Below, one piece after another: positions 1 to 64,000 of a stretch of DNA of 64,000 nt. The position numbers and the translations under genes are program-made. This DNA is from a virus. Every line of letters starts with the position of its first letter. Positions within the stretch are counted from its first letter, which is position 1. Location: IMG/VR virus record IMGVR_UViG_3300008448_012223. One strand, 5' to 3'. A model generated the notes under the pieces. It was not told where the DNA came from and ran no database searches. It saw only the letters and a list, made by a program, of their open reading frames with translations.

Positions 1-164
1 AGCACAATAGATGGAGCCCAGTCGAATGTCCTGATAGAAGGTATAACCACATCTATCATAATTAATACTACCACCTAGGCCAAATATAAATGTACCGATG
101 AATACATTGAAGCTATTATAAAGAAAGTATTCATCTAGTATATGCGTGCTATATTGTGATGCCA

Positions 165-875
165 CTACGCGCGGGGCTCCAACGTATTGAGGAGTGTCTT
201 GGCCATCTGTATACGCCGGTAGATACGACTCGCTATAGCTGGATTCTCCTTGTTCACCTCCTCTATTACAATTTGCTTGAATCGGTCTATGGCCTCGAAT
301 TGCTTGACAGTCTCCATCAGTGAGCGCGCATCCTTCAGTAGTTGACGCTGCTCCTGCAACATAGATACCCATATTTCCTCCTTGACTTTCCTAGCCTTAA
401 AAAATGGTTCATCATCGGCCGACTCGAGAGCTATAATACCTGCTTTAAGATCATTGAATATAGTCTGTAGCTGTGTCTGAGTATCAAACACAGAGCCATA
501 GGGATACTCTACTCTCTCCATTATAGGCGCGCTTCTATAGGCGGTTATCCATTCACCTACCTCGCGCGCTGTAAGATCAACCCCGTGCATAGATAAGGCG
601 CGGGATATATCACTCTCACTGGAACCCTTCTCTATTAACTGCACGACAAATTCTGTCATCCCACAGGCATCAATAGGGTGGCGGAGAGCCACCTTATAGT
701 TATCCAGTGGTTCAGATATTATAGGGTCATTGAATAATTTCTCTAGAGCTACTAACCGCTCCCAGAGGGGCTGCCAATCAATAGTTCCTATAAGCTGCTT
801 ACTATCAAGCAGACTACCAAAGTCATTCTTCCAGTCCCGCAGCTCCTGCAGTATATTAGTGTAGTCTGCCATCAT
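165..875 (-). CDS. hypothetical phage protein, 236 aa
   Basis: Clean ORF overlapping the upstream gene; no motif recognised. Confidence 0.6.
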   Translation of the reverse strand: MMADYTNILQELRDWKNDFGSLLDSKQLIGTIDWQPLWERLVALEKLFNDPIISEPLDNYKVALRHPIDACGMTEFVVQLIEKGSSESDISRALSMHGVDLTAREVGEWITAYRSAPIMERVEYPYGSVFDTQTQLQTIFNDLKAGIIALESADDEPFFKARKVKEEIWVSMLQEQRQLLKDARSLMETVKQFEAIDRFKQIVIEEVNKENPAIASRIYRRIQMAKTLLNTLEPRA

Positions 876-1302
876 CTACCACGCTATCTAAGTAATCAGC
901 GGCCGTATACACATTACCCTCGACGATCTCAGGGATCCTGATGTGCTTATCCTCTTCCTCCATCTGCATACGAATATCGATGGGGCCTAATACAGGCATG
1001 ATATTAGGATGAATCAGATAATTAAGTAATTGGATAGCAAAAGCATCAAACTTACGCTTAATAGTACTACTATCCACATTAAGACCGCCCGCGATGTCAT
1101 TGCGACTGCGCTGCGTAGCCCAGAGCCAGGCGGCATGTCTATATATATCGGGGCTAGTTCTCATAATTAAATACATGCACTTACGCACTGTCTCATATGA
1201 GAATGTTCGATTGTAACAGGCAGACTCGAAATCAATCTGCTGATAGAACCTCTTACGCAGGTAATACTTTACTTCATCAAGCCAGGGGTTAGGTTTGGGC
1301 AT
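856..1302 (-). CDS. putative HTH transcriptional regulator (sigma region-4-like)
   Basis: SRNDIAGGLNVDSSTIKRKF resembles a helix-turn-helix. Confidence 0.45.
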   Translation of the reverse strand: MPKPNPWLDEVKYYLRKRFYQQIDFESACYNRTFSYETVRKCMYLIMRTSPDIYRHAAWLWATQRSRNDIAGGLNVDSSTIKRKFDAFAIQLLNYLIHPNIMPVLGPIDIRMQMEEEDKHIRIPEIVEGNVYTAADYLDSVVDDGRLH

Positions 1303-1351
1303 ACATATCCTCTATATACCCATTAATCTTATCGTACTAAATACCAGTATG

Positions 1352-2494
1352 TCAAATCAATAATCTATAGAGATCGAGTAGGCTCTGTTCCTCTGCGAGC
1401 TCAGGGTAGCAATCATGGAGATAGGGACAAGGCTTACCGAAGGAATCGAGACAGGGACTATAATTATCCTCAGGGTAGTGGTGAGGATAGAAACCCGCCG
1501 TGATTAATTTGTGCGTGCCAAAGAATGAGGTTAGTACGCGATCCATGATGCTACGGTCAATAGGTGTTAGTACTAGACTACCCTCCCTGACGTTATAGAT
1601 ACCCATAGCATCAACGCGAGTGCCTGTCAATTTCTCATAGGCATAGGCATAGGCACAGAGCTGAGGGTTATACGCCAGCTTATCTGTAGTATAGGCAGAT
1701 TTACTGGTCTTATAATCAACTATAGTTAGGCCATGAGAGGTGATTCCCACCCAGTCAATGAAGCCCAGGAGGTTGATACCGGCATCACCGCCGCAGTCAG
1801 GCGGCATAGACACCTCATTGATTATAGTGCCGTCATTATACTCACTGATAGGTAACTCAACATAGATAGTGCGCTTAAATTCCTTAGGAGGGATAAAGGC
1901 CCGACATAGGTTAAACGCGTCAGTCAATGCGCCAATAACATCAAGCTCAGTATCCAATTCAGGATTAAGCATAAGCATATATTCATTAGCTGCATGCCGT
2001 AGAGCGAGAAGGGGCTCCTCTGCCTGCTTCCATGCAGTAGTAGACTGATAGGCACTACTCACCTTACCGGCAGCGGTGCGTATGGCATCGGGACCCTTAT
2101 AGTCAGCGCGGGCTCTGTTATGCAGTGCTGCATAACCATCTACTAGACCCATTAAGTAACTAGAGATAGTGGTCTGGTCCGACGCAGGCGTATTAGATAC
2201 AATGACACCAGCGGCCATAAGCGCGCTTATGTAGGTCTCCTCGAGGCACTGCTCTAGATTATAATCATGTTCTACTTCAGGATCATAGAATAACTCGAGG
2301 GCCTCATGCACTAGGTTACCCAATAGAGTAGAGCGCGTAGCCCCACTCTTCCTATTGAGGTCAACGTATTTATGATAGAACTCCATCCCACAGCGGCGAT
2401 ATACGCGCAGTGCACTAACAGAGTAGTAGGGCGGGCGTTCTGCTATAGATCGACTAGTAATAATATTAGAGGTCATCGATAACCTCTGCGCCAT
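1352..2494 (-). CDS. PD-(D/E)XK RecB/Cas4-like exonuclease
   Basis: YSVSAL..Y..C, LGNLVHEALE, GFIDWV...IVDYKT, QL.AYA motifs and C-terminal cysteines. Confidence 0.85.
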   Translation of the reverse strand: MAQRLSMTSNIITSRSIAERPPYYSVSALRVYRRCGMEFYHKYVDLNRKSGATRSTLLGNLVHEALELFYDPEVEHDYNLEQCLEETYISALMAAGVIVSNTPASDQTTISSYLMGLVDGYAALHNRARADYKGPDAIRTAAGKVSSAYQSTTAWKQAEEPLLALRHAANEYMLMLNPELDTELDVIGALTDAFNLCRAFIPPKEFKRTIYVELPISEYNDGTIINEVSMPPDCGGDAGINLLGFIDWVGITSHGLTIVDYKTSKSAYTTDKLAYNPQLCAYAYAYEKLTGTRVDAMGIYNVREGSLVLTPIDRSIMDRVLTSFFGTHKLITAGFYPHHYPEDNYSPCLDSFGKPCPYLHDCYPELAEEQSLLDLYRLLI

Positions 2495-3017
2495 AATGAG
2501 CTAATAATAGTGCCTCAGCCATACCATCATGGGGCTTGTGGCAGAGAGGAGTCCTGAATAAATTAACAGCAGGATAGAGATCCACAGCAATAGATACGCT
2601 GCGTGTCTTAGTAGGTTTACTATAGGTCCATTTAATAGGCGGGGCCATATCGGCATAGTGCGATTGCCACTCACGGGAATCTACTACTACATAATTCAGA
2701 CCTATACCCTCCAATAGGCCAATTAGTTTCCCATAGTTAAGCATAGTCTTAGCAGTAGAACCCAGACCCTGACGCCGCGTCTTTCCCGCAACTATCCTGG
2801 GCCGTACTACTATCTGGCGTTCAATAATAGTAAGATGAGGTCTATAATAAGACAGGTAATTCTTAATTACCCCCATGTTTATATCCTTATCAGACGTAGA
2901 GATTGGCATGATTCTAACATCAACTACATTATGGGTATCCCCCTTTTGTAGTATACAAAGTCCCCCAGTTAAACCTGGGTCTATCCCACATATAAATTTA
3001 TCCAAGATAATCACCAA
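2466..3017 (-). CDS. RuvC-like Holliday junction resolvase
   Basis: GIDPGLTGG, IIERQ, HDGMAEALLLA. Confidence 0.8.
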   Translation of the reverse strand: MVIILDKFICGIDPGLTGGLCILQKGDTHNVVDVRIMPISTSDKDINMGVIKNYLSYYRPHLTIIERQIVVRPRIVAGKTRRQGLGSTAKTMLNYGKLIGLLEGIGLNYVVVDSREWQSHYADMAPPIKWTYSKPTKTRSVSIAVDLYPAVNLFRTPLCHKPHDGMAEALLLAHYGAEVIDDL

Positions 3018-3065
3018 CTAGTATATTATCATTATAGCACATAACGCCTGCTACACTGAGAATAA

Positions 3066-3272
3066 CTAATCGAATTGAAACAACCAGGGATTCCAGGTTA
3101 GTTCAGTATTATCATCTAACGTAACAACCACTCTGTTCTTATGGCCAGCGTAGCGGTGAGAAAGATTACCCTTCGTGTTGTAACTATAACCCGCTGACCT
3201 AGGGTACGTTGATTGATATGCTATATTAGTAACTACCTTATTATTAATCTCATCGCCTAGCCTGATGTGCAT
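3066..3272 (-). CDS. small hypothetical protein
   Basis: ORF in operon context only. Confidence 0.4.
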   Translation of the reverse strand: MHIRLGDEINNKVVTNIAYQSTYPRSAGYSYNTKGNLSHRYAGHKNRVVVTLDDNTELTWNPWLFQFD

Positions 3273-4231
3273 GGGAAGCCTGTCTGGAAGTAATCGATTA
3301 GTGAAGTAGAGTCGAATGACGTACGGTTATAACTACGACTAGTAGGAGCATACTGCTGCTTAACTGCATCAATATACATAGTAAACTGGAAGTCATCGCC
3401 CATATAGAAGCGGGCCCACCCCTCATCAGTGAATAAACGTCTGAGCTCTAACTGTTCGATAGCCAGGTTATCAAAGGAGAGATTACACTTACCTATAAGA
3501 GAGGGTAGGGAACGCCGCCACTGCGCTATGCCTGCATCTACCTCAGGGCTATGATAATCTATACCGAAGCCGAAGTTCTTATAGCCTAGTACGAGTACCT
3601 TACTGGTTACAGCGCTGAGGCTAACCAACTCATCGATTATACTGACGGGATGGATACCAGCGATGATGTGATACACGATGTTATCTGAGAGACGCAGTAC
3701 TGGTATCAGACTGCTATAGTTACTACTAGTGATTGAGATACCGAGGCCCCGCACTAACTCCTGACTTACTATGTCCTCTATTAGAGTAGCGTAGCGATGT
3801 AGATGACCCTGGTTAACAGTAATGTTAGCTATAAGCCCGCGGGCCTTAAGTTCTACTAGGAAGCCCACTATATCAGGATGAGATAGTGGGTTACCCCCTC
3901 CATTTGCTAACTCGACCCCAGCAGGTATATCACTAAGGACATCGAGTAACCGTGTTAGGTCAGCGTGTTTACCACTACGAGTAGAACTCTCATGGCAGTA
4001 CCTACATCCCATATCACAGTAGTCAGTGATCTTAATATCTATAGAGCAGGGATAGGCAGGGCGGGCCCCAACCACACTTGTAGTACGAACTAGGGTACCA
4101 TCAGCATATAGAGTACACTCATAATCACCATTAATATAATGCGCTAACGCTATCGCTTCATTAAACCTATTCATAGTCATAGAATGACGGATAATCATCA
4201 GTATTAATCCCCATGATCTCGCAAGCTTCAA
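3257..4231 (-). CDS. radical SAM protein
   Basis: CDMGCRYC (CxxxCxxC) and GGGNPL motif. Confidence 0.85.
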   Translation of the reverse strand: MKLARSWGLILMIIRHSMTMNRFNEAIALAHYINGDYECTLYADGTLVRTTSVVGARPAYPCSIDIKITDYCDMGCRYCHESSTRSGKHADLTRLLDVLSDIPAGVELANGGGNPLSHPDIVGFLVELKARGLIANITVNQGHLHRYATLIEDIVSQELVRGLGISITSSNYSSLIPVLRLSDNIVYHIIAGIHPVSIIDELVSLSAVTSKVLVLGYKNFGFGIDYHSPEVDAGIAQWRRSLPSLIGKCNLSFDNLAIEQLELRRLFTDEGWARFYMGDDFQFTMYIDAVKQQYAPTSRSYNRTSFDSTSLIDYFQTGFPCTSG

Positions 4232-4523
4232 CTAATTTATCTATCCCCCCGAACCATTTGGCGGTAACATTAGGATTGCTCAATAAACATCGGAGCTCTT
4301 CGATGAGGCATTCACCTCTACGCTCTTTTGTGTAGGCTTCTGGAGAAGTATATAATTCGCATTCCCAATCTCCTACTTGACGGTGAGTATCAATATCAAA
4401 CTCCTTGCCATCAACCACTATATACTTTCGCCCGACTGATTTAATAGTTCCCCATGTACCATCCTCGTGGGGAATTACTGCCCATACCCTGGCACCCTTT
4501 TTAATAAAGTCTTTCGGCAACAT
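4167..4523 (-). CDS. hypothetical protein
   Basis: ORF with upstream GAGG. Confidence 0.55.
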   Translation of the reverse strand: MLPKDFIKKGARVWAVIPHEDGTWGTIKSVGRKYIVVDGKEFDIDTHRQVGDWECELYTSPEAYTKERRGECLIEELRCLLSNPNVTAKWFGGIDKLVEACEIMGINTDDYPSFYDYE

Positions 4524-4572
4524 TTACTTTTCCTCTGGTAAATTAGTTTAGGCGAGCCCTAGCTAGTGATAT

Positions 4573-5067
4573 CTAATTGCCCTTGTAAAAGAAGTCGCTA
4601 GCATACTCCATCACTCCCTTATTATCAATCACATAACTGTAATCATTATCACTACCGGTTAGGATAAAGCTATAGGGCGAGAATAGATAACGCATCATCA
4701 TATCCTTATTAGCTACAATAGCATTGAGGAAGCCGTTCAACTCGTTGGCGTGGTCCATGTAGCCGCCATTAAGACTTTTGTATTTGTCATATACTACATC
4801 CTCGGCAGTTACAGCAATACCCTCTGATAGCAGATAGAGTATCATGTCATAGGCGTCTTTCATTCTATCGTTAGCGGCGAAGCCCGTGTATAAATAACTG
4901 GCCTTGGCTGCTATAGAACTCAGGATACTAGTTTCAGAACCGAATTCGCCAATCTCGAAATGTATTAATTTAGGGATAGTAAGGCTAGTCTGACAGGGAA
5001 TAGATATACTATGGGTGCTCGAACTATTAGTTTCAAATACACCCTGACGGACTTGAATGCTAAGCAT
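4573..5067 (-). CDS. conserved phage protein with N-terminal RxGVFETNSSSTHS motif
   Basis: N-terminal motif recalled from large-phage proteins; upstream AGGAG. Confidence 0.6.
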   Translation of the reverse strand: MLSIQVRQGVFETNSSSTHSISIPCQTSLTIPKLIHFEIGEFGSETSILSSIAAKASYLYTGFAANDRMKDAYDMILYLLSEGIAVTAEDVVYDKYKSLNGGYMDHANELNGFLNAIVANKDMMMRYLFSPYSFILTGSDNDYSYVIDNKGVMEYASDFFYKGN

Positions 5068-5274
5068 AAAGACTCCTTAAGAAATTATAGATCTACTTAC
5101 GACACAGCGGTACGACAGTGAGGAGGGTCAAGTTAAGTCATTAAACAACAAGCCAATTATTGTGATAAGAGCGAGAGCTAGCCCTATAACTAACGGTGCA
5201 TTATCCATTTTAACCTCCCAGGATTATTAATAGTGATTTGACATTGACTCTAGGGGAACGAGAACCTCAACCCG

Positions 5275-6075
5275 CTATCGTTTATCTGCGGCGAAGGCGC
5301 GTTGTGTTAACTTAGCCATATCCCTAATAACATCCCATCCTGCTTCACCGTATTGAGATACAGCATATTGCTCAACAGCGAGTAATAGATCAGCTAACTC
5401 ACATTGTCTCAATAACGAATTAGTGGCCTCGCGGCACTCGAGCAGCTCCTCGTATATCTTATCCAACGTATTAACAGAATATTTAGGGATAGGGCTAGAG
5501 TGATAGCCGGGCCGGAAGGAGTCATTAACTGCTATACTAAAGCGGGGCTCAGCTATACCAGTGCCATAATACCACCAGTGATCATCATAAGAGCGCTTAC
5601 CATAGGAGCCCAGCTCTAGATTCAATGGAGTATAGATTATATCCGTCTCATTGGCACAATGCACGTACTTGAGATTATGTGGATTAATGTAATGTAGCAT
5701 CCACTGGTAGGCATCAGTACAGATAGTATTTACAGTCATACCAGGCATACCCTTGTACACAAATAACTCTAGCTTCATAAAGTAAGGGTAGCTATAATTG
5801 TCATTATCCAGTGGACGAAAGCACGGCGTAATAGCTTGCAGTGCGTCACCTGCCTGATAATGTCCATTTATCGCATTATAGATGAAGGTCTGTTCTGCGC
5901 TACCTACCAGCACAAAAGTGTCGTAACAGCTATAGGGGGCCTGACTGTTAGGCTCTGGTGAGGTTATAGAGCCAATTCTGCGGGGCACGACCCATTTTAG
6001 ATCGACTACTCTATAGCCTTTTTGTTTGTAGTATTCCTGCGCCTCTGTTAGATAGCGATAATTAATAGTAAACAT
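5275..6075 (-). CDS. class II aminoacyl-tRNA-synthetase-like domain with a short C-terminal MazG-like helical domain
   Basis: TPCFR...YFMKLEL (motif 2-like), GTGIAEPR (motif 3-like), KIYEELLE...ELADLL (MazG-like). Confidence 0.55.
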   Translation of the reverse strand: MFTINYRYLTEAQEYYKQKGYRVVDLKWVVPRRIGSITSPEPNSQAPYSCYDTFVLVGSAEQTFIYNAINGHYQAGDALQAITPCFRPLDNDNYSYPYFMKLELFVYKGMPGMTVNTICTDAYQWMLHYINPHNLKYVHCANETDIIYTPLNLELGSYGKRSYDDHWWYYGTGIAEPRFSIAVNDSFRPGYHSSPIPKYSVNTLDKIYEELLECREATNSLLRQCELADLLLAVEQYAVSQYGEAGWDVIRDMAKLTQRAFAADKR

Positions 6076-6246
6076 TTGTCCTCTACTCTACAATATACGT
6101 TAGGTTGCGCGTAGTTAATACATACTAGGCCCTACTTTTCTATCTGTTACCCGTCCCCCAAGTCCGTAAATTTGAAAATCCCCTTATTCCTGCCGCTTCT
6201 CCCAGTCCCACCCTCTCACTAATCCTGTTCCCCCTCCCAGATAAAA

Positions 6247-6576
6247 TTAGTCCCTTGCGCTTTTCCCCTCGGCCACATCTGCAAATGGAGTAATAGGAAT
6301 GTGGCTATAAACTTCGGCATTCTTTGCCCGAGCTTGGCGGAGATCGTAGCCTGTTTGAAGATTCAGCCAAAACTGAGGACTGTTACCGAAATATCGTGAC
6401 AGACGCAAAGCTGTATCCGCAGTGATACTACGCTTACCCGCTAAAATCTCACCGATACGAGTTTGAGCTACGCTTAAATCTTTGCTCAGTCTGTAGGGGG
6501 TAATATTGAGCGGTTCCAGAAAATCTAACTTGAGGATTTCACCGGGATGAATATTGGGTAAATGGTCGCTGTTCAT
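6247..6576 (-). CDS. higA: HigA-family antitoxin (XRE HTH), no adjacent toxin
   Basis: IHPGEILKLDFLEP, ITADTALRLSRYFGNSPQFWLNLQ. Confidence 0.9.
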   Translation of the reverse strand: MNSDHLPNIHPGEILKLDFLEPLNITPYRLSKDLSVAQTRIGEILAGKRSITADTALRLSRYFGNSPQFWLNLQTGYDLRQARAKNAEVYSHIPITPFADVAEGKSARD

Positions 6577-6590
6577 CGCATTTAGCTAAT

Positions 6591-6932
6591 TTAGTCCTTA
6601 ATTAATAGAACGTTTCTTTCTTGATAATACGCTAGGCGGCCCTCGCAAAATTGAATTACAGAGTTAGGTAGTGCTCCGAGCACCTTTTCTACCTTGACAT
6701 TGTCAAAGAAGCGCACGTCCTTATCTATAAAATTAGGAGATAATAGGTCGTTGATCTCCATGAAGATACGCGGAAGCAATTCAAATAAAGCGGGGGGCGG
6801 CTCATCCTCGATTACTCTCTCACATAGGGCTGCATCTATCTGACAGAGATACACATGGAATGGCTTATCAGGGTACTCTTTCATCAGATACTCTAGATTA
6901 AGACTAATAAGCGTAGATAGGTTAGCAGACAT
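6591..6932 (-). CDS. hypothetical protein
   Basis: ORF in operon context. Confidence 0.55.
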   Translation of the reverse strand: MSANLSTLISLNLEYLMKEYPDKPFHVYLCQIDAALCERVIEDEPPPALFELLPRIFMEINDLLSPNFIDKDVRFFDNVKVEKVLGALPNSVIQFCEGRLAYYQERNVLLIKD

Positions 6933-7422
6933 TGAATAATCTCCTGTTAATATCAGATGATAGGAAAGCCTCTAACCAGACAGGGCGGGGCTCTATAAGA
7001 TAACAGGCCCGCGCTGCGATAAGAGGATGATAGAAGTAGGGTAAGAACTCTAGCTGAGCTAGAGCCTCTATATGCTGAGGTGTAGCTATACCCCTATGAT
7101 CTAGTATACCCAGGGTAGGGTAGCGCTCGTGATATATATTTAGGTTATAGTCATGCAGATACTCAGTAGTATCTAGACAGTACCAGGCAGCGCCAGAGCG
7201 GGGCCGCCCCATATCAGGTAGGTAGCCTGTTATAATCGGCGGGCTTTCATTATCCTCACGTAGATACTCTATGGCACGCCGATACATACGCCACTCCTGG
7301 GCCCAGCCCGACTGTAGTGTTATAGTAACAGCACTATAGCGGCCATCAGCGTAACGCCCTACATAATAGGGGTATATCATACAATCGCGAGCAGGTATAC
7401 TCACGTGATAATTAGTCATCAC
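6922..7422 (-). CDS. hypothetical protein
   Basis: ORF overlapping the primase stop codon. Confidence 0.55.
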   Translation of the reverse strand: MMTNYHVSIPARDCMIYPYYVGRYADGRYSAVTITLQSGWAQEWRMYRRAIEYLREDNESPPIITGYLPDMGRPRSGAAWYCLDTTEYLHDYNLNIYHERYPTLGILDHRGIATPQHIEALAQLEFLPYFYHPLIAARACYLIEPRPVWLEAFLSSDINRRLFNVC

Positions 7423-8639
7423 GATCCGAATAGTAGAGAGGCATATTCAAGGGGCCCTAATTGATTATCTACATAAGGAGCCAGTAGCCCTAAGGGGGAA
7501 TGAGTAGCAGTCAATACCCGCAATATATCTACGTGATGACTAATGTCGGGCCCCCATTGAGCTAGTAAATCATCTACGAATAATATGCGGTTAGCATTGA
7601 TAGTATCAGCAGCATTAACGCGAGGCTCTGCTACCAACCACTCATTAATATCTTTATAATCAGCAACCATATACGTCATAAGCTCAGCTAATGGTAAGTT
7701 AACCTGTAGCTGAACTAGTTGAGGTATGATACGCACCCAGCTCTTATATACACCGGCATGAGTAGGATGATCATCGCTATACTTATCTGAGTCGAATATA
7801 AATGTGATACGACGGAAGGGCTTGAACTTACTGGTGTGACATAATAGATACTCCAGACCCAATAGTCCCACTACAGGTAAACCACGACCTATTAGTGATG
7901 TGGCATCAGGCGGGCCCTCAACTATATATAGCTCGCGAGCTGGGTGCTTACTATACTCCTTAAGACAATGTTCTAGATAGAGATAGCGCTTACTATTAAT
8001 AGCGGCCCGCGTATCCTTATAGCGGGGGGCCCTCTCACTACTACCTATATAGCGACCAACCATATGGACTAGATGGCCTCGTGTATCTCGTATAGGGAAT
8101 ATAATGCGTTCCCTATAGTAATCCTCGCCGTCCTCCTTAATCAGACCCTCGCGGGCTAATGCCTCATGATCTATATCGAATTGACGTAGACCACTAGGAG
8201 GAGCATACCCTATACCAATGCTACGAGCTAGATCGAGGGACCAGCCCCGCCGCAGTATATAATCCTGAGCAGCAGGCGTAGTATCAAAATAATAATGATA
8301 GGCCTCTAGCGCGCTCTCTAGTACTATACTGCGAGCATCCATAACCTCGCGGGCCTGACGTATACCAGCGCGGGCCTCTAACTGCTGCATAGCCCCAGCA
8401 TAATCAAGCTTAGTATGCCAGCGCCAGGCATTGACTAGACCCATACCTGCGTTCAACTCACAACTAGTCCTCCAGCACTTCATATAGTGCGGATACACGC
8501 TCAGCTTACCGCGGCCCCCACAAGCAGGGCAATCATTAGTACCATGCCGTAGATTTAGTAGCTCTGGTATAGTTAGCCGCTCCATTATCAGTTGCTCATT
8601 CTCTCTCGTCACCGCTCTCCGTATATTGGATGAATGCAC
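7419..8639 (-). CDS. dnaG: DnaG-like DNA primase
   Basis: CPACGG zinc-binding motif, RIIFPIRD..G..V..VGR, Toprim YIVEGPPDA and FDSD. Confidence 0.85.
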   Translation of the reverse strand: MHSSNIRRAVTRENEQLIMERLTIPELLNLRHGTNDCPACGGRGKLSVYPHYMKCWRTSCELNAGMGLVNAWRWHTKLDYAGAMQQLEARAGIRQAREVMDARSIVLESALEAYHYYFDTTPAAQDYILRRGWSLDLARSIGIGYAPPSGLRQFDIDHEALAREGLIKEDGEDYYRERIIFPIRDTRGHLVHMVGRYIGSSERAPRYKDTRAAINSKRYLYLEHCLKEYSKHPARELYIVEGPPDATSLIGRGLPVVGLLGLEYLLCHTSKFKPFRRITFIFDSDKYSDDHPTHAGVYKSWVRIIPQLVQLQVNLPLAELMTYMVADYKDINEWLVAEPRVNAADTINANRILFVDDLLAQWGPDISHHVDILRVLTATHSPLGLLAPYVDNQLGPLEYASLLFGS

Positions 8640-8984
8640 TATAATAACTAAGCTTAAACTTTAACACTAATACATATCGCCTGTTAATGGCAATATGCTC
8701 GAGATAAGTGATGTCACTTACCCGTGGCCCGTTCCATAAGAATATCTCGGATAGTTTTTTCAACAGGTACCTTAATATACTACTACCGCCAACGTCTAGG
8801 GCCACCCCACGTCATCCATACTACTGTTCTTAAGCGATACCTAACGAATTTCTAATTGACTAACATCAAAATCACCGCCATTTGGCAGAGTTTTCCCTGA
8901 AAAAAGATGCTGTTGCTTGCGAAGCCATGATATTAGATGATTGTGTTAATTTTAAACGCTTTAGTCTGAGTCCATATTTTAATT

Positions 8985-9475
8985 TCAATTAAATGTAAAA
9001 AGTTTGTCGATAAAACTTGATATAGTTTCTGCTATTTCCTCTGTTTTATCACGAATAAAGGTAATCTCTTCCTGTTTGTCAGAGATTCCAAAACTTGAGT
9101 AGTATCCATCATCTGGATCATCATACGCTCTACATATAGCTATTTCTTTTATTTTTCCTGTTCTTAAATCAAATATCGTACCAGTTACTCTGGTTTTTGG
9201 TATTAAGCTAAAGCTTGGTACAAAACCACAAAAAACCTTGACATGGGCTACCGTCTGACAATCTAAAAGAACCTTAGCATTACCTGTTAGGTAAATTTGT
9301 TGTTCAAACTTTAGTTCCCATTCTGACCAAAGAAAGTTTTTAAACGACCAACTGTTCCAATCAGAATTGTCGTTATATTCTTTGTGACAAAAAGCCGCAA
9401 TTTTTTTAAGTATATCTATTTTTTTGGTCCTTCTATAGCTTTTTGCCTTTTAAAAAACTCTTCTGCTGTTGTCAT
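8985..9475 (-). pseudogene. frameshifted hypothetical gene, possible paralogue of 9472..9918
   Basis: ATG at 9475 meets TAG just after an A7 run; the shifted frame stays open (IDILKKIAAFCHKEY...) to TGA at 8985. Confidence 0.4.
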
Positions 9476-9918
9476 AGTGTCACCTCGGTTTGTATTTCAG
9501 TTTCGATAAATTCATAAATATCAATCATAATTCGTGTTCCTTTTTTACGCCATAGATTTAATTCTCCATGTTTAGCAGTCCCACTTTTCTTGAATGAGAT
9601 TTTACTGTTTTTTCTATCATTTATCCATACAAAAAAACTTCCTTCCCAATCTAAATTAGAAATAGTAGATCGACCTTCTATGTAATTTCTAAAATCGCTA
9701 GGTGAACCGTCACTACTATAAAAGTTGTTACTATTGATACTTATATCTATTTGTATTCCATTTATAGAATTAAGAATAGGGCGATACCCGTAAATCATGT
9801 CTTGAGTTCTGCCTAAAGATGTAAATGACCACTTTAGCTCTGGGTAAGTTTTTTGGCAGAAATTGAATATTTTTTGGGCTGTTTCTTGTTTGTTCATTAT
9901 ATGAAGATCAGAATCCAT
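9472..9918 (-). CDS. hypothetical protein in AT-rich insert
   Basis: ORF; composition differs from the flanking core genes. Confidence 0.55.
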   Translation of the reverse strand: MDSDLHIMNKQETAQKIFNFCQKTYPELKWSFTSLGRTQDMIYGYRPILNSINGIQIDISINSNNFYSSDGSPSDFRNYIEGRSTISNLDWEGSFFVWINDRKNSKISFKKSGTAKHGELNLWRKKGTRIMIDIYEFIETEIQTEVTL

Positions 9919-10029
9919 CTTAAGCGAAGCTACACCTAAACGACTTTGTATTATGCAAAAAATTCCAGTCTGTAATAAAACAGGGCAAGTCTGAAAGAAT
10001 TACAATCATAAAACTTGCGTATTAAGTTG

Positions 10030-13000
10030 TCTGTTCCAATGTAGGGTTCAGGCATAAACATAGAGGCCTTCAGCTTATTGTGCAGAGATCAATCACTACA
10101 ATTAATAGTCTTCATCGAAATAATTGTATAGCATTCTATAGTAAAATTGATCTATAAGAGTAATAAGTATAAAGGCCTTGACCTTATTGTTGAGAGTCCA
10201 GTCGAAAATCCAATAGTTAGAAATAGTCTTCATTCAAACAAACCCTTATGATTCAATCTAGAGTAAAACGAACCGACATGATTCCTACTCATTAAATAAG
10301 ACCGGGTTACTAAATAACTTGCAGGCTCAATAAGCATAGAGGCCTTAAGCTTATTGTGTAGAGACCAATCATTAATCATAATCATCTTCATTGAAACTAT
10401 CTTCATTGAAATAACCGTCTTTATGTATAATGTTATACTTACTCATTCTCATCTAGAATGTGTTAGACAATACACTTACCAGTCTATAGTAAAACTGGTC
10501 GACAGAGGTAATAAGTATAGAGGCCTTCAGCTTATTGTGCAGAATCCAAATATTACAATTTAGTCTTCATCGAAATAATTGTATAGCAGTCTATAGTAAA
10601 ATTGATCTATAAAAGTAATAAGTATAGAGGCCTTGAGCTTATTGTCGAGAGTCCAGTGGTAAAGCAAACTCAATTTGAAATAATCATTATTACACAGAAC
10701 CCAATTATTATATAAAATCCAATAAGTAGAAATTCTCTTCATAAAAACAAACTCTTATAATTCAATCTAGAGTAAAACGAACCGACATAATACCTGCCCA
10801 TTAAATAAGACTCGGTTACTAAGTAATTTGCCCCAACGGAAAACTCAATAAGCATAGAGGCCTCAAGCTTATTGTGCAAAGACCAATAATCATTAATCAT
10901 CTTCATCTAAATAACCGTCCTCATATTCATCGAATTGCCCATCCTCAAGATAATAATCGCCCTCATCTAGAATATCATCCTTATCTAGGATGTTTTCTAA
11001 CATATTTACCAGTCTACAGTAAAACCGGAAGATAGAGCCGCAACACTCGCTTAGTTTAGGAGTATAAATCTCGAGACCCATCTCTTCATAATAATGAAAC
11101 AAGCGCAAGGCATTGAGATAATCATTATTCAAAATCCAAGGTAACAGACAATCGTTAGAAATATTCTTCATTGAAGTAATCGCTCTCATCTAGAGCGTTA
11201 TATAATCTAGAGTAAAACAAACCGATGTAGTACCTGCTTATTAAATAAAACCTAGGCACTAAGCCGGTTGCCCTAGCGAAAGGCTTAATAAGCATAGAGG
11301 CTCTAAGGTTATTGTGTAGAGTCCACTCGTCACATATAATAGTCTTCATAAAAACATACTCCTAGCCAGTTACCCAATCTGAAGTAAAACAAAGATGTCG
11401 AAGCAGACACCCAAAAAATACTGTAATGCATAGCAAGGTTAAAATAATTATGATTATAATACTTTCTTACATTTATATCAGTGGAAGGCTCTCTACTAGA
11501 TATAGATGCCATAAGCTTATTATTAAGCATAGGCCAATAATCAATCATCTTCATCGAAATAACCACCCTCATCTAGAACGTTATATAACATATTTGCCAG
11601 TCTATGATAAAACCTGGCGGGCCCTCTATATACAATAAAGATGAAGCTATAGTATAAACTTTCACCATTTGCTAATTTTAGCTTGTCAGTAATAGTAAGT
11701 ACACCCCCTTTATTGCTATGAATATAATGACAAAACAGGTTGTTACAATTAACCATCTTCATTGAAGTAGTCATCCTCATTTAGAATATCATTATCATCT
11801 AGAGCGTTATATATAAAAGCCACTAGTCTATAGTAAAACTCGCCGGTAGGGTTAATATGTGTGTGGCCCTTCAACTTATCACACACATTCCAGTAGTAAA
11901 ATAAGGTAATGTCATACAAACAATCGTTAGAAATATTCTTTATTGAAGTAATCACTCTCATCTAGAGCGTTATATATAAAAACCACTAGTCTATAGTAAA
12001 ACAAGTTGATAGCGTTAATAGGTATAGAGGCTTTATGCTTATTATACACATTCCAATTGTACAGAATCAAGTTATAAAACAAAGCAAGCCCGAGATCATT
12101 ATCAATCATCTTCATAGAGTGTATACTTATATAGAATATTGTATATCACAGCTGTTAGTTTATAGTAAAACCAGTCGATAGAGCACCTGCTAAATTTAGG
12201 AATATGAGTCTCGATGGTCACATCCTCATAATAATAAAACAAGTAATTAAGCCTGTTACAACTAATCCATCTCATTGAAATAACCGTCCTCATCTAGAAT
12301 GCTATATAACACATCTTCTAATCTATGATGAAACAGATTGATAGAACCATGGAACCTGTCTAATTCAGGTATATAAGTTATAAGCCACATACCCTCATAA
12401 CATATTAATAATCCGTGATGGTCAGCTGGCAGATCAGTAATAGATATAGGTATATTCAACTTATTACGTGGGGCTCAATTGTTACAATTAATTATCTTCA
12501 TCGAAATAACCGTTCTCATCTAGAATGTTATATAACTCATCTCCTATATAAAACAGGTTGATAGAACCATGGTACCTGAATTAGTCAGGTACAGGAGTTG
12601 TAAAGACACATACCCTCATACAATAAAACAGGGCGTCACAATTAACCATCTTCATTGAAATAATCATCCTCATCTAGAATGTTATATAACTCATCTCCTA
12701 ATCTATGATAAAACAGGTTGATAGAACCATGGAACCTGTCTAATTCAGGTATATAAGTTATAAGCCATATACCCTCATGACAATAAAACGGGGCGTCACA
12801 ATTAATCACCTTCATCGAAATAATCGTCCTCATCTAGAATGCTATATAAATGTTCTAATCTATGATAAAACAGGTTGATAGAGCCAGAGAACTTACTTAA
12901 TTCAAGAGTATAGGTATCGAGATCCATGTTCTCATAATAAAACAAGGCAATATAATAATCGAGCTTAACTAATAAGTCACTTATCTGAATGTGCTCGTCA

Positions 13001-16000
13001 CAGTTAATCACTCTCATTGAAGTAATCGTCCTCTCTATTAAGAAAGCTATATATTACAAGTTCTACTAATCTATAATAAAAAAGTCTTCCAGGACTATAA
13101 GCAAAATACAATTTGATTAATAATTTACGTAGGTCAACGGGCAGATCAGTAATAGGTATATTCAAGTTATTACGCGGAGCCCAGTCATTACAATTAATCA
13201 TCTTCATCGAAATAATCCCCCTCCCCTAGAAAGTCATATAACAAACATGCTAGTTTATAATAAAACAAGTCGATAGGAACATGTAACTTGTCCAATTCAG
13301 GGATATAGGCCCCGAGACCCATGCTTTCATGGTAGTAACGATAGAACCATAGATAGTATAGATTATCACCATTTGGTAAAATCGGCGGGTCAATATATAT
13401 ATTCAGTTTACTACTATGAGGCGCCCAATCGTTACAATTAATCATCTTCATAGAAATAATGGTAGGTTATAGTAGGCTCAGATAGGTTATGGTAAACCCA
13501 AGCGACTCCTCTGACATAAAAGTTATCGTATAAACTATTATGGTTTGCTATCAACGGGTTAGTAATAGGTGTAGATACACCTAACGTATTACGTGGGGCC
13601 CAGTCATTACAGTTAATTATCTTCATATAATTAATTGTCCTCATCTAGAATGTTATACAACACTACTCCCGCTAGTCTATGGTAAAACCTGGCGGGCCCC
13701 CCAGCGTTATAAGTATGAAAGTTATAGTTATAGAAACTGTAGTATAAACTATCACTGTCTACTAAAATCGACGGGTCAGTAATATATTTATTCAGTTTAC
13801 TACGTGAAGGCCAACCGTTAATCATATTCATAAAAATATAACAATCTATGGTAAAACCAAGCAGGCCCTCCACCATGATAAAGATAGAAGTTATAGAATA
13901 ACTTATTATTATCTGCTATTGGAAGAACAATAGTAGGTACAGGTGCATTCATACGGAGCCCATTTAAATTACGCGGAGTCCAACCATTACAATCAATCTT
14001 CTTCATATAATTAATTGTCCTCATCTAGAATGTTATATGATGCTACTCTTTCCAGTATATAATAAAACAGCACCCCATCATAAAAGCTATAGTATAAATT
14101 ATCAACGCTCGCTAGAGGCGGATTAGTAATAGGTATGTATGAAGTCCACGCATGCGGGTCTCTTCTATTACGAGGAGCCCAATTGTCAGAATTAATCTTC
14201 TTCATAGAAATAATGGTAGGGCCACTATAGTATAAAACATAGCAAGCCCCCCATCATCATTATAAAGATAAAAGCTATAGTATAAATTATCAACGCTCAC
14301 TAGAGGTGGATTAGTGATAGTGAGTACGTATGGAGCCACATGCGGGTCTCTTCTATTACGAGGAACCCAATTGTCAGAATTAATCTTCTTCATCGAAATA
14401 ATCATTCTCATATAGAACGTTATATAATACTATCCCCGACAGTCTATAGTAAAGTATAGCAAGTCCTCCAGAATTATAAAGATAGAAGCTATAGTATAAA
14501 TTATTGATATTTGCTACTGGCGGGGCAGTGATAGGTACAGGTACATTCCACTCATACGGGGCCCAGCAATTTGGATTAATTGTTTTCATAGAGATAGTTA
14601 TCCTGACCTAAAATATCAATATACCAGTCTATGTTAAAGCGCGCTGATAAGAGCGCAGTTTATAGGCCAGTCTATAGTAAAATTGGAAGATAGAGCCACA
14701 GCACTTGTTTAATTCAGGAGTATAAATCTCGAGACCCAGCTCTTCATAATAATAAAACAAGTACAAAGCATTGAAATAATCATTATTCAAAATCCAATTG
14801 TTACAACTAATCGCTCTCATCGAAATAATCATCCTCATATAGAATATCGTATATCACAGTTCTTAGTCTATAGTAAAACCCGCCGGTAGAGATAATAAGT
14901 ATACGGGCCTTTAGCTTATTCTTGATAGTCCAGTTGTAAAACAAAGCAAGTTTGAAAACATTACAATTAATCATCTTCATAGAATATATATTTATCTACT
15001 ATGTGTATATACAGTCTATAGTAAAATCGGTCGACAGCATAAAACCTTAATTCAGGAGTATAGGTGAAACCCGCACGCTCACAATAATAAAAAAAGTAAT
15101 TAAGCTTGTTACAACTAATCGCTCTCATTGAAGTAATTGCCCCCCAAGCTTAAGGCCTCATTCAGAAAGCCATATATCACAAATTCTCCCAGTCTATAAT
15201 AAAACCAGGCGAGTCTCCCAGGACTATAAGCAAAATACAATTTGCTTAATAATACCTGTAGGTCAACAGGCGGGTCAGTAATAGGTATAGGTATATTCAA
15301 CTGATTACACGGGGCCCAATTATTACAACTAATCATCTTCATCGAAATAATCATCCCCATATAGAATGTCGTATATCACAGCTGTTAGTTTATAGTGAAG
15401 CCGGTCGATAGAGCACCTGCTAAATTCAGGAATATGACTCTCGATGGTCACATCCTCATAATAAAAAAACAAGTACTTAAGCTTATTACAACTAATCGCT
15501 CTCATTGAAGTAATCACCCCCTATTCAGAAAGCCGTATATCCCAAATTCTTCCATTCTATAATAAAACCAGGCGACTTCTCGACTATAAGCAAAATACAC
15601 CTGTAGGTCAACAGGCGGGTCAGTAATAGGTATAGATATCATAGGTAGATTTAACTTATGACGTGGGGTCCAATTGTTACAATTAATTATCTTCATCGAA
15701 ATAATCGTCCTCATCTAGAGTGTTATAATAAAACACGCTTACCAGTCTATAATAAAACCGGTCGATAGTTACAAGACCTGTGTTATCGTAATAATAAGTT
15801 CTAATAGGCCTAGGTATATTCAACTTATTACGTGGGGCCCATTTGTCACTATCATCTATCTTCATAGAAATTGTCCTTAGCTAACAATGTCAGTCTATAA
15901 TAAAACAACTTGATAGAAGCATAAAACTTATTTAATTCAGGTAGATAGACCCAGAGACCCACACTCATACTTTCGTAGTGGTAATGATAAAAGCTATAGT

Positions 16001-17600
16001 ATAAACTACCACTGTTTGCTAAAACCGGCGGATCAGCAGCAGGTATATTCAACTTATTAAGTGAAGGCCAGTCGTTAATAATCTTCATAGAAATAATTCC
16101 CCTCCTCTAGAAAGTCATATAACAAAAAATACTACCCCACGACAGACTATAGTAAAATATAGCAAGTCCTTTAGAATTATAAAGATAGAAGCTATAGTAT
16201 AAATTATTGATATTTGCTACTGGCGGAGCGGTGATAAATACAGGTAAACCCCATTTATACAGAGCCCAGCAATTTGGATTAATTATTTTCATTGAGATAG
16301 TTATCCTCACCTAAAATATCAATGTACCAGTCTATGTTAGAGCGCTGATAAAGCAGCAATTTACAATAAAACCAGTCGACAGAAACATATAACCTGTCTA
16401 ATTCAAGAGTATAGGCCCCAATTATACTTTCATAGAACCATGTATAATATAAATTATCGCCGTTTGCTAGAATCGCTGGGTCAGTAATAGATTTAGATAT
16501 AGACATATCTGGACCCCAATTACTACTAAGCCAACCGTTACAATTAATAATCTTCATAGAGATAATCATCCTCATCTAATGATAGTTTACGGTAAAACCA
16601 AGCAAGCCCTTGATTATTATAAGTATGAAACTTATAGTATAAACTATAACCATCTGTTATTAGAGGATCAGTAATAGGTATAAGTTCACCCCAATATGGA
16701 GCCCATCTAGTATTGCGAAGAGCCCAACCATTATAATTAATCATCTTCATAGAAGTAATTGTCCTCATCTAGAATGTTATATACATTTCCTGCTAGTCTA
16801 TCGTAAAACTTGGCGGGCCCCCCAGCATTATAAACGTAGAAGCTATAATATAAAATATCACTGTTTGTTAAAATTGGCAGGTTAGTAATAGGTATAGGTG
16901 CGTCCCATAAATAATGATTATGGGGTGCCCAACCATTACAATTAATCTTCTTCATAGAGATAATCATTCTCATCTGGCGATAGTTTACGATAAAACCAAG
17001 CAAGCCCTTCATTATTATAAGTATGAAACTTATAGTATAAACTATAACCACTTGTTATCAGAGGATTAGTAATAGGTACAAGTTCACCCCAATATGGAGC
17101 CCATCTAGTATTACGAGGAGCCCAACCATTAGAATTAATAACCTTCATAGAAATAGTCACCCTCATATAGAATATTATATACATTTCCTGCCAGTCTATC
17201 GTAAAACTTGGAGGGCCCCCCAACATTATAACCGTAGAAGCTATAGTATACAGTATCACCGTTTGCTAAAATTGGCGGGTTAGTAATAGGTATAGGCGCG
17301 TCCCATTCATAATACGGCGCCCCATAATCGTTATGGGGCGCCCAATAGTTTGGATTAATCTTTTTCAACAAATGTTTCCTTTTGGTACTATTAATTATCT
17401 TTATAGAAATTGTCCTTAGCGAACAGTGTCAGTATATAATAAAACATCCCAGCATTATAAACGTAGAACCTATAGTATAAAGTATCACCGTTTGCTATTG
17501 GCGGGTTAGTAATAGGTATAGGTGCGTCCCATAGATAATCATTATGAGGCGCCCCATAATGATTATGGGGCGCCCAATAATTTGTACTAATCTCTTTCAT
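10030..17600 (-). repeat. tandem array of about 40 diverged ~190-250 bp coding units
   Basis: 32 overlapping minus-strand ORFs of 60 aa or more in the track plus shorter units; most share M(K/R)xI(N/S)C..W, FYYRL and LDEDDYF(D/N)ED motifs and a conserved DNA junction. Confidence 0.9.
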
Positions 17601-17615
17601 CAGGTGCCTCCTCTT

Positions 17616-18002
17616 TTACTGGACGTAAAACGACTTTTTCTTATAAGCAACCACCTTTAAATACACCTCTAGCAAAGCCTCAATGAGAGACTCTTGTCGA
17701 GAGACAAAACAACGCGAAGTCTCGTAAATATTGGGGTTCACACTAACTGTCACAGTATAACTATTAGGTAATCGTTGAATAACCCAACCATAACCAGAGC
17801 TATCTAGACGCATTTGGAAAAAATAGATCAACTTAGCAAGCGACCCCCGATCTAACAAAAAGGGATCAGGATCAGAGGTAGAGATAGAAATACAATCACC
17901 CCAAGATAGTTGGATAAAAAAGGTATTCCGAAAAGTACCCCACCCATACCGACAAATGTGAGGCTCAGACTTGACCCAATCATGCAAAAATTCAGTAAGC
18001 AT
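17616..18002 (-). CDS. hypothetical protein
   Basis: ORF immediately upstream of the array. Confidence 0.55.
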   Translation of the reverse strand: MLTEFLHDWVKSEPHICRYGWGTFRNTFFIQLSWGDCISISTSDPDPFLLDRGSLAKLIYFFQMRLDSSGYGWVIQRLPNSYTVTVSVNPNIYETSRCFVSRQESLIEALLEVYLKVVAYKKKSFYVQ

Positions 18003-18090
18003 TTATACCCTCTGTATAGACGACAATATGTTGTAATAAGAATAGACTAACAAGAATACTCGTTAAGATACTTTATATCTAACTAATTAA

Positions 18091-18417
18091 TTAAAATTGT
18101 TGAATAATAACGCCCCCCTCAAATTTAATTACTGTTGTTTTGTCTTCTAGATAAGTAATAGCAGATGACTCTACATCATCCTCATCCTCATCATCTTCTG
18201 GTATAAAGCCGTAATGTTCGGCCGCTTCTAGGGCGCTAGAGTATTCTGAATACTCGCACCGGATAGCGACTCTATCAAATTCGATAGATTCATCAAGGCT
18301 ATCCTCTAAATCTTCTAGATACCCAACTAAAGCCTCAGCGCCCGACCATGACCAATCAGCATTATCATCCTCTTTGAGTAGCTTGATAGCTTCATCGGTG
18401 CTTATATTTTGATGCAT
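18091..18417 (-). CDS. acidic hypothetical phage protein
   Basis: ORF with upstream AGGGA. Confidence 0.55.
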   Translation of the reverse strand: MHQNISTDEAIKLLKEDDNADWSWSGAEALVGYLEDLEDSLDESIEFDRVAIRCEYSEYSSALEAAEHYGFIPEDDEDEDDVESSAITYLEDKTTVIKFEGGVIIQQF

Positions 18418-18568
18418 TTTATCTTTCCCTTAGATTAACAATTAGGTTTAAATTCAGATTCTTTGGTTAGTGCCATGCAATAGACTGGGGCTATAGACAA
18501 TAGAACCCCCCTGCCAAAGTGCAAGGGGGGCCACTAATAATAGATGAAAGGTTCTACCTTACAGTAGT

Positions 18569-18853
18569 TCACCCATTGTTATCAAATAGATTTCTGTAGG
18601 CCTCGTATACGGCATCAGGTGCCTCCTCGTCATTGTATTGTTGAGCCGACTTGAATGTAGATAAGATGCTCAATAGATTAGGGCGGTAGTTAGGGATAAT
18701 ACAATAACCACCATTAATCCATCTAATACACGCGAGACGACGGGTGCCATGAAACCAGCATAAGATCTCATCGCCAAGGGCCGTATGAGATTGATATGGT
18801 TCGCGGAAGTCAGATATACGCCCCCGCAAGTATTTAAGTAAATCTAACATCAT
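18569..18853 (-). CDS. hypothetical protein
   Basis: ORF overlapping the helicase stop codon. Confidence 0.5.
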   Translation of the reverse strand: MMLDLLKYLRGRISDFREPYQSHTALGDEILCWFHGTRRLACIRWINGGYCIIPNYRPNLLSILSTFKSAQQYNDEEAPDAVYEAYRNLFDNNG

Positions 18854-20028
18854 GATTTAGTACCTAACCGATTATAGAATTTAAGGATAGAGGGCTCTAT
18901 ATAGCAACTATCACAGAAGGCGGATCGTGTACCTATCAGGCGGAGGCCGCTATAGTGACGTACACGACTAAGAATAGTATAGAGGCCCCCGCTGAGCCAA
19001 CGTAAATTACTGAGACGAGCCTGTACGTTATTAAGCGTGAGCCCCTGACTACGATGGACAGTAAGGGCATAGCCCAGTCTAACGGGTAAGTAGTGGCAGC
19101 GGCCCAATAGTTTGTTAGTGCCGAGCTCTTTATTATCTCGTGTCACGTATTCAATGATAGTCTCCTGACCGGTACGTTCTACTGTCACCAGTATAGTATT
19201 AGTCATGAGCTCCTTGACTATGGCGATATCGCCATTAGCGTATGTAGGTAGTCTATTACGAAGTAGAATAACGCGCGCGCCTTTCCTTAGCTCTACTGAT
19301 TCAGGTATTTGGCCCCACTCAGGAGCGGTCCTCCCCCCCTTCGGTATAACGTAATTCTTAGTATAGAGGCGACTAGGCCCTTCTAGTTGTGCTAGGTGCA
19401 GGGCGTTATATCTATCTACACTATCATTAGTAGGCAGGATAGTAGTACCTGCGTAGTTATCTTCGAGCTGATTGACAAACTCTACATTATCTATGAACCA
19501 ATCTACTGCTTCGTGAGGCCGCCCTTCTCTTACGCTAGTCAGCGCCTGTATAAAGCCGGGGTCATTCTGGCGCCTGACCTCTCGTAAGTACTGTATATCG
19601 AAGCTCTGTAGGCAGTCTGTTTGATAGACTGGCGTGCTAGTGACCTTTTTATCTGGTACTAGTGGTAACTGACAGAAGTCTCCCACGAGTAGGAGATTCA
19701 TATTTATGTTACTCTTCTCCATTACGTGATGGATAATAGTTAGTTGAGGGCCATGTAACATACTGATCTCGTCTATGACTAGAGTATCAAATGCATTAGA
19801 TATAGCCTGTAGCTGAGTGGTCAGCTTTCCACTAGAAGCGGAGCGTAATAGACTAGTAGTGTCGAAGAACTGGAGGGCCGCGTGAATAGTAGTACCACCT
19901 GCATTAATAGCGCTCACGCCGGTACTACTAGTGATGAGGGCCTTACTCAAACTCTGTATGTATGTTGTCTTACCACTCCCTGCTGGACCCAGCAGCATCT
20001 GATAGGGGCCGTTGAACGTTATCTGCAT
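18850..20028 (-). CDS. PIF1/RecD-like SF1B helicase
   Basis: GPAGSGKTT, IDEISML, GDFCQLP, RRQND, YALTVHRSQGLTL. Confidence 0.9.
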   Translation of the reverse strand: MQITFNGPYQMLLGPAGSGKTTYIQSLSKALITSSTGVSAINAGGTTIHAALQFFDTTSLLRSASSGKLTTQLQAISNAFDTLVIDEISMLHGPQLTIIHHVMEKSNINMNLLLVGDFCQLPLVPDKKVTSTPVYQTDCLQSFDIQYLREVRRQNDPGFIQALTSVREGRPHEAVDWFIDNVEFVNQLEDNYAGTTILPTNDSVDRYNALHLAQLEGPSRLYTKNYVIPKGGRTAPEWGQIPESVELRKGARVILLRNRLPTYANGDIAIVKELMTNTILVTVERTGQETIIEYVTRDNKELGTNKLLGRCHYLPVRLGYALTVHRSQGLTLNNVQARLSNLRWLSGGLYTILSRVRHYSGLRLIGTRSAFCDSCYIEPSILKFYNRLGTKS

Positions 20029-20425
20029 CTAATCTCCGTATAGTCCTAATTGTTTTACTCCATCGGTTCATCTCGCATTCGAGATAGATAATCAACTCGG
20101 CCCGCGCGGACTTCAAATACTTATGACTATGAGGAGTACTAACATCACACCGCTCAATAACTGATAGGTGTCCCTTCTGTCTTACTAGATAGTTACCATA
20201 ACCTGCTACACTAGCGGGCCTAATAGCACGGGCTAGGCGGATACTAGCCTTATAATCTGCGCGGCCCTTCTTCAGGTAATTGAGTAATCTACTCTGTTGC
20301 GTCATAAAACTTAGACTAGGCTGCCTATCATACGCCACGGCTGCGAGATAATCAGTGACACCTATATAAGAATCGGGGCCCTCATATATAACGTAGTACC
20401 ACGGTCTATTATCTAGTATTGACAT
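19970..20425 (-). CDS. hypothetical protein, possible GIY-YIG-like N-terminus
   Basis: YYVIYE...YIGVT only. Confidence 0.35.
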   Translation of the reverse strand: MSILDNRPWYYVIYEGPDSYIGVTDYLAAVAYDRQPSLSFMTQQSRLLNYLKKGRADYKASIRLARAIRPASVAGYGNYLVRQKGHLSVIERCDVSTPHSHKYLKSARAELIIYLECEMNRWSKTIRTIRRLDADNVQRPLSDAAGSSREW

Positions 20426-20996
20426 AAATCTTAAGCAATCCCTCTAGTGCCTTCTTCAAGTCTGATACTCTACGGTAGTCATTAACTATGTCTATATAAT
20501 GAACGCCCGCCTCATCAAGACGAGCCAGACGGTCCTTAATAGCCTGATAGTTAACATCACTACTCAGTACCTGCTCAGACGGGCGGCTTATATTGATTAC
20601 TATACAACATCTATTAATCAATGTAGATAGCATACTCTCTATTACCTCTACCTCCTCTAGGTTACGTAAGGACAATAGAACAGTAGGTATACCCTCGCTA
20701 ATATGGCGCTGTATCTCAGTCCGCATCATACGACTAGAGAAGTAACGGTCATTCTCTCTCATGAAGTGATAGAGATTAACCATGAACTGATTCATGGTTA
20801 TATTCATACCATTGGGCGTATACTCCTTGTATTCTGTTGTATCGAGGGCCCCCTCTGGCAATCCATAGTATTTCTCCATGAAGCGCTTCCACGGAGCTAT
20901 AGGATGGATCTCCTGTACCCCCAGTAACTTAGATAAACACTTAGAGGCTTCAGTCTTACCTGAGCCACTCAAACCATGAATAATAATAAAGAACAT
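20409..20996 (-). CDS. P-loop nucleoside monophosphate kinase-like protein
   Basis: N-terminal IHGLSGSGKT and size typical of dNMP kinases. Confidence 0.65.
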   Translation of the reverse strand: MFFIIIHGLSGSGKTEASKCLSKLLGVQEIHPIAPWKRFMEKYYGLPEGALDTTEYKEYTPNGMNITMNQFMVNLYHFMRENDRYFSSRMMRTEIQRHISEGIPTVLLSLRNLEEVEVIESMLSTLINRCCIVINISRPSEQVLSSDVNYQAIKDRLARLDEAGVHYIDIVNDYRRVSDLKKALEGLLKIYVNTR

Positions 20997-21009
20997 AGGT
21001 AGTCATGCA

Positions 21010-21081
21010 AAGACAATTTTAGAAGTCTCTGATAGAATTGAAGTGCTAGGGTAGCTTGGTAGCTAAAGGCCAAAACGGAGC
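21010..21081 (+). repeat. ~72-bp direct repeat of 22261..22333 (promoter plus 5' end of the tRNA-like RNA)
   Basis: gacaattttagaag.ctctgata.aattgaa.tgctagggtagcttggtagctaaaggc..aaacggagc present at both loci. Confidence 0.9.
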
Positions 21082-21085
21082 ATAA

Positions 21086-21117
21086 CAAAAAAACAGAGGG
21101 ACAACCCTCTGTTTTTT
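21086..21117. terminator. bidirectional intrinsic terminator
   Basis: aaaaaacagaggg-acaa-ccctctgtttttt. Confidence 0.8.
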
Positions 21118-21122
21118 ATTTA

Positions 21123-21293
21123 TTAACTTTTGAGCGGTTTAACGTATTCCCAGTCTTTTTCAAAATCTTTTTGTTTAATTCGATAACCATTAGAAAGAAG
21201 AACAAAAATAACATTGTCTGTTAACTGAAATTCTTTGACTTCTGAAATTTCAGAAGTAGTTTTGTTATACACAAGCGGCTTTAAGAATGACAT
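21123..21293 (-). CDS. 56-aa hypothetical protein (below ORF-track cutoff)
   Basis: ATG at 21293 with AGGAG RBS, open to TAA at 21123. Confidence 0.55.
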   Translation of the reverse strand: MSFLKPLVYNKTTSEISEVKEFQLTDNVIFVLLSNGYRIKQKDFEKDWEYVKPLKS

Positions 21294-21351
21294 AGTGAGT
21301 TACTCCTAATTGATTTGATTTTTTAACTAATAACTAATAGCTAATTTTGCA

Positions 21352-21582
21352 CTAATCTAACTCAGATAGTAAGGCTTTAATTGTATTCAATGCAATACCC
21401 TCTGGTGTATATTTTGGTACAGATGATATAGCTAGTAGCTCTTCAAGCATCTGACTAAAAAATTTTAGCTGTTCTTCTTTATCAGAAAAAGGAAAAACTG
21501 TATTACCGACTACATTCGTTAGTTTATCTGACATCAATGAAATTTGAGGATTGCGTGCGTAATAGTCAATTTTTTGGTTCAT
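21352..21582 (-). CDS. hypothetical protein, AT-rich island
   Basis: ORF. Confidence 0.5.
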   Translation of the reverse strand: MNQKIDYYARNPQISLMSDKLTNVVGNTVFPFSDKEEQLKFFSQMLEELLAISSVPKYTPEGIALNTIKALLSELD

Positions 21583-21608
21583 TTAGGTTATTTTAGCTGT
21601 TTCTTAGT

Positions 21609-22007
21609 TTATTCGTAGTCCCAATCAAAGGGAGATTCATTGACATAACCTTCCTTTGCAAGGTAACTAGCTATAACAAGAGATTGTAGAAAAAGACAAT
21701 AGTTTTTCTTAAGAAGCTTAGGTATTGTCACACCTGCTAGTAGCGAAAAAACAACCAGTAATATTCTTGTCTTTAAGTACCAAAAACACCCTACTTTTCT
21801 GTCCTGATCAGCGTCAATAAATGCACTGCTTAAAAGTGCATCTATATCGTCTGATTTAATTGCGCTGTCATAAAATCCTTTTAACACTGTCGATACAAAG
21901 GGTTTTTTTGATGCTTTATTTACCAAACGATTGACGTAATGCTTAGCTTCTCTTGGTAACTCATCGTAGCTTGAATCGATTAATATTCGATAGGTTTGAG
22001 TGTTCAT
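21609..22007 (-). CDS. hypothetical protein, AT-rich island
   Basis: ORF with AGGAG RBS. Confidence 0.6.
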   Translation of the reverse strand: MNTQTYRILIDSSYDELPREAKHYVNRLVNKASKKPFVSTVLKGFYDSAIKSDDIDALLSSAFIDADQDRKVGCFWYLKTRILLVVFSLLAGVTIPKLLKKNYCLFLQSLVIASYLAKEGYVNESPFDWDYE

Positions 22008-22260
22008 TGTTTTACTCCTGAGTTGTATTGTCGGTTATTTCTTTATTGTTCCCCATGTAAATCTACAAAGGATTTCAAAATCTGCACTTGTTTGATCAAA
22101 AGTTACATCACTCACACAAAACAATCCTTTAGTGATTAGCATAAATCCCCACGCAGAAATTAAGAGTAAAGTCAAGATCAGGGTTATTTTCATAATTTTA
22201 CTTTAACTTTTCTAGGTGTTCTATATTACTTTACCATAATTAAAATTATTTATCTTAGGA

Positions 22261-22289
22261 TTGACAATTTTAGAAGCCTCTGATATAAT
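22261..22289 (+). promoter_or_regulatory. consensus sigma70-type promoter
   Basis: TTGACA-17 nt-TATAAT; predicted +1 near 22296. Confidence 0.85.
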
Positions 22290-22295
22290 TGAAAT

Positions 22296-22493
22296 GCTAG
22301 GGTAGCTTGGTAGCTAAAGGCTGAAACGGAGCCTTCAACCGAAAAGGGACTTAATGCAAAAAATACCTTTGTTTTTTGTTTCAAAACTGAAATTTGCGAA
22401 TCCACCGAACTTGGCAAAGATTGAGTGAGGGAAGGGCGTTTCGTCAGGAGTAGATTTAATTAAGTTTTGCGGGTTCAATTCCCGTCCCTAGTA
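22296..22493 (+). ncRNA. tRNA-like RNA with an expanded anticodon-arm insert
   Basis: Acceptor stem GCTAGGG/CCCTAGT plus A73, D-arm-like segment, T-arm GCGGG-TTCAATT-CCCGT, helix TGAAACG/CGTTTCG. Confidence 0.7.
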
Positions 22494-22534
22494 CCTATTA
22501 AATTATGCCACCAGTCACGAGTTAATAAATTCAT

Positions 22535-22807
22535 TTAATACTCATTGAGTTGCATTTTTAGATTCTTCAGTTTTTCAAGTTTTCTTTCAGTTTGTTTAAT
22601 TGCTTTAAGTCTCTTTTCTTCAAAGACTTTTTGAGCTTCTGTTTCCGTTAGCACGTACTCTTTTGAGGTAAATCCGTCTAGCATTAACACATTAAATTTA
22701 CGGGGATTATCCGGGGAAAATACCTGATTGCAGATTTTTCCACTGCACTTTATAATACCACTTGTTAAAGCATATTTAGTGATATAAACTGTGACTGTTT
22801 CGTCCAT
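22535..22807 (-). CDS. hypothetical protein
   Basis: ORF with AGGAG RBS. Confidence 0.6.
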   Translation of the reverse strand: MDETVTVYITKYALTSGIIKCSGKICNQVFSPDNPRKFNVLMLDGFTSKEYVLTETEAQKVFEEKRLKAIKQTERKLEKLKNLKMQLNEY

Positions 22808-22836
22808 TGATTTACTCCTATGGTTATTATTTTTAA

Positions 22837-22919
22837 TGGGTTAAGCTGGATTTGCACCAGCGTGGAATTAAATCTACAGATTTACAGTCTGTCGCCTTCG
22901 ACTACTCGGCCACTAACCC
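22837..22919 (-). tRNA. tRNA-Tyr(GTA), CCA not encoded
   Basis: GGGTTAG/TTAACCC acceptor stem, ACAGA-CTGTAAA-TCTGT anticodon arm, long variable region, GCTGG-TGCAAAT-CCAGC T-arm. Confidence 0.9.
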
Positions 22920-23053
22920 TTGTTTGTTTTAATTTTAACACAATTACTAATGCTGTGTCAATCATGAGTGTAATTAATTGCCCAGGTACTTAACACCTAC
23001 TATTAACCAATTACGTTGAGTATGATGATGGTGAAATTAGAAGAGCATTAACT

Positions 23054-23317
23054 ATGGCTAAGAAGAAGAGCTTTGCCTTTAAGAAAGAGCACAAGGACCC
23101 AGCCGGAGGGCTAACAGCTAAGGGCCGCGCTGATTACAATCGCGCTACTGGCTCTAACCTGAAGCCCCCTGCCCCTAATCCCAAGAACAAGGTGGATGCG
23201 GCCCGCCGCAAGAGCTTCTGTGCGCGTAGCGCAGGTCAGGCGGATATGCACAATATAGACTGTCGCAAGACACCTAACAAGCGCTTATGCAAGGCGCGCA
23301 GGGCATGGGCATGCTAG
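23054..23317 (+). CDS. small basic conserved phage protein
   Basis: GGLTAKGR...GSNLKPP...RRKSFCAR motif recalled from phage proteins. Confidence 0.7.
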   Translation: MAKKKSFAFKKEHKDPAGGLTAKGRADYNRATGSNLKPPAPNPKNKVDAARRKSFCARSAGQADMHNIDCRKTPNKRLCKARRAWAC

Positions 23318-23327
23318 GAAGCTAGTG

Positions 23328-24770
23328 TCAAGTAGTGAATACAGTGACGTGATCACCGCCGTATGTATCAGTGGCTATCCTAATGCGCGCCTTACTCTGA
23401 GAGTGGAACCAGCCCTGTGGATCCACGAAGTCAATTATAGGTGGGTTACGCTTACCCTCTTTAATGCGTAAGGCCCGGCCCACCTTTTGAATCATAGATA
23501 CACCATCTACTCCTCCCTTACCACCGGCGGCCATGATTATGCTACCAATAGAACGTATGCTCACACCTAGGCTCAAGATACCCTCACTGGCTATAGCGCC
23601 AGATATAGAGCCCGCTGACAGCTGGTCTAGTACGTCGGTTATGTTAGTACTCTTACCATGAATAATGGGTAGAGATGTGCCCAGCGCCTCTAGCTCAGTC
23701 AGTATGTTAAGGGCCTGACTAGCAGGATTCTTCTTCTTACTAGTAGTACCTACCTTACGTACTAGGATGAGCACAGGTCCATAGCCGTCTTTTATCAGTC
23801 GGCATGCGTGCCTCGCTATAAGGGCATTGCGGGCTCTATTATTAACTATGACGCTATCGTATAGCTGATTATAGAGCCATGGTGTAAAGGGCTTATCGAA
23901 TGAGCCGCGCGCTACTGCACCGGGAGGGGCCGGATAAAACTCGAACTTAGGCTGCATAATGACGCCACTCTCGATGAGAGTAGTCTCTTGATACTCTCCG
24001 AGAAGGGGGCCGAATATAGCTTCCATCATCTTAGTGCGCGTAGGTGTAGCAGTCATGCCAATCTTATAACACGCATTGTCTAATGACAGAGCAGTAGTAA
24101 TACCACTTGCATTCATATAGGTATGCGCCTCATCGAACACAGCGACCTCAATACTAGAGAGCCACTCTATATAGCGTCTATCGCCCCGTTTAATACGCTC
24201 ATAGAGAGTATCTACGGTAGCGATAGTCATAGCTCCAATATCATCATTACCATCTCCTACTAGCCCAGGAGAGAGGCCCGCCCACTCCTGCACATCCTCT
24301 GCCATCTGGTAGAGTAGGCGCACGGTAGGTACTACTATGAGTCGGTGGGCCTCGAAGTATTTCATCAGCGTAGCAATAACAGGGCTCTTTCCATAACCAG
24401 TAGCAGCCCGCACGTAGCCCCGGTAGCCCCCTAATACGCTAGCTACTGCCTCTCGTTGGTCGAGGCGTAGTCTGGCGTCTATAACAGGATCGAGTAACGT
24501 TGGTCGGGGGGGTAGCTCTAGAGTAGCAGTATGGCCGGCCCGCCGTAATAACTCCATATAGAGAGGGAGGAGGCCCGCCAATAAGCGATAGTCCCCTCGC
24601 TCATCTGGATAATAGAGAGGGTAATGAGCGGGTATAGCTAGAGGTTCAATAGGAAGAATACCCGCTATAGAGCGGGCCTCTTCTACGTCTAGCACTGCAG
24701 AGAGATGTCTATGACAGCCTGGCAGTAGTTCTGGTATATAGGCCCAGTTACCATCTACTCGTATTATCAT
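23328..24770 (-). CDS. SF2 helicase (UvsW/XPB-like)
   Basis: ATGYGKS, DEAH, TATP, QKVGRALR. Confidence 0.9.
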   Translation of the reverse strand: MIIRVDGNWAYIPELLPGCHRHLSAVLDVEEARSIAGILPIEPLAIPAHYPLYYPDERGDYRLLAGLLPLYMELLRRAGHTATLELPPRPTLLDPVIDARLRLDQREAVASVLGGYRGYVRAATGYGKSPVIATLMKYFEAHRLIVVPTVRLLYQMAEDVQEWAGLSPGLVGDGNDDIGAMTIATVDTLYERIKRGDRRYIEWLSSIEVAVFDEAHTYMNASGITTALSLDNACYKIGMTATPTRTKMMEAIFGPLLGEYQETTLIESGVIMQPKFEFYPAPPGAVARGSFDKPFTPWLYNQLYDSVIVNNRARNALIARHACRLIKDGYGPVLILVRKVGTTSKKKNPASQALNILTELEALGTSLPIIHGKSTNITDVLDQLSAGSISGAIASEGILSLGVSIRSIGSIIMAAGGKGGVDGVSMIQKVGRALRIKEGKRNPPIIDFVDPQGWFHSQSKARIRIATDTYGGDHVTVFTT

Positions 24771-25933
24771 TCGGCCCAGGGGTTCCCATTAATCTCAATT
24801 GTTTCTTCTTCTACAATTTCCGCAGTACACGGGCCAACACTCTTTGTGTTGCTGAAGTCACCCTCATTGAGGACATTAATCTCATCAACAGGATTAATCT
24901 GCTGCCAGTATTTGCGTGCTGCCTTAATAGCTCCTAAGTCAGGAATCTCCTTAACTGCGAAGTTTAGTGATGCCTTGGGGTTCTTATCTTCTGGATTAGG
25001 CGGCACGATACTAATGATAATAGTCTGAAAATAAGGACTCATCTTCATTGCAATAGTATCGCGTTTGCCAACAGGAGCATTATTGAAGTCCTTGCTGTGC
25101 TTGTAGATGAGATTATTGACCATAGCCTCATAACCAACACTAGTCCACTGTTTAGTTGAGGCATCCCAGATACCACGGCGAGTAGACTTTGCCTTGAGGG
25201 GAATGATTAGGATGAAGCCAGTATCATCCATGAGTTCCTTCACTGTATAGTCAGTGAAGGTAGATGTGACCTTGCCCCCCTTATTAGACAATACACGAGT
25301 GGTGAAGCCTGTAACATAGAAGATAAGCTGGCCCGTCGGGCTACAGGTAACAGGGCGGTCCTTACCTTCTACCTCTTGACTATGCAGGCCTGCGCGAATA
25401 CATTCACTACAGGTCATGCCCTTCTTACCAACTAGACCTAGCTTATCGACAATAGGTAGAGGGCGATTAGGTGGATCTCCATATTCAGTTACGCCCTTGA
25501 GACATACGTTCTCAGGGAGGGCCTGGATTAGTTTAATGCTACCATCAGGATAGGCACGCTTATATCCCACACTATTGCAGAAGCGCACATATTTACTATT
25601 AGCTTCATCCCAATAGCTGTGGTCTAACTGCGCCTGGTGCTGTAGTATTACGCCCTGTAACCGTACAATCACACCATTCACGCCCTCGAATTGTTCGAAT
25701 AACTTCTGGTCATCCTGGCCTGGGTAGGCCCAGCGCATCTCTTGGCTATCTTGATAACTAGCGCTATTGAGGCGGCGGACGACAATATCCTTAGGCAGCG
25801 AGGTAAAGTATGTATTAAGGCTGCTCTTCGATGTGTTGATATCAATAGTATCAGTGATGGTATTGATATCAATGTTCAGTTCAGCAGCTAAATCAAGATA
25901 ATCGTTATCGACATTAAGTAATAAATCAGACAT
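24767..25933 (-). CDS. hypothetical replication-module protein, 388 aa
   Basis: Long ORF with CxxC and an acidic tail; function not recognised. Confidence 0.6.
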   Translation of the reverse strand: MSDLLLNVDNDYLDLAAELNIDINTITDTIDINTSKSSLNTYFTSLPKDIVVRRLNSASYQDSQEMRWAYPGQDDQKLFEQFEGVNGVIVRLQGVILQHQAQLDHSYWDEANSKYVRFCNSVGYKRAYPDGSIKLIQALPENVCLKGVTEYGDPPNRPLPIVDKLGLVGKKGMTCSECIRAGLHSQEVEGKDRPVTCSPTGQLIFYVTGFTTRVLSNKGGKVTSTFTDYTVKELMDDTGFILIIPLKAKSTRRGIWDASTKQWTSVGYEAMVNNLIYKHSKDFNNAPVGKRDTIAMKMSPYFQTIIISIVPPNPEDKNPKASLNFAVKEIPDLGAIKAARKYWQQINPVDEINVLNEGDFSNTKSVGPCTAEIVEEETIEINGNPWAE

Positions 25934-26056
25934 ATTCGTGTAGATGTATGTGGTGTATATCTGGTTTAGGTGGACCAGTAACCTTATAGACGCGACTAAT
26001 CGATGCGATAGCCGTAGTTATGTGGCAGGAGCCAGCACTCGGTAAGATAGATTCTC

Positions 26057-26743
26057 CTAGTTCAGAAGTGTATCAAGAAAGGCGAGGTCGTTTTCTGATG
26101 GGGTGGGCCCCACTCTAGCTATCCACTCCTCTAGCGCTAGTGCCAGCCAGGTAGAGCGCGGACCGCCTGCTCTAATACAGGCAGCTACTCTCTCTATAGC
26201 AACACCTATACTATCAGTGCGGCTATTAGACATCAATGCTACATATACCTCACTATCTAGGTTAAGTATGTGGCGGGCCCCACGACCCAGGCGTACTCGA
26301 TTACTCCGAGTACTAGGCCCGACCCAATCTGCTGGCTTACCAGTCTCCTTATAGAGCAGGCTGAGTATTAATAGCTCTGCTCCCAGGCGACGAGGGGCCA
26401 TATGATAGGCTCGCCATAGATTAAGGCGCCCCTGCTGTGTGAGTACGCCCCCTACCTTATTCAGGATAGCCTGATACTGATTGGGGTCTACCTCATAACT
26501 TGTACCGCGAGCGGCCCATGCAGCTGGTATCCTATCGAAGACGAGATAGGCGGTGTTACCCTCTACCTGTGTCACGTGATCAATAGTGGGGGGCCCCTCC
26601 CATATAACCACCACTGGCTCTAGGAAGTTGCCCCACTCGAGACAAGATGCATCGTGTCCTACTAGAGGAGTAATGCCCTGCTGCCGCAAGTGATAGTTGA
26701 GTAGAGTGATAGGTGTAGTAGTCAGGTATATCACTGCAGCCAC
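26057..26743 (-). CDS. hypothetical protein, possible clamp-loader small subunit
   Basis: Adjacent to the dnaX-like gene; the functional guess is positional only. Confidence 0.4.
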   Translation of the reverse strand: MAAVIYLTTTPITLLNYHLRQQGITPLVGHDASCLEWGNFLEPVVVIWEGPPTIDHVTQVEGNTAYLVFDRIPAAWAARGTSYEVDPNQYQAILNKVGGVLTQQGRLNLWRAYHMAPRRLGAELLILSLLYKETGKPADWVGPSTRSNRVRLGRGARHILNLDSEVYVALMSNSRTDSIGVAIERVAACIRAGGPRSTWLALALEEWIARVGPTPSENDLAFLDTLLN

Positions 26744-27834
26744 CTCAGTCCCGTACCTTGAGTTAATAGCAGGGGTACGGGGGACACCACACTAGTACCC
26801 AGATGGGCTAGTAGAACAGCCTCCAGTGGGTATGACTTATTACCCCACCAGCGGGCTAGGTCAGCAAGTAATCGTTCTATAGAGGGATTAGGTCCAGTAA
26901 TTCTATTAATTATATCCTCCACTAGAAGGCCTGCGATTACCTCCCCATTAACGTCGAGTCGCCACATCTTGATATAAGCGCGGACGGCTCTCACATCACT
27001 GAGGGCTAGGGCGCTCCAGAATGCAGCTCGGCCCTCTATAGTAGCGCCACCTGCCAGTTCATCATAAACTAGGTCATAGGTGATATCCTCCACTGTATTA
27101 ACTAGTAGTAGTCGTTCTAGAAGAGACCACGCTCTACCAGCGCTACCGGCCAGTTTAACGAGGGCCTGAGCTGCCTCCAGCTCTATCTTCATTATATCAC
27201 AAATACGCCCCGCCATATCATCAATGGGGGGATTAGATAGCGGTACCTCTAAGCAACGGCGCTCTATGGCCTGGCTCGTCACCTTATTAGCCATTAGCTT
27301 CTGCTTATCCATAGTGCAGAGGATCCAACTGGTATGATTGGGGCCGAACTCAATGGCTTCTAGTAATAGAGATGCCAGCTCAGGGCTGATACGCTGAAAT
27401 TCATCGAGGATGATGAACTGGCGATACTGATCTTCTCTATCCCCTACTATTACAGGACTGGCATAGGCTATATCCAAGAAGCGCTCTATATGAGGCCGGG
27501 CCTCAGTAGGGCTACTGATAGTATAATGATAAATATTAGTGGTATCAGTACCCAGACATACGGGGCACTCACCGCAGCCCTCCCAGCTACCGGGCTCACG
27601 GTTAGGACAGAGAGTGCTACGAGCATATAGTAGAGCTAGTGTAGTCTTACCACAACCAGGCGGACCCCACATTAATATATTCCCCGCCGAGTAAACATTA
27701 TTACCTGCCGAGCTATGCAGATTTCTGCTGATAAGGGCCTTAACTAGCGAGATAGCCAATCCGCCGCCTACATAGTCAGCTAGTCGGCGGGGCCTATGTT
27801 CATTAGATAGACTATTAGTCATAGGGACGCACAC
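26731..27834 (-). CDS. dnaX: DNA polymerase III gamma/tau-like clamp loader AAA+ ATPase
   Basis: EHRPRRLADYVG, GPPGCGKTT, C..C..C..C zinc module, ILDEFQ, ERRC. Confidence 0.85.
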   Translation of the reverse strand: MCVPMTNSLSNEHRPRRLADYVGGGLAISLVKALISRNLHSSAGNNVYSAGNILMWGPPGCGKTTLALLYARSTLCPNREPGSWEGCGECPVCLGTDTTNIYHYTISSPTEARPHIERFLDIAYASPVIVGDREDQYRQFIILDEFQRISPELASLLLEAIEFGPNHTSWILCTMDKQKLMANKVTSQAIERRCLEVPLSNPPIDDMAGRICDIMKIELEAAQALVKLAGSAGRAWSLLERLLLVNTVEDITYDLVYDELAGGATIEGRAAFWSALALSDVRAVRAYIKMWRLDVNGEVIAGLLVEDIINRITGPNPSIERLLADLARWWGNKSYPLEAVLLAHLGTSVVSPVPLLLTQGTGLRWLQ

Positions 27835-28045
27835 AGATAATACATACTAGGGTGAAGACTATGACAGCAATTGTACCTATTTCCAGAGGAGTGAACCCCT
27901 GTTTAGCGAGGTCAATAGTACGTTCAGTAAGACCATAGGTGGCCCCAATTAATAGGTACCAGTACGCTAGATTCTTAATATTCATGTCAAACGATAATAG
28001 TGATGTGTCCTTCTTGATTATCTTGGGGCAGTAGATTGCGCGCAA
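27815..28045 (-). CDS. small membrane protein
   Basis: Two hydrophobic segments. Confidence 0.45.
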   Translation of the reverse strand: MRAIYCPKIIKKDTSLLSFDMNIKNLAYWYLLIGATYGLTERTIDLAKQGFTPLEIGTIAVIVFTLVCIICVRPYD

Positions 28046-28250
28046 TTCTCCAGATCAATTTAGTCTCCTCGATATTAAAGTTAGCGGATATCATGTACGT
28101 GTCAGTAACGTCAGAGTTATAGAGGGGCGCTAGGAGACAGGGTTGCTTATTATCGTGCCAGTAATGAACGACTATACTCTTGATACCCAGAAGGCGCAAC
28201 TTATTGAATAAGGCGGCCCGCTCTGTGACATGTTTATTTTGTGTTTGCAT
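27987..28250 (-). CDS. hypothetical protein
   Basis: ORF in operon context. Confidence 0.45.
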   Translation of the reverse strand: MQTQNKHVTERAALFNKLRLLGIKSIVVHYWHDNKQPCLLAPLYNSDVTDTYMISANFNIEETKLIWRIARNLLPQDNQEGHITIIV

Positions 28251-28989
28251 AGTTCAGTATCTCTTGCTTGATGGTATTTATATCCTTCCTGAAGTACCAC
28301 ATCATACTACCTACAGGGACGGGGTTCCACATACGAGTCTTAACTATCTTATCGATGTCATTATCTCGCAGGGTTTTCTTACTACGTAGTAGGGCCTCGA
28401 GGTCACGTTTAACATCCTCTTCATCTATAGTAGTCTTATAGAAGACACCTCTCTCTACTTCTACTGGATTAAACGTAGTTACAGTAGGATGGCCCCGCCA
28501 GTTATAGACAGCCCCTCTGTAATTGGCTATAGTGGCGTCGAGACCGTGTATGGCCTTAACTGCCTCGCTACCTGCTAGTAATAGAGGTACGCCAGTCGGT
28601 AGTGCTGTGAGCTCAGGGAGTAGCCAGGTATCCCGACAGCGGGAGCGATGAATATCTTTAACTGTCTTGTCTCGAGGGGAGCACTTTATAGCATTAGTAA
28701 AATACACTAGCTCATTAATGGGGGGCCCATCCCACGTGGGGTCACATTCTATAGCCCAATATAAGCAACGCCGGAGGAAGGCCCCGGCACCACCAGTATC
28801 CTCATTGTTAGTGCCGGGAGCGAGGCTCATCTTAGTGGCCTCCTCCCGTTTACCAGGATAGGCTGAGATAGCTACCAGTATTACATCCTTAATAGGTCTC
28901 TCAGACTGACCACTCACTGCCTGCCTAGTAGATAGACTACATACGGTACACTGCGGGTTGAATTGTACGGCTCGGTATAGCGCTGTCAT
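28234..28989 (-). CDS. uracil-DNA glycosylase family 4-like protein
   Basis: CxxC, YPGKREE, YFTNAIKCSP, C...WLLPEL. Confidence 0.75.
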   Translation of the reverse strand: MTALYRAVQFNPQCTVCSLSTRQAVSGQSERPIKDVILVAISAYPGKREEATKMSLAPGTNNEDTGGAGAFLRRCLYWAIECDPTWDGPPINELVYFTNAIKCSPRDKTVKDIHRSRCRDTWLLPELTALPTGVPLLLAGSEAVKAIHGLDATIANYRGAVYNWRGHPTVTTFNPVEVERGVFYKTTIDEEDVKRDLEALLRSKKTLRDNDIDKIVKTRMWNPVPVGSMMWYFRKDINTIKQEILNYANTK

Positions 28990-28990
28990 A

Positions 28991-30073
28991 TTAAGTCTGA
29001 ATTTCGAAGCTTTCGGGATCTATGCCATTATTGAATTCGATTACAGCTTCGCGGGCTGAGGTGTGCGCGGGATCAACACGTACTGCATGGTAGTGATTAG
29101 TGCTAGGGCAGCGCATGGTTAGAATATGCGCGTCCTCGCCACCGAAGTCACCACGGATGATGTGTAGCTCGTACTCATTACCGGAACCTACGTAGCTAGT
29201 AGTATTATAGGTGCTGATGATCTCACTATCCAGGCGCGATAAGATATTCTCGTAGCCCAGCGCCTCAATGAGGATACGGCGGTGCTCAGAGTTCATACCC
29301 TTCTCATCATCAAGTAACCATTTGGGATCCCAGGTAGAGCTATGACACTGCATGAAGGCCGGTAACGGGATACCGTGCCATAACCACAATTCAACGCCAT
29401 CAGAGAATTTAATCGCGGGCTCACCATCGCAATGAATATCGCCGTCTAGAGTATAATGTACCTTGGGCCGCTCACATACAATACATAACTCTTCATAGGT
29501 GTATACCCACGATAAGTTCTCAGCAATGAGCATATACTTATCGTAATCCTCCATAGTCACGCCGAGTACCTCGACGCTGAAGTTAGCGAATGCAGCAAAG
29601 CTCATACGGCACTCGTAAGAGAAGTGACCATTAGCAATATAATTGCTACACTCCTTATCCTTAATAGGATCAATGGGGCCCCGCTCTGCAACATAAGCAT
29701 CGACGAGTTTCTGGAGTACGGCCTCGTTCTCAGGAGTAGCGGGCTTACGCTTAAAGAACTCCTTGATTAATGTGAGTTCAGTCTTAGTAAACTTAGTTTT
29801 AGTCTTCTTACCACTAACGACACTCTGCTCTTCCTCCTCAGCTTTATTGAGAAGAGCAATAATACTGGCCGCCATGATGGGCGAGCTAGTGAAGATAGTA
29901 CGCGGACAGTCGAGATCTCCTAAGTCACAGTGCTTCTTGAGTAGGGCATATAGTTCAGTAACCGCTTGGCGGGCTAGGACTTTATCGAAGGGGCGATCTA
30001 CCATACGGATCCAGCGCTCCTTGTAGGTAGGGATTAGCTGTTCATGTTCCGGAGTTAATTCAAGATAAGTCAT
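28991..30073 (-). CDS. DUF6745-like phage protein
   Basis: W...YEELCIVCERP...G.IHCDGEPAIKFSDG..LW.WHGI. Confidence 0.7.
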   Translation of the reverse strand: MTYLELTPEHEQLIPTYKERWIRMVDRPFDKVLARQAVTELYALLKKHCDLGDLDCPRTIFTSSPIMAASIIALLNKAEEEEQSVVSGKKTKTKFTKTELTLIKEFFKRKPATPENEAVLQKLVDAYVAERGPIDPIKDKECSNYIANGHFSYECRMSFAAFANFSVEVLGVTMEDYDKYMLIAENLSWVYTYEELCIVCERPKVHYTLDGDIHCDGEPAIKFSDGVELWLWHGIPLPAFMQCHSSTWDPKWLLDDEKGMNSEHRRILIEALGYENILSRLDSEIISTYNTTSYVGSGNEYELHIIRGDFGGEDAHILTMRCPSTNHYHAVRVDPAHTSAREAVIEFNNGIDPESFEIQT

Positions 30074-30320
30074 TGAAAAATTGGGTTTGAAATCCCGCCC
30101 CTTAGCGATAGTGGAGGGCGACTTTACATAAATTAATAAGAAACAATTAAAACGCTAGAACAACGAATTAACTGAATCTTGCTAACAGCTATCTGTCCCA
30201 ATCGTTTCCAACTGGTATCGCTTACAGATAGCTGTTTTTCCATTAACATAACCAAGTCTCTACTTGCGTTGCCTAGATCAATTTAGGCAAGCCCTGTTGC
30301 TTTAGGGCGTGGCTAGTTAC
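30074..30320 (-). mobile_element. non-autonomous, internally deleted IsrB-element derivative (~247 bp)
   Basis: omegaRNA 5' end fused to the last ~35 codons of isrB and the right end; highly similar to 59310-59510 and 60615-60681. Confidence 0.85.
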
Positions 30321-30334
30321 CTCTTGCAAAGGTC

Positions 30335-30730
30335 TTATTCAGCTACTTGCCGAGCAAAGTTTCCGTTGCCTCCCGCCCCTGTCCAAAATTCCTGCTTCCA
30401 CACAGATATTTCAGCCTTTTTGATGGCAATTTCCCATTCTAAGTCGGCTATTTCTCGCTCGAGTTCAACAATTTTACTATTAACTTGCTTTAAATCGGCG
30501 ATAATTTCTTGTTTACTGCGTCTATCGTAGATAGCTAGTTCATCCTCTTGTAATTTCTCAAGGATAGAGTTTAGGAAAGCGGTTAAATCGGCCGAGGGAT
30601 TGTCCATATTACCTAAACGCATTAAGATCTGTACCGCTTTGACAACGTCTTGCTGATAAGCTTCTTTGGAGGGGTAATCTTGGGGTTTTTTGAGATCTAA
30701 AGCGTCAATGATAGCGTCAATGATATTCAT
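30335..30730 (-). CDS. hypothetical coiled-coil protein, host-like composition
   Basis: ORF. Confidence 0.55.
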   Translation of the reverse strand: MNIIDAIIDALDLKKPQDYPSKEAYQQDVVKAVQILMRLGNMDNPSADLTAFLNSILEKLQEDELAIYDRRSKQEIIADLKQVNSKIVELEREIADLEWEIAIKKAEISVWKQEFWTGAGGNGNFARQVAE

Positions 30731-30845
30731 ATTTCAGGTTATGAGGGTTAAATGCGAAACTGTGATTATGTCACACTTATGCCGTCGAGTGTTGCCAAAA
30801 AGGCCGGCACTAGGCCGGCCACGGTAGAGGTTACAGTAATTAGTA

Positions 30846-31220
30846 CTAGTCGGCTACAGAGCGGAAACCAGAAGGAGTATACTCTTGCTGAATACCGATC
30901 TTGTAGAGCCCCTGCTTAAAGATAATGGGACCGTGTTCTTCGTGCTGAAGACGGGCCGTACTATCATTTACGCGGAGGTACAGAGTGCCGCTGTCATCAA
31001 GACGGAAGAGTTCAGCAGCCTTATTTTCACCGATGATTGCATTGTTATTGCCCGTTTCAACAGGAACAACCTGATGTTTATGGCCAGTGACTTCACCGTA
31101 TGCTAAGACAGTATTATCAACACGAGTAGCTTTCGATAAGTCAATGCTGTCTTCTGGAATACGTTGAATAAGTACGTCACCTTGACGAGCGAATTTATTG
31201 AAAGTAGGAATAGTAGACAT
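30846..31220 (-). CDS. conserved small phage protein, recalled as a neighbour of DUF6745 genes
   Basis: RQGDVLI, GEVTGHKH, HEEH motifs. Confidence 0.7.
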   Translation of the reverse strand: MSTIPTFNKFARQGDVLIQRIPEDSIDLSKATRVDNTVLAYGEVTGHKHQVVPVETGNNNAIIGENKAAELFRLDDSGTLYLRVNDSTARLQHEEHGPIIFKQGLYKIGIQQEYTPSGFRSVAD

Positions 31221-31317
31221 TGATTATAACTCCGAGAATTTACTGACCCCACGGACTGGGGATATTGACAATTAACCTAGTTTTTGATTAAACCGGGTTG
31301 ACTAGGAACCCGGGCTG

Positions 31318-32421
31318 TTACCTTACTACGGTAACATTCTCAGTGAGTAGAGCTCTAGTAGATAAGCCATTAACTTCCTTCTCTAGGAGAAGTATAGATA
31401 TAGCCTTATCTCCTATTATAAAGGCTCTAACAGTAAGTTGGATAGGTCCCTCTCCTCGTAGGACTGTTGTAAGATCACAGGCCCGCAGATTAATAGAGGC
31501 CTCACCAGTAATAGTGCACGGTATAGAAGCGGGCTCCCCTGCACCCTGCACCAGTAAATTATTATTAGTGAAGTGCAGTTGTATGGCCTGCCCCACACTG
31601 GCTCCTGTACTCTGCCAATTGATAGCACCCAGTAGTAATCGAGTATCGATTGTAGTTGATGCACGGAACTCAGCATCAGGTGCTCTATCGAAGTGGGGTA
31701 TCTTATCTGCTTCCTTACCGGTGAGTATAGTGAGGGAGCCCCGCGCGCTATCTAATATTAGTCGACGAGGAGCGCGGCCCACTGATAAGGTGAGGGGGCT
31801 CTCTAGATAAGATACTAACTGAAGCTGACGGGAGGTCAGATTAGCAGACCAACGAGCAATTGGGTTATCAGCCCACGATACCTGTACATAAGCACTAGCT
31901 GCTACACGACGGGTAAGAGAGCAGCCATCAGGCGTGATATCCAGACGTATGTGATTCTCCTTACTCTTATAGTCAGTTATGAGTCGCATAGCCCCGGCTA
32001 TCAGATTACTATCTAGTATACCCTCGCTCTCTAGTACCACAGGAGTAGCAGGAGAGCCACTATAGATAGGAGTAGAGTTAGTACCATACGCACCTAGTCT
32101 ATAGACTATCTTATCCTCTTCTATATCGATAACAAGCGAGGTAGGTGTACCCATACGACAAGTTAGATTAAGGAGGGGCCCGCCAGGTACTAGGATATCT
32201 GCATCATCTGCCTGCACTGGTAGTTTGAGTATTAGGCTATGAGAGCCCAGGTGATTACCACTCAGTTGCATTTGTCCTTTACCTATAGTCATACGCACAC
32301 AAGATGCGTCAGCTCGCGGGCTGTCTTTATCTAGACAGGACACTACTGCCTTTAATGCGGCTACGTACTGAGGTATATTAATTTGGGCTACCGATACCGT
32401 CATTACCGTCATCATCTTCAC
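31318..32421 (-). CDS. putative beta sliding clamp (DnaN-like)
   Basis: 367 aa with a beta-rich repeated pattern, located near the clamp loader and polA. Confidence 0.55.
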   Translation of the reverse strand: MKMMTVMTVSVAQINIPQYVAALKAVVSCLDKDSPRADASCVRMTIGKGQMQLSGNHLGSHSLILKLPVQADDADILVPGGPLLNLTCRMGTPTSLVIDIEEDKIVYRLGAYGTNSTPIYSGSPATPVVLESEGILDSNLIAGAMRLITDYKSKENHIRLDITPDGCSLTRRVAASAYVQVSWADNPIARWSANLTSRQLQLVSYLESPLTLSVGRAPRRLILDSARGSLTILTGKEADKIPHFDRAPDAEFRASTTIDTRLLLGAINWQSTGASVGQAIQLHFTNNNLLVQGAGEPASIPCTITGEASINLRACDLTTVLRGEGPIQLTVRAFIIGDKAISILLLEKEVNGLSTRALLTENVTVVR

Positions 32422-32950
32422 TAGAATCTGTATTGAGTGAAGAGAAGTCTAGGATATCCATATTATCACCGTCGAGGGTAATGCCCTGACTGACTAGATC
32501 TTCTATGACCTCTCTTTTCCTATTTTTTGCGTAGCTTTCAGTATAGCTATTAAGCACATGCACAGCCCGCCCTGCTCGACCTAGGAACTTATCCATCTTC
32601 TCCTTATTTAACGTAGCGTAGTTAAAGGCGGCCCTGTACTCTAAGACTATAGCTACATCATTTAGGTCATGTTTTATATAGGTATAGAGATAGCCAAAGT
32701 CTAACACTAGGGCCATATGCTCAGACATAACCAACATATCCGCATGACTCATTGGGTTAAACTGTACCCATTCGTAACGAAACTCACCGATACCGGTATC
32801 ACTTACGATATCCAAATAAGTCCTATCATTAATAGCTACCTGCTGAGCAAAATCGTCTGTTAGTGGGAAGTTACTTAATGAAGCCTCGATGGCCTTCATG
32901 GGGTTATATAGCCTCAGTAATTGTAATAGTTTATCCATTAATGTGACCAA
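32378..32950 (-). CDS. hypothetical protein
   Basis: ORF downstream of polA. Confidence 0.55.
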   Translation of the reverse strand: MVTLMDKLLQLLRLYNPMKAIEASLSNFPLTDDFAQQVAINDRTYLDIVSDTGIGEFRYEWVQFNPMSHADMLVMSEHMALVLDFGYLYTYIKHDLNDVAIVLEYRAAFNYATLNKEKMDKFLGRAGRAVHVLNSYTESYAKNRKREVIEDLVSQGITLDGDNMDILDFSSLNTDSSEDDDGNDGIGSPN

Positions 32951-33819
32951 TAGCGGTGTATATTTGGCTTAGCCCGACATGGTATATCGGAGCCCAGCAC
33001 ATCCTTAAGTATATAGTTACCTGCGCTCTCCATCTGATATAATGCAGCAGCGGCATAACGTTGTGCCAGCATAAACTCATCGAGCTGCTGACCAGTATAG
33101 TAGTCCTGATCCAAGATAGGTACTACTCGAGAGTTAACTACTTGCCATGCCACATAGCCCGGCACTAGTAGATTGATTTCATCGTGAGTAGCGTTGATAA
33201 TACTGGCCCGCCGTTCTCCTGCATCTATAGTCTCTATGGCCTGCCTTACTCGCGGTAGCGAGATCTTCAGCATCTCACTACCTGAGCTCTGGATAACAGA
33301 ATTAACTGCCTTTCGCCGCGTAGTACTCTTACCAGCTATACCCTTAGCATTATCCTCATTGACATTGATGAAGCGGCCCATAGCGCTACGAACCCATCGA
33401 GTACGAGAACATAGGCTCCCCGTAATCTCAATCCAGGTATAGAGGCCATGGAAACCTGTGAAGTATTGCTTGAGTAAGCGACCTGCCTCCTTGTCATCAC
33501 AATTGAGGTCTGCTGCTAAACTACTAGCGCTACCACCATATATCACCTTGAAGTTCATAATCTTACCCTTCTTCCGCCAGGGCGAGATGACAGGATCATC
33601 TGCACTCACAGTCCAGGGCTCGTGTGTCATGCGCCTCTCTATATCCTTATTCAGGAACGTACTAGCGACTAGGTGCTGATCTACCTTGGGGTCAGTATAA
33701 GTTAGACCCTCAGGCGATAGGGGGAGGGGTCGTATACCTCTATGGTACTCATCTTCGAGTACGTAAATCTCTGTAATAGCAGAATCCTTACTGAAGGCCC
33801 CCGCCAATCTTAACTCTTG
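32938..33819 (-). CDS. polA: family A DNA polymerase, C-terminal part, exon 2
   Basis: Starts QELR (second half of motif A); motif B RKKGKIMNFKVIYG; AVNSVIQSSG; motif C THDEI. Confidence 0.85.
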   Translation of the reverse strand, partial: QELRLAGAFSKDSAITEIYVLEDEYHRGIRPLPLSPEGLTYTDPKVDQHLVASTFLNKDIERRMTHEPWTVSADDPVISPWRKKGKIMNFKVIYGGSASSLAADLNCDDKEAGRLLKQYFTGFHGLYTWIEITGSLCSRTRWVRSAMGRFINVNEDNAKGIAGKSTTRRKAVNSVIQSSGSEMLKISLPRVRQAIETIDAGERRASIINATHDEINLLVPGYVAWQVVNSRVVPILDQDYYTGQQLDEFMLAQRYAAAALYQMESAGNYILKDVLGSDIPCRAKPNIHRYWSH

Positions 33820-34326
33820 CCTCCGCTGTCACGGATGGACCATCTCTTCACCATCTCTACTAGGTTTAGGTGTTCCACGTATGGTCTCTACACGGTAACA
33901 CGTCTATCAATGGGTAGTAGCCCTACTGACGTGTTACTCGCTCGGGATTGGGAGAGAGTCCTTTCCCCGAGTTAGTGGAATATTACCTTGCCGGTTTCCT
34001 AGCAAGCGAGCCAAATTTATCTCTCTTTCTATATAGACAGATACATGCATCATACTGATTTTTAAATGGATATAATCCCAAGAACCAGCAAACTCGTTTA
34101 AGTCCCTTCGACCACTACTAATAACATAACTTGGCTTTATCCAACGCCTTACCAATAAGGCTTAGAGTTAATCCAGACTAGGGAAGTATCTGGAAGTCTG
34201 TAGCAATTAGCAGCTCAATGGTCTATTCACCTCTTACGTCCTCAGAATTGGTTCTGGCAATCCTCGTCATGAAAGGGGCGAGGTTAGTGATGTCGATGTC
34301 TATATCTGTCTATGGACAGTTAGCTA
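33820..34326 (-). ncRNA. group I intron (507 nt) in polA motif A
   Basis: 5' exon ends in U and intron ends in G; splicing restores DFSS-QELR; IGS TTTGGCTCG (34015-34007) pairs with CGAGT|CAAG; P3 TTCCAC/GTGGAA, P4 CTCGGG/CCCGAG, P6a 10 bp, P7 GACCAT/ATGGTC, P9 TCCGT-GACA-GCGGA. Confidence 0.92.
34054..34291 (-). ncRNA. ORF-less IsrB-type omegaRNA (HEARO-like) inserted in the intron P1 loop
   Basis: Colinear similarity to 60470-60681: ATCACTAACC start, GACTTCC..ATACTTCCCTAGT..GGATTA.CTCTAAGC.TTATTGGTAA.GCGTTG, GAAGGGACTT; followed by ATGA. Confidence 0.85.
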
Positions 34327-34407
34327 ACTCGAGAAGTCTACGCTTACCCATGCATAGCCCGGTGGGGCCTGCAGAGCAAAGCGACTATTCATCTTTATTT
34401 TCGTCAT
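34327..34407 (-). CDS. polA: family A DNA polymerase, C-terminal part, exon 1
   Basis: MTKIKMNSRFALQAPPGYAWVSVDFSS matches the R..F.AP.G..lvsaD(F/Y)S pattern of motif A. Confidence 0.8.
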
Positions 34408-34537
34408 GTCTATATTGACTGAGGTCTATTACTCTAACCCTACCAGTATTAACATCATATAATAATGCCGTATCCCTCTCAGAGGGATAACGGTTGGTTA
34501 GTATACGCCGTAATCGTTTACTACTAATTGTCTTCAA
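34385..34537 (-). CDS. 50-aa ORF filling the gap between the two polA parts
   Basis: TTG start 9 nt after AGGAGG; open for 50 codons; overlaps both polA parts. Confidence 0.55.
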   Translation of the reverse strand: MKTISSKRLRRILTNRYPSERDTALLYDVNTGRVRVIDLSQYRHDENKDE

Positions 34538-35798
34538 ACAATCTATCCTCCTCTATATCTACTATTAGCTCAACATTACTAATCTGCTGTGCATTGAATT
34601 TATTAGTATCTCCACTACTAGAACTACTCATACGGCCTGTACTGGTGCCGATGGTCTGGTAACGGGCGTGGACATTACCTGTACGCGGGTTAATCAGGGC
34701 CGCCCAGTTAGTACTAACCATCTTGGTCAGTTTCTTATACCGCAGTAGATCTGATATAACCTGAATACCCAGGTCGCGTATACCCTCTTCACTAGTAGCG
34801 CCATCCTCGTCATCCTCGCTATCTAGTTCTCGCAGCACTGTTTCTAGTGTCTTCTGCTGCAGGTTATCTAGCTCAACGGGTAGGAGCTTCTGGATACGAC
34901 TCACTAGGGCAGTGGGGTTATTCAGTAGGGCTGTTATCTTATCAGGTACTACTAGAGTCACCTGAGGGGCCCCCGAGTTCCAATCGACTACCTGATCTAC
35001 GCTGAAGTCGAAGTGAGCACTCATGCGCAGCTTATAATTATCTAGCTCTGATTGAGCTGTACTCAGAAAGCTGCGCATGACATTCATGTTAATAGGCAAT
35101 CCATCCCATTCCATGCGCGCTATCTCCATAAAGGCGGCCTGGTCTATCTCTTCTACTTGAGGCATCTCATAGGTATAGAGTAGTTCATTACGTAGTAGAG
35201 CATAGGCCTCTAGCAGGAGGCTAGTGTAATTAGAATTACGAGGGGCCCCTACATCTAGAGCGGCGTACTGTAATTGAGCGGGTGTTAACTCACCTGACCA
35301 GTCACTACTAGCGAGTTCCTTATTCAGAGGAGTATCCAGTATATCGCGTACTAGACTACCATAAGAATAGCCTCTAGTACGGCCCGCCTTGAATCCAGTA
35401 GCAGCGCCTATCTGTTGAAATAGCACCATAGCGCAGTATAGATTATTAGGCCATACGCCCCACGTAGCTTGCGTTACTAGGGCTTCGAAGCGTGCGTTGA
35501 AGCAGACCTTCCTGACACTACTATCAAGCCATATGTCCCGTATCTCAGTGGGCCAGTCTAGGGCGCGGAGATCAACCACATACGGTATTGCATTACCAGG
35601 CCAGTTAATTTGTAGCAGGCGGGCTACTAACGTATGGGGATCTAGTGCACTAGCCTGGGGCCCCCACGTTTCTACATCTGCATAGGTTTCATAATCCATA
35701 GCGAGTAGGGGGCGGCCCCCTAGTTCTAATAGTAGTGCATCTAGCTCCTCTCGAGTAGTGATATACTCTAGGTCAATTAGATCAGTATTAACTCTCAT
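34524..35798 (-). CDS. polA: family A DNA polymerase, N-terminal part (3'-5' exonuclease plus thumb/palm start)
   Basis: MDYET (ExoI), FNARFE (ExoII), YAALDV (ExoIII), QTIGTSTGRMSS. Confidence 0.85.
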   Translation of the reverse strand: MRVNTDLIDLEYITTREELDALLLELGGRPLLAMDYETYADVETWGPQASALDPHTLVARLLQINWPGNAIPYVVDLRALDWPTEIRDIWLDSSVRKVCFNARFEALVTQATWGVWPNNLYCAMVLFQQIGAATGFKAGRTRGYSYGSLVRDILDTPLNKELASSDWSGELTPAQLQYAALDVGAPRNSNYTSLLLEAYALLRNELLYTYEMPQVEEIDQAAFMEIARMEWDGLPINMNVMRSFLSTAQSELDNYKLRMSAHFDFSVDQVVDWNSGAPQVTLVVPDKITALLNNPTALVSRIQKLLPVELDNLQQKTLETVLRELDSEDDEDGATSEEGIRDLGIQVISDLLRYKKLTKMVSTNWAALINPRTGNVHARYQTIGTSTGRMSSSSSGDTNKFNAQQISNVELIVDIEEDRLFEDN

Positions 35799-36442
35799 AC
35801 ACCACTCGAGCCGAAGCCGCGGGGGCCCCGCGCAGTAGCACCTAAGTCAAATTCATCTCGTACGAGATAATTAGATAAGTCTCCCATATCGGCTACCAGT
35901 TCGAATGTGAATTGGGCAATACGGGCCCCATCACCGAATAGGTGAACATTGCAACTTCTATTCTCTAGTAGCGCTATGATCTCCCCTGCGTATGTCTCCA
36001 TATCATCGAGGCCGGGCGTATTAACTACACTAATACCGCACTTAGCTAATCCTGAGCGGGGCTGGATACGACCAATACGCACTAGGCGACCTATACCCAC
36101 CTCCACTAACTTATCCTGAGTTTCTTCAGGCAAACCAGGCGAGGTCACATAGAAGCCTGTATGGACAGGGACAGATTGACCTGGCAGCAGGACATAGAAG
36201 CCCTTCTCATCGAGTAGGCATGTCTCTAGTGTATCTTTTATATGGTCATGCTCTACGAGACTCCCATTAACGAATAGATCACACTCAGACTCTAACAACG
36301 CTCTCTGTAGTGATAGATTCTTCAGGAGACACTCAGTTACGAACTTATGCTCTTCTGTGAGGCGGGCCTTAAGATCATACCCACCATCCCGACTATTATT
36401 CTTAGTAGGGAGATAACGGTCTGCGGTAACGAATGTTTTCAT
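35795..36442 (-). CDS. dut: dUTPase (trimeric type)
   Basis: GYDL, PRSGLA, G..D..YAGEI, RIAQ, RGPRGFGSSG. Confidence 0.9.
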   Translation of the reverse strand: MKTFVTADRYLPTKNNSRDGGYDLKARLTEEHKFVTECLLKNLSLQRALLESECDLFVNGSLVEHDHIKDTLETCLLDEKGFYVLLPGQSVPVHTGFYVTSPGLPEETQDKLVEVGIGRLVRIGRIQPRSGLAKCGISVVNTPGLDDMETYAGEIIALLENRSCNVHLFGDGARIAQFTFELVADMGDLSNYLVRDEFDLGATARGPRGFGSSGV

Positions 36443-36496
36443 AAGAAAAAGACCTGTCTAGACAGGTCAAGTAATAAGTAAGAATAAGGATTATAT

Positions 36497-36706
36497 CTAG
36501 GCTGAACTATCTCGGTGTTTACCCATACCAAAGGCTCCCATGGAGCCTGCGGCGAGATCACGAAATATGTTCATTGCCATTTCGATACTCTGTGTCTGCT
36601 CTGGACTAATAGGACGATAAGTACTAAAAACAGCAAGAAATAAAGCGCATGAAGCACAAATTAATGCTAGGTAGAATGCAAGAGTAGTATCAGAAATGCG
36701 AGGCAT
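36497..36706 (-). CDS. small membrane protein
   Basis: Hydrophobic N-terminal helix. Confidence 0.5.
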   Translation of the reverse strand: MPRISDTTLAFYLALICASCALFLAVFSTYRPISPEQTQSIEMAMNIFRDLAAGSMGAFGMGKHRDSSA

Positions 36707-36708
36707 AG

Positions 36709-37380
36709 TTAATAACGCGATAGGACGTGTTGGATAATGGCATGACGTTGAATATCCTCTGGTTCGAAGCGTATTATACCTACGTCATCAAGGCCCACAA
36801 ATCTACGTAGCGCATCAGCTAGACCATTAGGTGCGCTAAGCTCTCCTAGATCGGCCTGTCCCAAATCGCCTATTACTACTACCTTACTGTTCTCAGCAAC
36901 ACGAGTTAATACTGCCTTGAGTCCATTGATAGATATGTTCTGGGCCTCATCTACTATGATTAGCGAGTTCCGAAAGGAGCGCCCCCTAATGAGACTAACT
37001 ACTGTAGGAATAATATGCTCATTCTCGATAACGGCCTTAGCATCTCCCTCACTCATGAAGGTTATTAGATTATCCAGCACAGGCGCCGCGAGGGGCCATA
37101 TCTTCTCTAGTAGAGAGCCCTTGAGATAACCGACATCACGCTCATCCTTAACACCAACATTAGGACGTACGTATATAATTCTCTCTAGTCCATTCTCAGG
37201 CGCATTAATCATAGTAATAGCAGTATGAAGTGCAAGTAGCGTCTTACCGCATCCTGGCACCCCATCGGCTATGGTTATTGTATTGCGCTTGATGTTCTTA
37301 ACAAATGCGCGCTGGTTTTCTGTAGCTGGGCGAATGAGAGTATGCGTACGGAAGATGGGGCCTGCGTTGTTTCTTCGCAT
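36709..37380 (-). CDS. phoH: PhoH-family ATPase
   Basis: GVPGCGKT, GYLKGSLLEK, IRGRSF, DEAQN, GDLGQAD. Confidence 0.92.
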   Translation of the reverse strand: MRRNNAGPIFRTHTLIRPATENQRAFVKNIKRNTITIADGVPGCGKTLLALHTAITMINAPENGLERIIYVRPNVGVKDERDVGYLKGSLLEKIWPLAAPVLDNLITFMSEGDAKAVIENEHIIPTVVSLIRGRSFRNSLIIVDEAQNISINGLKAVLTRVAENSKVVVIGDLGQADLGELSAPNGLADALRRFVGLDDVGIIRFEPEDIQRHAIIQHVLSRY

Positions 37381-37437
37381 GATAATGGTTTCAAGACAAC
37401 TACTATCAAGTCATGTGACAGGCCCCGAAGTGTAGGA

Positions 37438-38253
37438 TCAACAACTCACGCCTACGCTTTGGAATTCACGCGCTACAGGTTCTGCAACGAACACGCGATT
37501 GTGAATCATTTGCATCAGGTAGTGCTGTAGGTTATCCTCTGTGTAGGGTAGGCGTACCAGGATTTCATTGCCCAGTGAGTTAGTTAGAGTATGGACTAAG
37601 TGAATCTTATCCACTTCACGGTAGCCTTCTTCGACATAACTGAGGAAGCGATATTCTGACACCTTCACTATACCGTAGTCAACCGACAGTACGTGCTGAG
37701 GCTGTACTTCCACGTCGGACATAACACCCTGATCTGGGCACAGCGAAATAATCCAGTCTAGACTGCCTAGACGCAGAGGTTCGTCATTCTGTGTAACCAC
37801 AGTACCAGGCGTCACTACATTATGCCACTGGCCATTGTTATTCCAGGACGCGCGCTTATAAAGCACGATGTTACCGTCGTAGGTAAGAGCTACCTCCTTA
37901 CTAGCCACTAGATGTTGTAGATCTGCGGTAATATTCTGGTCGACTGATTGCAACTTAGTCAGAAAATTAAGGATAGGGGTATAGTCGTACCCCTGGTCAA
38001 TGAGCTGACTAAGGCGTTGACTCATACTTCCTGTTAGACGCATATTCTTGAAGTAATACGCGTTATCTAGCCACACAACATTATAGTCAGTAGCGCTTTG
38101 TAGTGGGTGGCTATCAAATTCAAAGGCAGTATTGCGCGCTAGTGCATCAGATAACTGATCAAACAGTGTTGGATAGGTAGGTTTGTCGATAGTAATAACG
38201 CTATCCCCATCGAAAAAGGATAGACTATCACTCAACTGGACATAATTAAACAT
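37438..38253 (-). CDS. rIIB: rIIB-like protein
   Basis: PILNFL..L...LTYDGNIVLYK pattern; directly downstream of the rIIA-like gene. Confidence 0.65.
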   Translation of the reverse strand: MFNYVQLSDSLSFFDGDSVITIDKPTYPTLFDQLSDALARNTAFEFDSHPLQSATDYNVVWLDNAYYFKNMRLTGSMSQRLSQLIDQGYDYTPILNFLTKLQSVDQNITADLQHLVASKEVALTYDGNIVLYKRASWNNNGQWHNVVTPGTVVTQNDEPLRLGSLDWIISLCPDQGVMSDVEVQPQHVLSVDYGIVKVSEYRFLSYVEEGYREVDKIHLVHTLTNSLGNEILVRLPYTEDNLQHYLMQMIHNRVFVAEPVAREFQSVGVSC

Positions 38254-38281
38254 TAGGAATCTCCATTTAGTTTATATTGAG

Positions 38282-40684
38282 TTAAGCAACAACTTGGTCC
38301 AACGGACTAGGCCCTCCCAAGCTATTGCCCTGTACCTTGTAGTAAGCACTAATTAAGGGCATTATAGTATCTACTACTTGGCTTTTAGAGTACTCTAGGA
38401 ATGCACAGGCATCGTAATAACCACCTAGTAGACATTTAAGCCATACTATACAACTATTACTGCCAGCAAATTCATAAAGTCTCTTTACTGCATCACTATC
38501 TGCAGCTATGAAGCCATTGTCTATTAATTGCTGCATAAACATCCAGTAGCCATCATCTATTAGGGCCTGGACATTCTTATTGAAGTGTTCAGGATAGGGA
38601 TAAGTTCTTATAAATGTCTGGATATCAGATAGTGGCCAGTTAGTAGTACGCGCTAGGTATAGGTTATCAGCCCCATATTTTACAGCTAGTTCATTACGTT
38701 TATCCTCAGCCCACGTGTCTATATCGCGCCACTCGGGATAATGGACAGCAATAATCTCAGCCTGTTTAGGTGTTAGATAATATAGATCACTACCATCATC
38801 AGCATAATTCCAGTAAGGATATACACCACAATGTCGACGACTAACACAATACACTGCCTTAGTCGGTAGATCACGATAGTCGACTACAGACAAGTGATTG
38901 TGTATATCCCCAGCATAATAGGAGGTATACGTTTTATTAACTATGCGAATACCGCGCAGGCCGCTTAGTCGTAAAGAATCGGCCCCCTGTTTCTCTTGCT
39001 CCTGCTCCTGCTCCTGCTTTCTCAGCTTTAAAGATTTAATAGGTTTAATTAGGCCTGTTACACTCTGAAAGAAGCGTATATAGGGCCACGTGGTATGGGC
39101 CCGCTCTTCTAAGTCTGTATTAGATAATATATCAGCCCAATCCTCACACTCAGTTACGTCTATCCATAAGATAGGCGTATAATTTGGTATACCACTAGCA
39201 GCGCGAATACTTCTAGCATTATAGTGCCCGCGAGTTACAACTAGTGCTACCTTCTGTATGTCTTCCAGAGTAATGCTACGCGCATAACTTTCTACAACAT
39301 CAGCTGTTTTACAGACAACACAAGTATTAGCATTTAGGCTACTTGGCGCTCGCGAATTATAACGGTTTATATTACGCAGCACACGATAGATATTATACCA
39401 TTTCTCTGCGTTCATGTCATCAGAACAACCTATCAACCGCAGATTTCTATTACTCTTTACTATAAGGTTAGTAGGTAATATAGTATTATCAGCTGGCCCT
39501 GCTGGTTCATCCATAACGTTAATTATAACATTACAGTAGCGTGTACCCCTCCATGTAAAGTACTTATCACCCAGATTCCACTTGTTTATGACACCAGTTG
39601 CTTCGGTTAACGAATCGCACGCCTCTACTTCTGCCTGTCTTCTGTCAACTAGACTTTTGATAGCATTAAGAGATAACTCCTTCAGCTTCTTAATATTAGA
39701 CTCTGACCACGCGAGGGTCTCGCGTTGTGGGGGCAGCTCTAGATAACCTATGGGTACTGGAATGACGATAGAATCAACAACATTGTATGCCCCCTCCCAA
39801 TGAGGATCTATATTGTAGAGATTTCTTATGGAGTACCCCTGTTCTTTTAGATAGGCAGTAATAGTATCAAATACCTTACTATCTGAAATAGTGTAAGGTA
39901 TACCGCCGATAGTAAAGCACAGCAGTGTGTATCTACGATTATAAAAGGCCTTACTAATAAAGGGGCCGGGCGCACCATATTCGTAGTCATAATCATTACG
40001 ATAATCCAATAGGCGACGCGTAGTCTCACCTCCTGTATCCTCAGGATTATAAATATTAGTAACGGCGCGGGACCACATTACTATACTCATAACCTCATTA
40101 TAACACTGACGACGGTTGTGTTGTTCTACGATAGGAATGGCCACACGCGTGCCACTGCTGTCATTGGAGGGTCGACTATTTAATAGAGCAGCAGTAGGCA
40201 TGCCATTATTGAGAGAACAGGCATAGATATACTCTATACCATTATGGATAGTCGTGACTGTAAATTGACTAGCGATAGCATAGGGGCTCTTACTACCCAG
40301 GCCGTATCCGCCGCACTGAATATTATCACCTCGCTTAGTGCTAGTCATAAATGTAAAGAAACCAGGCGCACGTTCAGGACTAATACCGATGCCGTAATCA
40401 CGAATGATGAGCTGGTTAGACTGCACCTCTAGGGGAATTATAGCTGGTAGTGTAATGTCAACGGGGTGGTTAGGGCGTCCTGCCTCGACATTAGCATCGA
40501 CAGCATTAGTGAATATCTCACGTATGACGGCCGTTAGCTTATTAGTATACATGCGGGAGGTCAATACTTCCATTAGGAGGCGCACACCTACCTCATCGGT
40601 AGGGAGCTGATAATTAACTAGACTCACATTAGTATTAACAGTGTCTAGATCCTTACATAATTCCATACAATAAAACCCCTCCAA
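38282..40684 (-). CDS. rIIA: rIIA-like protein (GHKL ATPase N-terminus)
   Basis: MYTNKLTAVIREIFTNAVDA, IRDYGIG, GGYGLGSKSP. Confidence 0.8.
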   Translation of the reverse strand: MEGFYCMELCKDLDTVNTNVSLVNYQLPTDEVGVRLLMEVLTSRMYTNKLTAVIREIFTNAVDANVEAGRPNHPVDITLPAIIPLEVQSNQLIIRDYGIGISPERAPGFFTFMTSTKRGDNIQCGGYGLGSKSPYAIASQFTVTTIHNGIEYIYACSLNNGMPTAALLNSRPSNDSSGTRVAIPIVEQHNRRQCYNEVMSIVMWSRAVTNIYNPEDTGGETTRRLLDYRNDYDYEYGAPGPFISKAFYNRRYTLLCFTIGGIPYTISDSKVFDTITAYLKEQGYSIRNLYNIDPHWEGAYNVVDSIVIPVPIGYLELPPQRETLAWSESNIKKLKELSLNAIKSLVDRRQAEVEACDSLTEATGVINKWNLGDKYFTWRGTRYCNVIINVMDEPAGPADNTILPTNLIVKSNRNLRLIGCSDDMNAEKWYNIYRVLRNINRYNSRAPSSLNANTCVVCKTADVVESYARSITLEDIQKVALVVTRGHYNARSIRAASGIPNYTPILWIDVTECEDWADILSNTDLEERAHTTWPYIRFFQSVTGLIKPIKSLKLRKQEQEQEQEKQGADSLRLSGLRGIRIVNKTYTSYYAGDIHNHLSVVDYRDLPTKAVYCVSRRHCGVYPYWNYADDGSDLYYLTPKQAEIIAVHYPEWRDIDTWAEDKRNELAVKYGADNLYLARTTNWPLSDIQTFIRTYPYPEHFNKNVQALIDDGYWMFMQQLIDNGFIAADSDAVKRLYEFAGSNSCIVWLKCLLGGYYDACAFLEYSKSQVVDTIMPLISAYYKVQGNSLGGPSPLDQVVA

Positions 40685-40715
40685 CGGAGGGGCGGTGTAG
40701 TTGATTAACTGTTGT

Positions 40716-41762
40716 TTAGATAGAATCCCAACCGTCTACTACCTTAGCGGGGTTACGATACATAACACCACTCTCAAAGAAGTTATCTCGAGTGATAGAG
40801 TCCTCACCAGTAGTAGCGGCGAATCTATCGAGGTGGGCGTAGGGATTGCGGCTATACTGGCGCCCCTCGAATACAGTAGGTAAGCCTATTGCGCGGGCCC
40901 TAATATTACATAGATACTTAGCATATTGTTCGATAGTAGTAGCACTAATACCATTCACACCAAGTCCAATATGGAGACCCCATTCAATCTCATACTCGGC
41001 GGCCTTACGGAATAGATCCATAATCTCATCCGTATCCCACATGAGTGTACCCTCAGCTAGGCCGGTACGAATTATATTAGCGATTAATTTAAGGTGGGTC
41101 TGTTCATCACGCTCGATGAGCTTAATGATATCAGCTGTAGCGGACATATAACGCTCATTAGCTATAGCGTAGAATAAGCGGAAGCCAGGGAAGAAGTATA
41201 TACCCTCGAGTAAGAAGTCACTTACCATACTGATAGTATAATTCTCCATAGTCATCTCATGAATATACCTATCATAGAGATTCTGGATATACTCACAGCG
41301 CCTCAATAACACAGTATCCTCCCGCCATAACTCGTAGATGTAATCTCGCTTATCTGTGGGGATTACAGTCTCGATAATATATGCGTATGACTGAGAATGT
41401 ACCTGTTCCTGTGATAACTGCTCGCCCATACATATACTAACCTCAGGTGCAGTAATAACAGGCATAAGTAGCGGTAACACGCGAGTCTGTAGGCTATCTA
41501 AGAAAGTGAGATAGGATAACATACCATCGAAGGCCCGCCTCATATTAGGGGGCATCGTGACATAGTTATTAATATCAGGCGTGAGATCAGTGGCTTGAGG
41601 AATCCATATATTAGCCCTCATCTCTGTAAAGAGATGACTGGCCCATTTGTATTTGACATCCTTTAGATTAATGATATTAGTAGGGTTACCACCAAATAGT
41701 CTACGCTTCTGGGGGCTATCGTCACCATTGGGATTAAAGATAGGGGGGAGATGTACTTGCAT
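40716..41762 (-). CDS. nrdB: class Ia ribonucleotide reductase beta subunit
   Basis: FLDSLQ, EQVHSQSY, EGIYFFPGF, IERDEQTH di-iron ligands. Confidence 0.92.
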   Translation of the reverse strand: MQVHLPPIFNPNGDDSPQKRRLFGGNPTNIINLKDVKYKWASHLFTEMRANIWIPQATDLTPDINNYVTMPPNMRRAFDGMLSYLTFLDSLQTRVLPLLMPVITAPEVSICMGEQLSQEQVHSQSYAYIIETVIPTDKRDYIYELWREDTVLLRRCEYIQNLYDRYIHEMTMENYTISMVSDFLLEGIYFFPGFRLFYAIANERYMSATADIIKLIERDEQTHLKLIANIIRTGLAEGTLMWDTDEIMDLFRKAAEYEIEWGLHIGLGVNGISATTIEQYAKYLCNIRARAIGLPTVFEGRQYSRNPYAHLDRFAATTGEDSITRDNFFESGVMYRNPAKVVDGWDSI

Positions 41763-41766
41763 TAAT

Positions 41767-42561
41767 TTAACGTGGCTTAACCACGAATTGAGATGGCTCG
41801 GGCCCCTCTGCTTTCAACAATACGTGACTGCTAGGTACGGTAGTATTGGCAGTAGAGCACAGTATATGAAGAGTATCAGCAGTTAAAGGTAACGAGGCAT
41901 GTCTCTCAATTAATAAACTTTGGAGGGGCACTTCTAGTAGGAAATCCTCTATCTCTTCTAGAGTGGCATAACGCTGCTGATCTATAAAATATAGATCATA
42001 TATCAGGAATATACCACTGTATCTACCCCATACTACTAGATCTCCGCCCCATGCGCGCATACACGCTGATATAGTCGTGGTATCATAATCAACACTTATA
42101 GGGCCAGAACCAAATACACCATCTATGACGTATAGAGCGCAGTCTTGACCGGGGGGTAACTCATACCAACTGTACATACCCAGGGCCCGCGCCTTACTAT
42201 AATCACTGCACTCGGTAAGGCGCGGGGCAGGTATAATAGCAGGCAGAGTCGTAGTAGGATAATCAATAGCTAGTTCCTGACTGACATCGTGTCCTAGTTG
42301 ATAATTAATAAAATTAAGAGGGGTCTGTAATATTAACCCCTGGCTAGTATATCCATTGTAACTACGTATCTTAACTCTATAGCCGGGCTTATAGGGCCCT
42401 AGCCCATTCCGTAGAATAGAGCCAGGAGCCACATAAATACATAGACTACCGACTGCAAACAGTCCGCGTTGTACTATCACCTGGCGATGCTTAACTATAG
42501 CCAGCTCTATTGTATTGCCGAGAGGGCGGAGGGCGCGTATCTCATCAATATAAGCGTGCAT
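41767..42561 (-). CDS. RNA-ligase (DRB0094)-like protein, catalytic part diverged
   Basis: N-terminal VGSLCIYVAPGSIL...SQGLI pattern. Confidence 0.5.
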   Translation of the reverse strand: MHAYIDEIRALRPLGNTIELAIVKHRQVIVQRGLFAVGSLCIYVAPGSILRNGLGPYKPGYRVKIRSYNGYTSQGLILQTPLNFINYQLGHDVSQELAIDYPTTTLPAIIPAPRLTECSDYSKARALGMYSWYELPPGQDCALYVIDGVFGSGPISVDYDTTTISACMRAWGGDLVVWGRYSGIFLIYDLYFIDQQRYATLEEIEDFLLEVPLQSLLIERHASLPLTADTLHILCSTANTTVPSSHVLLKAEGPEPSQFVVKPR

Positions 42562-43124
42562 TAGTCTTGGGGTGCCTTAGATTCTACATTCGTGATTAAG
42601 CTCAACTCCTCCTTGAACTCGGCGGCTAGTTCTTGAAGCTCATCATTGAGCTCCTCCTCCTCCTCCTCGTCGTCATAATCAAATAACTCGAGTACCTCAG
42701 TACTAGCAAGGCCCATTGAATTAGTAAACTTAGCATAGGCCTTCTGCCCATCCGGGTCAGCTACTGTACGAGGGAGGGCCTTATAAACTAGGGCACGGAG
42801 AGCCTGAAAGTCATCTCGACTGAGGATATTAAACTCGAATTCGGGGGGCTCTGGTAACTCGATAGTTAGTAGAATATCACGCAATAGAGCTAACTGAAGG
42901 GGCACATTACGACGGGTACCACGTACAACATCTAGTAGAGTCTTACGCTCTAGTCTGTCATAGAAGGCTGTAGTAGCTAGTTCAGGTGTCTTATCCCCGG
43001 CTGCTACTGAGTTAATGAGAGTAGTGACATAATCCTCTGCACCGAGTAGGCTGATAGCAACATTAGTAGTTACTACCTTATCGGCGACCATATTAAAGAC
43101 GTTACGTACGAGTTGATTATCCAT
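42561..43124 (-). CDS. hypothetical acidic protein
   Basis: ORF with GGAG RBS. Confidence 0.55.
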   Translation of the reverse strand: MDNQLVRNVFNMVADKVVTTNVAISLLGAEDYVTTLINSVAAGDKTPELATTAFYDRLERKTLLDVVRGTRRNVPLQLALLRDILLTIELPEPPEFEFNILSRDDFQALRALVYKALPRTVADPDGQKAYAKFTNSMGLASTEVLELFDYDDEEEEEELNDELQELAAEFKEELSLITNVESKAPQD

Positions 43125-43166
43125 ATATCTCCAGATAAAAAAGGGGGCGGGGCCCCCAAGTAGGTG

Positions 43167-43373
43167 TTAGTGATTAGGTGGGGTCGTTGGTTCTAGACCC
43201 CAATTCTTCTTGATGATAGCCGCGAATAGATTATCTCTAAGCATTGCTTGCTTCACCACATCCTTGAGCATATGGCGGGCCTGCTCTAGCGACATCTTAT
43301 CAATAGTATCTGACGTAGCGCGCAGCCGTAATTCTTGCTCAAGTGTTAGTGAATTTGTATCCTTTGTATCCAT
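43167..43373 (-). CDS. nblA: phycobilisome degradation protein NblA
   Basis: LTLEQELRL...IDKMSLEQARHML...Q.M..DNLF..IIK; likely start at MDTK after GGAG. Confidence 0.85.
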   Translation of the reverse strand: MDTKDTNSLTLEQELRLRATSDTIDKMSLEQARHMLKDVVKQAMLRDNLFAAIIKKNWGLEPTTPPNH

Positions 43374-43389
43374 TGGTACTTCTCCTAGT

Positions 43390-46374
43390 TTAACTAGCGC
43401 AGGAATGGCACTCATTCTTCTCAGTTACCTTATCCTGCCATATACTCCGCACGTAATATAATGTCTTGAGGCCCTCACGCCACGCCTGCAGATAGACATC
43501 ATTTAGATCCTTAGCAGTGATTACGGAGTCGAGGCCATAGGCGTGTTCATTGAAGTTGAATAACAACTCAGTGCTAAGACCAGTATCTATCCATTTCTGA
43601 ATAGTTGCTGCAGCAGAGACTACGACACTGGGATGAGTATGGCGGCTCTCCTGATAAAAGTGAAATGCCTCCTTGATATAGAGCGGGACTATGGTATTAA
43701 TACCAGCCCCATTCTTATCAATGGTAAGGCGAGAGAAGACAGGTAAGAAGGAGGCCGTGGTGCCCTGTACCAACGAGGTGCTGGAGTTAGGAGCAGTAGC
43801 CAGGATGTGAGAATTACGAATACCCGATACGATTATACGCTCCATGAGGGCGTACCATCTCTCGGGGTCGGCGCTATTATCGCTGACCCATTCCTTATCG
43901 CGACCACCCAGGATAAGGCCCTTACTCCACTCACTACCAGGGAATGCAGGGTAGGCCCCCCGCTCCTCTGCTAGTTCTACACTAGCCTGAGTAGTATAGA
44001 AGCAGATGTCTTCGAATAGTTTCTCTATGACATCGAGATCCTGATACTTAAGGTGTCTAATAGCTAACCAGTCAGCTAGTCCCATGACACCTACGCCTAT
44101 GGTACGATAGCGGTTCACATGAGCGCGGGCCTCAGGAGTAGGGCTAGTAGTGAGATCACATGCGGCATCTAATAAGCGAACAGCCATACGGCTAACATCA
44201 GCCATCTCATCGTCAACAATACGAGGTAATACTAACGATAGAAGTATACAGCAGTGTGAGTAGCCGCTATTAAATAAACTATATGACTCGACGCAATTGC
44301 CTGTAAGCACTCCATTGAACATGAGCAGGTTACGCTTAGGTTCGTGGGCGCAATACGTATTATCGTGACGACCAGTGAGCTCTACCTCCTTGATAGTTAT
44401 GTAATTAGTATTGTCATACTTAGGTTTAATAGCTATCCACTGAAGGCGATTAGTTCGTAGGCCTAGTTGGTATAACTGATATACTCCGTACCTATCAATT
44501 AATAAGCAGAACTTCTCCTGACGACGCCGAAGCCCTGCCTTATACCGGAGGAAAACCTCAGAGTCCACTCCAAGCGTCTGTAGCATGAGCCGCACTTGTA
44601 ATAGGAAGGGCTTACTGGTATGCGTTATTCTGAAGGTTTGGAAGCTATTATAAGTACCATCAGAATCAAGCAGCCTAGCCAACCACTCTAATCGGGTCTG
44701 AATAGTATAACCATTAATGGGAACAGTTAACTCATTAGGGAGGTCTACATCGCTATCAGAAGACACAAATGGCAGGTCGGACTTAATGAGCTTATCACCT
44801 ATATCGAGATCGCGGGCCTCGACAATATCTATCCCATTACGACGCTGTACGTGAAACTTATGGTAGTAGGTACAGTCAAGAGTTTCTCCATTACTGAAGT
44901 GGACTCGTAGGAGAGGTTGATTCTCCCCTGTCTGGCGTACCGTTACCTCACTCCACTCACTACCGTTCCAAGCGTTGACTACCTGCCCTGCTAGGGTAGC
45001 GATAGGTAGGTGGCCCCGGTCAGTCATAAGAAGTGTCTCAGGGGCTACGCATAGATTTACTCCACCGATGATACCCTCATGCTTATTAGGATTAAACGCA
45101 TTAATGCGGTCTTTAAAAGCCACGTAAGGAGTACCTGTCTCAAGTAGGAGCATCAGCATCTTCTTCCATATAGCCTTAGCGCTGACCTTCTTAACTACGT
45201 CGAGCGGAGGAGCGGAGGAGTTGATATAGGCCTCGATGACGTGATAGGCATCAGTAAATTCATCGCCGTACATATCGGCTAATTGATATCCAAATACATT
45301 CTTGATCTCAGTAGGGCACACTAGGTACCAGTCCTTATCTAGAATTACACGACGCATGAACTCATCAGAGATAATGAATTGCAGCAGGATATCACGAGCC
45401 TTCGTATGCTCACTACCAGCATCACCCCGCAGGTCCATGTACTCAAGGAGGTCAGCATGCCATACGTCTATACCTACGGTACAGGCTCCTGCGCGTACAC
45501 CACGTTGATTAGTAGCGACGATGGTAGCATTGATAATCTTAATCCAAGGGCATACACCACCACTGGCACCCTTCTTCTTACGAATGCGACTACCACGGGC
45601 CCGCACCTTACTAATGCGTACGCCCACTCCACCGCCATTAGCACTCATCGCTGCTAGCTGAGAGATATTATCGAAGATACTCTCGCGACTATCATCGATA
45701 TCGATAATATGACAACTACTGAGGCTACCATCGGCCTGACGCAGGTTACTCATAAGAGGAGTGGCCAGGCTGATCTTACCGAGGCTGAGTAGGTCATAGG
45801 TCTTATGAGCAAAGGTCATGCGCTCGTGGGCGGGCTCCAGCATACTGAGGAGTAGTGCCTGTGTTAGCCACATCTCCTGTAGTAACTCACCCTCTAGTAG
45901 ATAACGCGCTGTGAGTAGATCAGCGCCGCTTATATCAAAGCGCATATCGCGCTCTGGGTCTATCCAGGTGCCGGCTTCAGCAATGTCATCAGCACTATAC
46001 GTGTCTAAGAACTTCTTTATTAGGTCTCCTTCATAGAGGCCCTCAGACCTCAGGTACTCGAAGGCCACTGGATAATTACCATAGAGATAGCCGCGGCGGG
46101 CCTTAACCTTACGCCGCCAATCCCACATACGAAGACGACCACTGACCTTCAGCCAATCAGGATAATGCAAATCGGCTAATTCAGCTGCTGATCTAATCAG
46201 ACCATTCTGTATTGCTTCTGTAGTGGTATCATCATTGAAGCGACGACTAAGTCGCCGAGATAACTTATCGGGGTCTACATCTAGGCCCTCGCAGGCCCAG
46301 TTAATTACCTCGATAGCGCGATTGGCATCATAGGGGGTACGAGTACCATCTGTGTGTATAACGTTGATTTGCAT
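43390..46374 (-). CDS. nrdA: class Ia ribonucleotide reductase alpha subunit containing an intein
   Basis: SLATP, LSSC, NGGGVG, NL|C.E, TAPNSSTS. Confidence 0.92.
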   Translation of the reverse strand: MQINVIHTDGTRTPYDANRAIEVINWACEGLDVDPDKLSRRLSRRFNDDTTTEAIQNGLIRSAAELADLHYPDWLKVSGRLRMWDWRRKVKARRGYLYGNYPVAFEYLRSEGLYEGDLIKKFLDTYSADDIAEAGTWIDPERDMRFDISGADLLTARYLLEGELLQEMWLTQALLLSMLEPAHERMTFAHKTYDLLSLGKISLATPLMSNLRQADGSLSSCHIIDIDDSRESIFDNISQLAAMSANGGGVGVRISKVRARGSRIRKKKGASGGVCPWIKIINATIVATNQRGVRAGACTVGIDVWHADLLEYMDLRGDAGSEHTKARDILLQFIISDEFMRRVILDKDWYLVCPTEIKNVFGYQLADMYGDEFTDAYHVIEAYINSSAPPLDVVKKVSAKAIWKKMLMLLLETGTPYVAFKDRINAFNPNKHEGIIGGVNLCVAPETLLMTDRGHLPIATLAGQVVNAWNGSEWSEVTVRQTGENQPLLRVHFSNGETLDCTYYHKFHVQRRNGIDIVEARDLDIGDKLIKSDLPFVSSDSDVDLPNELTVPINGYTIQTRLEWLARLLDSDGTYNSFQTFRITHTSKPFLLQVRLMLQTLGVDSEVFLRYKAGLRRRQEKFCLLIDRYGVYQLYQLGLRTNRLQWIAIKPKYDNTNYITIKEVELTGRHDNTYCAHEPKRNLLMFNGVLTGNCVESYSLFNSGYSHCCILLSLVLPRIVDDEMADVSRMAVRLLDAACDLTTSPTPEARAHVNRYRTIGVGVMGLADWLAIRHLKYQDLDVIEKLFEDICFYTTQASVELAEERGAYPAFPGSEWSKGLILGGRDKEWVSDNSADPERWYALMERIIVSGIRNSHILATAPNSSTSLVQGTTASFLPVFSRLTIDKNGAGINTIVPLYIKEAFHFYQESRHTHPSVVVSAAATIQKWIDTGLSTELLFNFNEHAYGLDSVITAKDLNDVYLQAWREGLKTLYYVRSIWQDKVTEKNECHSCAS
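44296..45051 (-). mobile_element. intein (252 aa) at the RNR active-site NL/C junction, with a partial LAGLIDADG region
   Basis: Starts CVAPET, ends LTGN followed by C; block B TLDCTYYHKF; WLARLLDSDG. Confidence 0.9.
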
Positions 46375-46375
46375 A

Positions 46376-46810
46376 CTATTGTTGCTGGCTGCCTCTTATG
46401 CTATTTAATAGGTCGAGCCGTTCATGCTCTCCTGTAATATCCTCAATAGACAGGTCCCCACCTCTTCCGAACTCGTCCTCTAGTGTGCTATCTACAATAG
46501 CTAGTCGTCCTTCAAATAGAGATGGAGCACTAGTAGGAGTATAATCGTTAATCCTCATATCAGCATCACTGCCTATATCACCGTGCCCATCAGTATAATG
46601 GCGCGGGGCACTATAGAAAATGTCATTCCTAGATTGCTGGGGCGTATAGCCCGCATCCTTAAGATGCTTATTCATATACTCACTGATAACATGCAGAGCC
46701 TGCTTGAGACTAGCTATACTGCTTGTCAACTCCGATAGCGTCATATTCGCTAATTGTTTCTGATTCGGTGGTGTCACCTTATACTGAGGTTGTGTTGTCT
46801 TATTTGTCAT
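46376..46810 (-). CDS. hypothetical protein
   Basis: ORF. Confidence 0.55.
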   Translation of the reverse strand: MTNKTTQPQYKVTPPNQKQLANMTLSELTSSIASLKQALHVISEYMNKHLKDAGYTPQQSRNDIFYSAPRHYTDGHGDIGSDADMRINDYTPTSAPSLFEGRLAIVDSTLEDEFGRGGDLSIEDITGEHERLDLLNSIRGSQQQ

Positions 46811-47877
46811 ACATACTCACTAATTGTTTCTGAGTCGGTGTCATCAACTTGTATTGCTGCGCTGTCTTGTTTATCATACTCTGACAACTGACTGTAAATA
46901 GAATCTAGCATACTCTGGTTAATACCAGCACGAACTGCTGCTAGGCCCTGGAACTTAGAACCATCAGGTAGGGTATAGAAGGCCCCACTACGAGTAACTA
47001 TACCAGTCTTAACGGCCTGACGTACGATGTCGCCCACTAGATCCACACCCGCCAGCAGATTTCCATTGGGACCTGCATAGGGTAATAGTAAATCTAACTC
47101 TGCCTCACGAAAGGGGATAGCTACTCTATTCTTAGTGTTCTTGACTGTAATAGTCATGCCGGTTATAACGCCCCGCTGCTTAAGGGGATCTCCTCGTCCT
47201 AGCCGCAGTTGTACGGCAGCATTATAGGCCAGGGCCTTACCACCAGTGGAGCCGACGGGGGCCCCATAACTACCTACCTTAGTGCGATACTGATTAATCA
47301 ACACTACGGTAGCACCAGTCTTACTAGCAGCATTGACTACTTGAGGTAACTTCTTACTAAGCAGACGGGCCAATTGAGCAACAGTAGCATCAGCAGAGCC
47401 CTTCTCTATCTCAACAGCGGATATCATATTCGCTACTGAATCAATAACGACTATTTTGACTAGACCACCGTCTAATAGAGTAATAAGACTATCCATGCCC
47501 TCCTCCCCTGTATCGGGGCGGAACATGGCTATCTGGTCCATCTTCATACCCATCATCCTGGCATAACCAACCTCGAATGACTTCTCGTGATCTAACCACG
47601 CTGCCATGTATCCCTTAGCCTGTAATAGACTAACGCACTGTTTCATAAGTGTGGTCTTACCTACACTAGTCTCACCTGCAATCTCTACTATTTTACCTAC
47701 GGGCCACCCGCCTCCCAATACATAGTCCAATGAGAATATACCACTGGGTATAAAAGTAGTAGGCTCGATAGAACTAGTAGAGCCAAGGCCCCCCATGTAA
47801 TTAGAGCACTTTGCTCTAAGCTTATTGTCCAGCTCTCGAGCAAGCTTAAGTTGCTCTGAGATCTCATTCTTAGCCAT
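46807..47877 (-). CDS. recA: RecA-family recombinase
   Basis: LDYVLGGGWP.G.IVEIAGETSVGKTT, VIDSVA, INQYR, GGKAL. Confidence 0.93.
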   Translation of the reverse strand: MAKNEISEQLKLARELDNKLRAKCSNYMGGLGSTSSIEPTTFIPSGIFSLDYVLGGGWPVGKIVEIAGETSVGKTTLMKQCVSLLQAKGYMAAWLDHEKSFEVGYARMMGMKMDQIAMFRPDTGEEGMDSLITLLDGGLVKIVVIDSVANMISAVEIEKGSADATVAQLARLLSKKLPQVVNAASKTGATVVLINQYRTKVGSYGAPVGSTGGKALAYNAAVQLRLGRGDPLKQRGVITGMTITVKNTKNRVAIPFREAELDLLLPYAGPNGNLLAGVDLVGDIVRQAVKTGIVTRSGAFYTLPDGSKFQGLAAVRAGINQSMLDSIYSQLSEYDKQDSAAIQVDDTDSETISEYV

Positions 47878-47960
47878 ATTTATATCTCAATAAGTTGACA
47901 CTCCGCTCACGCGCGCCGCTGTGTAAAGACTAATCACATAGCCAGAGAGCGCGCGGGGCT

Positions 47961-48464
47961 CTATCTATAATTGTGAGCCTCTACCGTATCTACAGACAAC
48001 ATACCATTAAGTGGGGATATCACTGTATGTTTATGCGGCGTGAATAAACTCGACATAACTATAGTAACCAGAAGGATTACTATAGTCTCAAGATCAAACC
48101 AATGGCGACGGCGATACCTAGATAAGCTAATGCTCTTATAAATAGGCACAACGTCATATAATACCATGTCCCCTACCACCATGTCTTCTACGCGGCGCAG
48201 GAACAGGGCAAGGCTATTCGTCTTACTTACGTCCTCCTGCACAGAGATGAGCCTATATACAGCAGGCAAGGATATAACAGGTATATCCCTTGCGCCATTA
48301 GTATCAGTAATAGTGAAGGTAGCGCACTCTTTAGGATCTAGCACCTCTGTGCTACGGAGGCCTAATACATTGAGTATGTCGTCCTTTACAAACCAGGGTT
48401 GCTTACATTTGATGATCACCCGTATTACGGTACTATTAAAGATGTAAGTTCTTATGTTAGGCAT
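47961..48464 (-). CDS. BRO-N domain protein
   Basis: FNST.IRVI...QPWFVK.D...VLG. Confidence 0.75.
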   Translation of the reverse strand: MPNIRTYIFNSTVIRVIIKCKQPWFVKDDILNVLGLRSTEVLDPKECATFTITDTNGARDIPVISLPAVYRLISVQEDVSKTNSLALFLRRVEDMVVGDMVLYDVVPIYKSISLSRYRRRHWFDLETIVILLVTIVMSSLFTPHKHTVISPLNGMLSVDTVEAHNYR

Positions 48465-48547
48465 GGTTTATTAGATTACAGGCTATGGGATGAAGAGCCT
48501 ACCATTAACCATTATTCTTTATGTGGTCTAATAGAGCCATAATTAGC

Positions 48548-48979
48548 CTAATTAGTAAACCTTGGTTTTACCCATAACACCGCTCCAGTCATCCAGGCAG
48601 GTGCCCAACGTAGAATCGCAAGCCCGGGCCACTTCATCTGCAGAGCTCGTAGCTCCGCAGATGATAATACTGGCTCCTCCTGCCCCTCGTATCTGTAGTA
48701 TACCTTTTCATCATTGTTGTAAGTTAGTGCGTGGGTTTTATTATCCATGTTGCGGATAGATATCAACCACTTCTCGAAATCATCCGTAGGGCAATTATTA
48801 TCCTCTAGAATTACAGCTAGATCATCTGCTGATACCCATAGTCTATCTGACTTTATGAGCTTTGAGTAAATACTACAATTAAGCACCTCCTTTAAAGACA
48901 CAGCGTCAATATACACATTACTGCTATCAGCTAGTCCGTATACAACCCCGTTATTATAAGTTGCTTTTAATTCTTCCAT
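48548..48979 (-). CDS. hypothetical protein
   Basis: ORF with AAGGAG RBS; its 5' 70 bp are duplicated at 50059-50128. Confidence 0.6.
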   Translation of the reverse strand: MEELKATYNNGVVYGLADSSNVYIDAVSLKEVLNCSIYSKLIKSDRLWVSADDLAVILEDNNCPTDDFEKWLISIRNMDNKTHALTYNNDEKVYYRYEGQEEPVLSSAELRALQMKWPGLAILRWAPAWMTGAVLWVKPRFTN

Positions 48980-49258
48980 GTTGCTCCTTGATATGATAAT
49001 TTTAATCCAGGGATACCTCGGTCTTCAAACTGAGTTTTCCATTTACCAATAAAACTTAGAGAGTGCTATCGTAAAGCTTTCTGGGAATGCCCTAGAAAGT
49101 CCTGCGTAAATGTATCAGACATTGAGTATGGGGGCGACCGCCGGTTAAGATACAAGGTTTTTGAGCCACCAGCTTGAAAATCTTGCAGCTGTTTGGTCAA
49201 ACAGGCCGCCAAACCCCCTTACCCTGTATATATTTCACATATATTTAGCCAACCCTAC

Positions 49259-49942
49259 CTAAATCTCTGCAAAAATTGCCCCTCGTCGAATTAAATCTTG
49301 TTTTTGTTCAGGGGTGATCCCCGTTGCATCGATAAAGATAGCGTTTTCAACGCCAGCCCCACTCAGGTCGGCCCCACTCAGGTTAGTACTACTTAGGTTA
49401 GCCCCACTCAGGTTAGCCCTCCACAGGTCAGCCCCACTCAGGTCAGCCTCACTCAGGTCAGTCTCACTCGGTTTAACCCCCCACAGGTTACCCCTTCTCA
49501 GGTCAGCCCCACTTAAATCAACTTGTTGTAGAGTTGTCTTATCGATTGTTCCCTCTCGAATTGTTTTAATTAATTCGGCTTTTTCAATAACTTTTGCATC
49601 TGTAGTGAACTCGACTTTTGTGACAACAATTTCGGGCATATCGTCTGGTTTAAGTTTATTGAGAAGGGCTTGCAATTCCCCCGATTGATGTAAATTTGCT
49701 AGGCGCTGGAGTCCACCTTCTGAACCTTCTAAAAATAGCTGAATAGTGCCTTTAAGTTTCACAATAGAAATCATTCCTTTTTGCTCTGTTTGTGGATTTA
49801 GTTTGACCAGTTTAGCATTCTTGAAAAATTCATCATCTAGAAGAGGAATATCTGAATAATCAATATTCTCATCAGAAATTTGCATAAATTTCTCTTGTTG
49901 CTCTTTAAGAGGCGTATCAAGGGAAAATTCAGGGTTGCTCAT
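49259..49942 (-). CDS. BrnA-like N-terminus fused to a pentapeptide-repeat domain
   Basis: IDYSDIPLLDDEFFKNAK; A(D/N)LSG repeats. Confidence 0.75.
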   Translation of the reverse strand: MSNPEFSLDTPLKEQQEKFMQISDENIDYSDIPLLDDEFFKNAKLVKLNPQTEQKGMISIVKLKGTIQLFLEGSEGGLQRLANLHQSGELQALLNKLKPDDMPEIVVTKVEFTTDAKVIEKAELIKTIREGTIDKTTLQQVDLSGADLRRGNLWGVKPSETDLSEADLSGADLWRANLSGANLSSTNLSGADLSGAGVENAIFIDATGITPEQKQDLIRRGAIFAEI

Positions 49943-50058
49943 AGCGTTTATCTCCCGTTTATTGGCTTTTCTGGCTGATATGAGACGAATGCTTTAACTA
50001 CGATGATCACTTTCTTTTCTTGGGTGGCAAGTATTATTTGTCCTATTGAAGCAAATCT
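49943..50058 (-). pseudogene. BrnT toxin C-terminal remnant
   Basis: RFASIG...KVIIVV, then a frameshift to SIRLISARKANKRE. Confidence 0.65.
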
Positions 50059-50187
50059 ATTACTGCTATCAGCTAGTCTATATACAACCCCGTTATTATA
50101 AGTTGCTTTTAATTCTGTCATGATGCTCGTGTGTTTGGCCCAGCTCAAGCTGGGCCAAACTAATTAACCTTATTATTACCTTGGCTT

Positions 50188-50592
50188 CTATAGGGCAGCG
50201 AGACGCTGCTCTAATTCTTCGATACTCTCTTCAGCGAGAAGATCATTCTTCTTACGCTCAATGAGGGCCAGTAAGTTTTGCCGATTCTCCTCTTTAGCAC
50301 GGGTCTGCTTAGCAGTCTCAGCGCGGCCCTTAACATGAGCAATGACAAATTTGACTATGTCGAGCTTTCTTTGTAAGAGAGTAATCTCATCGCTACCATC
50401 AATGAAGTCTACGCAGCCGCAGGCTGCGATACGCATGTTAAGCTCATTAGCAATAGCATTAAGAGTGGGCGTATTGGTTGATTTAGTAGACCTGAGATTA
50501 AGACGGAATAGATCCTCAAGCGTGAGGTCACCGCTAACAGAGGGAAAGCGGTACCGGGCATAGAGAGCATCAATAATAATATTGAGTTCCAT
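50188..50592 (-). CDS. conserved phage coiled-coil protein
   Basis: RFPS..G.LTLEDLF.L pattern. Confidence 0.6.
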   Translation of the reverse strand: MELNIIIDALYARYRFPSVSGDLTLEDLFRLNLRSTKSTNTPTLNAIANELNMRIAACGCVDFIDGSDEITLLQRKLDIVKFVIAHVKGRAETAKQTRAKEENRQNLLALIERKKNDLLAEESIEELEQRLAAL

Positions 50593-50599
50593 AGTTCCT

Positions 50600-64000: not shown

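Follow-up and report, generated by a model that had tools for sequence, protein, structure and literature searches.

An array of 40 chained micro-genes in a Fukuivirus genome, identified by sequence as an expanded gp137–gp157 cluster

What is a run of about 40 small, co-oriented genes with shared heads and variable bodies doing in a phage genome, and how does such a run change over time? We addressed this question in a 64,000-nucleotide stretch of the IMG/VR virus record IMGVR_UViG_3300008448_012223 (hereafter, the window). The initial annotation, made from the letters alone, had described an array of about 40 co-oriented mini-genes, most of them with an MKxIN..W head, an FYYRL motif and an acidic end. 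Using a junction weight matrix and an HMM scan to call the units, we recovered 40 of them on the minus strand, with head, motif and end all as described, and the remnant of the last unit reaches 9951, slightly past the earlier limit of 10030 (Table 1). Intact ORFs of 43–92 aa were present in 36 of the 40 units, and neighbouring units overlapped at 31 of 39 junctions, by exactly 14 nt at 24 of them. The array has a GC content of 34.7% versus 45.0% elsewhere, and Tyr makes up 11.8% of its peptides versus 4.6% in other genes. The four broken units all carry their lesion near the start; the unit starting at 12655 stops after 24 aa, and that starting at 12501, a chimaera of two unit types, has its Trp codon changed to TGA. 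The distal end had been thought to be decayed, and two distal units (starts 10570 and 10115) are indeed broken, but there is no gradient, with two more broken units lying centrally. Distal units are 96–100% identical in other phages, and conservation is equal across all four quarters of the arrays.

Table 1. Positions of the array, its units and neighbouring genes in the window.
Feature	Position	Strand	Remarks
Array of 40 phrog_4393 micro-genes (equivalent of Ma-LMM01 gp137–gp157)	9951..17600	-	
Unit starts 1–10	17600, 17404, 17148, 16955, 16750, 16557, 16292, 16088, 15865, 15696	-	
Unit starts 11–20	15505, 15342, 15128, 14980, 14820, 14589, 14393, 14205, 14006, 13831	-	
Unit starts 21–30	13626, 13451, 13207, 13017, 12815, 12655, 12501, 12275, 12115, 11943	-	
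Unit starts 31–40	11762, 11554, 11349, 11171, 10906, 10742, 10570, 10391, 10233, 10115	-	
First unit, 69 aa	17391..17600	-	Own strong Shine–Dalgarno GAGGAGG
Recent two-unit tandem duplication	16531..17306	-	378 nt at 90% identity, 398-nt period
Typical intact unit, 69 aa	14380..14589	-	Head, Trp, Pro-rich block, LYYSFY block, F/L-Y-Y-R-L helix, tail
Example junction module	13194..13225	-	Shine–Dalgarno -18..-10, ATG 13207, upstream stop 13196-13194, 14-nt overlap
Two central broken units	12262..12655	-	Starts 12655 and 12501
Frameshifted unit	10453..10570	-	Same lesion in L004, L013, L016
Last unit, TGA at Trp position	9951..10115	-	Intact in Ma-LMM01 (gp137), L004, L008
128-aa hypothetical gene heading the array	17616..18002	-	
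Dda/RecD-like helicase (gp160), upstream flank	18850..20028	-	
DNA primase (gp134), downstream flank	7419..8639	-	
tRNA-Tyr(GTA)	22837..22919	-	Same strand, 5 kb upstream of array
UvsX/RecA-like recombinase	46807..47877	-	Candidate driver of unequal crossing-over

The window is a segment of a Fukuivirus genome, about 91% identical to Ma-LMM01, MaMV-DC, MaMV-DH01 and their relatives, and among 50,697 phage records it showed similarity to nothing outside the Ma-LMM01-like Microcystis phages. These phages are model viruses of toxic blooms of Microcystis, a bloom-forming cyanobacterium. In Ma-LMM01, the stretch that separates the Dda-like helicase region from the primase holds 21 hypothetical genes, gp137–gp157, and the array occupies this very site; in the window it likewise lies between gp158–160 and the primase. 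All seven units tested matched the phrog_4393 profile (E 1e-28 to 1.6e-4). Judged by synteny and profile match, the array is an expanded gp137–gp157 cluster of phrog_4393. The same family appears as ORF134–143 in MaMV-DC and as ORF160–178 in MaMV-DH01, labelled "hypothetical proteins" in GenBank. The clusters of the three isolates share with the window array the family, the locus between helicase and primase, the junction and the motifs, but they contain 18–26 units rather than 40 and show whole-unit matches to only 1–5 window units. In the literature searched, which did not include the 2008 Ma-LMM01 genome paper, no description of the function or architecture of the family was found. That paper, by Yoshida, reportedly lists some of the gp137–gp157 ORFs as a paralogous family. 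The family has thus been catalogued in GenBank since the Ma-LMM01 record yet is uncharacterised, and its architecture is real and unusual; the suggestion of an undescribed family holds for function but not for the genes, which were already annotated as gp137–gp157 and phrog_4393.

Two checks named in the initial annotation bear on this identity. A unit HMM was to be compared with characterised families, and none matched: units had no match in Pfam or PADLOC, the best hit of a PDB profile search had an E value of 5.2, i.e. no match, and these searches likewise gave no sequence homology to characterised anti-CRISPR or anti-defence proteins. Homologous arrays with differing copy number were to be sought, and they were found, always at this one locus, in 15 IMG/VR loci, the three isolates and two further contigs, with 18–40 units and a span of 3.6–7.6 kb in each complete array examined. 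When 1.84 billion representatives were searched with the profile, 80 matches came back, 78 of them members of the array family and the remaining two weak and in long unrelated proteins; genomic context was examined for two of the 80. No second copy of the family was found elsewhere in the Ma-LMM01 genome, the exact junction pattern was absent from 185,579 prokaryote genomes (GTDB), the unit protein found nothing among plasmids, and an Atlas search with the units gave no usable match. A chance FYDRL stretch in gp004 was considered as a relative and dismissed after a negative profile comparison.

The units carry several marks of protein-coding genes. The sense frame contains 5 stops in 1834 codons versus 121–266 in the other five frames, and the length is 1 mod 3 in 200 of 254 non-redundant units, which supports coding because the 14-nt overlap needs that phase. 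Between close orthologs, 6 nonsense changes were observed against about 41 expected with lesions counted on both lineages, a depletion of about 7-fold; the conservative halved expectation is 21. In-frame indels accounted for 85 of 157 between the same kind of pairs. These patterns indicate that selection treats the units as protein-coding genes, and together with sharp copy and content differences between close phages they sustain the view of a variable, expandable repertoire. A polyprotein made by +1 frameshifting was considered and seems less likely, as each junction has its own Shine–Dalgarno and ATG. In unstranded RNA-seq of Ma-LMM01, gp137–gp157 fell into class B5 (middle) with log2 FPKM of about 7.3–9.8, somewhat below the primase (10.9) and the helicase (about 10) (PMC5780444, Table S3). 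RNA runs X1–X3 are letter-for-letter the same as the window and probably gave rise to it; they therefore add no independent evidence, and their contigs carry no information on strand or level.

The chaining of the units is organised by a junction of about 30 nt, which codes for the acidic tail when read in the frame of the upstream unit and for the MKxIN head when read one frame on, at +1 (MKMIN in the example of Table 1). Each junction packs a Shine–Dalgarno, the next start and the upstream unit's own stop. Pairing with the anti-Shine–Dalgarno sequence, as generally known, peaked at -18..-10 with -4.9 kcal/mol. The Glu/Lys codon at the Shine–Dalgarno ended in G at a ratio of 100:7 versus 268:272 in unit cores, a contrast whose P value is overstated by the non-independence of paralogs. 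In sequence terms, this bias is a nucleotide-level signature of a ribosome-binding site. In MaMV-DH01, L024 and L025, the end of the 128-aa gene that heads the array shows an identical 14-nt overlap with unit 1.

This dual use of the junction bears on the tails, which the initial annotation had read as acidic–aromatic mimics of the SSB C-terminus or of nucleic acid. Their median net charge of -3 over the last 12 residues, and the Tyr-Phe at -6/-5 in most intact units, agree with such mimicry. However, an SSB C-terminal mimic would have a terminal Phe after conserved acidic residues, whereas the final residue is Asp or Asn in most units and Phe in only 17 of 270, and Asp at -7, -4, -2 and -1 underwent 26, 17, 23 and 28 changes versus 14–17 expected. 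Asn, Gly and Tyr replace these Asp residues at a rate that equals or exceeds the neutral one. The sole invariant tail residue, Glu -3, is fixed by the next ATG, the E-D codons coincide with the Shine–Dalgarno, and many conserved units have no acidic tail. Tail mimicry is thus largely refuted and, in our estimation, highly improbable. Since the tail arises when the next Shine–Dalgarno and start are translated in the other frame, and since its Asp residues are freely exchanged, it is probably for the most part a by-product of coupling.

If the tail is not the selected part, where does constraint lie? A dN/dS near 1 had been feared as the sign of a non-coding degenerate repeat, and the overall omega is indeed close to it: 1.06 (0.94–1.17) with kappa correction, 0.98 in a second corrected estimate and 0.91 under a six-rate model, versus 0.32 in the flanking genes. 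A joint ML codon model gave about 0.75–0.8, with 1.05 fitting 6.5 log-likelihood units worse, and an uncorrected NG86 value of 0.58 was rejected as overstating purifying selection given the strong transition bias. The non-coding repeat itself was not borne out; the values point to loose constraint on real genes. By region, omega was 0.12 for Trp, 0.22 for the motif F/Y/L, 0.79 for the head and 0.86 (0.73–1.00) for the middle. The motif Tyr (the second motif residue) showed 11 synonymous and 0 replacement changes versus 13.4 expected, an expectation that drops to about half once the conditioning on the motif is taken into account, and four synonymous Leu codons were in use at the motif Leu. Radical amino-acid changes were 0.66 of expectation, and no region rose above neutrality once the raised local synonymous rate of the C-terminal part was counted. 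All of these substitution tests compare recombining paralogs paired along a spanning tree, so that the events are not fully independent and the results approximate. On the substitution patterns, the Tyr helix and the Trp are the selected parts and the tail is not, and most other residues drift at a near-neutral rate. The AlphaFold2 model of the typical intact unit predicts, with low confidence (pLDDT 53), helices at residues 28–39 and 42–61, one of them spanning the motif. Small membrane proteins, such as those of cyanophage hli arrays, were also considered and rejected, as a 19-residue hydropathy above 1.6 was reached by 2 of 270 peptides.

The neutral rate at most residues is what a nearly neutral, self-perpetuating repeat would give, one whose peptides do little and whose frames stay open since coupled translation would cover the mRNA with ribosomes as far as the primase, or whose AT-rich DNA would act as a promoter or an origin. 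Promoter-like matches were in excess (73 vs 48 ± 7 in shuffles), and a family with no outside homologs is consistent with de novo origin. Such a repeat would not predict a conserved Tyr, Leu and Trp with synonymous variation, however, and the hexamers resembling -10 elements correspond to Tyr-Asn/Tyr-Thr codon pairs. Interruptions of the chain by broken units are tolerated, and at least 18 units are kept in every complete array seen, despite headful genome limits. We consider this explanation improbable.

Turnover of the array is far faster than that of its surroundings. The helicase and primase are 92–96% and 93–98% identical to those of relatives, yet whole-unit matches were found for 1–21 of 37 window units per relative. 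Blocks of unit types recur in the same order in different phages, modified by the gain, loss and duplication of units, and the types persist in conserved order across continents; ten arrays contained at least 54 shared unit types and 54 singletons. Chimaeras occur, as do internal deletions down to 38 aa; the homologous members P0080 and P0036 are only 38–49 aa long, and the variable middle can shrink to nothing. The frameshifted unit of Table 1 is common to four phages. A birth-and-death multigene family is marked by tandem paralogs that are duplicated, lost, turned into pseudogenes or fused into chimaeras, as seen here, and the pattern fits unequal homologous recombination together with birth-and-death evolution, the likely agent being the UvsX-like gene.

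The layout had instead been compared with CRISPR or integron arrays, and an enzyme-driven cassette system of CRISPR, integron or DGR type would account for a conserved, repeated junction with variable cargo and for the enrichment of alignment ends near junctions (33% within 20 nt vs 20% uniform). The likeness ends there, as the array has no palindromic site, enzyme, precise breakpoint or polarity. Mean folding z-scores at the junctions were +0.44 and +0.29, with none below -2, in contrast to attC-type hairpins; breakpoints were diffuse, about 45% of them inside units; and no polarity was found across arrays. Four-fold-site changes (A–G 56 vs C–T 55) showed no adenine bias of the DGR kind, and the units are coding and 118–270 nt long, unlike the short non-coding repeats and even-length spacers of a CRISPR array. 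The array had no Rfam match, and the Ma-LMM01 annotation contains no RT, cas or tyrosine integrase (window ORFs were scanned in part). A cassette system is therefore the least probable explanation of all, and the comparison of arrays indicates that this one behaves like an accessory-gene accordion rather than a CRISPR, integron or DGR.

For the function of the peptides, we tentatively favour the explanation that the array is a lineage-specific Fukuivirus accessory family evolving by birth and death, whose coupled Tyr-helix peptides would dock on a host protein. Ribosomes would re-initiate from unit to unit along the chain, which would yield 20–40 small, mostly unstructured peptides. Their working part would be a short amphipathic helix (F-Y-x-x-L, with its invariant Tyr) plus the N-terminal Trp, docking on one host protein or on a class of them; helical docking motifs have the spacing seen in F-Y-x-x-L. 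Most plausibly, the peptides would inhibit a component of Microcystis defence or serve as its decoy. Many copies would supply dose and breadth, given which single copies would be dispensable and other residues could drift. With the junction and the internal blocks in register in all units, homologous crossovers, probably by the phage UvsX, would in most cases produce a new gene that is both open and coupled. We infer a host target from the accessory-type turnover and the very large defence arsenal of the Microcystis host, which has 492 defence genes, barely induced by phage (PMC4103541, PMC5780444). Phage accessory and counter-defence genes are known to amplify by recombination (PMC9391042, PMC13096335). 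A putative anti-defence role is plausible. Against host docking, searches of Pfam, PDB and PADLOC and the profile search gave no homolog of known function, and expression is middle-phase and not above that of the neighbours, while early expression is seen for many anti-defence genes. A role in replication would suit the site between helicase and primase as well.

That last point leads to the possibility that the peptides act on the phage's own machinery, as replication accessories or as packaged internal proteins like T4 IPI–III. The fixed, co-oriented site and the middle-phase expression, like that of replication genes, favour it, and by analogy the conserved N-terminal head recalls a capsid-targeting sequence. 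The T-even internal-protein (ip1) locus contains small genes with a conserved N-terminus and a variable body that are exchanged by recombination near tRNA genes. The array may be likened to ip1 and hyperplastic regions in those features, but it has far more copies and overlap chaining, and no recognised cleavable capsid-targeting sequence. Its head, moreover, is weakly constrained (omega 0.79) and dual-coded, and partners within the core machinery are conserved (omega 0.07–0.19) and would not predict such turnover. We regard a role of this kind as quite unlikely.

Another alternative, and the main idea of the initial annotation, is a specificity library in an arms race: every unit type would have its own host defence protein or allele to neutralise, with specificity set by the variable middle. 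The many shared and singleton types, their persistence in order across continents and the near-complete change of repertoire between phages with 95% identical flanks all agree with this, and positive sites can hide under an overall omega near 1. On the other side, no region passes neutrality when local synonymous rates are applied (omega 0.86 for the middle; joint ML estimate about 0.75–0.8), the middle can vanish, as in P0080 and P0036, and a shared pseudogene persists in four phages. This alternative appears possible but rather unlikely. Also unlikely, in our judgement, is a self-coupling combinatorial library, in which the dual-frame junction would make nearly every crossover a new expressed peptide and a shifting Tyr-helix repertoire would disarm strain-variable Microcystis defences; if true, the array would set Fukuivirus host range.

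Known viral systems offer partial parallels to the array. Amplifications of T4 dmd-tifA (PMC9391042) and T6 tRNA-Tyr/segB (PMC13096335) are likewise recombination-driven changes of tandem copy number in a phage accessory region. Those copies are transient and near-identical with proven targets, whereas the units of the window array are old, diverged, mosaic and translationally chained, with no known target. The nearby tRNA-Tyr may serve the Tyr demand of the array, but the link is circumstantial, and it does not count as evidence because phage tRNA-Tyr also counters Septu-type defence (PMC13096335). AcrID1 of rudiviruses is a small viral protein that acts against a type I-D system (PMC7689449), and Microcystis NIES-298 has type I-D with cas10d induced during infection (PMC5780444). 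AcrID1, however, is a folded dimer, while the array peptides have no confident fold and no sequence match in the PDB search.

The array bears on the question of how Ma-LMM01-like phages evade a host with about 490 defence genes. The locus takes up 3.6–7.6 kb in all complete arrays examined and its flanks change far more slowly, which makes it an obvious candidate in work on host range and counter-defence. The present analysis narrows the focus to the Tyr helix and the Trp and away from the tail, and the junction offers a natural and compact way to link many small genes in a chain.

In the window, an insert of ~1.1 kb separates the primase gene from the end of the array. Run X5 passes over this insert, and in Ma-LMM01 the same position is occupied by a transposase-resolvase pair. 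The HigA-like antitoxin gene sits within a further insert, of 512 nt, which is skipped by one relative's contig. In the low-GC stretch at 21012-22000, RNA contigs join back over 989 nt and have loose ends at 21081, which suggests a repeat or mobile insert there.

Features of the window, with coordinates and strand
Feature	Coordinates	Strand	Remarks
HigA-like antitoxin	6247-6576	-	phrog_1381, HTH_3
Insert, ~1.1 kb	8842-9963		148-aa orphan ORF and interrupted ORF
Orphan ORF, 148 aa	9472-9918		within ~1.1-kb insert
Tail-motif repeats	10893-10990	-	within array
Gene heading the array	17616-18002	-	
ORF, 82 aa	43167-43415	-	position of Ma-LMM01 nblA (gp005)
Ribonucleotide reductase alpha	43390-46374	-	994 aa, LAGLIDADG-type intein
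Pentapeptide-repeat protein	49259-49942	-	227 aa, host-like
RRXRR-domain protein	59368-60465	-	
FGE-sulfatase-domain fragment	63542-63892	-	host type

Outside the array, the intein-bearing ribonucleotide reductase alpha is longer than its Ma-LMM01 equivalent gp006, which has just 742 aa. Judged by eye, the 82-aa ORF appears NblA-like.

Within the array, one acidic C-terminal tail is lengthened by several local repeats of an 18-24-nt tail motif. In some relatives (array loci L003, L024, and L025), the end of the heading gene overlaps unit 1, the first array unit, by the same 14 nt that is typical between array units. Because of this shared overlap, the array junction may have been derived from the end of the heading gene.

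Follow-up and report, generated by a model that had tools for sequence, protein, structure and literature searches.

What can a gene boundary of some fifty nucleotides do when it is repeated, almost unchanged, dozens of times in one phage genome? The question is raised by the junction at 15675-15719 of a viral DNA stretch of 64,000 nt (IMG/VR record IMGVR_UViG_3300008448_012223; the whole stretch is henceforth referred to as the window), at which one small open reading frame ends and the next one begins in another frame. We asked how much of this junction, which we call a joint, is read in two frames, whether its geometry is consistent with coupled translation, and whether it serves as a site of exchange between units. 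The array to which it belongs has two main landmarks:

9951..17600, minus strand: the entire tandem array, ~39 units of 120-280 nt in ~7.6 kb, with a few units broken
17607..17614, minus strand: AGAGGAGG, the array's only strong Shine-Dalgarno (SD) sequence, 6 nt 5' of the first unit's ATG (17600), with a duplex energy of -12 kcal/mol

The source of the array is a Ma-LMM01-like (Fukuivirus) Microcystis myophage, with an nrdA gene 93% identical to that of MaMV-DC, and the array lies between helicase and primase genes, in synteny with gp137-gp157 of Ma-LMM01. Units are arranged head to tail, and their predicted products are 55-95 aa long, tyrosine-rich and acidic-tailed. Six units matched the phrog_4393 profile significantly (E 9e-20 to 4e-4), among them the unit upstream of the joint studied here (15683-15865; E 1.3e-14); copies of this gene number ~39 in the window array and 21-35 in relatives. 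The protein family, the helicase-primase location and the joint are common to phrog_4393 genes in Ma-LMM01 (gp137-gp157), MaMV-DC (ORF133-143) and MaMV-DL01 (156L-180L), the records of which annotate them as 'hypothetical protein' only and choose their starts inconsistently. Only 72 representative proteins among 1.84 billion matched the family, all of them 46-97 aa long, and every named match is annotated as 'hypothetical'. Searches of the units against Pfam and the ESM Atlas gave no match, and two AlphaFold runs returned pLDDT values of 57.6 and 49.6. We found no account of the array or the joint in the literature searched, although the 2008 Ma-LMM01 genome paper may mention the family.

Several observations indicate that the units are coding. 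Specifically, 32 of 37 are open from their start to the next joint (0.15 expected), and in-frame stops occur in 1.2% of codons, compared with 6-15% off frame. The unit cores carry no frame-specific pN/pS signal; these variable cores change almost freely yet stay open, in the way a diversifying library would. That such a library is aimed at host defences is a guess.

The 45-nt sequence quoted in the earlier note was found exactly as given, on the minus strand at 15719..15675, and both frames, the GAGG, the two in-frame ATGs and the TCTAGA could all be located within it. The features of the joint are as follows:

15675..15719, minus strand: the joint, comprising the upstream unit's last 11 codons and stop, and the downstream unit's first codons in the +1 frame
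15683..15865, minus strand: upstream unit gene, 60 aa, phrog_4393, with the acidic tail LDEDDYFDEDN followed by the stop; its end reads NTLDEDDYFDEDN plus stop
15514..15696, minus strand: downstream unit gene from its conserved start, MKIINCN..., 60 aa
15514-15714, minus strand: optional longer form of the downstream open reading frame, beginning MRTIISMKIINCN, +1 frame
15719-15714, minus strand: TCTAGA, within the joint
15712..15714, minus strand: ATG1, an optional in-frame upstream ATG that adds MRTIIS
15708..15712, minus strand: GAGGA, SD-like, 11 nt before ATG2 and encoded by the tail's Glu-Asp codons
15694..15696, minus strand: ATG2, the conserved start, 11 nt 5' of the upstream stop
15683..15685, minus strand: TAA stop of the upstream unit, lying within the downstream unit's codons 4-5 (Ile-Asn)

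With ATG2 placed 11 nt ahead of the upstream stop, the two frames share 14 nt; counted from ATG1, the overlap is 32 nt. The proposals that this design recurs along the array and that the frames rotate were both borne out, as 38 joints matched the 30-mer core within 11 mismatches and the frame advances by +1 at most of them. A weight matrix of the joint (positions -12..+20, numbered here and below from ATG2) found sites confined to the array, except for one weak match elsewhere in the 64 kb, and gave no match on the opposite strand in the window and four related phages. Within the window array, the overlap is exactly 14 nt at 24 of ~37 gene boundaries, and the upstream ATG is also present at 19/38 joints. 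Among 161 non-redundant joints, ATG2 (the MKxIN start) is present in 155, a count to be read knowing that the detection matrix rewards ATG; the upstream stop sits exactly at +11 in 138; ATG1 occurs in 65, and 78 lack any in-frame ATG upstream. The information-content profile delimits a conserved boundary of roughly 50 nt (-33..+20) in every unit. Thus, of the two overlap lengths that had been suggested, the 14-nt geometry is the conserved one, whereas that of 32-35 nt rests on an optional ATG.

The same division emerged when we aligned the joints and compared constraint in the two frames across 62 independent orthologous joint pairs. In the overlap itself (-1..+14), synonymous change collapsed in both frames: pS was 0.011 in the frame of the acidic tail and 0.026 in that of the downstream head, whereas the single-coding flanks gave 0.12 and 0.11, respectively. 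Downstream (+14..+47), the head frame had a pN/pS of 0.35 and the tail frame one of 0.79. By contrast, between the two ATGs (-19..-1) the tail frame had a pN/pS of 0.34 and the head frame (MRxIIS) one of 0.83, and tail-frame pS was not depressed (0.12). As only the tail frame is constrained there, dual coding over 32-35 nt is unsupported, whereas dual coding of predicted products over the 14-nt core is supported.

The T of ATG2 is the wobble base of a tail codon, and it is fixed in 159/159 Asp, Tyr or Asn codons (61-75% in the background); the Ile codon at the stop overlap is ATT in 143/146 cases (41% in the background), and head-frame variants at +12 (Asn, Asp or Ser) all retain a stop (TAA, TGA or TAG). 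The tail Glu codon within GAGGA is GAG in 78/83 cases, compared with 46% in the background. However, non-random bases also occur outside the overlap, at wobble positions -26, -23, -20, +17 and +20 and as a C at -2. Since wobble bases are fixed outside any overlap, the two frames do not account for all of the conservation, and some other nucleotide-level force acts at the joints.

We consider that the joint is the boundary between tandem phrog_4393 genes, with ATG2 as the start, a 14-nt overlap, a probable chain of reinitiation and homology for recombination (probability roughly 0.6). Under this explanation, the acidic tail would double as the initiation region of the next gene (the purine-rich GAGGA plus ATG), and a ribosome terminating at the stop would have the next start within its footprint and could reinitiate there, so that the units would probably be made in a chain from the strong SD of the first unit. 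Coupled translation is plausible insofar as it fits both the geometry of the joint and published work on termination-reinitiation. Coupled pairs of the ATGA or TGATG type (Huber et al. 2019, PMC6728339; 2023, PMC10666635) likewise consist of a co-directional, out-of-frame stop-start overlap with an SD-like motif in the upstream 3' end, and cyanobacteria reportedly use SD motifs more often where genes overlap than in front of leading genes (PMC6728339). Against coupling stands the size of the overlap: in known termination-reinitiation pairs (PMC10666635) it measures 4 or 1 nt, larger values are rare, and efficiency drops with distance. The joint differs in its 14-nt overlap, with the start 11 nt before the stop, and in its ~38 serial repeats of nearly one sequence. 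A downstream start tens of nucleotides upstream of the stop is also found in phage fr, where the 34-nt coat/lysis overlap gave rise to the model of bidirectional scanning by a ribosome that has terminated (as cited in PMC10666635) and where, of added start codons, those nearest the stop were always used (as summarised there). Phage fr, however, is an RNA phage with a single such pair, whereas the joint belongs to a serial array in a DNA cyanophage.

The earlier note had the joint 'enforce' coupling, which is too strong a word given the SD-like GAGGA of 55-60% of joints and the absence of structure in this region. An unlikely though by no means negligible alternative is that each unit is initiated singly, its leader being AU-rich and unstructured whether or not it contains GAGGA, and that the 14 nt are no more than an edge passed down from the founding duplication, without coupling, and retained since tail and head residues, start and stop must all stay. 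The joint is AU-rich, RNAalifold gave no consensus structure at the joints, and folding was no more stable than in shuffled sequences (mean z +0.2). Moreover, SD-like motifs precede only 17/45 of the phage's non-array genes, so SD-independent initiation is normal in this phage. Cyanobacteria, too, often initiate without an SD, and given the unstructured, AU-rich joint each ATG could therefore act independently. Promoter-like motifs inside several units would, in addition, yield transcripts that start mid-array, and no terminators were found within the array.

On the other hand, uncoupled initiation is hard to square with a stop held exactly at +11, with the wobble T that maintains it and with Asn, Asp and Ser changes that keep it. 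The spacing of the SD-like motifs tells against it as well: GAGGA or AGGA occurs in about half of the joints (64/161 lack any SD-like motif), at a spacing of 11-12 nt that exceeds the 3-9 nt of the phage's other genes. Finally, four anecdotal joints at which the upstream gene stops early bear SDs that are rich in G and of unusual strength (-12 to -14 kcal/mol). Compensation by an SD where the overlap is lost nevertheless fails as a general rule, with SD-like motifs in 15/34 joints without overlap and in 82/127 others. Two further candidates were rejected: a hairpin that would hide the start by joining C(-2) to the ATG's G, in view of the RNAalifold result and the mean z value, and a promoter in the joint, as the promoter-like matches (TTTATA-16-TATAAT) sit in unit bodies.

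The part of our explanation that concerns recombination takes up the suggestion that units are 'plug-and-play', which a comparison of 14 arrays supported. The arrays of Ma-LMM01, MaMV-DL01 and MaMV-DC differ by indels of 175-983 nt that correspond to whole units in register (e.g., +4/+4 or -7/-7), and in the 14 arrays 21 of the 43 unit families are followed by at least two different successors. When we located the edges of blocks of at least 93% identity, 15/20 unique starts fell in -53..-5 (p 3e-6); for block edges of every kind, the share in -53..+45 was 37/48 (p 1e-4), both p-values being nominal because joints are related by descent. These alignments show, at the level of sequence, that from one phage to another whole units have come and gone, been duplicated and changed places, the blocks having their edges at the joint. 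The conserved boundary would provide the homology for such unequal or ectopic recombination. No structural variants or junction-bounded deletions were seen in the 2017 and 2021 reads or contigs (a single raw DNA read, and contigs identical to the window), so shuffling is slow on that scale. Mapping crossovers by unit-family labels had too low a resolution, owing to indels and loose clusters.

Arrays of tandem paralogues in which a conserved nucleotide segment acts as the recombination site are likewise known from Staphylococcus aureus, namely the lpl cluster (Tsuru and Kobayashi 2008, PMC2568036) and the T7SS esaG immunity arrays (PMC9484751), where shuffling occurs, copy number changes and strains differ in their mosaic arrays. 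The conserved segment of lpl lies mid-ORF and the exchanged unit spans two genes, whereas the phage joint straddles the gene boundary and one whole ORF core is exchanged; the phage array is also phage-borne and made of far smaller genes. The joint thus combines two known kinds of arrangement, the stop-start overlap and recombining tandem paralogues, here as a variant. If it works as we infer, this would be a compact design, in which the acidic tail is the next initiation site, copied 20-40 times per genome. It would offer a test bed for the distance and frequency of backward reinitiation after termination, for the constraint that start and stop signals place on overlapping frames, and for how a conserved gene boundary enables phages to shuffle a fast-evolving microprotein library.

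A bolder and rather improbable proposition is that the joint is a 'reset' cassette (stop, SD-like purine run and start within ~30 nt), by which one ribosome, loaded at the strong SD of the first unit, would relay through up to ~38 reinitiations and make an entire microprotein library from a single message, while the same ~50 nt would act as a universal splice point at which phages swap, duplicate and lose members of the library in an arms race against Microcystis defences. The defence repertoire of Microcystis is very large. If both parts were true, no longer chain of coupled cistrons would be known, and the array would represent a natural case of cassette shuffling of small proteins.

It is highly doubtful that ATG1 is the true start and that ~32 nt are really dual-coding. 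This would explain why the tail codon at -19, when it encodes Asp or Tyr, is GAT in 46/46 and TAT in 26/27 cases, which creates ATG1, why the state of ATG1 is stable between orthologues (present in both in 17 pairs, in neither in 44, differing in 1), and why ATG1 is kept in two units in which ATG2 has become ATA. However, it is missing from 96/161 joints, including the 78 without any upstream in-frame ATG; the head frame is unconstrained between the ATGs; the tail-frame wobble sites at -11 and -5 (second codon positions in the ATG1 reading) vary without restriction, and -8 has no more than a mild bias; and GeneMark, applied to MaMV-DH01, chose starts that give the 14-nt overlap. ATG1 and its MRxIIS reading are instead an optional by-product of the Asp-Glu codons (GAT-GAG) of the acidic tail. 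Taking the conserved ATG as the start would give the Fukuivirus records, now inconsistent, a single start rule.

We give next to no credence to the remaining idea that the array is not a set of separate genes, being either non-coding repeats (e.g., replication iterons), in line with its place in the replication module, its AT-richness (33-36% GC, compared with 42-50% in most other 2-kb bins) and the lack of a frame-specific signal in the cores, or one polyprotein made by programmed frameshifts, in line with the +1 shift in the same direction at most joints, since the units are open, their heads and tails are under frame-specific constraint, frameshifting needs no conserved ATG, the joints showed neither a slippery motif nor a stimulatory structure, and among the 1.84 billion representative proteins no family member exceeds 97 aa. 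At the RNA level, the array was found in metatranscriptome contigs, and in Ma-LMM01 gp137-gp157 are middle genes (class B5) with expression levels similar to those of their neighbours (PMC5780444, Table S3).

Nearly all long ORFs of the window are borne by its minus strand, and their products include a DnaG-type primase, two helicases, a family A polymerase, ThyX, a tail-collar protein and an intein-containing class I ribonucleotide reductase. This reductase shares 93% identity with its counterparts in the Microcystis phages MaMV-DC and MaMV-DH01 and Ma-LMM01 relatives (genus Fukuivirus), which places the window within the genome of a Ma-LMM01-like myophage. A LAGLIDADG domain is present in the intein, which lies in the large subunit (nrdA; 43390-46374, minus strand) and seems to be absent from the sequenced isolates, since relatives span only 78% of the window protein. 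The region studied here comprises:

9951-17600, minus strand: array of about 39 head-to-tail small ORFs (units)
18850-20028: RecD/PIF1-like helicase, on one array flank
7419-8639: primase, on the other array flank

The units have in common an N-terminal MKxIN(C)NxW, a core that varies, an FYYRL motif and an acidic tail (e.g., YNILDEDDYFDEDD). GC content is 33-36% in the array, whereas most of the window's remaining 2-kb bins lie at 42-50%. The array holds the same position in Ma-LMM01 (gp137-gp157), MaMV-DL01/DH01 and MaMV-DC, where every array gene is annotated as 'hypothetical protein', and exact matching of a degenerate 21-nt joint motif turned up the array in ten more IMG/VR contigs. Directly at the downstream end of the Ma-LMM01 array, gp135-gp136 (9046-10804 of that locus, L001) form an insertion element with a transposase and a resolvase-type gene, which is missing from the window. 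Units matched phrog_4393, and a profile built from 36 units matched only 72 of 1.84 billion representative proteins, all 46-97 aa long; those with a source name are without exception 'hypothetical' and are encoded on contigs reaching 187 kb.

We refer to the boundary of neighbouring units as a joint, to the frame of the upstream unit's 3' end as the tail frame and to that of the downstream unit's start as the head frame; joint positions are counted from the A of the second, conserved ATG (ATG2; MKxIN), upstream of which there may be a first, optional one (ATG1; MRxIIS). The earlier note had described a 45-mer that ends one peptide and starts the next, and this was borne out: the 45-mer lies at 15719..15675 on the minus strand, where it closes ORF 15683-15865 and opens ORF 15514-15714 in the +1 frame. 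Its recurrence at most junctions was likewise confirmed, with a 30-nt joint core occurring 38 times. Matches to a weight matrix spanning -12 to +20 were confined to the array, bar one weak match elsewhere in the 64 kb, with none on the opposite strand, and the matrix was equally array-specific in four related phages. In the window, the overlap from ATG2 is exactly 14 nt at 24 of about 37 boundaries, and ATG1, 18 nt further upstream, is found in 19 of 38 joints, giving a 32-nt overlap.

To compare start codons, we assembled 292 joints, drawn from the window, from three isolates and from ten environmental arrays, and reduced them to a non-redundant set of 161, each differing at at least 8 of 80 positions. 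ATG2 was present in 155 of these and a tail-frame stop at +11 to +13 in 138, with ATG1 in 65 and no upstream in-frame ATG whatsoever in 78. Existing annotations differ in this respect: GeneMark picked the 14-nt-overlap starts in MaMV-DH01, whereas the MaMV-DL01 record has the longest ORFs instead. ATG1 arises where a tail Asp or Tyr codon (GAT/TAT) precedes a G-initial codon, and it moves as one block with GAGG, which was found in 51/65 joints with ATG1 vs. 16/96 without. ATG1 is kept in two units whose ATG2 is mutated to ATA, and it may serve as a spare start.

We then compared substitution in the frames across 62 independent orthologous joint pairs, the two members of a pair coming from different arrays, aligning without gaps over 200 or more of 220 nt and sharing 80-99.6% identity.

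Constraint by reading frame around the joint (third frame not used for pS)
-19 to -1 (between ATG1 and ATG2), pN/pS: tail 0.34; head 0.83; third 0.66
+14 to +47, pN/pS: tail 0.79; head 0.35; third 0.81
Overlap -1 to +14, pS: tail 0.011 (1.0 difference on 90 sites); head 0.026 (2.5 differences on 98 sites)
Single-coding flanks, pS: tail 0.12; head 0.11

The stretch between the two ATGs is thus coding in the tail frame only and that past the stop in the head frame only, while within the overlap pS is near zero in both frames, which is the classical signature of constraint on two frames at once. Codon choice follows the same pattern: the tail-frame wobble bases +1, +4, +7 and +10 are fixed as the head frame requires (e.g., T at +1 in 159/159 Asp/Tyr/Asn codons), and the stop is supplied by the head-frame wobble T at +11 (Ile is ATT in 143/146 vs. 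41% background). A head-frame Asn, Asp or Ser at +12 yields tail-frame TAA, TGA or TAG, respectively, meaning that the residue changes and the stop is never lost. Among control wobble positions, variation is free at -11 and -5, with only a mild bias at -8 (GAT in 51/64 vs. 61% background). From the collapse of pS and the codon choice we conclude that dual coding is real and spans four codons plus the stop. The earlier note's dual-coding junction therefore stands for -1 to +14, where both frames are constrained, but not for 32-35 nt, as on each side of the overlap only one frame is constrained (head-frame pN/pS of 0.83 between the ATGs).

Wobble bias was also found outside the overlap, at -28 (AAC, 38/40), -25 (ATT, 56/57), -22 (CTA, 61/95 vs. 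15% background), +15 (TGT, 80/80) and +18 (AAC). The Phe codon right before the start (C at -2, e.g., 15698) is TTC in 114/130 joints vs. 23% in unit bodies, with or without ATG1. From approximately -33 to +20, either some force at the nucleotide level is at work or recombination has spread shared joint haplotypes. The C at -2 still toggles between orthologues (12/73); a hairpin closing on it was tested and ruled out, and no structure accounts for this base.

As regards translation, the only strong Shine-Dalgarno (SD) sequence within the array is AGAGGAGG, 6 nt ahead of the first unit. In about half of the joints, the tail's Glu-Asp codons encode an SD-like motif (GAGGA or AGGA) at a spacing of 11-12 nt to the ATG, compared with 3-9 nt at other genes of this phage; the Glu codon at this site is GAG in 78/83 joints vs. 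46% background, and any SD-like motif is missing from 64/161. Tight coupling has been reported at 4- and 1-nt overlaps, with longer ones rare and a steep drop with distance (PMC10666635), and overlapping pairs in cyanobacteria use SD motifs more than leading genes do (PMC6728339). Judging by its geometry, the joint would fit a serial reinitiation chain, making coupled translation plausible; initiation of each unit independently, on an AU-rich, open stretch, is also compatible, and no conserved structure occluding the start was found at the joints. SD-like motifs were not more frequent overall at joints without overlap, and very strong G-rich SDs occur at four joints whose upstream gene stops early.

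In Ma-LMM01, gp137-gp157 all belong to middle class B5: the tabulated values are zero, or for three genes close to it, in the two columns listed first and about 7.3-9.8 in the final two, resembling those of the neighbouring gp135 and gp158-159 (PMC5780444, Table S3). Contigs from two metatranscriptome libraries cover the window array at 100% identity, which is no proof of transcription because such libraries can contain DNA. A promoter-like TTTATA-16-TATAAT, given as a middle promoter of Ma-LMM01 gp150 and gp156 (PMC5780444, Table S3), lies within the LYYSFY part of several units:

17454-17481, 17014-17041, 16827-16854 and 16616-16643, minus strand: TTTATA-16-TATAAT
16176-16203, 14473-14500 and 14259-14286, minus strand: TTTATA-16-TATAAT

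The proposal that joints provide homology for recombination was supported by three lines of evidence: in-register indels, clustering of block edges near the ATG, and shuffling of unit families. Specifically, aligning the arrays of Ma-LMM01, MaMV-DL01 and MaMV-DC with one another (92.5% identity where aligned) revealed indels of 175, 181, 226, 252, 528, 568 and 983 nt, most with both ends at equal or nearly equal offsets from the ATG (+4/+4, -7/-7, +46/+49, -36/-37) and two out of register (+13/-34, -57/-18). Across 14 array pairs, blocks of at least 93% identity begin just upstream of the ATG and finish just downstream: counting unique edges, 15/20 starts fell in -53 to -5 (nominal p 3e-6), 14/28 ends in -5 to +45 (nominal p 0.007) and 37/48 edges in -53 to +45 vs. 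50% expected (nominal p 1e-4). About a quarter of the edges lie inside units, and the joint is therefore a preferred site, not the sole one. When unit cores were clustered into families and each array was written as a family string, conserved runs were found re-ordered, duplicated or lost between arrays, and 21 of 43 families had at least two different successors. The families linked by joint 15675-15719 are also next to each other in a single environmental array (L008). The downstream family comes after other units in Ma-LMM01, MaMV-DL01 and MaMV-DC, in which no unit was assigned to the upstream family. Contigs dating from 2017 and 2021 showed no array variants, and turnover is therefore slow over such a span. 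Contigs from three studies' runs (2017, 2021) are identical to the window across the whole array (9900-18100); this lineage of phage occurs widely, with an array that is stable over years.

The joint thus combines two known kinds of arrangement, a stop-start overlap and a recombining cluster of tandem paralogues. It differs from the stop-start overlaps of coupled translation in that its overlap is 14 nt and serially repeated. Recombination in the S. aureus lpl cluster takes place at a conserved segment in the middle of the gene, and the exchanged unit spans two genes (PMC2568036), whereas in the phage array the segment straddles the gene boundary and one ORF core is exchanged. We found no description of the array or joint in the literature searched, which did not include the 2008 genome paper.

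Are the units genes? In 32 of 37 units the frame stays open all the way between the conserved ATG and the following joint, against 0.15 expected from the stop rate of the other two same-strand frames (stops per codon are 1.2% in frame vs. 6% and 15% off frame). Heads and tails are under frame-specific constraint; no such constraint was found in the variable cores of orthologous units from different phages, where coding-frame pN/pS (0.62-0.77) shows no advantage over the other frames and greatly exceeds that of the neighbouring helicase (0.12). The reading frame of the cores therefore stays open with residues nearly free. AlphaFold, run twice, gave pLDDT values of 58 and 50, and units had no match in Pfam or the ESM Atlas. 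Pseudogenes are tolerated: units at 12475-12655, 10553-10570 and 10089-10115 (minus strand) are broken by early stops, which come 5-24 codons past a perfect joint.

The remaining interest lies mostly in what the roughly 40 array proteins do. They are rich in Tyr (11.8% vs. 4.6% in other window ORFs) and nearly devoid of Gln (0.4% vs. 3.3%). The window also contains:

22837-22919, minus strand: tRNA-Tyr (GTA)
3257-4231, 1352-2494 and 5275-6075, all minus strand: region with a radical SAM protein and a PD-(D/E)XK nuclease, a few kb past the primase

The counterpart of 5275-6075 is annotated as seryl- or histidyl-tRNA-synthetase-like in relatives, a label for which a Pfam search of the window ORF gave no match. 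That the radical SAM enzyme is tied to the aromatic-rich array peptides is pure speculation.

Follow-up and report, generated by a model that had tools for sequence, protein, structure and literature searches.

The polymerase gene of a Microcystis phage carries a group I intron that belongs with the phage polA introns and is at the decaying stage of the homing cycle; a stand-alone IsrB omegaRNA has recolonised it. We propose, at a probability of roughly 70%, that this omegaRNA is a transposon relic or passenger sheltered in the loop of the decaying intron. The intron lies within a 64,000-nt stretch of viral DNA, referred to here as the window.

A group I intron in the split polA gene

The sequence of the window indicates that its source is a Ma-LMM01-like Microcystis phage, that is, a cyanobacterial virus, whose close relatives Ma-LMM01 and MaMV-DC have polA exons 96-99% identical to its own. 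The native polA of Ma-LMM01 is split into an exonuclease-containing gene (gp180) and a polymerase gene (gp178), and the intron is located in the homolog of the second. A split before motif A is also found in a phage whose polymerase is 47% identical, where the two genes variously overlap or lie up to about 290 nt apart, with a small ORF (window equivalent 34408-34523, minus strand). The bases upstream of the polymerase start codon (34404-34416, minus strand) vary among phages by a 3-nt indel and substitutions. The gene and its ribozyme are laid out as follows.

34524-35798, minus strand: N-terminal polA gene, 424 aa, with the 3'-5' exonuclease and the start of the polymerase domain (Pfam; Ma-LMM01 gp180)
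34327-34407, minus strand: first exon of the polymerase gene (gp178 homolog); its 27 codons end in DFSS
33820-34326, minus strand: group I intron, 507 nt, in polA motif A, with U at the 5' splice site and a terminal G
34294-34319, minus strand: 5' arm of the L1 stem, which directly precedes the start codon in the endonuclease allele
34012-34053, minus strand: 3' arm of the L1 stem and linker, a C-terminal coding remnant of the lost LAGLIDADG gene
34007-34015, minus strand: internal guide sequence (IGS; P1 34011-34007, P10 34015-34012)
33820-34006, minus strand: ribozyme core, from drawn helices and homolog comparison
Core helices, minus strand: P2 34006-33987; P3 33980-33975/33878-33873; P4 33971-33966/33946-33941; short P5; P6/P6a; P7 33888-33882/33842-33837; P8; P9 33835-33822
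32938-33819, minus strand: exon 2 of the polymerase gene, 293 codons, first residues QELR

Excision of 34326..33820 joins DFSS|QELR and yields a 320-aa ORF that is identical to Ma-LMM01 gp178 at 317 of 321 positions. Precisely this 507-nt stretch is absent from nine cultured-phage records and eight metagenomic loci, and the intron that had been called from sequence alone is thus real. An in-frame stop directly follows exon 1 in the unspliced transcript, and these features suggest that the intron splices. If it does, splicing would hide the insertion in an essential gene, as had been suggested, since the insert lies wholly inside the intron.

The complete, compact group I core described in the sequence-only reading is borne out by the helices: P1, including its U.G pair, can be drawn together with P2-P9 and P10, the G-binding P7 is present, and P3 directly follows P7 in a core that is not of the IA2 type. 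Pairs in P2, P3 and P7 have changed on both sides relative to a homolog in a distant phage (L182), a 1015-nt intron at the same polA codon (DFSG|QELR) with the same IGS position. Against the Rfam family Intron_gpI the core scores E=6e-6 and 37 bits, short of the gathering threshold of 50. Position 34011 holds the G of the U.G pair; it lies 315 nt from the 5' splice site, in line with the earlier placement of the IGS at about 310 nt, and the hairpin that had been seen in the P1 loop (34313-34302 with 34033-34044) forms with pair probabilities of 0.87-1.0. The minimum-energy fold of the whole RNA carries no information (z=-1.7). As had also been noted, the 507-nt intron contains no nuclease ORF. 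No promoter or terminator was found above shuffle level.

Four alleles and a lost endonuclease gene

Four intron alleles occur at this polA site, of 972, 333 and 269 nt in addition to the 507-nt allele of the window. The longest (L173), found by searching with the broken ORF of the 333-nt allele, has an intact gene for a 259-aa, two-motif LAGLIDADG endonuclease in L1; the 333-nt allele (L004) keeps only a remnant of that gene, and the 269-nt allele (L128, L171) is empty. In L173, the ORF begins 30 nt into the intron, directly 3' of the 5' arm of the L1 stem, runs through the IGS and ends in P2, with its 3' coding region serving as the 3' arm of the stem. Aligned to this allele, the window has 709 nt of the endonuclease gene, from the start codon to an ATGA near its end, replaced by the insert and six extra bases. 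The omegaRNA occupies exactly the former place of the endonuclease gene. The earlier statement that the intron carries an omegaRNA instead of a homing endonuclease gene is therefore right physically and historically, but it fails functionally, as intronless polA holds no target for the guide.

Because the L1 stem closes the endonuclease ORF in L173, it predates the insert. The stem that sequesters the guide is thus the inherited stem that looped out the endonuclease and not a device evolved for the guide. The conflict between splicing and guide activity that had been suggested is not supported on the same grounds, and the stem overlaps neither the splice sites nor the core. An intron lacking the omegaRNA, which the sequence-only reading had proposed to look for, exists as the 269-nt allele, with ATGA correctly placed.

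The L173 endonuclease (L173:890-1669) also has an N-terminal HTH-like part and has 55 homologs, at least two of which lie in polA motif-A introns of other phages. A distant homolog has the same layout and an endonuclease, and gene order points to one further such homolog; polA motif-A introns with a LAGLIDADG gene in L1 apparently form an undescribed intron family. All intron alleles were at the one polA site, with none in 17 Microcystis genomes, and pattern scans of viral contigs returned only one other intron record. Elsewhere in the window, the gene for the ribonucleotide reductase large subunit (43390-46374, minus strand) contains an intein with a LAGLIDADG domain that is absent in L128 (994 versus 742 aa). 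A free-standing HNH endonuclease gene (53355-53996, plus strand) is on the strand opposite to its neighbours, 19 kb from the intron and not linked to it, and about 20 dispersed, degenerate 40-100-nt repeats are found between 10000 and 17600, where there are few ORFs.

We propose that the intron belongs to a family of phage polA motif-A group I introns homing via a LAGLIDADG endonuclease in L1 and that this gene is being lost in the Microcystis phage population, with the 972-, 333- and 269-nt alleles as successive states. In one lineage, a protein-less, cyanobacterial omegaRNA element of the IsrB family would then have landed in L1. It is also possible, if doubtful, that the history ran differently with the same functional outcome: the 269-nt allele would be a deletion of the omegaRNA via the near-repeated junction heptamer, and the insert would have entered an allele that still had endonuclease sequence. 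The six apex bases of the 269-nt allele are the first six of the insert, and near-direct repeats flank the insert, both of which fit a deletion; yet a P7 variant and an upstream variant of the 269-nt allele recur in L004 and not in the window. The informative sites conflict, so recombination blurs the allele tree, and this too counts against the deletion.

The omegaRNA, its guide and its candidate partners

The insert (34291..34054, minus strand) is a 238-nt stand-alone IsrB-type omegaRNA followed directly by ATGA, and its parts are these.

34292-34311, minus strand: would-be 20-nt guide, wholly intronic, mostly paired in the L1 stem
34096-34291, minus strand: IsrB-type omegaRNA scaffold (HEARO-like)
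34054-34095, minus strand: terminal hairpin typical of protein-less stand-alone omegaRNA elements
34050-34053, minus strand: ATGA, which is the insertion target of ISC1/IsrB and the TAM and was also native to the former endonuclease ORF (L173 comparison; PMC4810608; PMC9581776)

Its identification as an omegaRNA of that length is supported by a match to the omegaRNA upstream of the phage's isrB (73% over 149 nt, E=1e-20) and by the empty allele, which is shorter by exactly 238 nt (507-238). It matches HEARO weakly and is 81% identical to the best cyanobacterial isrB copy. The scaffold keeps 57 of 60 family pairs (95%), or 43 of 46 when the consensus is built without the insert, and all three long-range or pseudoknot pairings are intact; relative to the omegaRNA of the phage's isrB, 17 pairs differ on both sides. 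The broken pairs are two in SL2 and the first of S1, which is paired in 45 of 45 other copies and unpaired only in the intron.

The same type of 3' hairpin occurs in several cyanobacterial genomes as well as in a prophage and in phage Mic1. In Mic1 (L100:1414-1711; MN013189), a cultured Microcystis phage, it belongs to a complete, unannotated stand-alone omegaRNA element with right end and ATGA. Between hairpin and ATGA, 10 of 10 free stand-alone copies have a transposon right end of 51-107 nt, whereas the intron copy has 1 nt. The insert thus adjoins ATGA as had been described, but it is unlike the other two elements of the phage in lacking that end. In Microcystis, insertion of ISC1 elements takes place 5' of ATGA, and the Y1 transposase recognises their 3' terminus (PMC4810608). 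The ATGA supports transposase-mediated entry, and we infer that the intron copy is now stranded. A near-identical donor was sought in 401 genomes across the phylum and 89 of the family and not found, the best match reaching 82%; pattern scans of viral contigs gave no other phage copy of this omega subfamily except in L012.

We propose that entry was most likely by Y1-transposase insertion 5' of ATGA, after which the right end would have been lost and the left junction rearranged; alternatively, the insert may have been captured through short homologies at both junctions. The left junction can be read as loss of one copy of a 5-nt repeat (flank and element start) together with a 6-nt tandem duplication. 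The insert would owe its persistence to splicing, which takes it out of an essential mRNA, and to the older L1 stem, which loops it out; it would be unable to excise or to move the intron, and its guide would no longer match a sampled target.

The sequence-only reading had the guide direct nicking and homing on omega-less intron alleles. The exact predicted target was found in no sampled allele, and neither intronless polA nor the endonuclease and remnant alleles contain a site with six or fewer mismatches. The 269-nt empty allele (L128/L171) matches the guide at 17 of 20 positions next to ATGA, the mismatches falling at TAM-proximal positions 1-3. Because the bases before ATGA in the empty allele also occur in L173 and L004, they are ancestral, and the mismatch stems from a change in the omega-bearing allele. 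Since the guide is intronic, there is nothing for it to target in intronless polA, and the omegaRNA therefore cannot replace the endonuclease in moving the intron. Matches of guide plus TAM elsewhere (20 viral, 7 Microcystis) were rejected as targets, being confined to the seed with 12-15 contiguous nt. The likeness of guide plus ATGA to the polymerase start region (34404-34416, 85 nt upstream) was likewise set aside, with only four seed matches that are probably due to chance.

The phage carries an intact isrB and further related elements.

59368-60465, minus strand: isrB (ISC1-1_MA-like), intact; it might act as a partner in trans, though nothing ties it specifically to the intron
60489-60681, minus strand: cognate omegaRNA of isrB, 73% identical to the intron copy, of a different subfamily
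30074-30320, minus strand: third element, an internally deleted isrB element with both ends kept, ending at ATGA

The encoded protein keeps PLMP, D62, E164 and H236/D239, as expected from the earlier report of intact RuvC residues, as well as the TAM-reading residues R343/Q346 of DtIsrB, and the gene is near-identical to host copies (the IsrB proteins of the hosts are 90-95% identical). The pairing of this isrB with the intron is not supported, since the gene has its own omegaRNA of another subfamily and also occurs in phages without the intron. Upstream of isrB (60681-61035, minus strand), the 5' end of the omegaRNA recurs in about seven partial copies that alternate with short spacers in a CRISPR-style array; an array of this kind is also found in MaMV-DC, inserted at another site. 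The element at 30074-30320 retains the last isrB codons, and its insertion point is the start codon of the following gene. An intronless relative has three isrB omegaRNA copies within 2.4 kb (L001:8031, 10040 and 10394), one inside another isrB.

It is conceivable, if unlikely, that the trimmed RNA, loaded on phage or host IsrB, nicks omega-less intron copies in co-infecting phages and is thereby copied in, in which case the insert would spread within the intron and not spread the intron itself. The intact scaffold, the well-placed ATGA and the 17/20 match to an existing empty allele all speak for activity and against a relic, and the frequency of the haplotype also counts against a relic. Activity is further favored by the availability of IsrB in phage and hosts; stand-alone omegaRNAs function in trans for IscB (PMC9581776), and an exactly matching allele might have been converted away. 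On the other hand, the three mismatches are TAM-proximal, and guide mismatches at positions 1-14 abolish IscB cleavage (PMC9640706); the exact target was never seen, most of the guide is paired in the stem with probability near 1, the omegaRNA lies outside the subfamily of the phage's isrB, and there is no sign of spread across backgrounds. Dead IscB binds in cells with little dependence on the seed (bioRxiv 2023.03.14.532601), a further point against a relic that concerns binding only; for IsrB, the literature searched contained no report on mismatch tolerance. The fuller proposal, that the endonuclease was traded for an immobilised guide RNA which, once splicing and trimming have freed it, guides IsrB to nick, in trans, omega-less introns in co-infecting phages, we regard as rather improbable. 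Were it true, the trade would amount to a drive made of RNA alone within an intron and, for the IsrB type, to a first step toward an IStron.

The population data agree with a single recent insertion within a successful lineage rather than with homing, although sampling by identical protein biases them toward one haplotype. All omega-bearing introns sampled (about 20 contigs) are identical, a single invariant haplotype whose flanks show 0-1 differences in up to 20 kb except for multi-kilobase recombinant blocks, whereas omega-less alleles sit in backgrounds about 3% divergent. The exon-2 product of the omega haplotype occurs in 63 contigs, and each other intron allele was seen in 1-2. Inheritance would have been vertical, with ordinary multi-kilobase recombination. 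Co-option of the RNA, either as an abundant excised intron that titrates host or phage IsrB as a decoy or as an insert that tunes polA splicing, would give the haplotype an advantage and would explain both its frequency and a scaffold retained although mobility and targeting were lost. We consider this distinctly improbable: a recent insertion accounts for the intactness equally well, intronless and omega-less phages are viable and common, and there is no variation from which selection could be measured.

Relation to homing introns, stand-alone elements and IStrons

Phage polA introns with homing endonucleases (SPO1, Bastille and Pf-WMP3, I-PfoP3I, PMC3428280; Bastillevirinae survey, PMC11878797) are introns of the same self-splicing type in a family-A polymerase gene, and they too loop out an endonuclease ORF whose loss yields ORF-less alleles. 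Unlike these, the intron described here has a compact, non-IA2 core and a two-motif LAGLIDADG ORF that passed through the IGS into P2, now replaced by the omegaRNA. A mobile (homing) intron encodes the nuclease that cuts the intronless allele; L173 carries an endonuclease gene, and the intron of the window carries none.

The insert shares its scaffold, and a guide taken from the 5' flank, with the stand-alone omegaRNAs (PATEs) of ISC1 (IsrB) elements such as ISC1-1_MA (PMC4810608; PMC9581776; bioRxiv 2023.03.14.532601). Like them it sits 5' of ATGA (34053-34050), and it ends in the hairpin of the Mic1 and cyanobacterial free copies. It departs from them in its intronic location, its altered first base, a left flank unlike the empty site, and the lack of a right end, so that it does not have both ends with subterminal hairpins.

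IStrons (CdISt1, BcISt1, CboIStron; PMC4227781; bioRxiv 2023.11.20.567912) likewise combine a group I intron with an IS200/IS605-derived guide RNA in one transcript; there too splicing hides the insertion, and ORF-less versions exist. In an IStron, the IS ends are the splice sites, and TnpB types have the omegaRNA over the 3' splice site (bioRxiv 2023.11.20.567912; PMC4227781), an overlap that makes the two functions mutually exclusive. The insert, by contrast, lies in L1, upstream of the IGS and core, with its ends 35 and 234 nt inside the splice sites; there is no TnpA or TnpB, the guide family is IsrB rather than TnpB, and the core is not IA2. Nor has a transposase inserted it at many unrelated sites. 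A looser usage that asks only for an IS component wholly inside the intron (PMC4227781) does describe the insert fragment. IStron membership was nevertheless rejected, given ends off the splice sites, an absent right end, a single polA site and no overlap with the 3' splice site, and the IStron-like composite proposed earlier is not supported, because such ends rule out IS-type mobilisation of either the intron or the insert.

A true IsrB IStron, or an RNA guide that takes over from the endonuclease and carries the entire intron into intronless polA, is thus very improbable and, on the sequences compared, already largely refuted. In its favor are the position of the insert in the endonuclease's place and the vague resemblance at the polymerase start. 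Yet the guide lies 15-35 nt inside the intron, the region around the intronless junction offers no site within six mismatches, and neither tnpA nor isrB is inside the intron.

An omegaRNA nested in a phage group I intron looks unreported: we found no account of such nesting or association for IsrB in the literature searched, the coverage of which is incomplete. The insert is a natural test of IsrB seed tolerance and of cross-loading by a non-cognate omegaRNA, both of which have been little measured. Even as a relic, it belongs to a snapshot of four intron states in one phage population: endonuclease, remnant, empty and OMEGA guide RNA. It indicates that an RNA-guided transposon can settle in the intron loop that a homing gene has left empty, which is plausibly a first step, though a stalled one, toward chimeras resembling IStrons.
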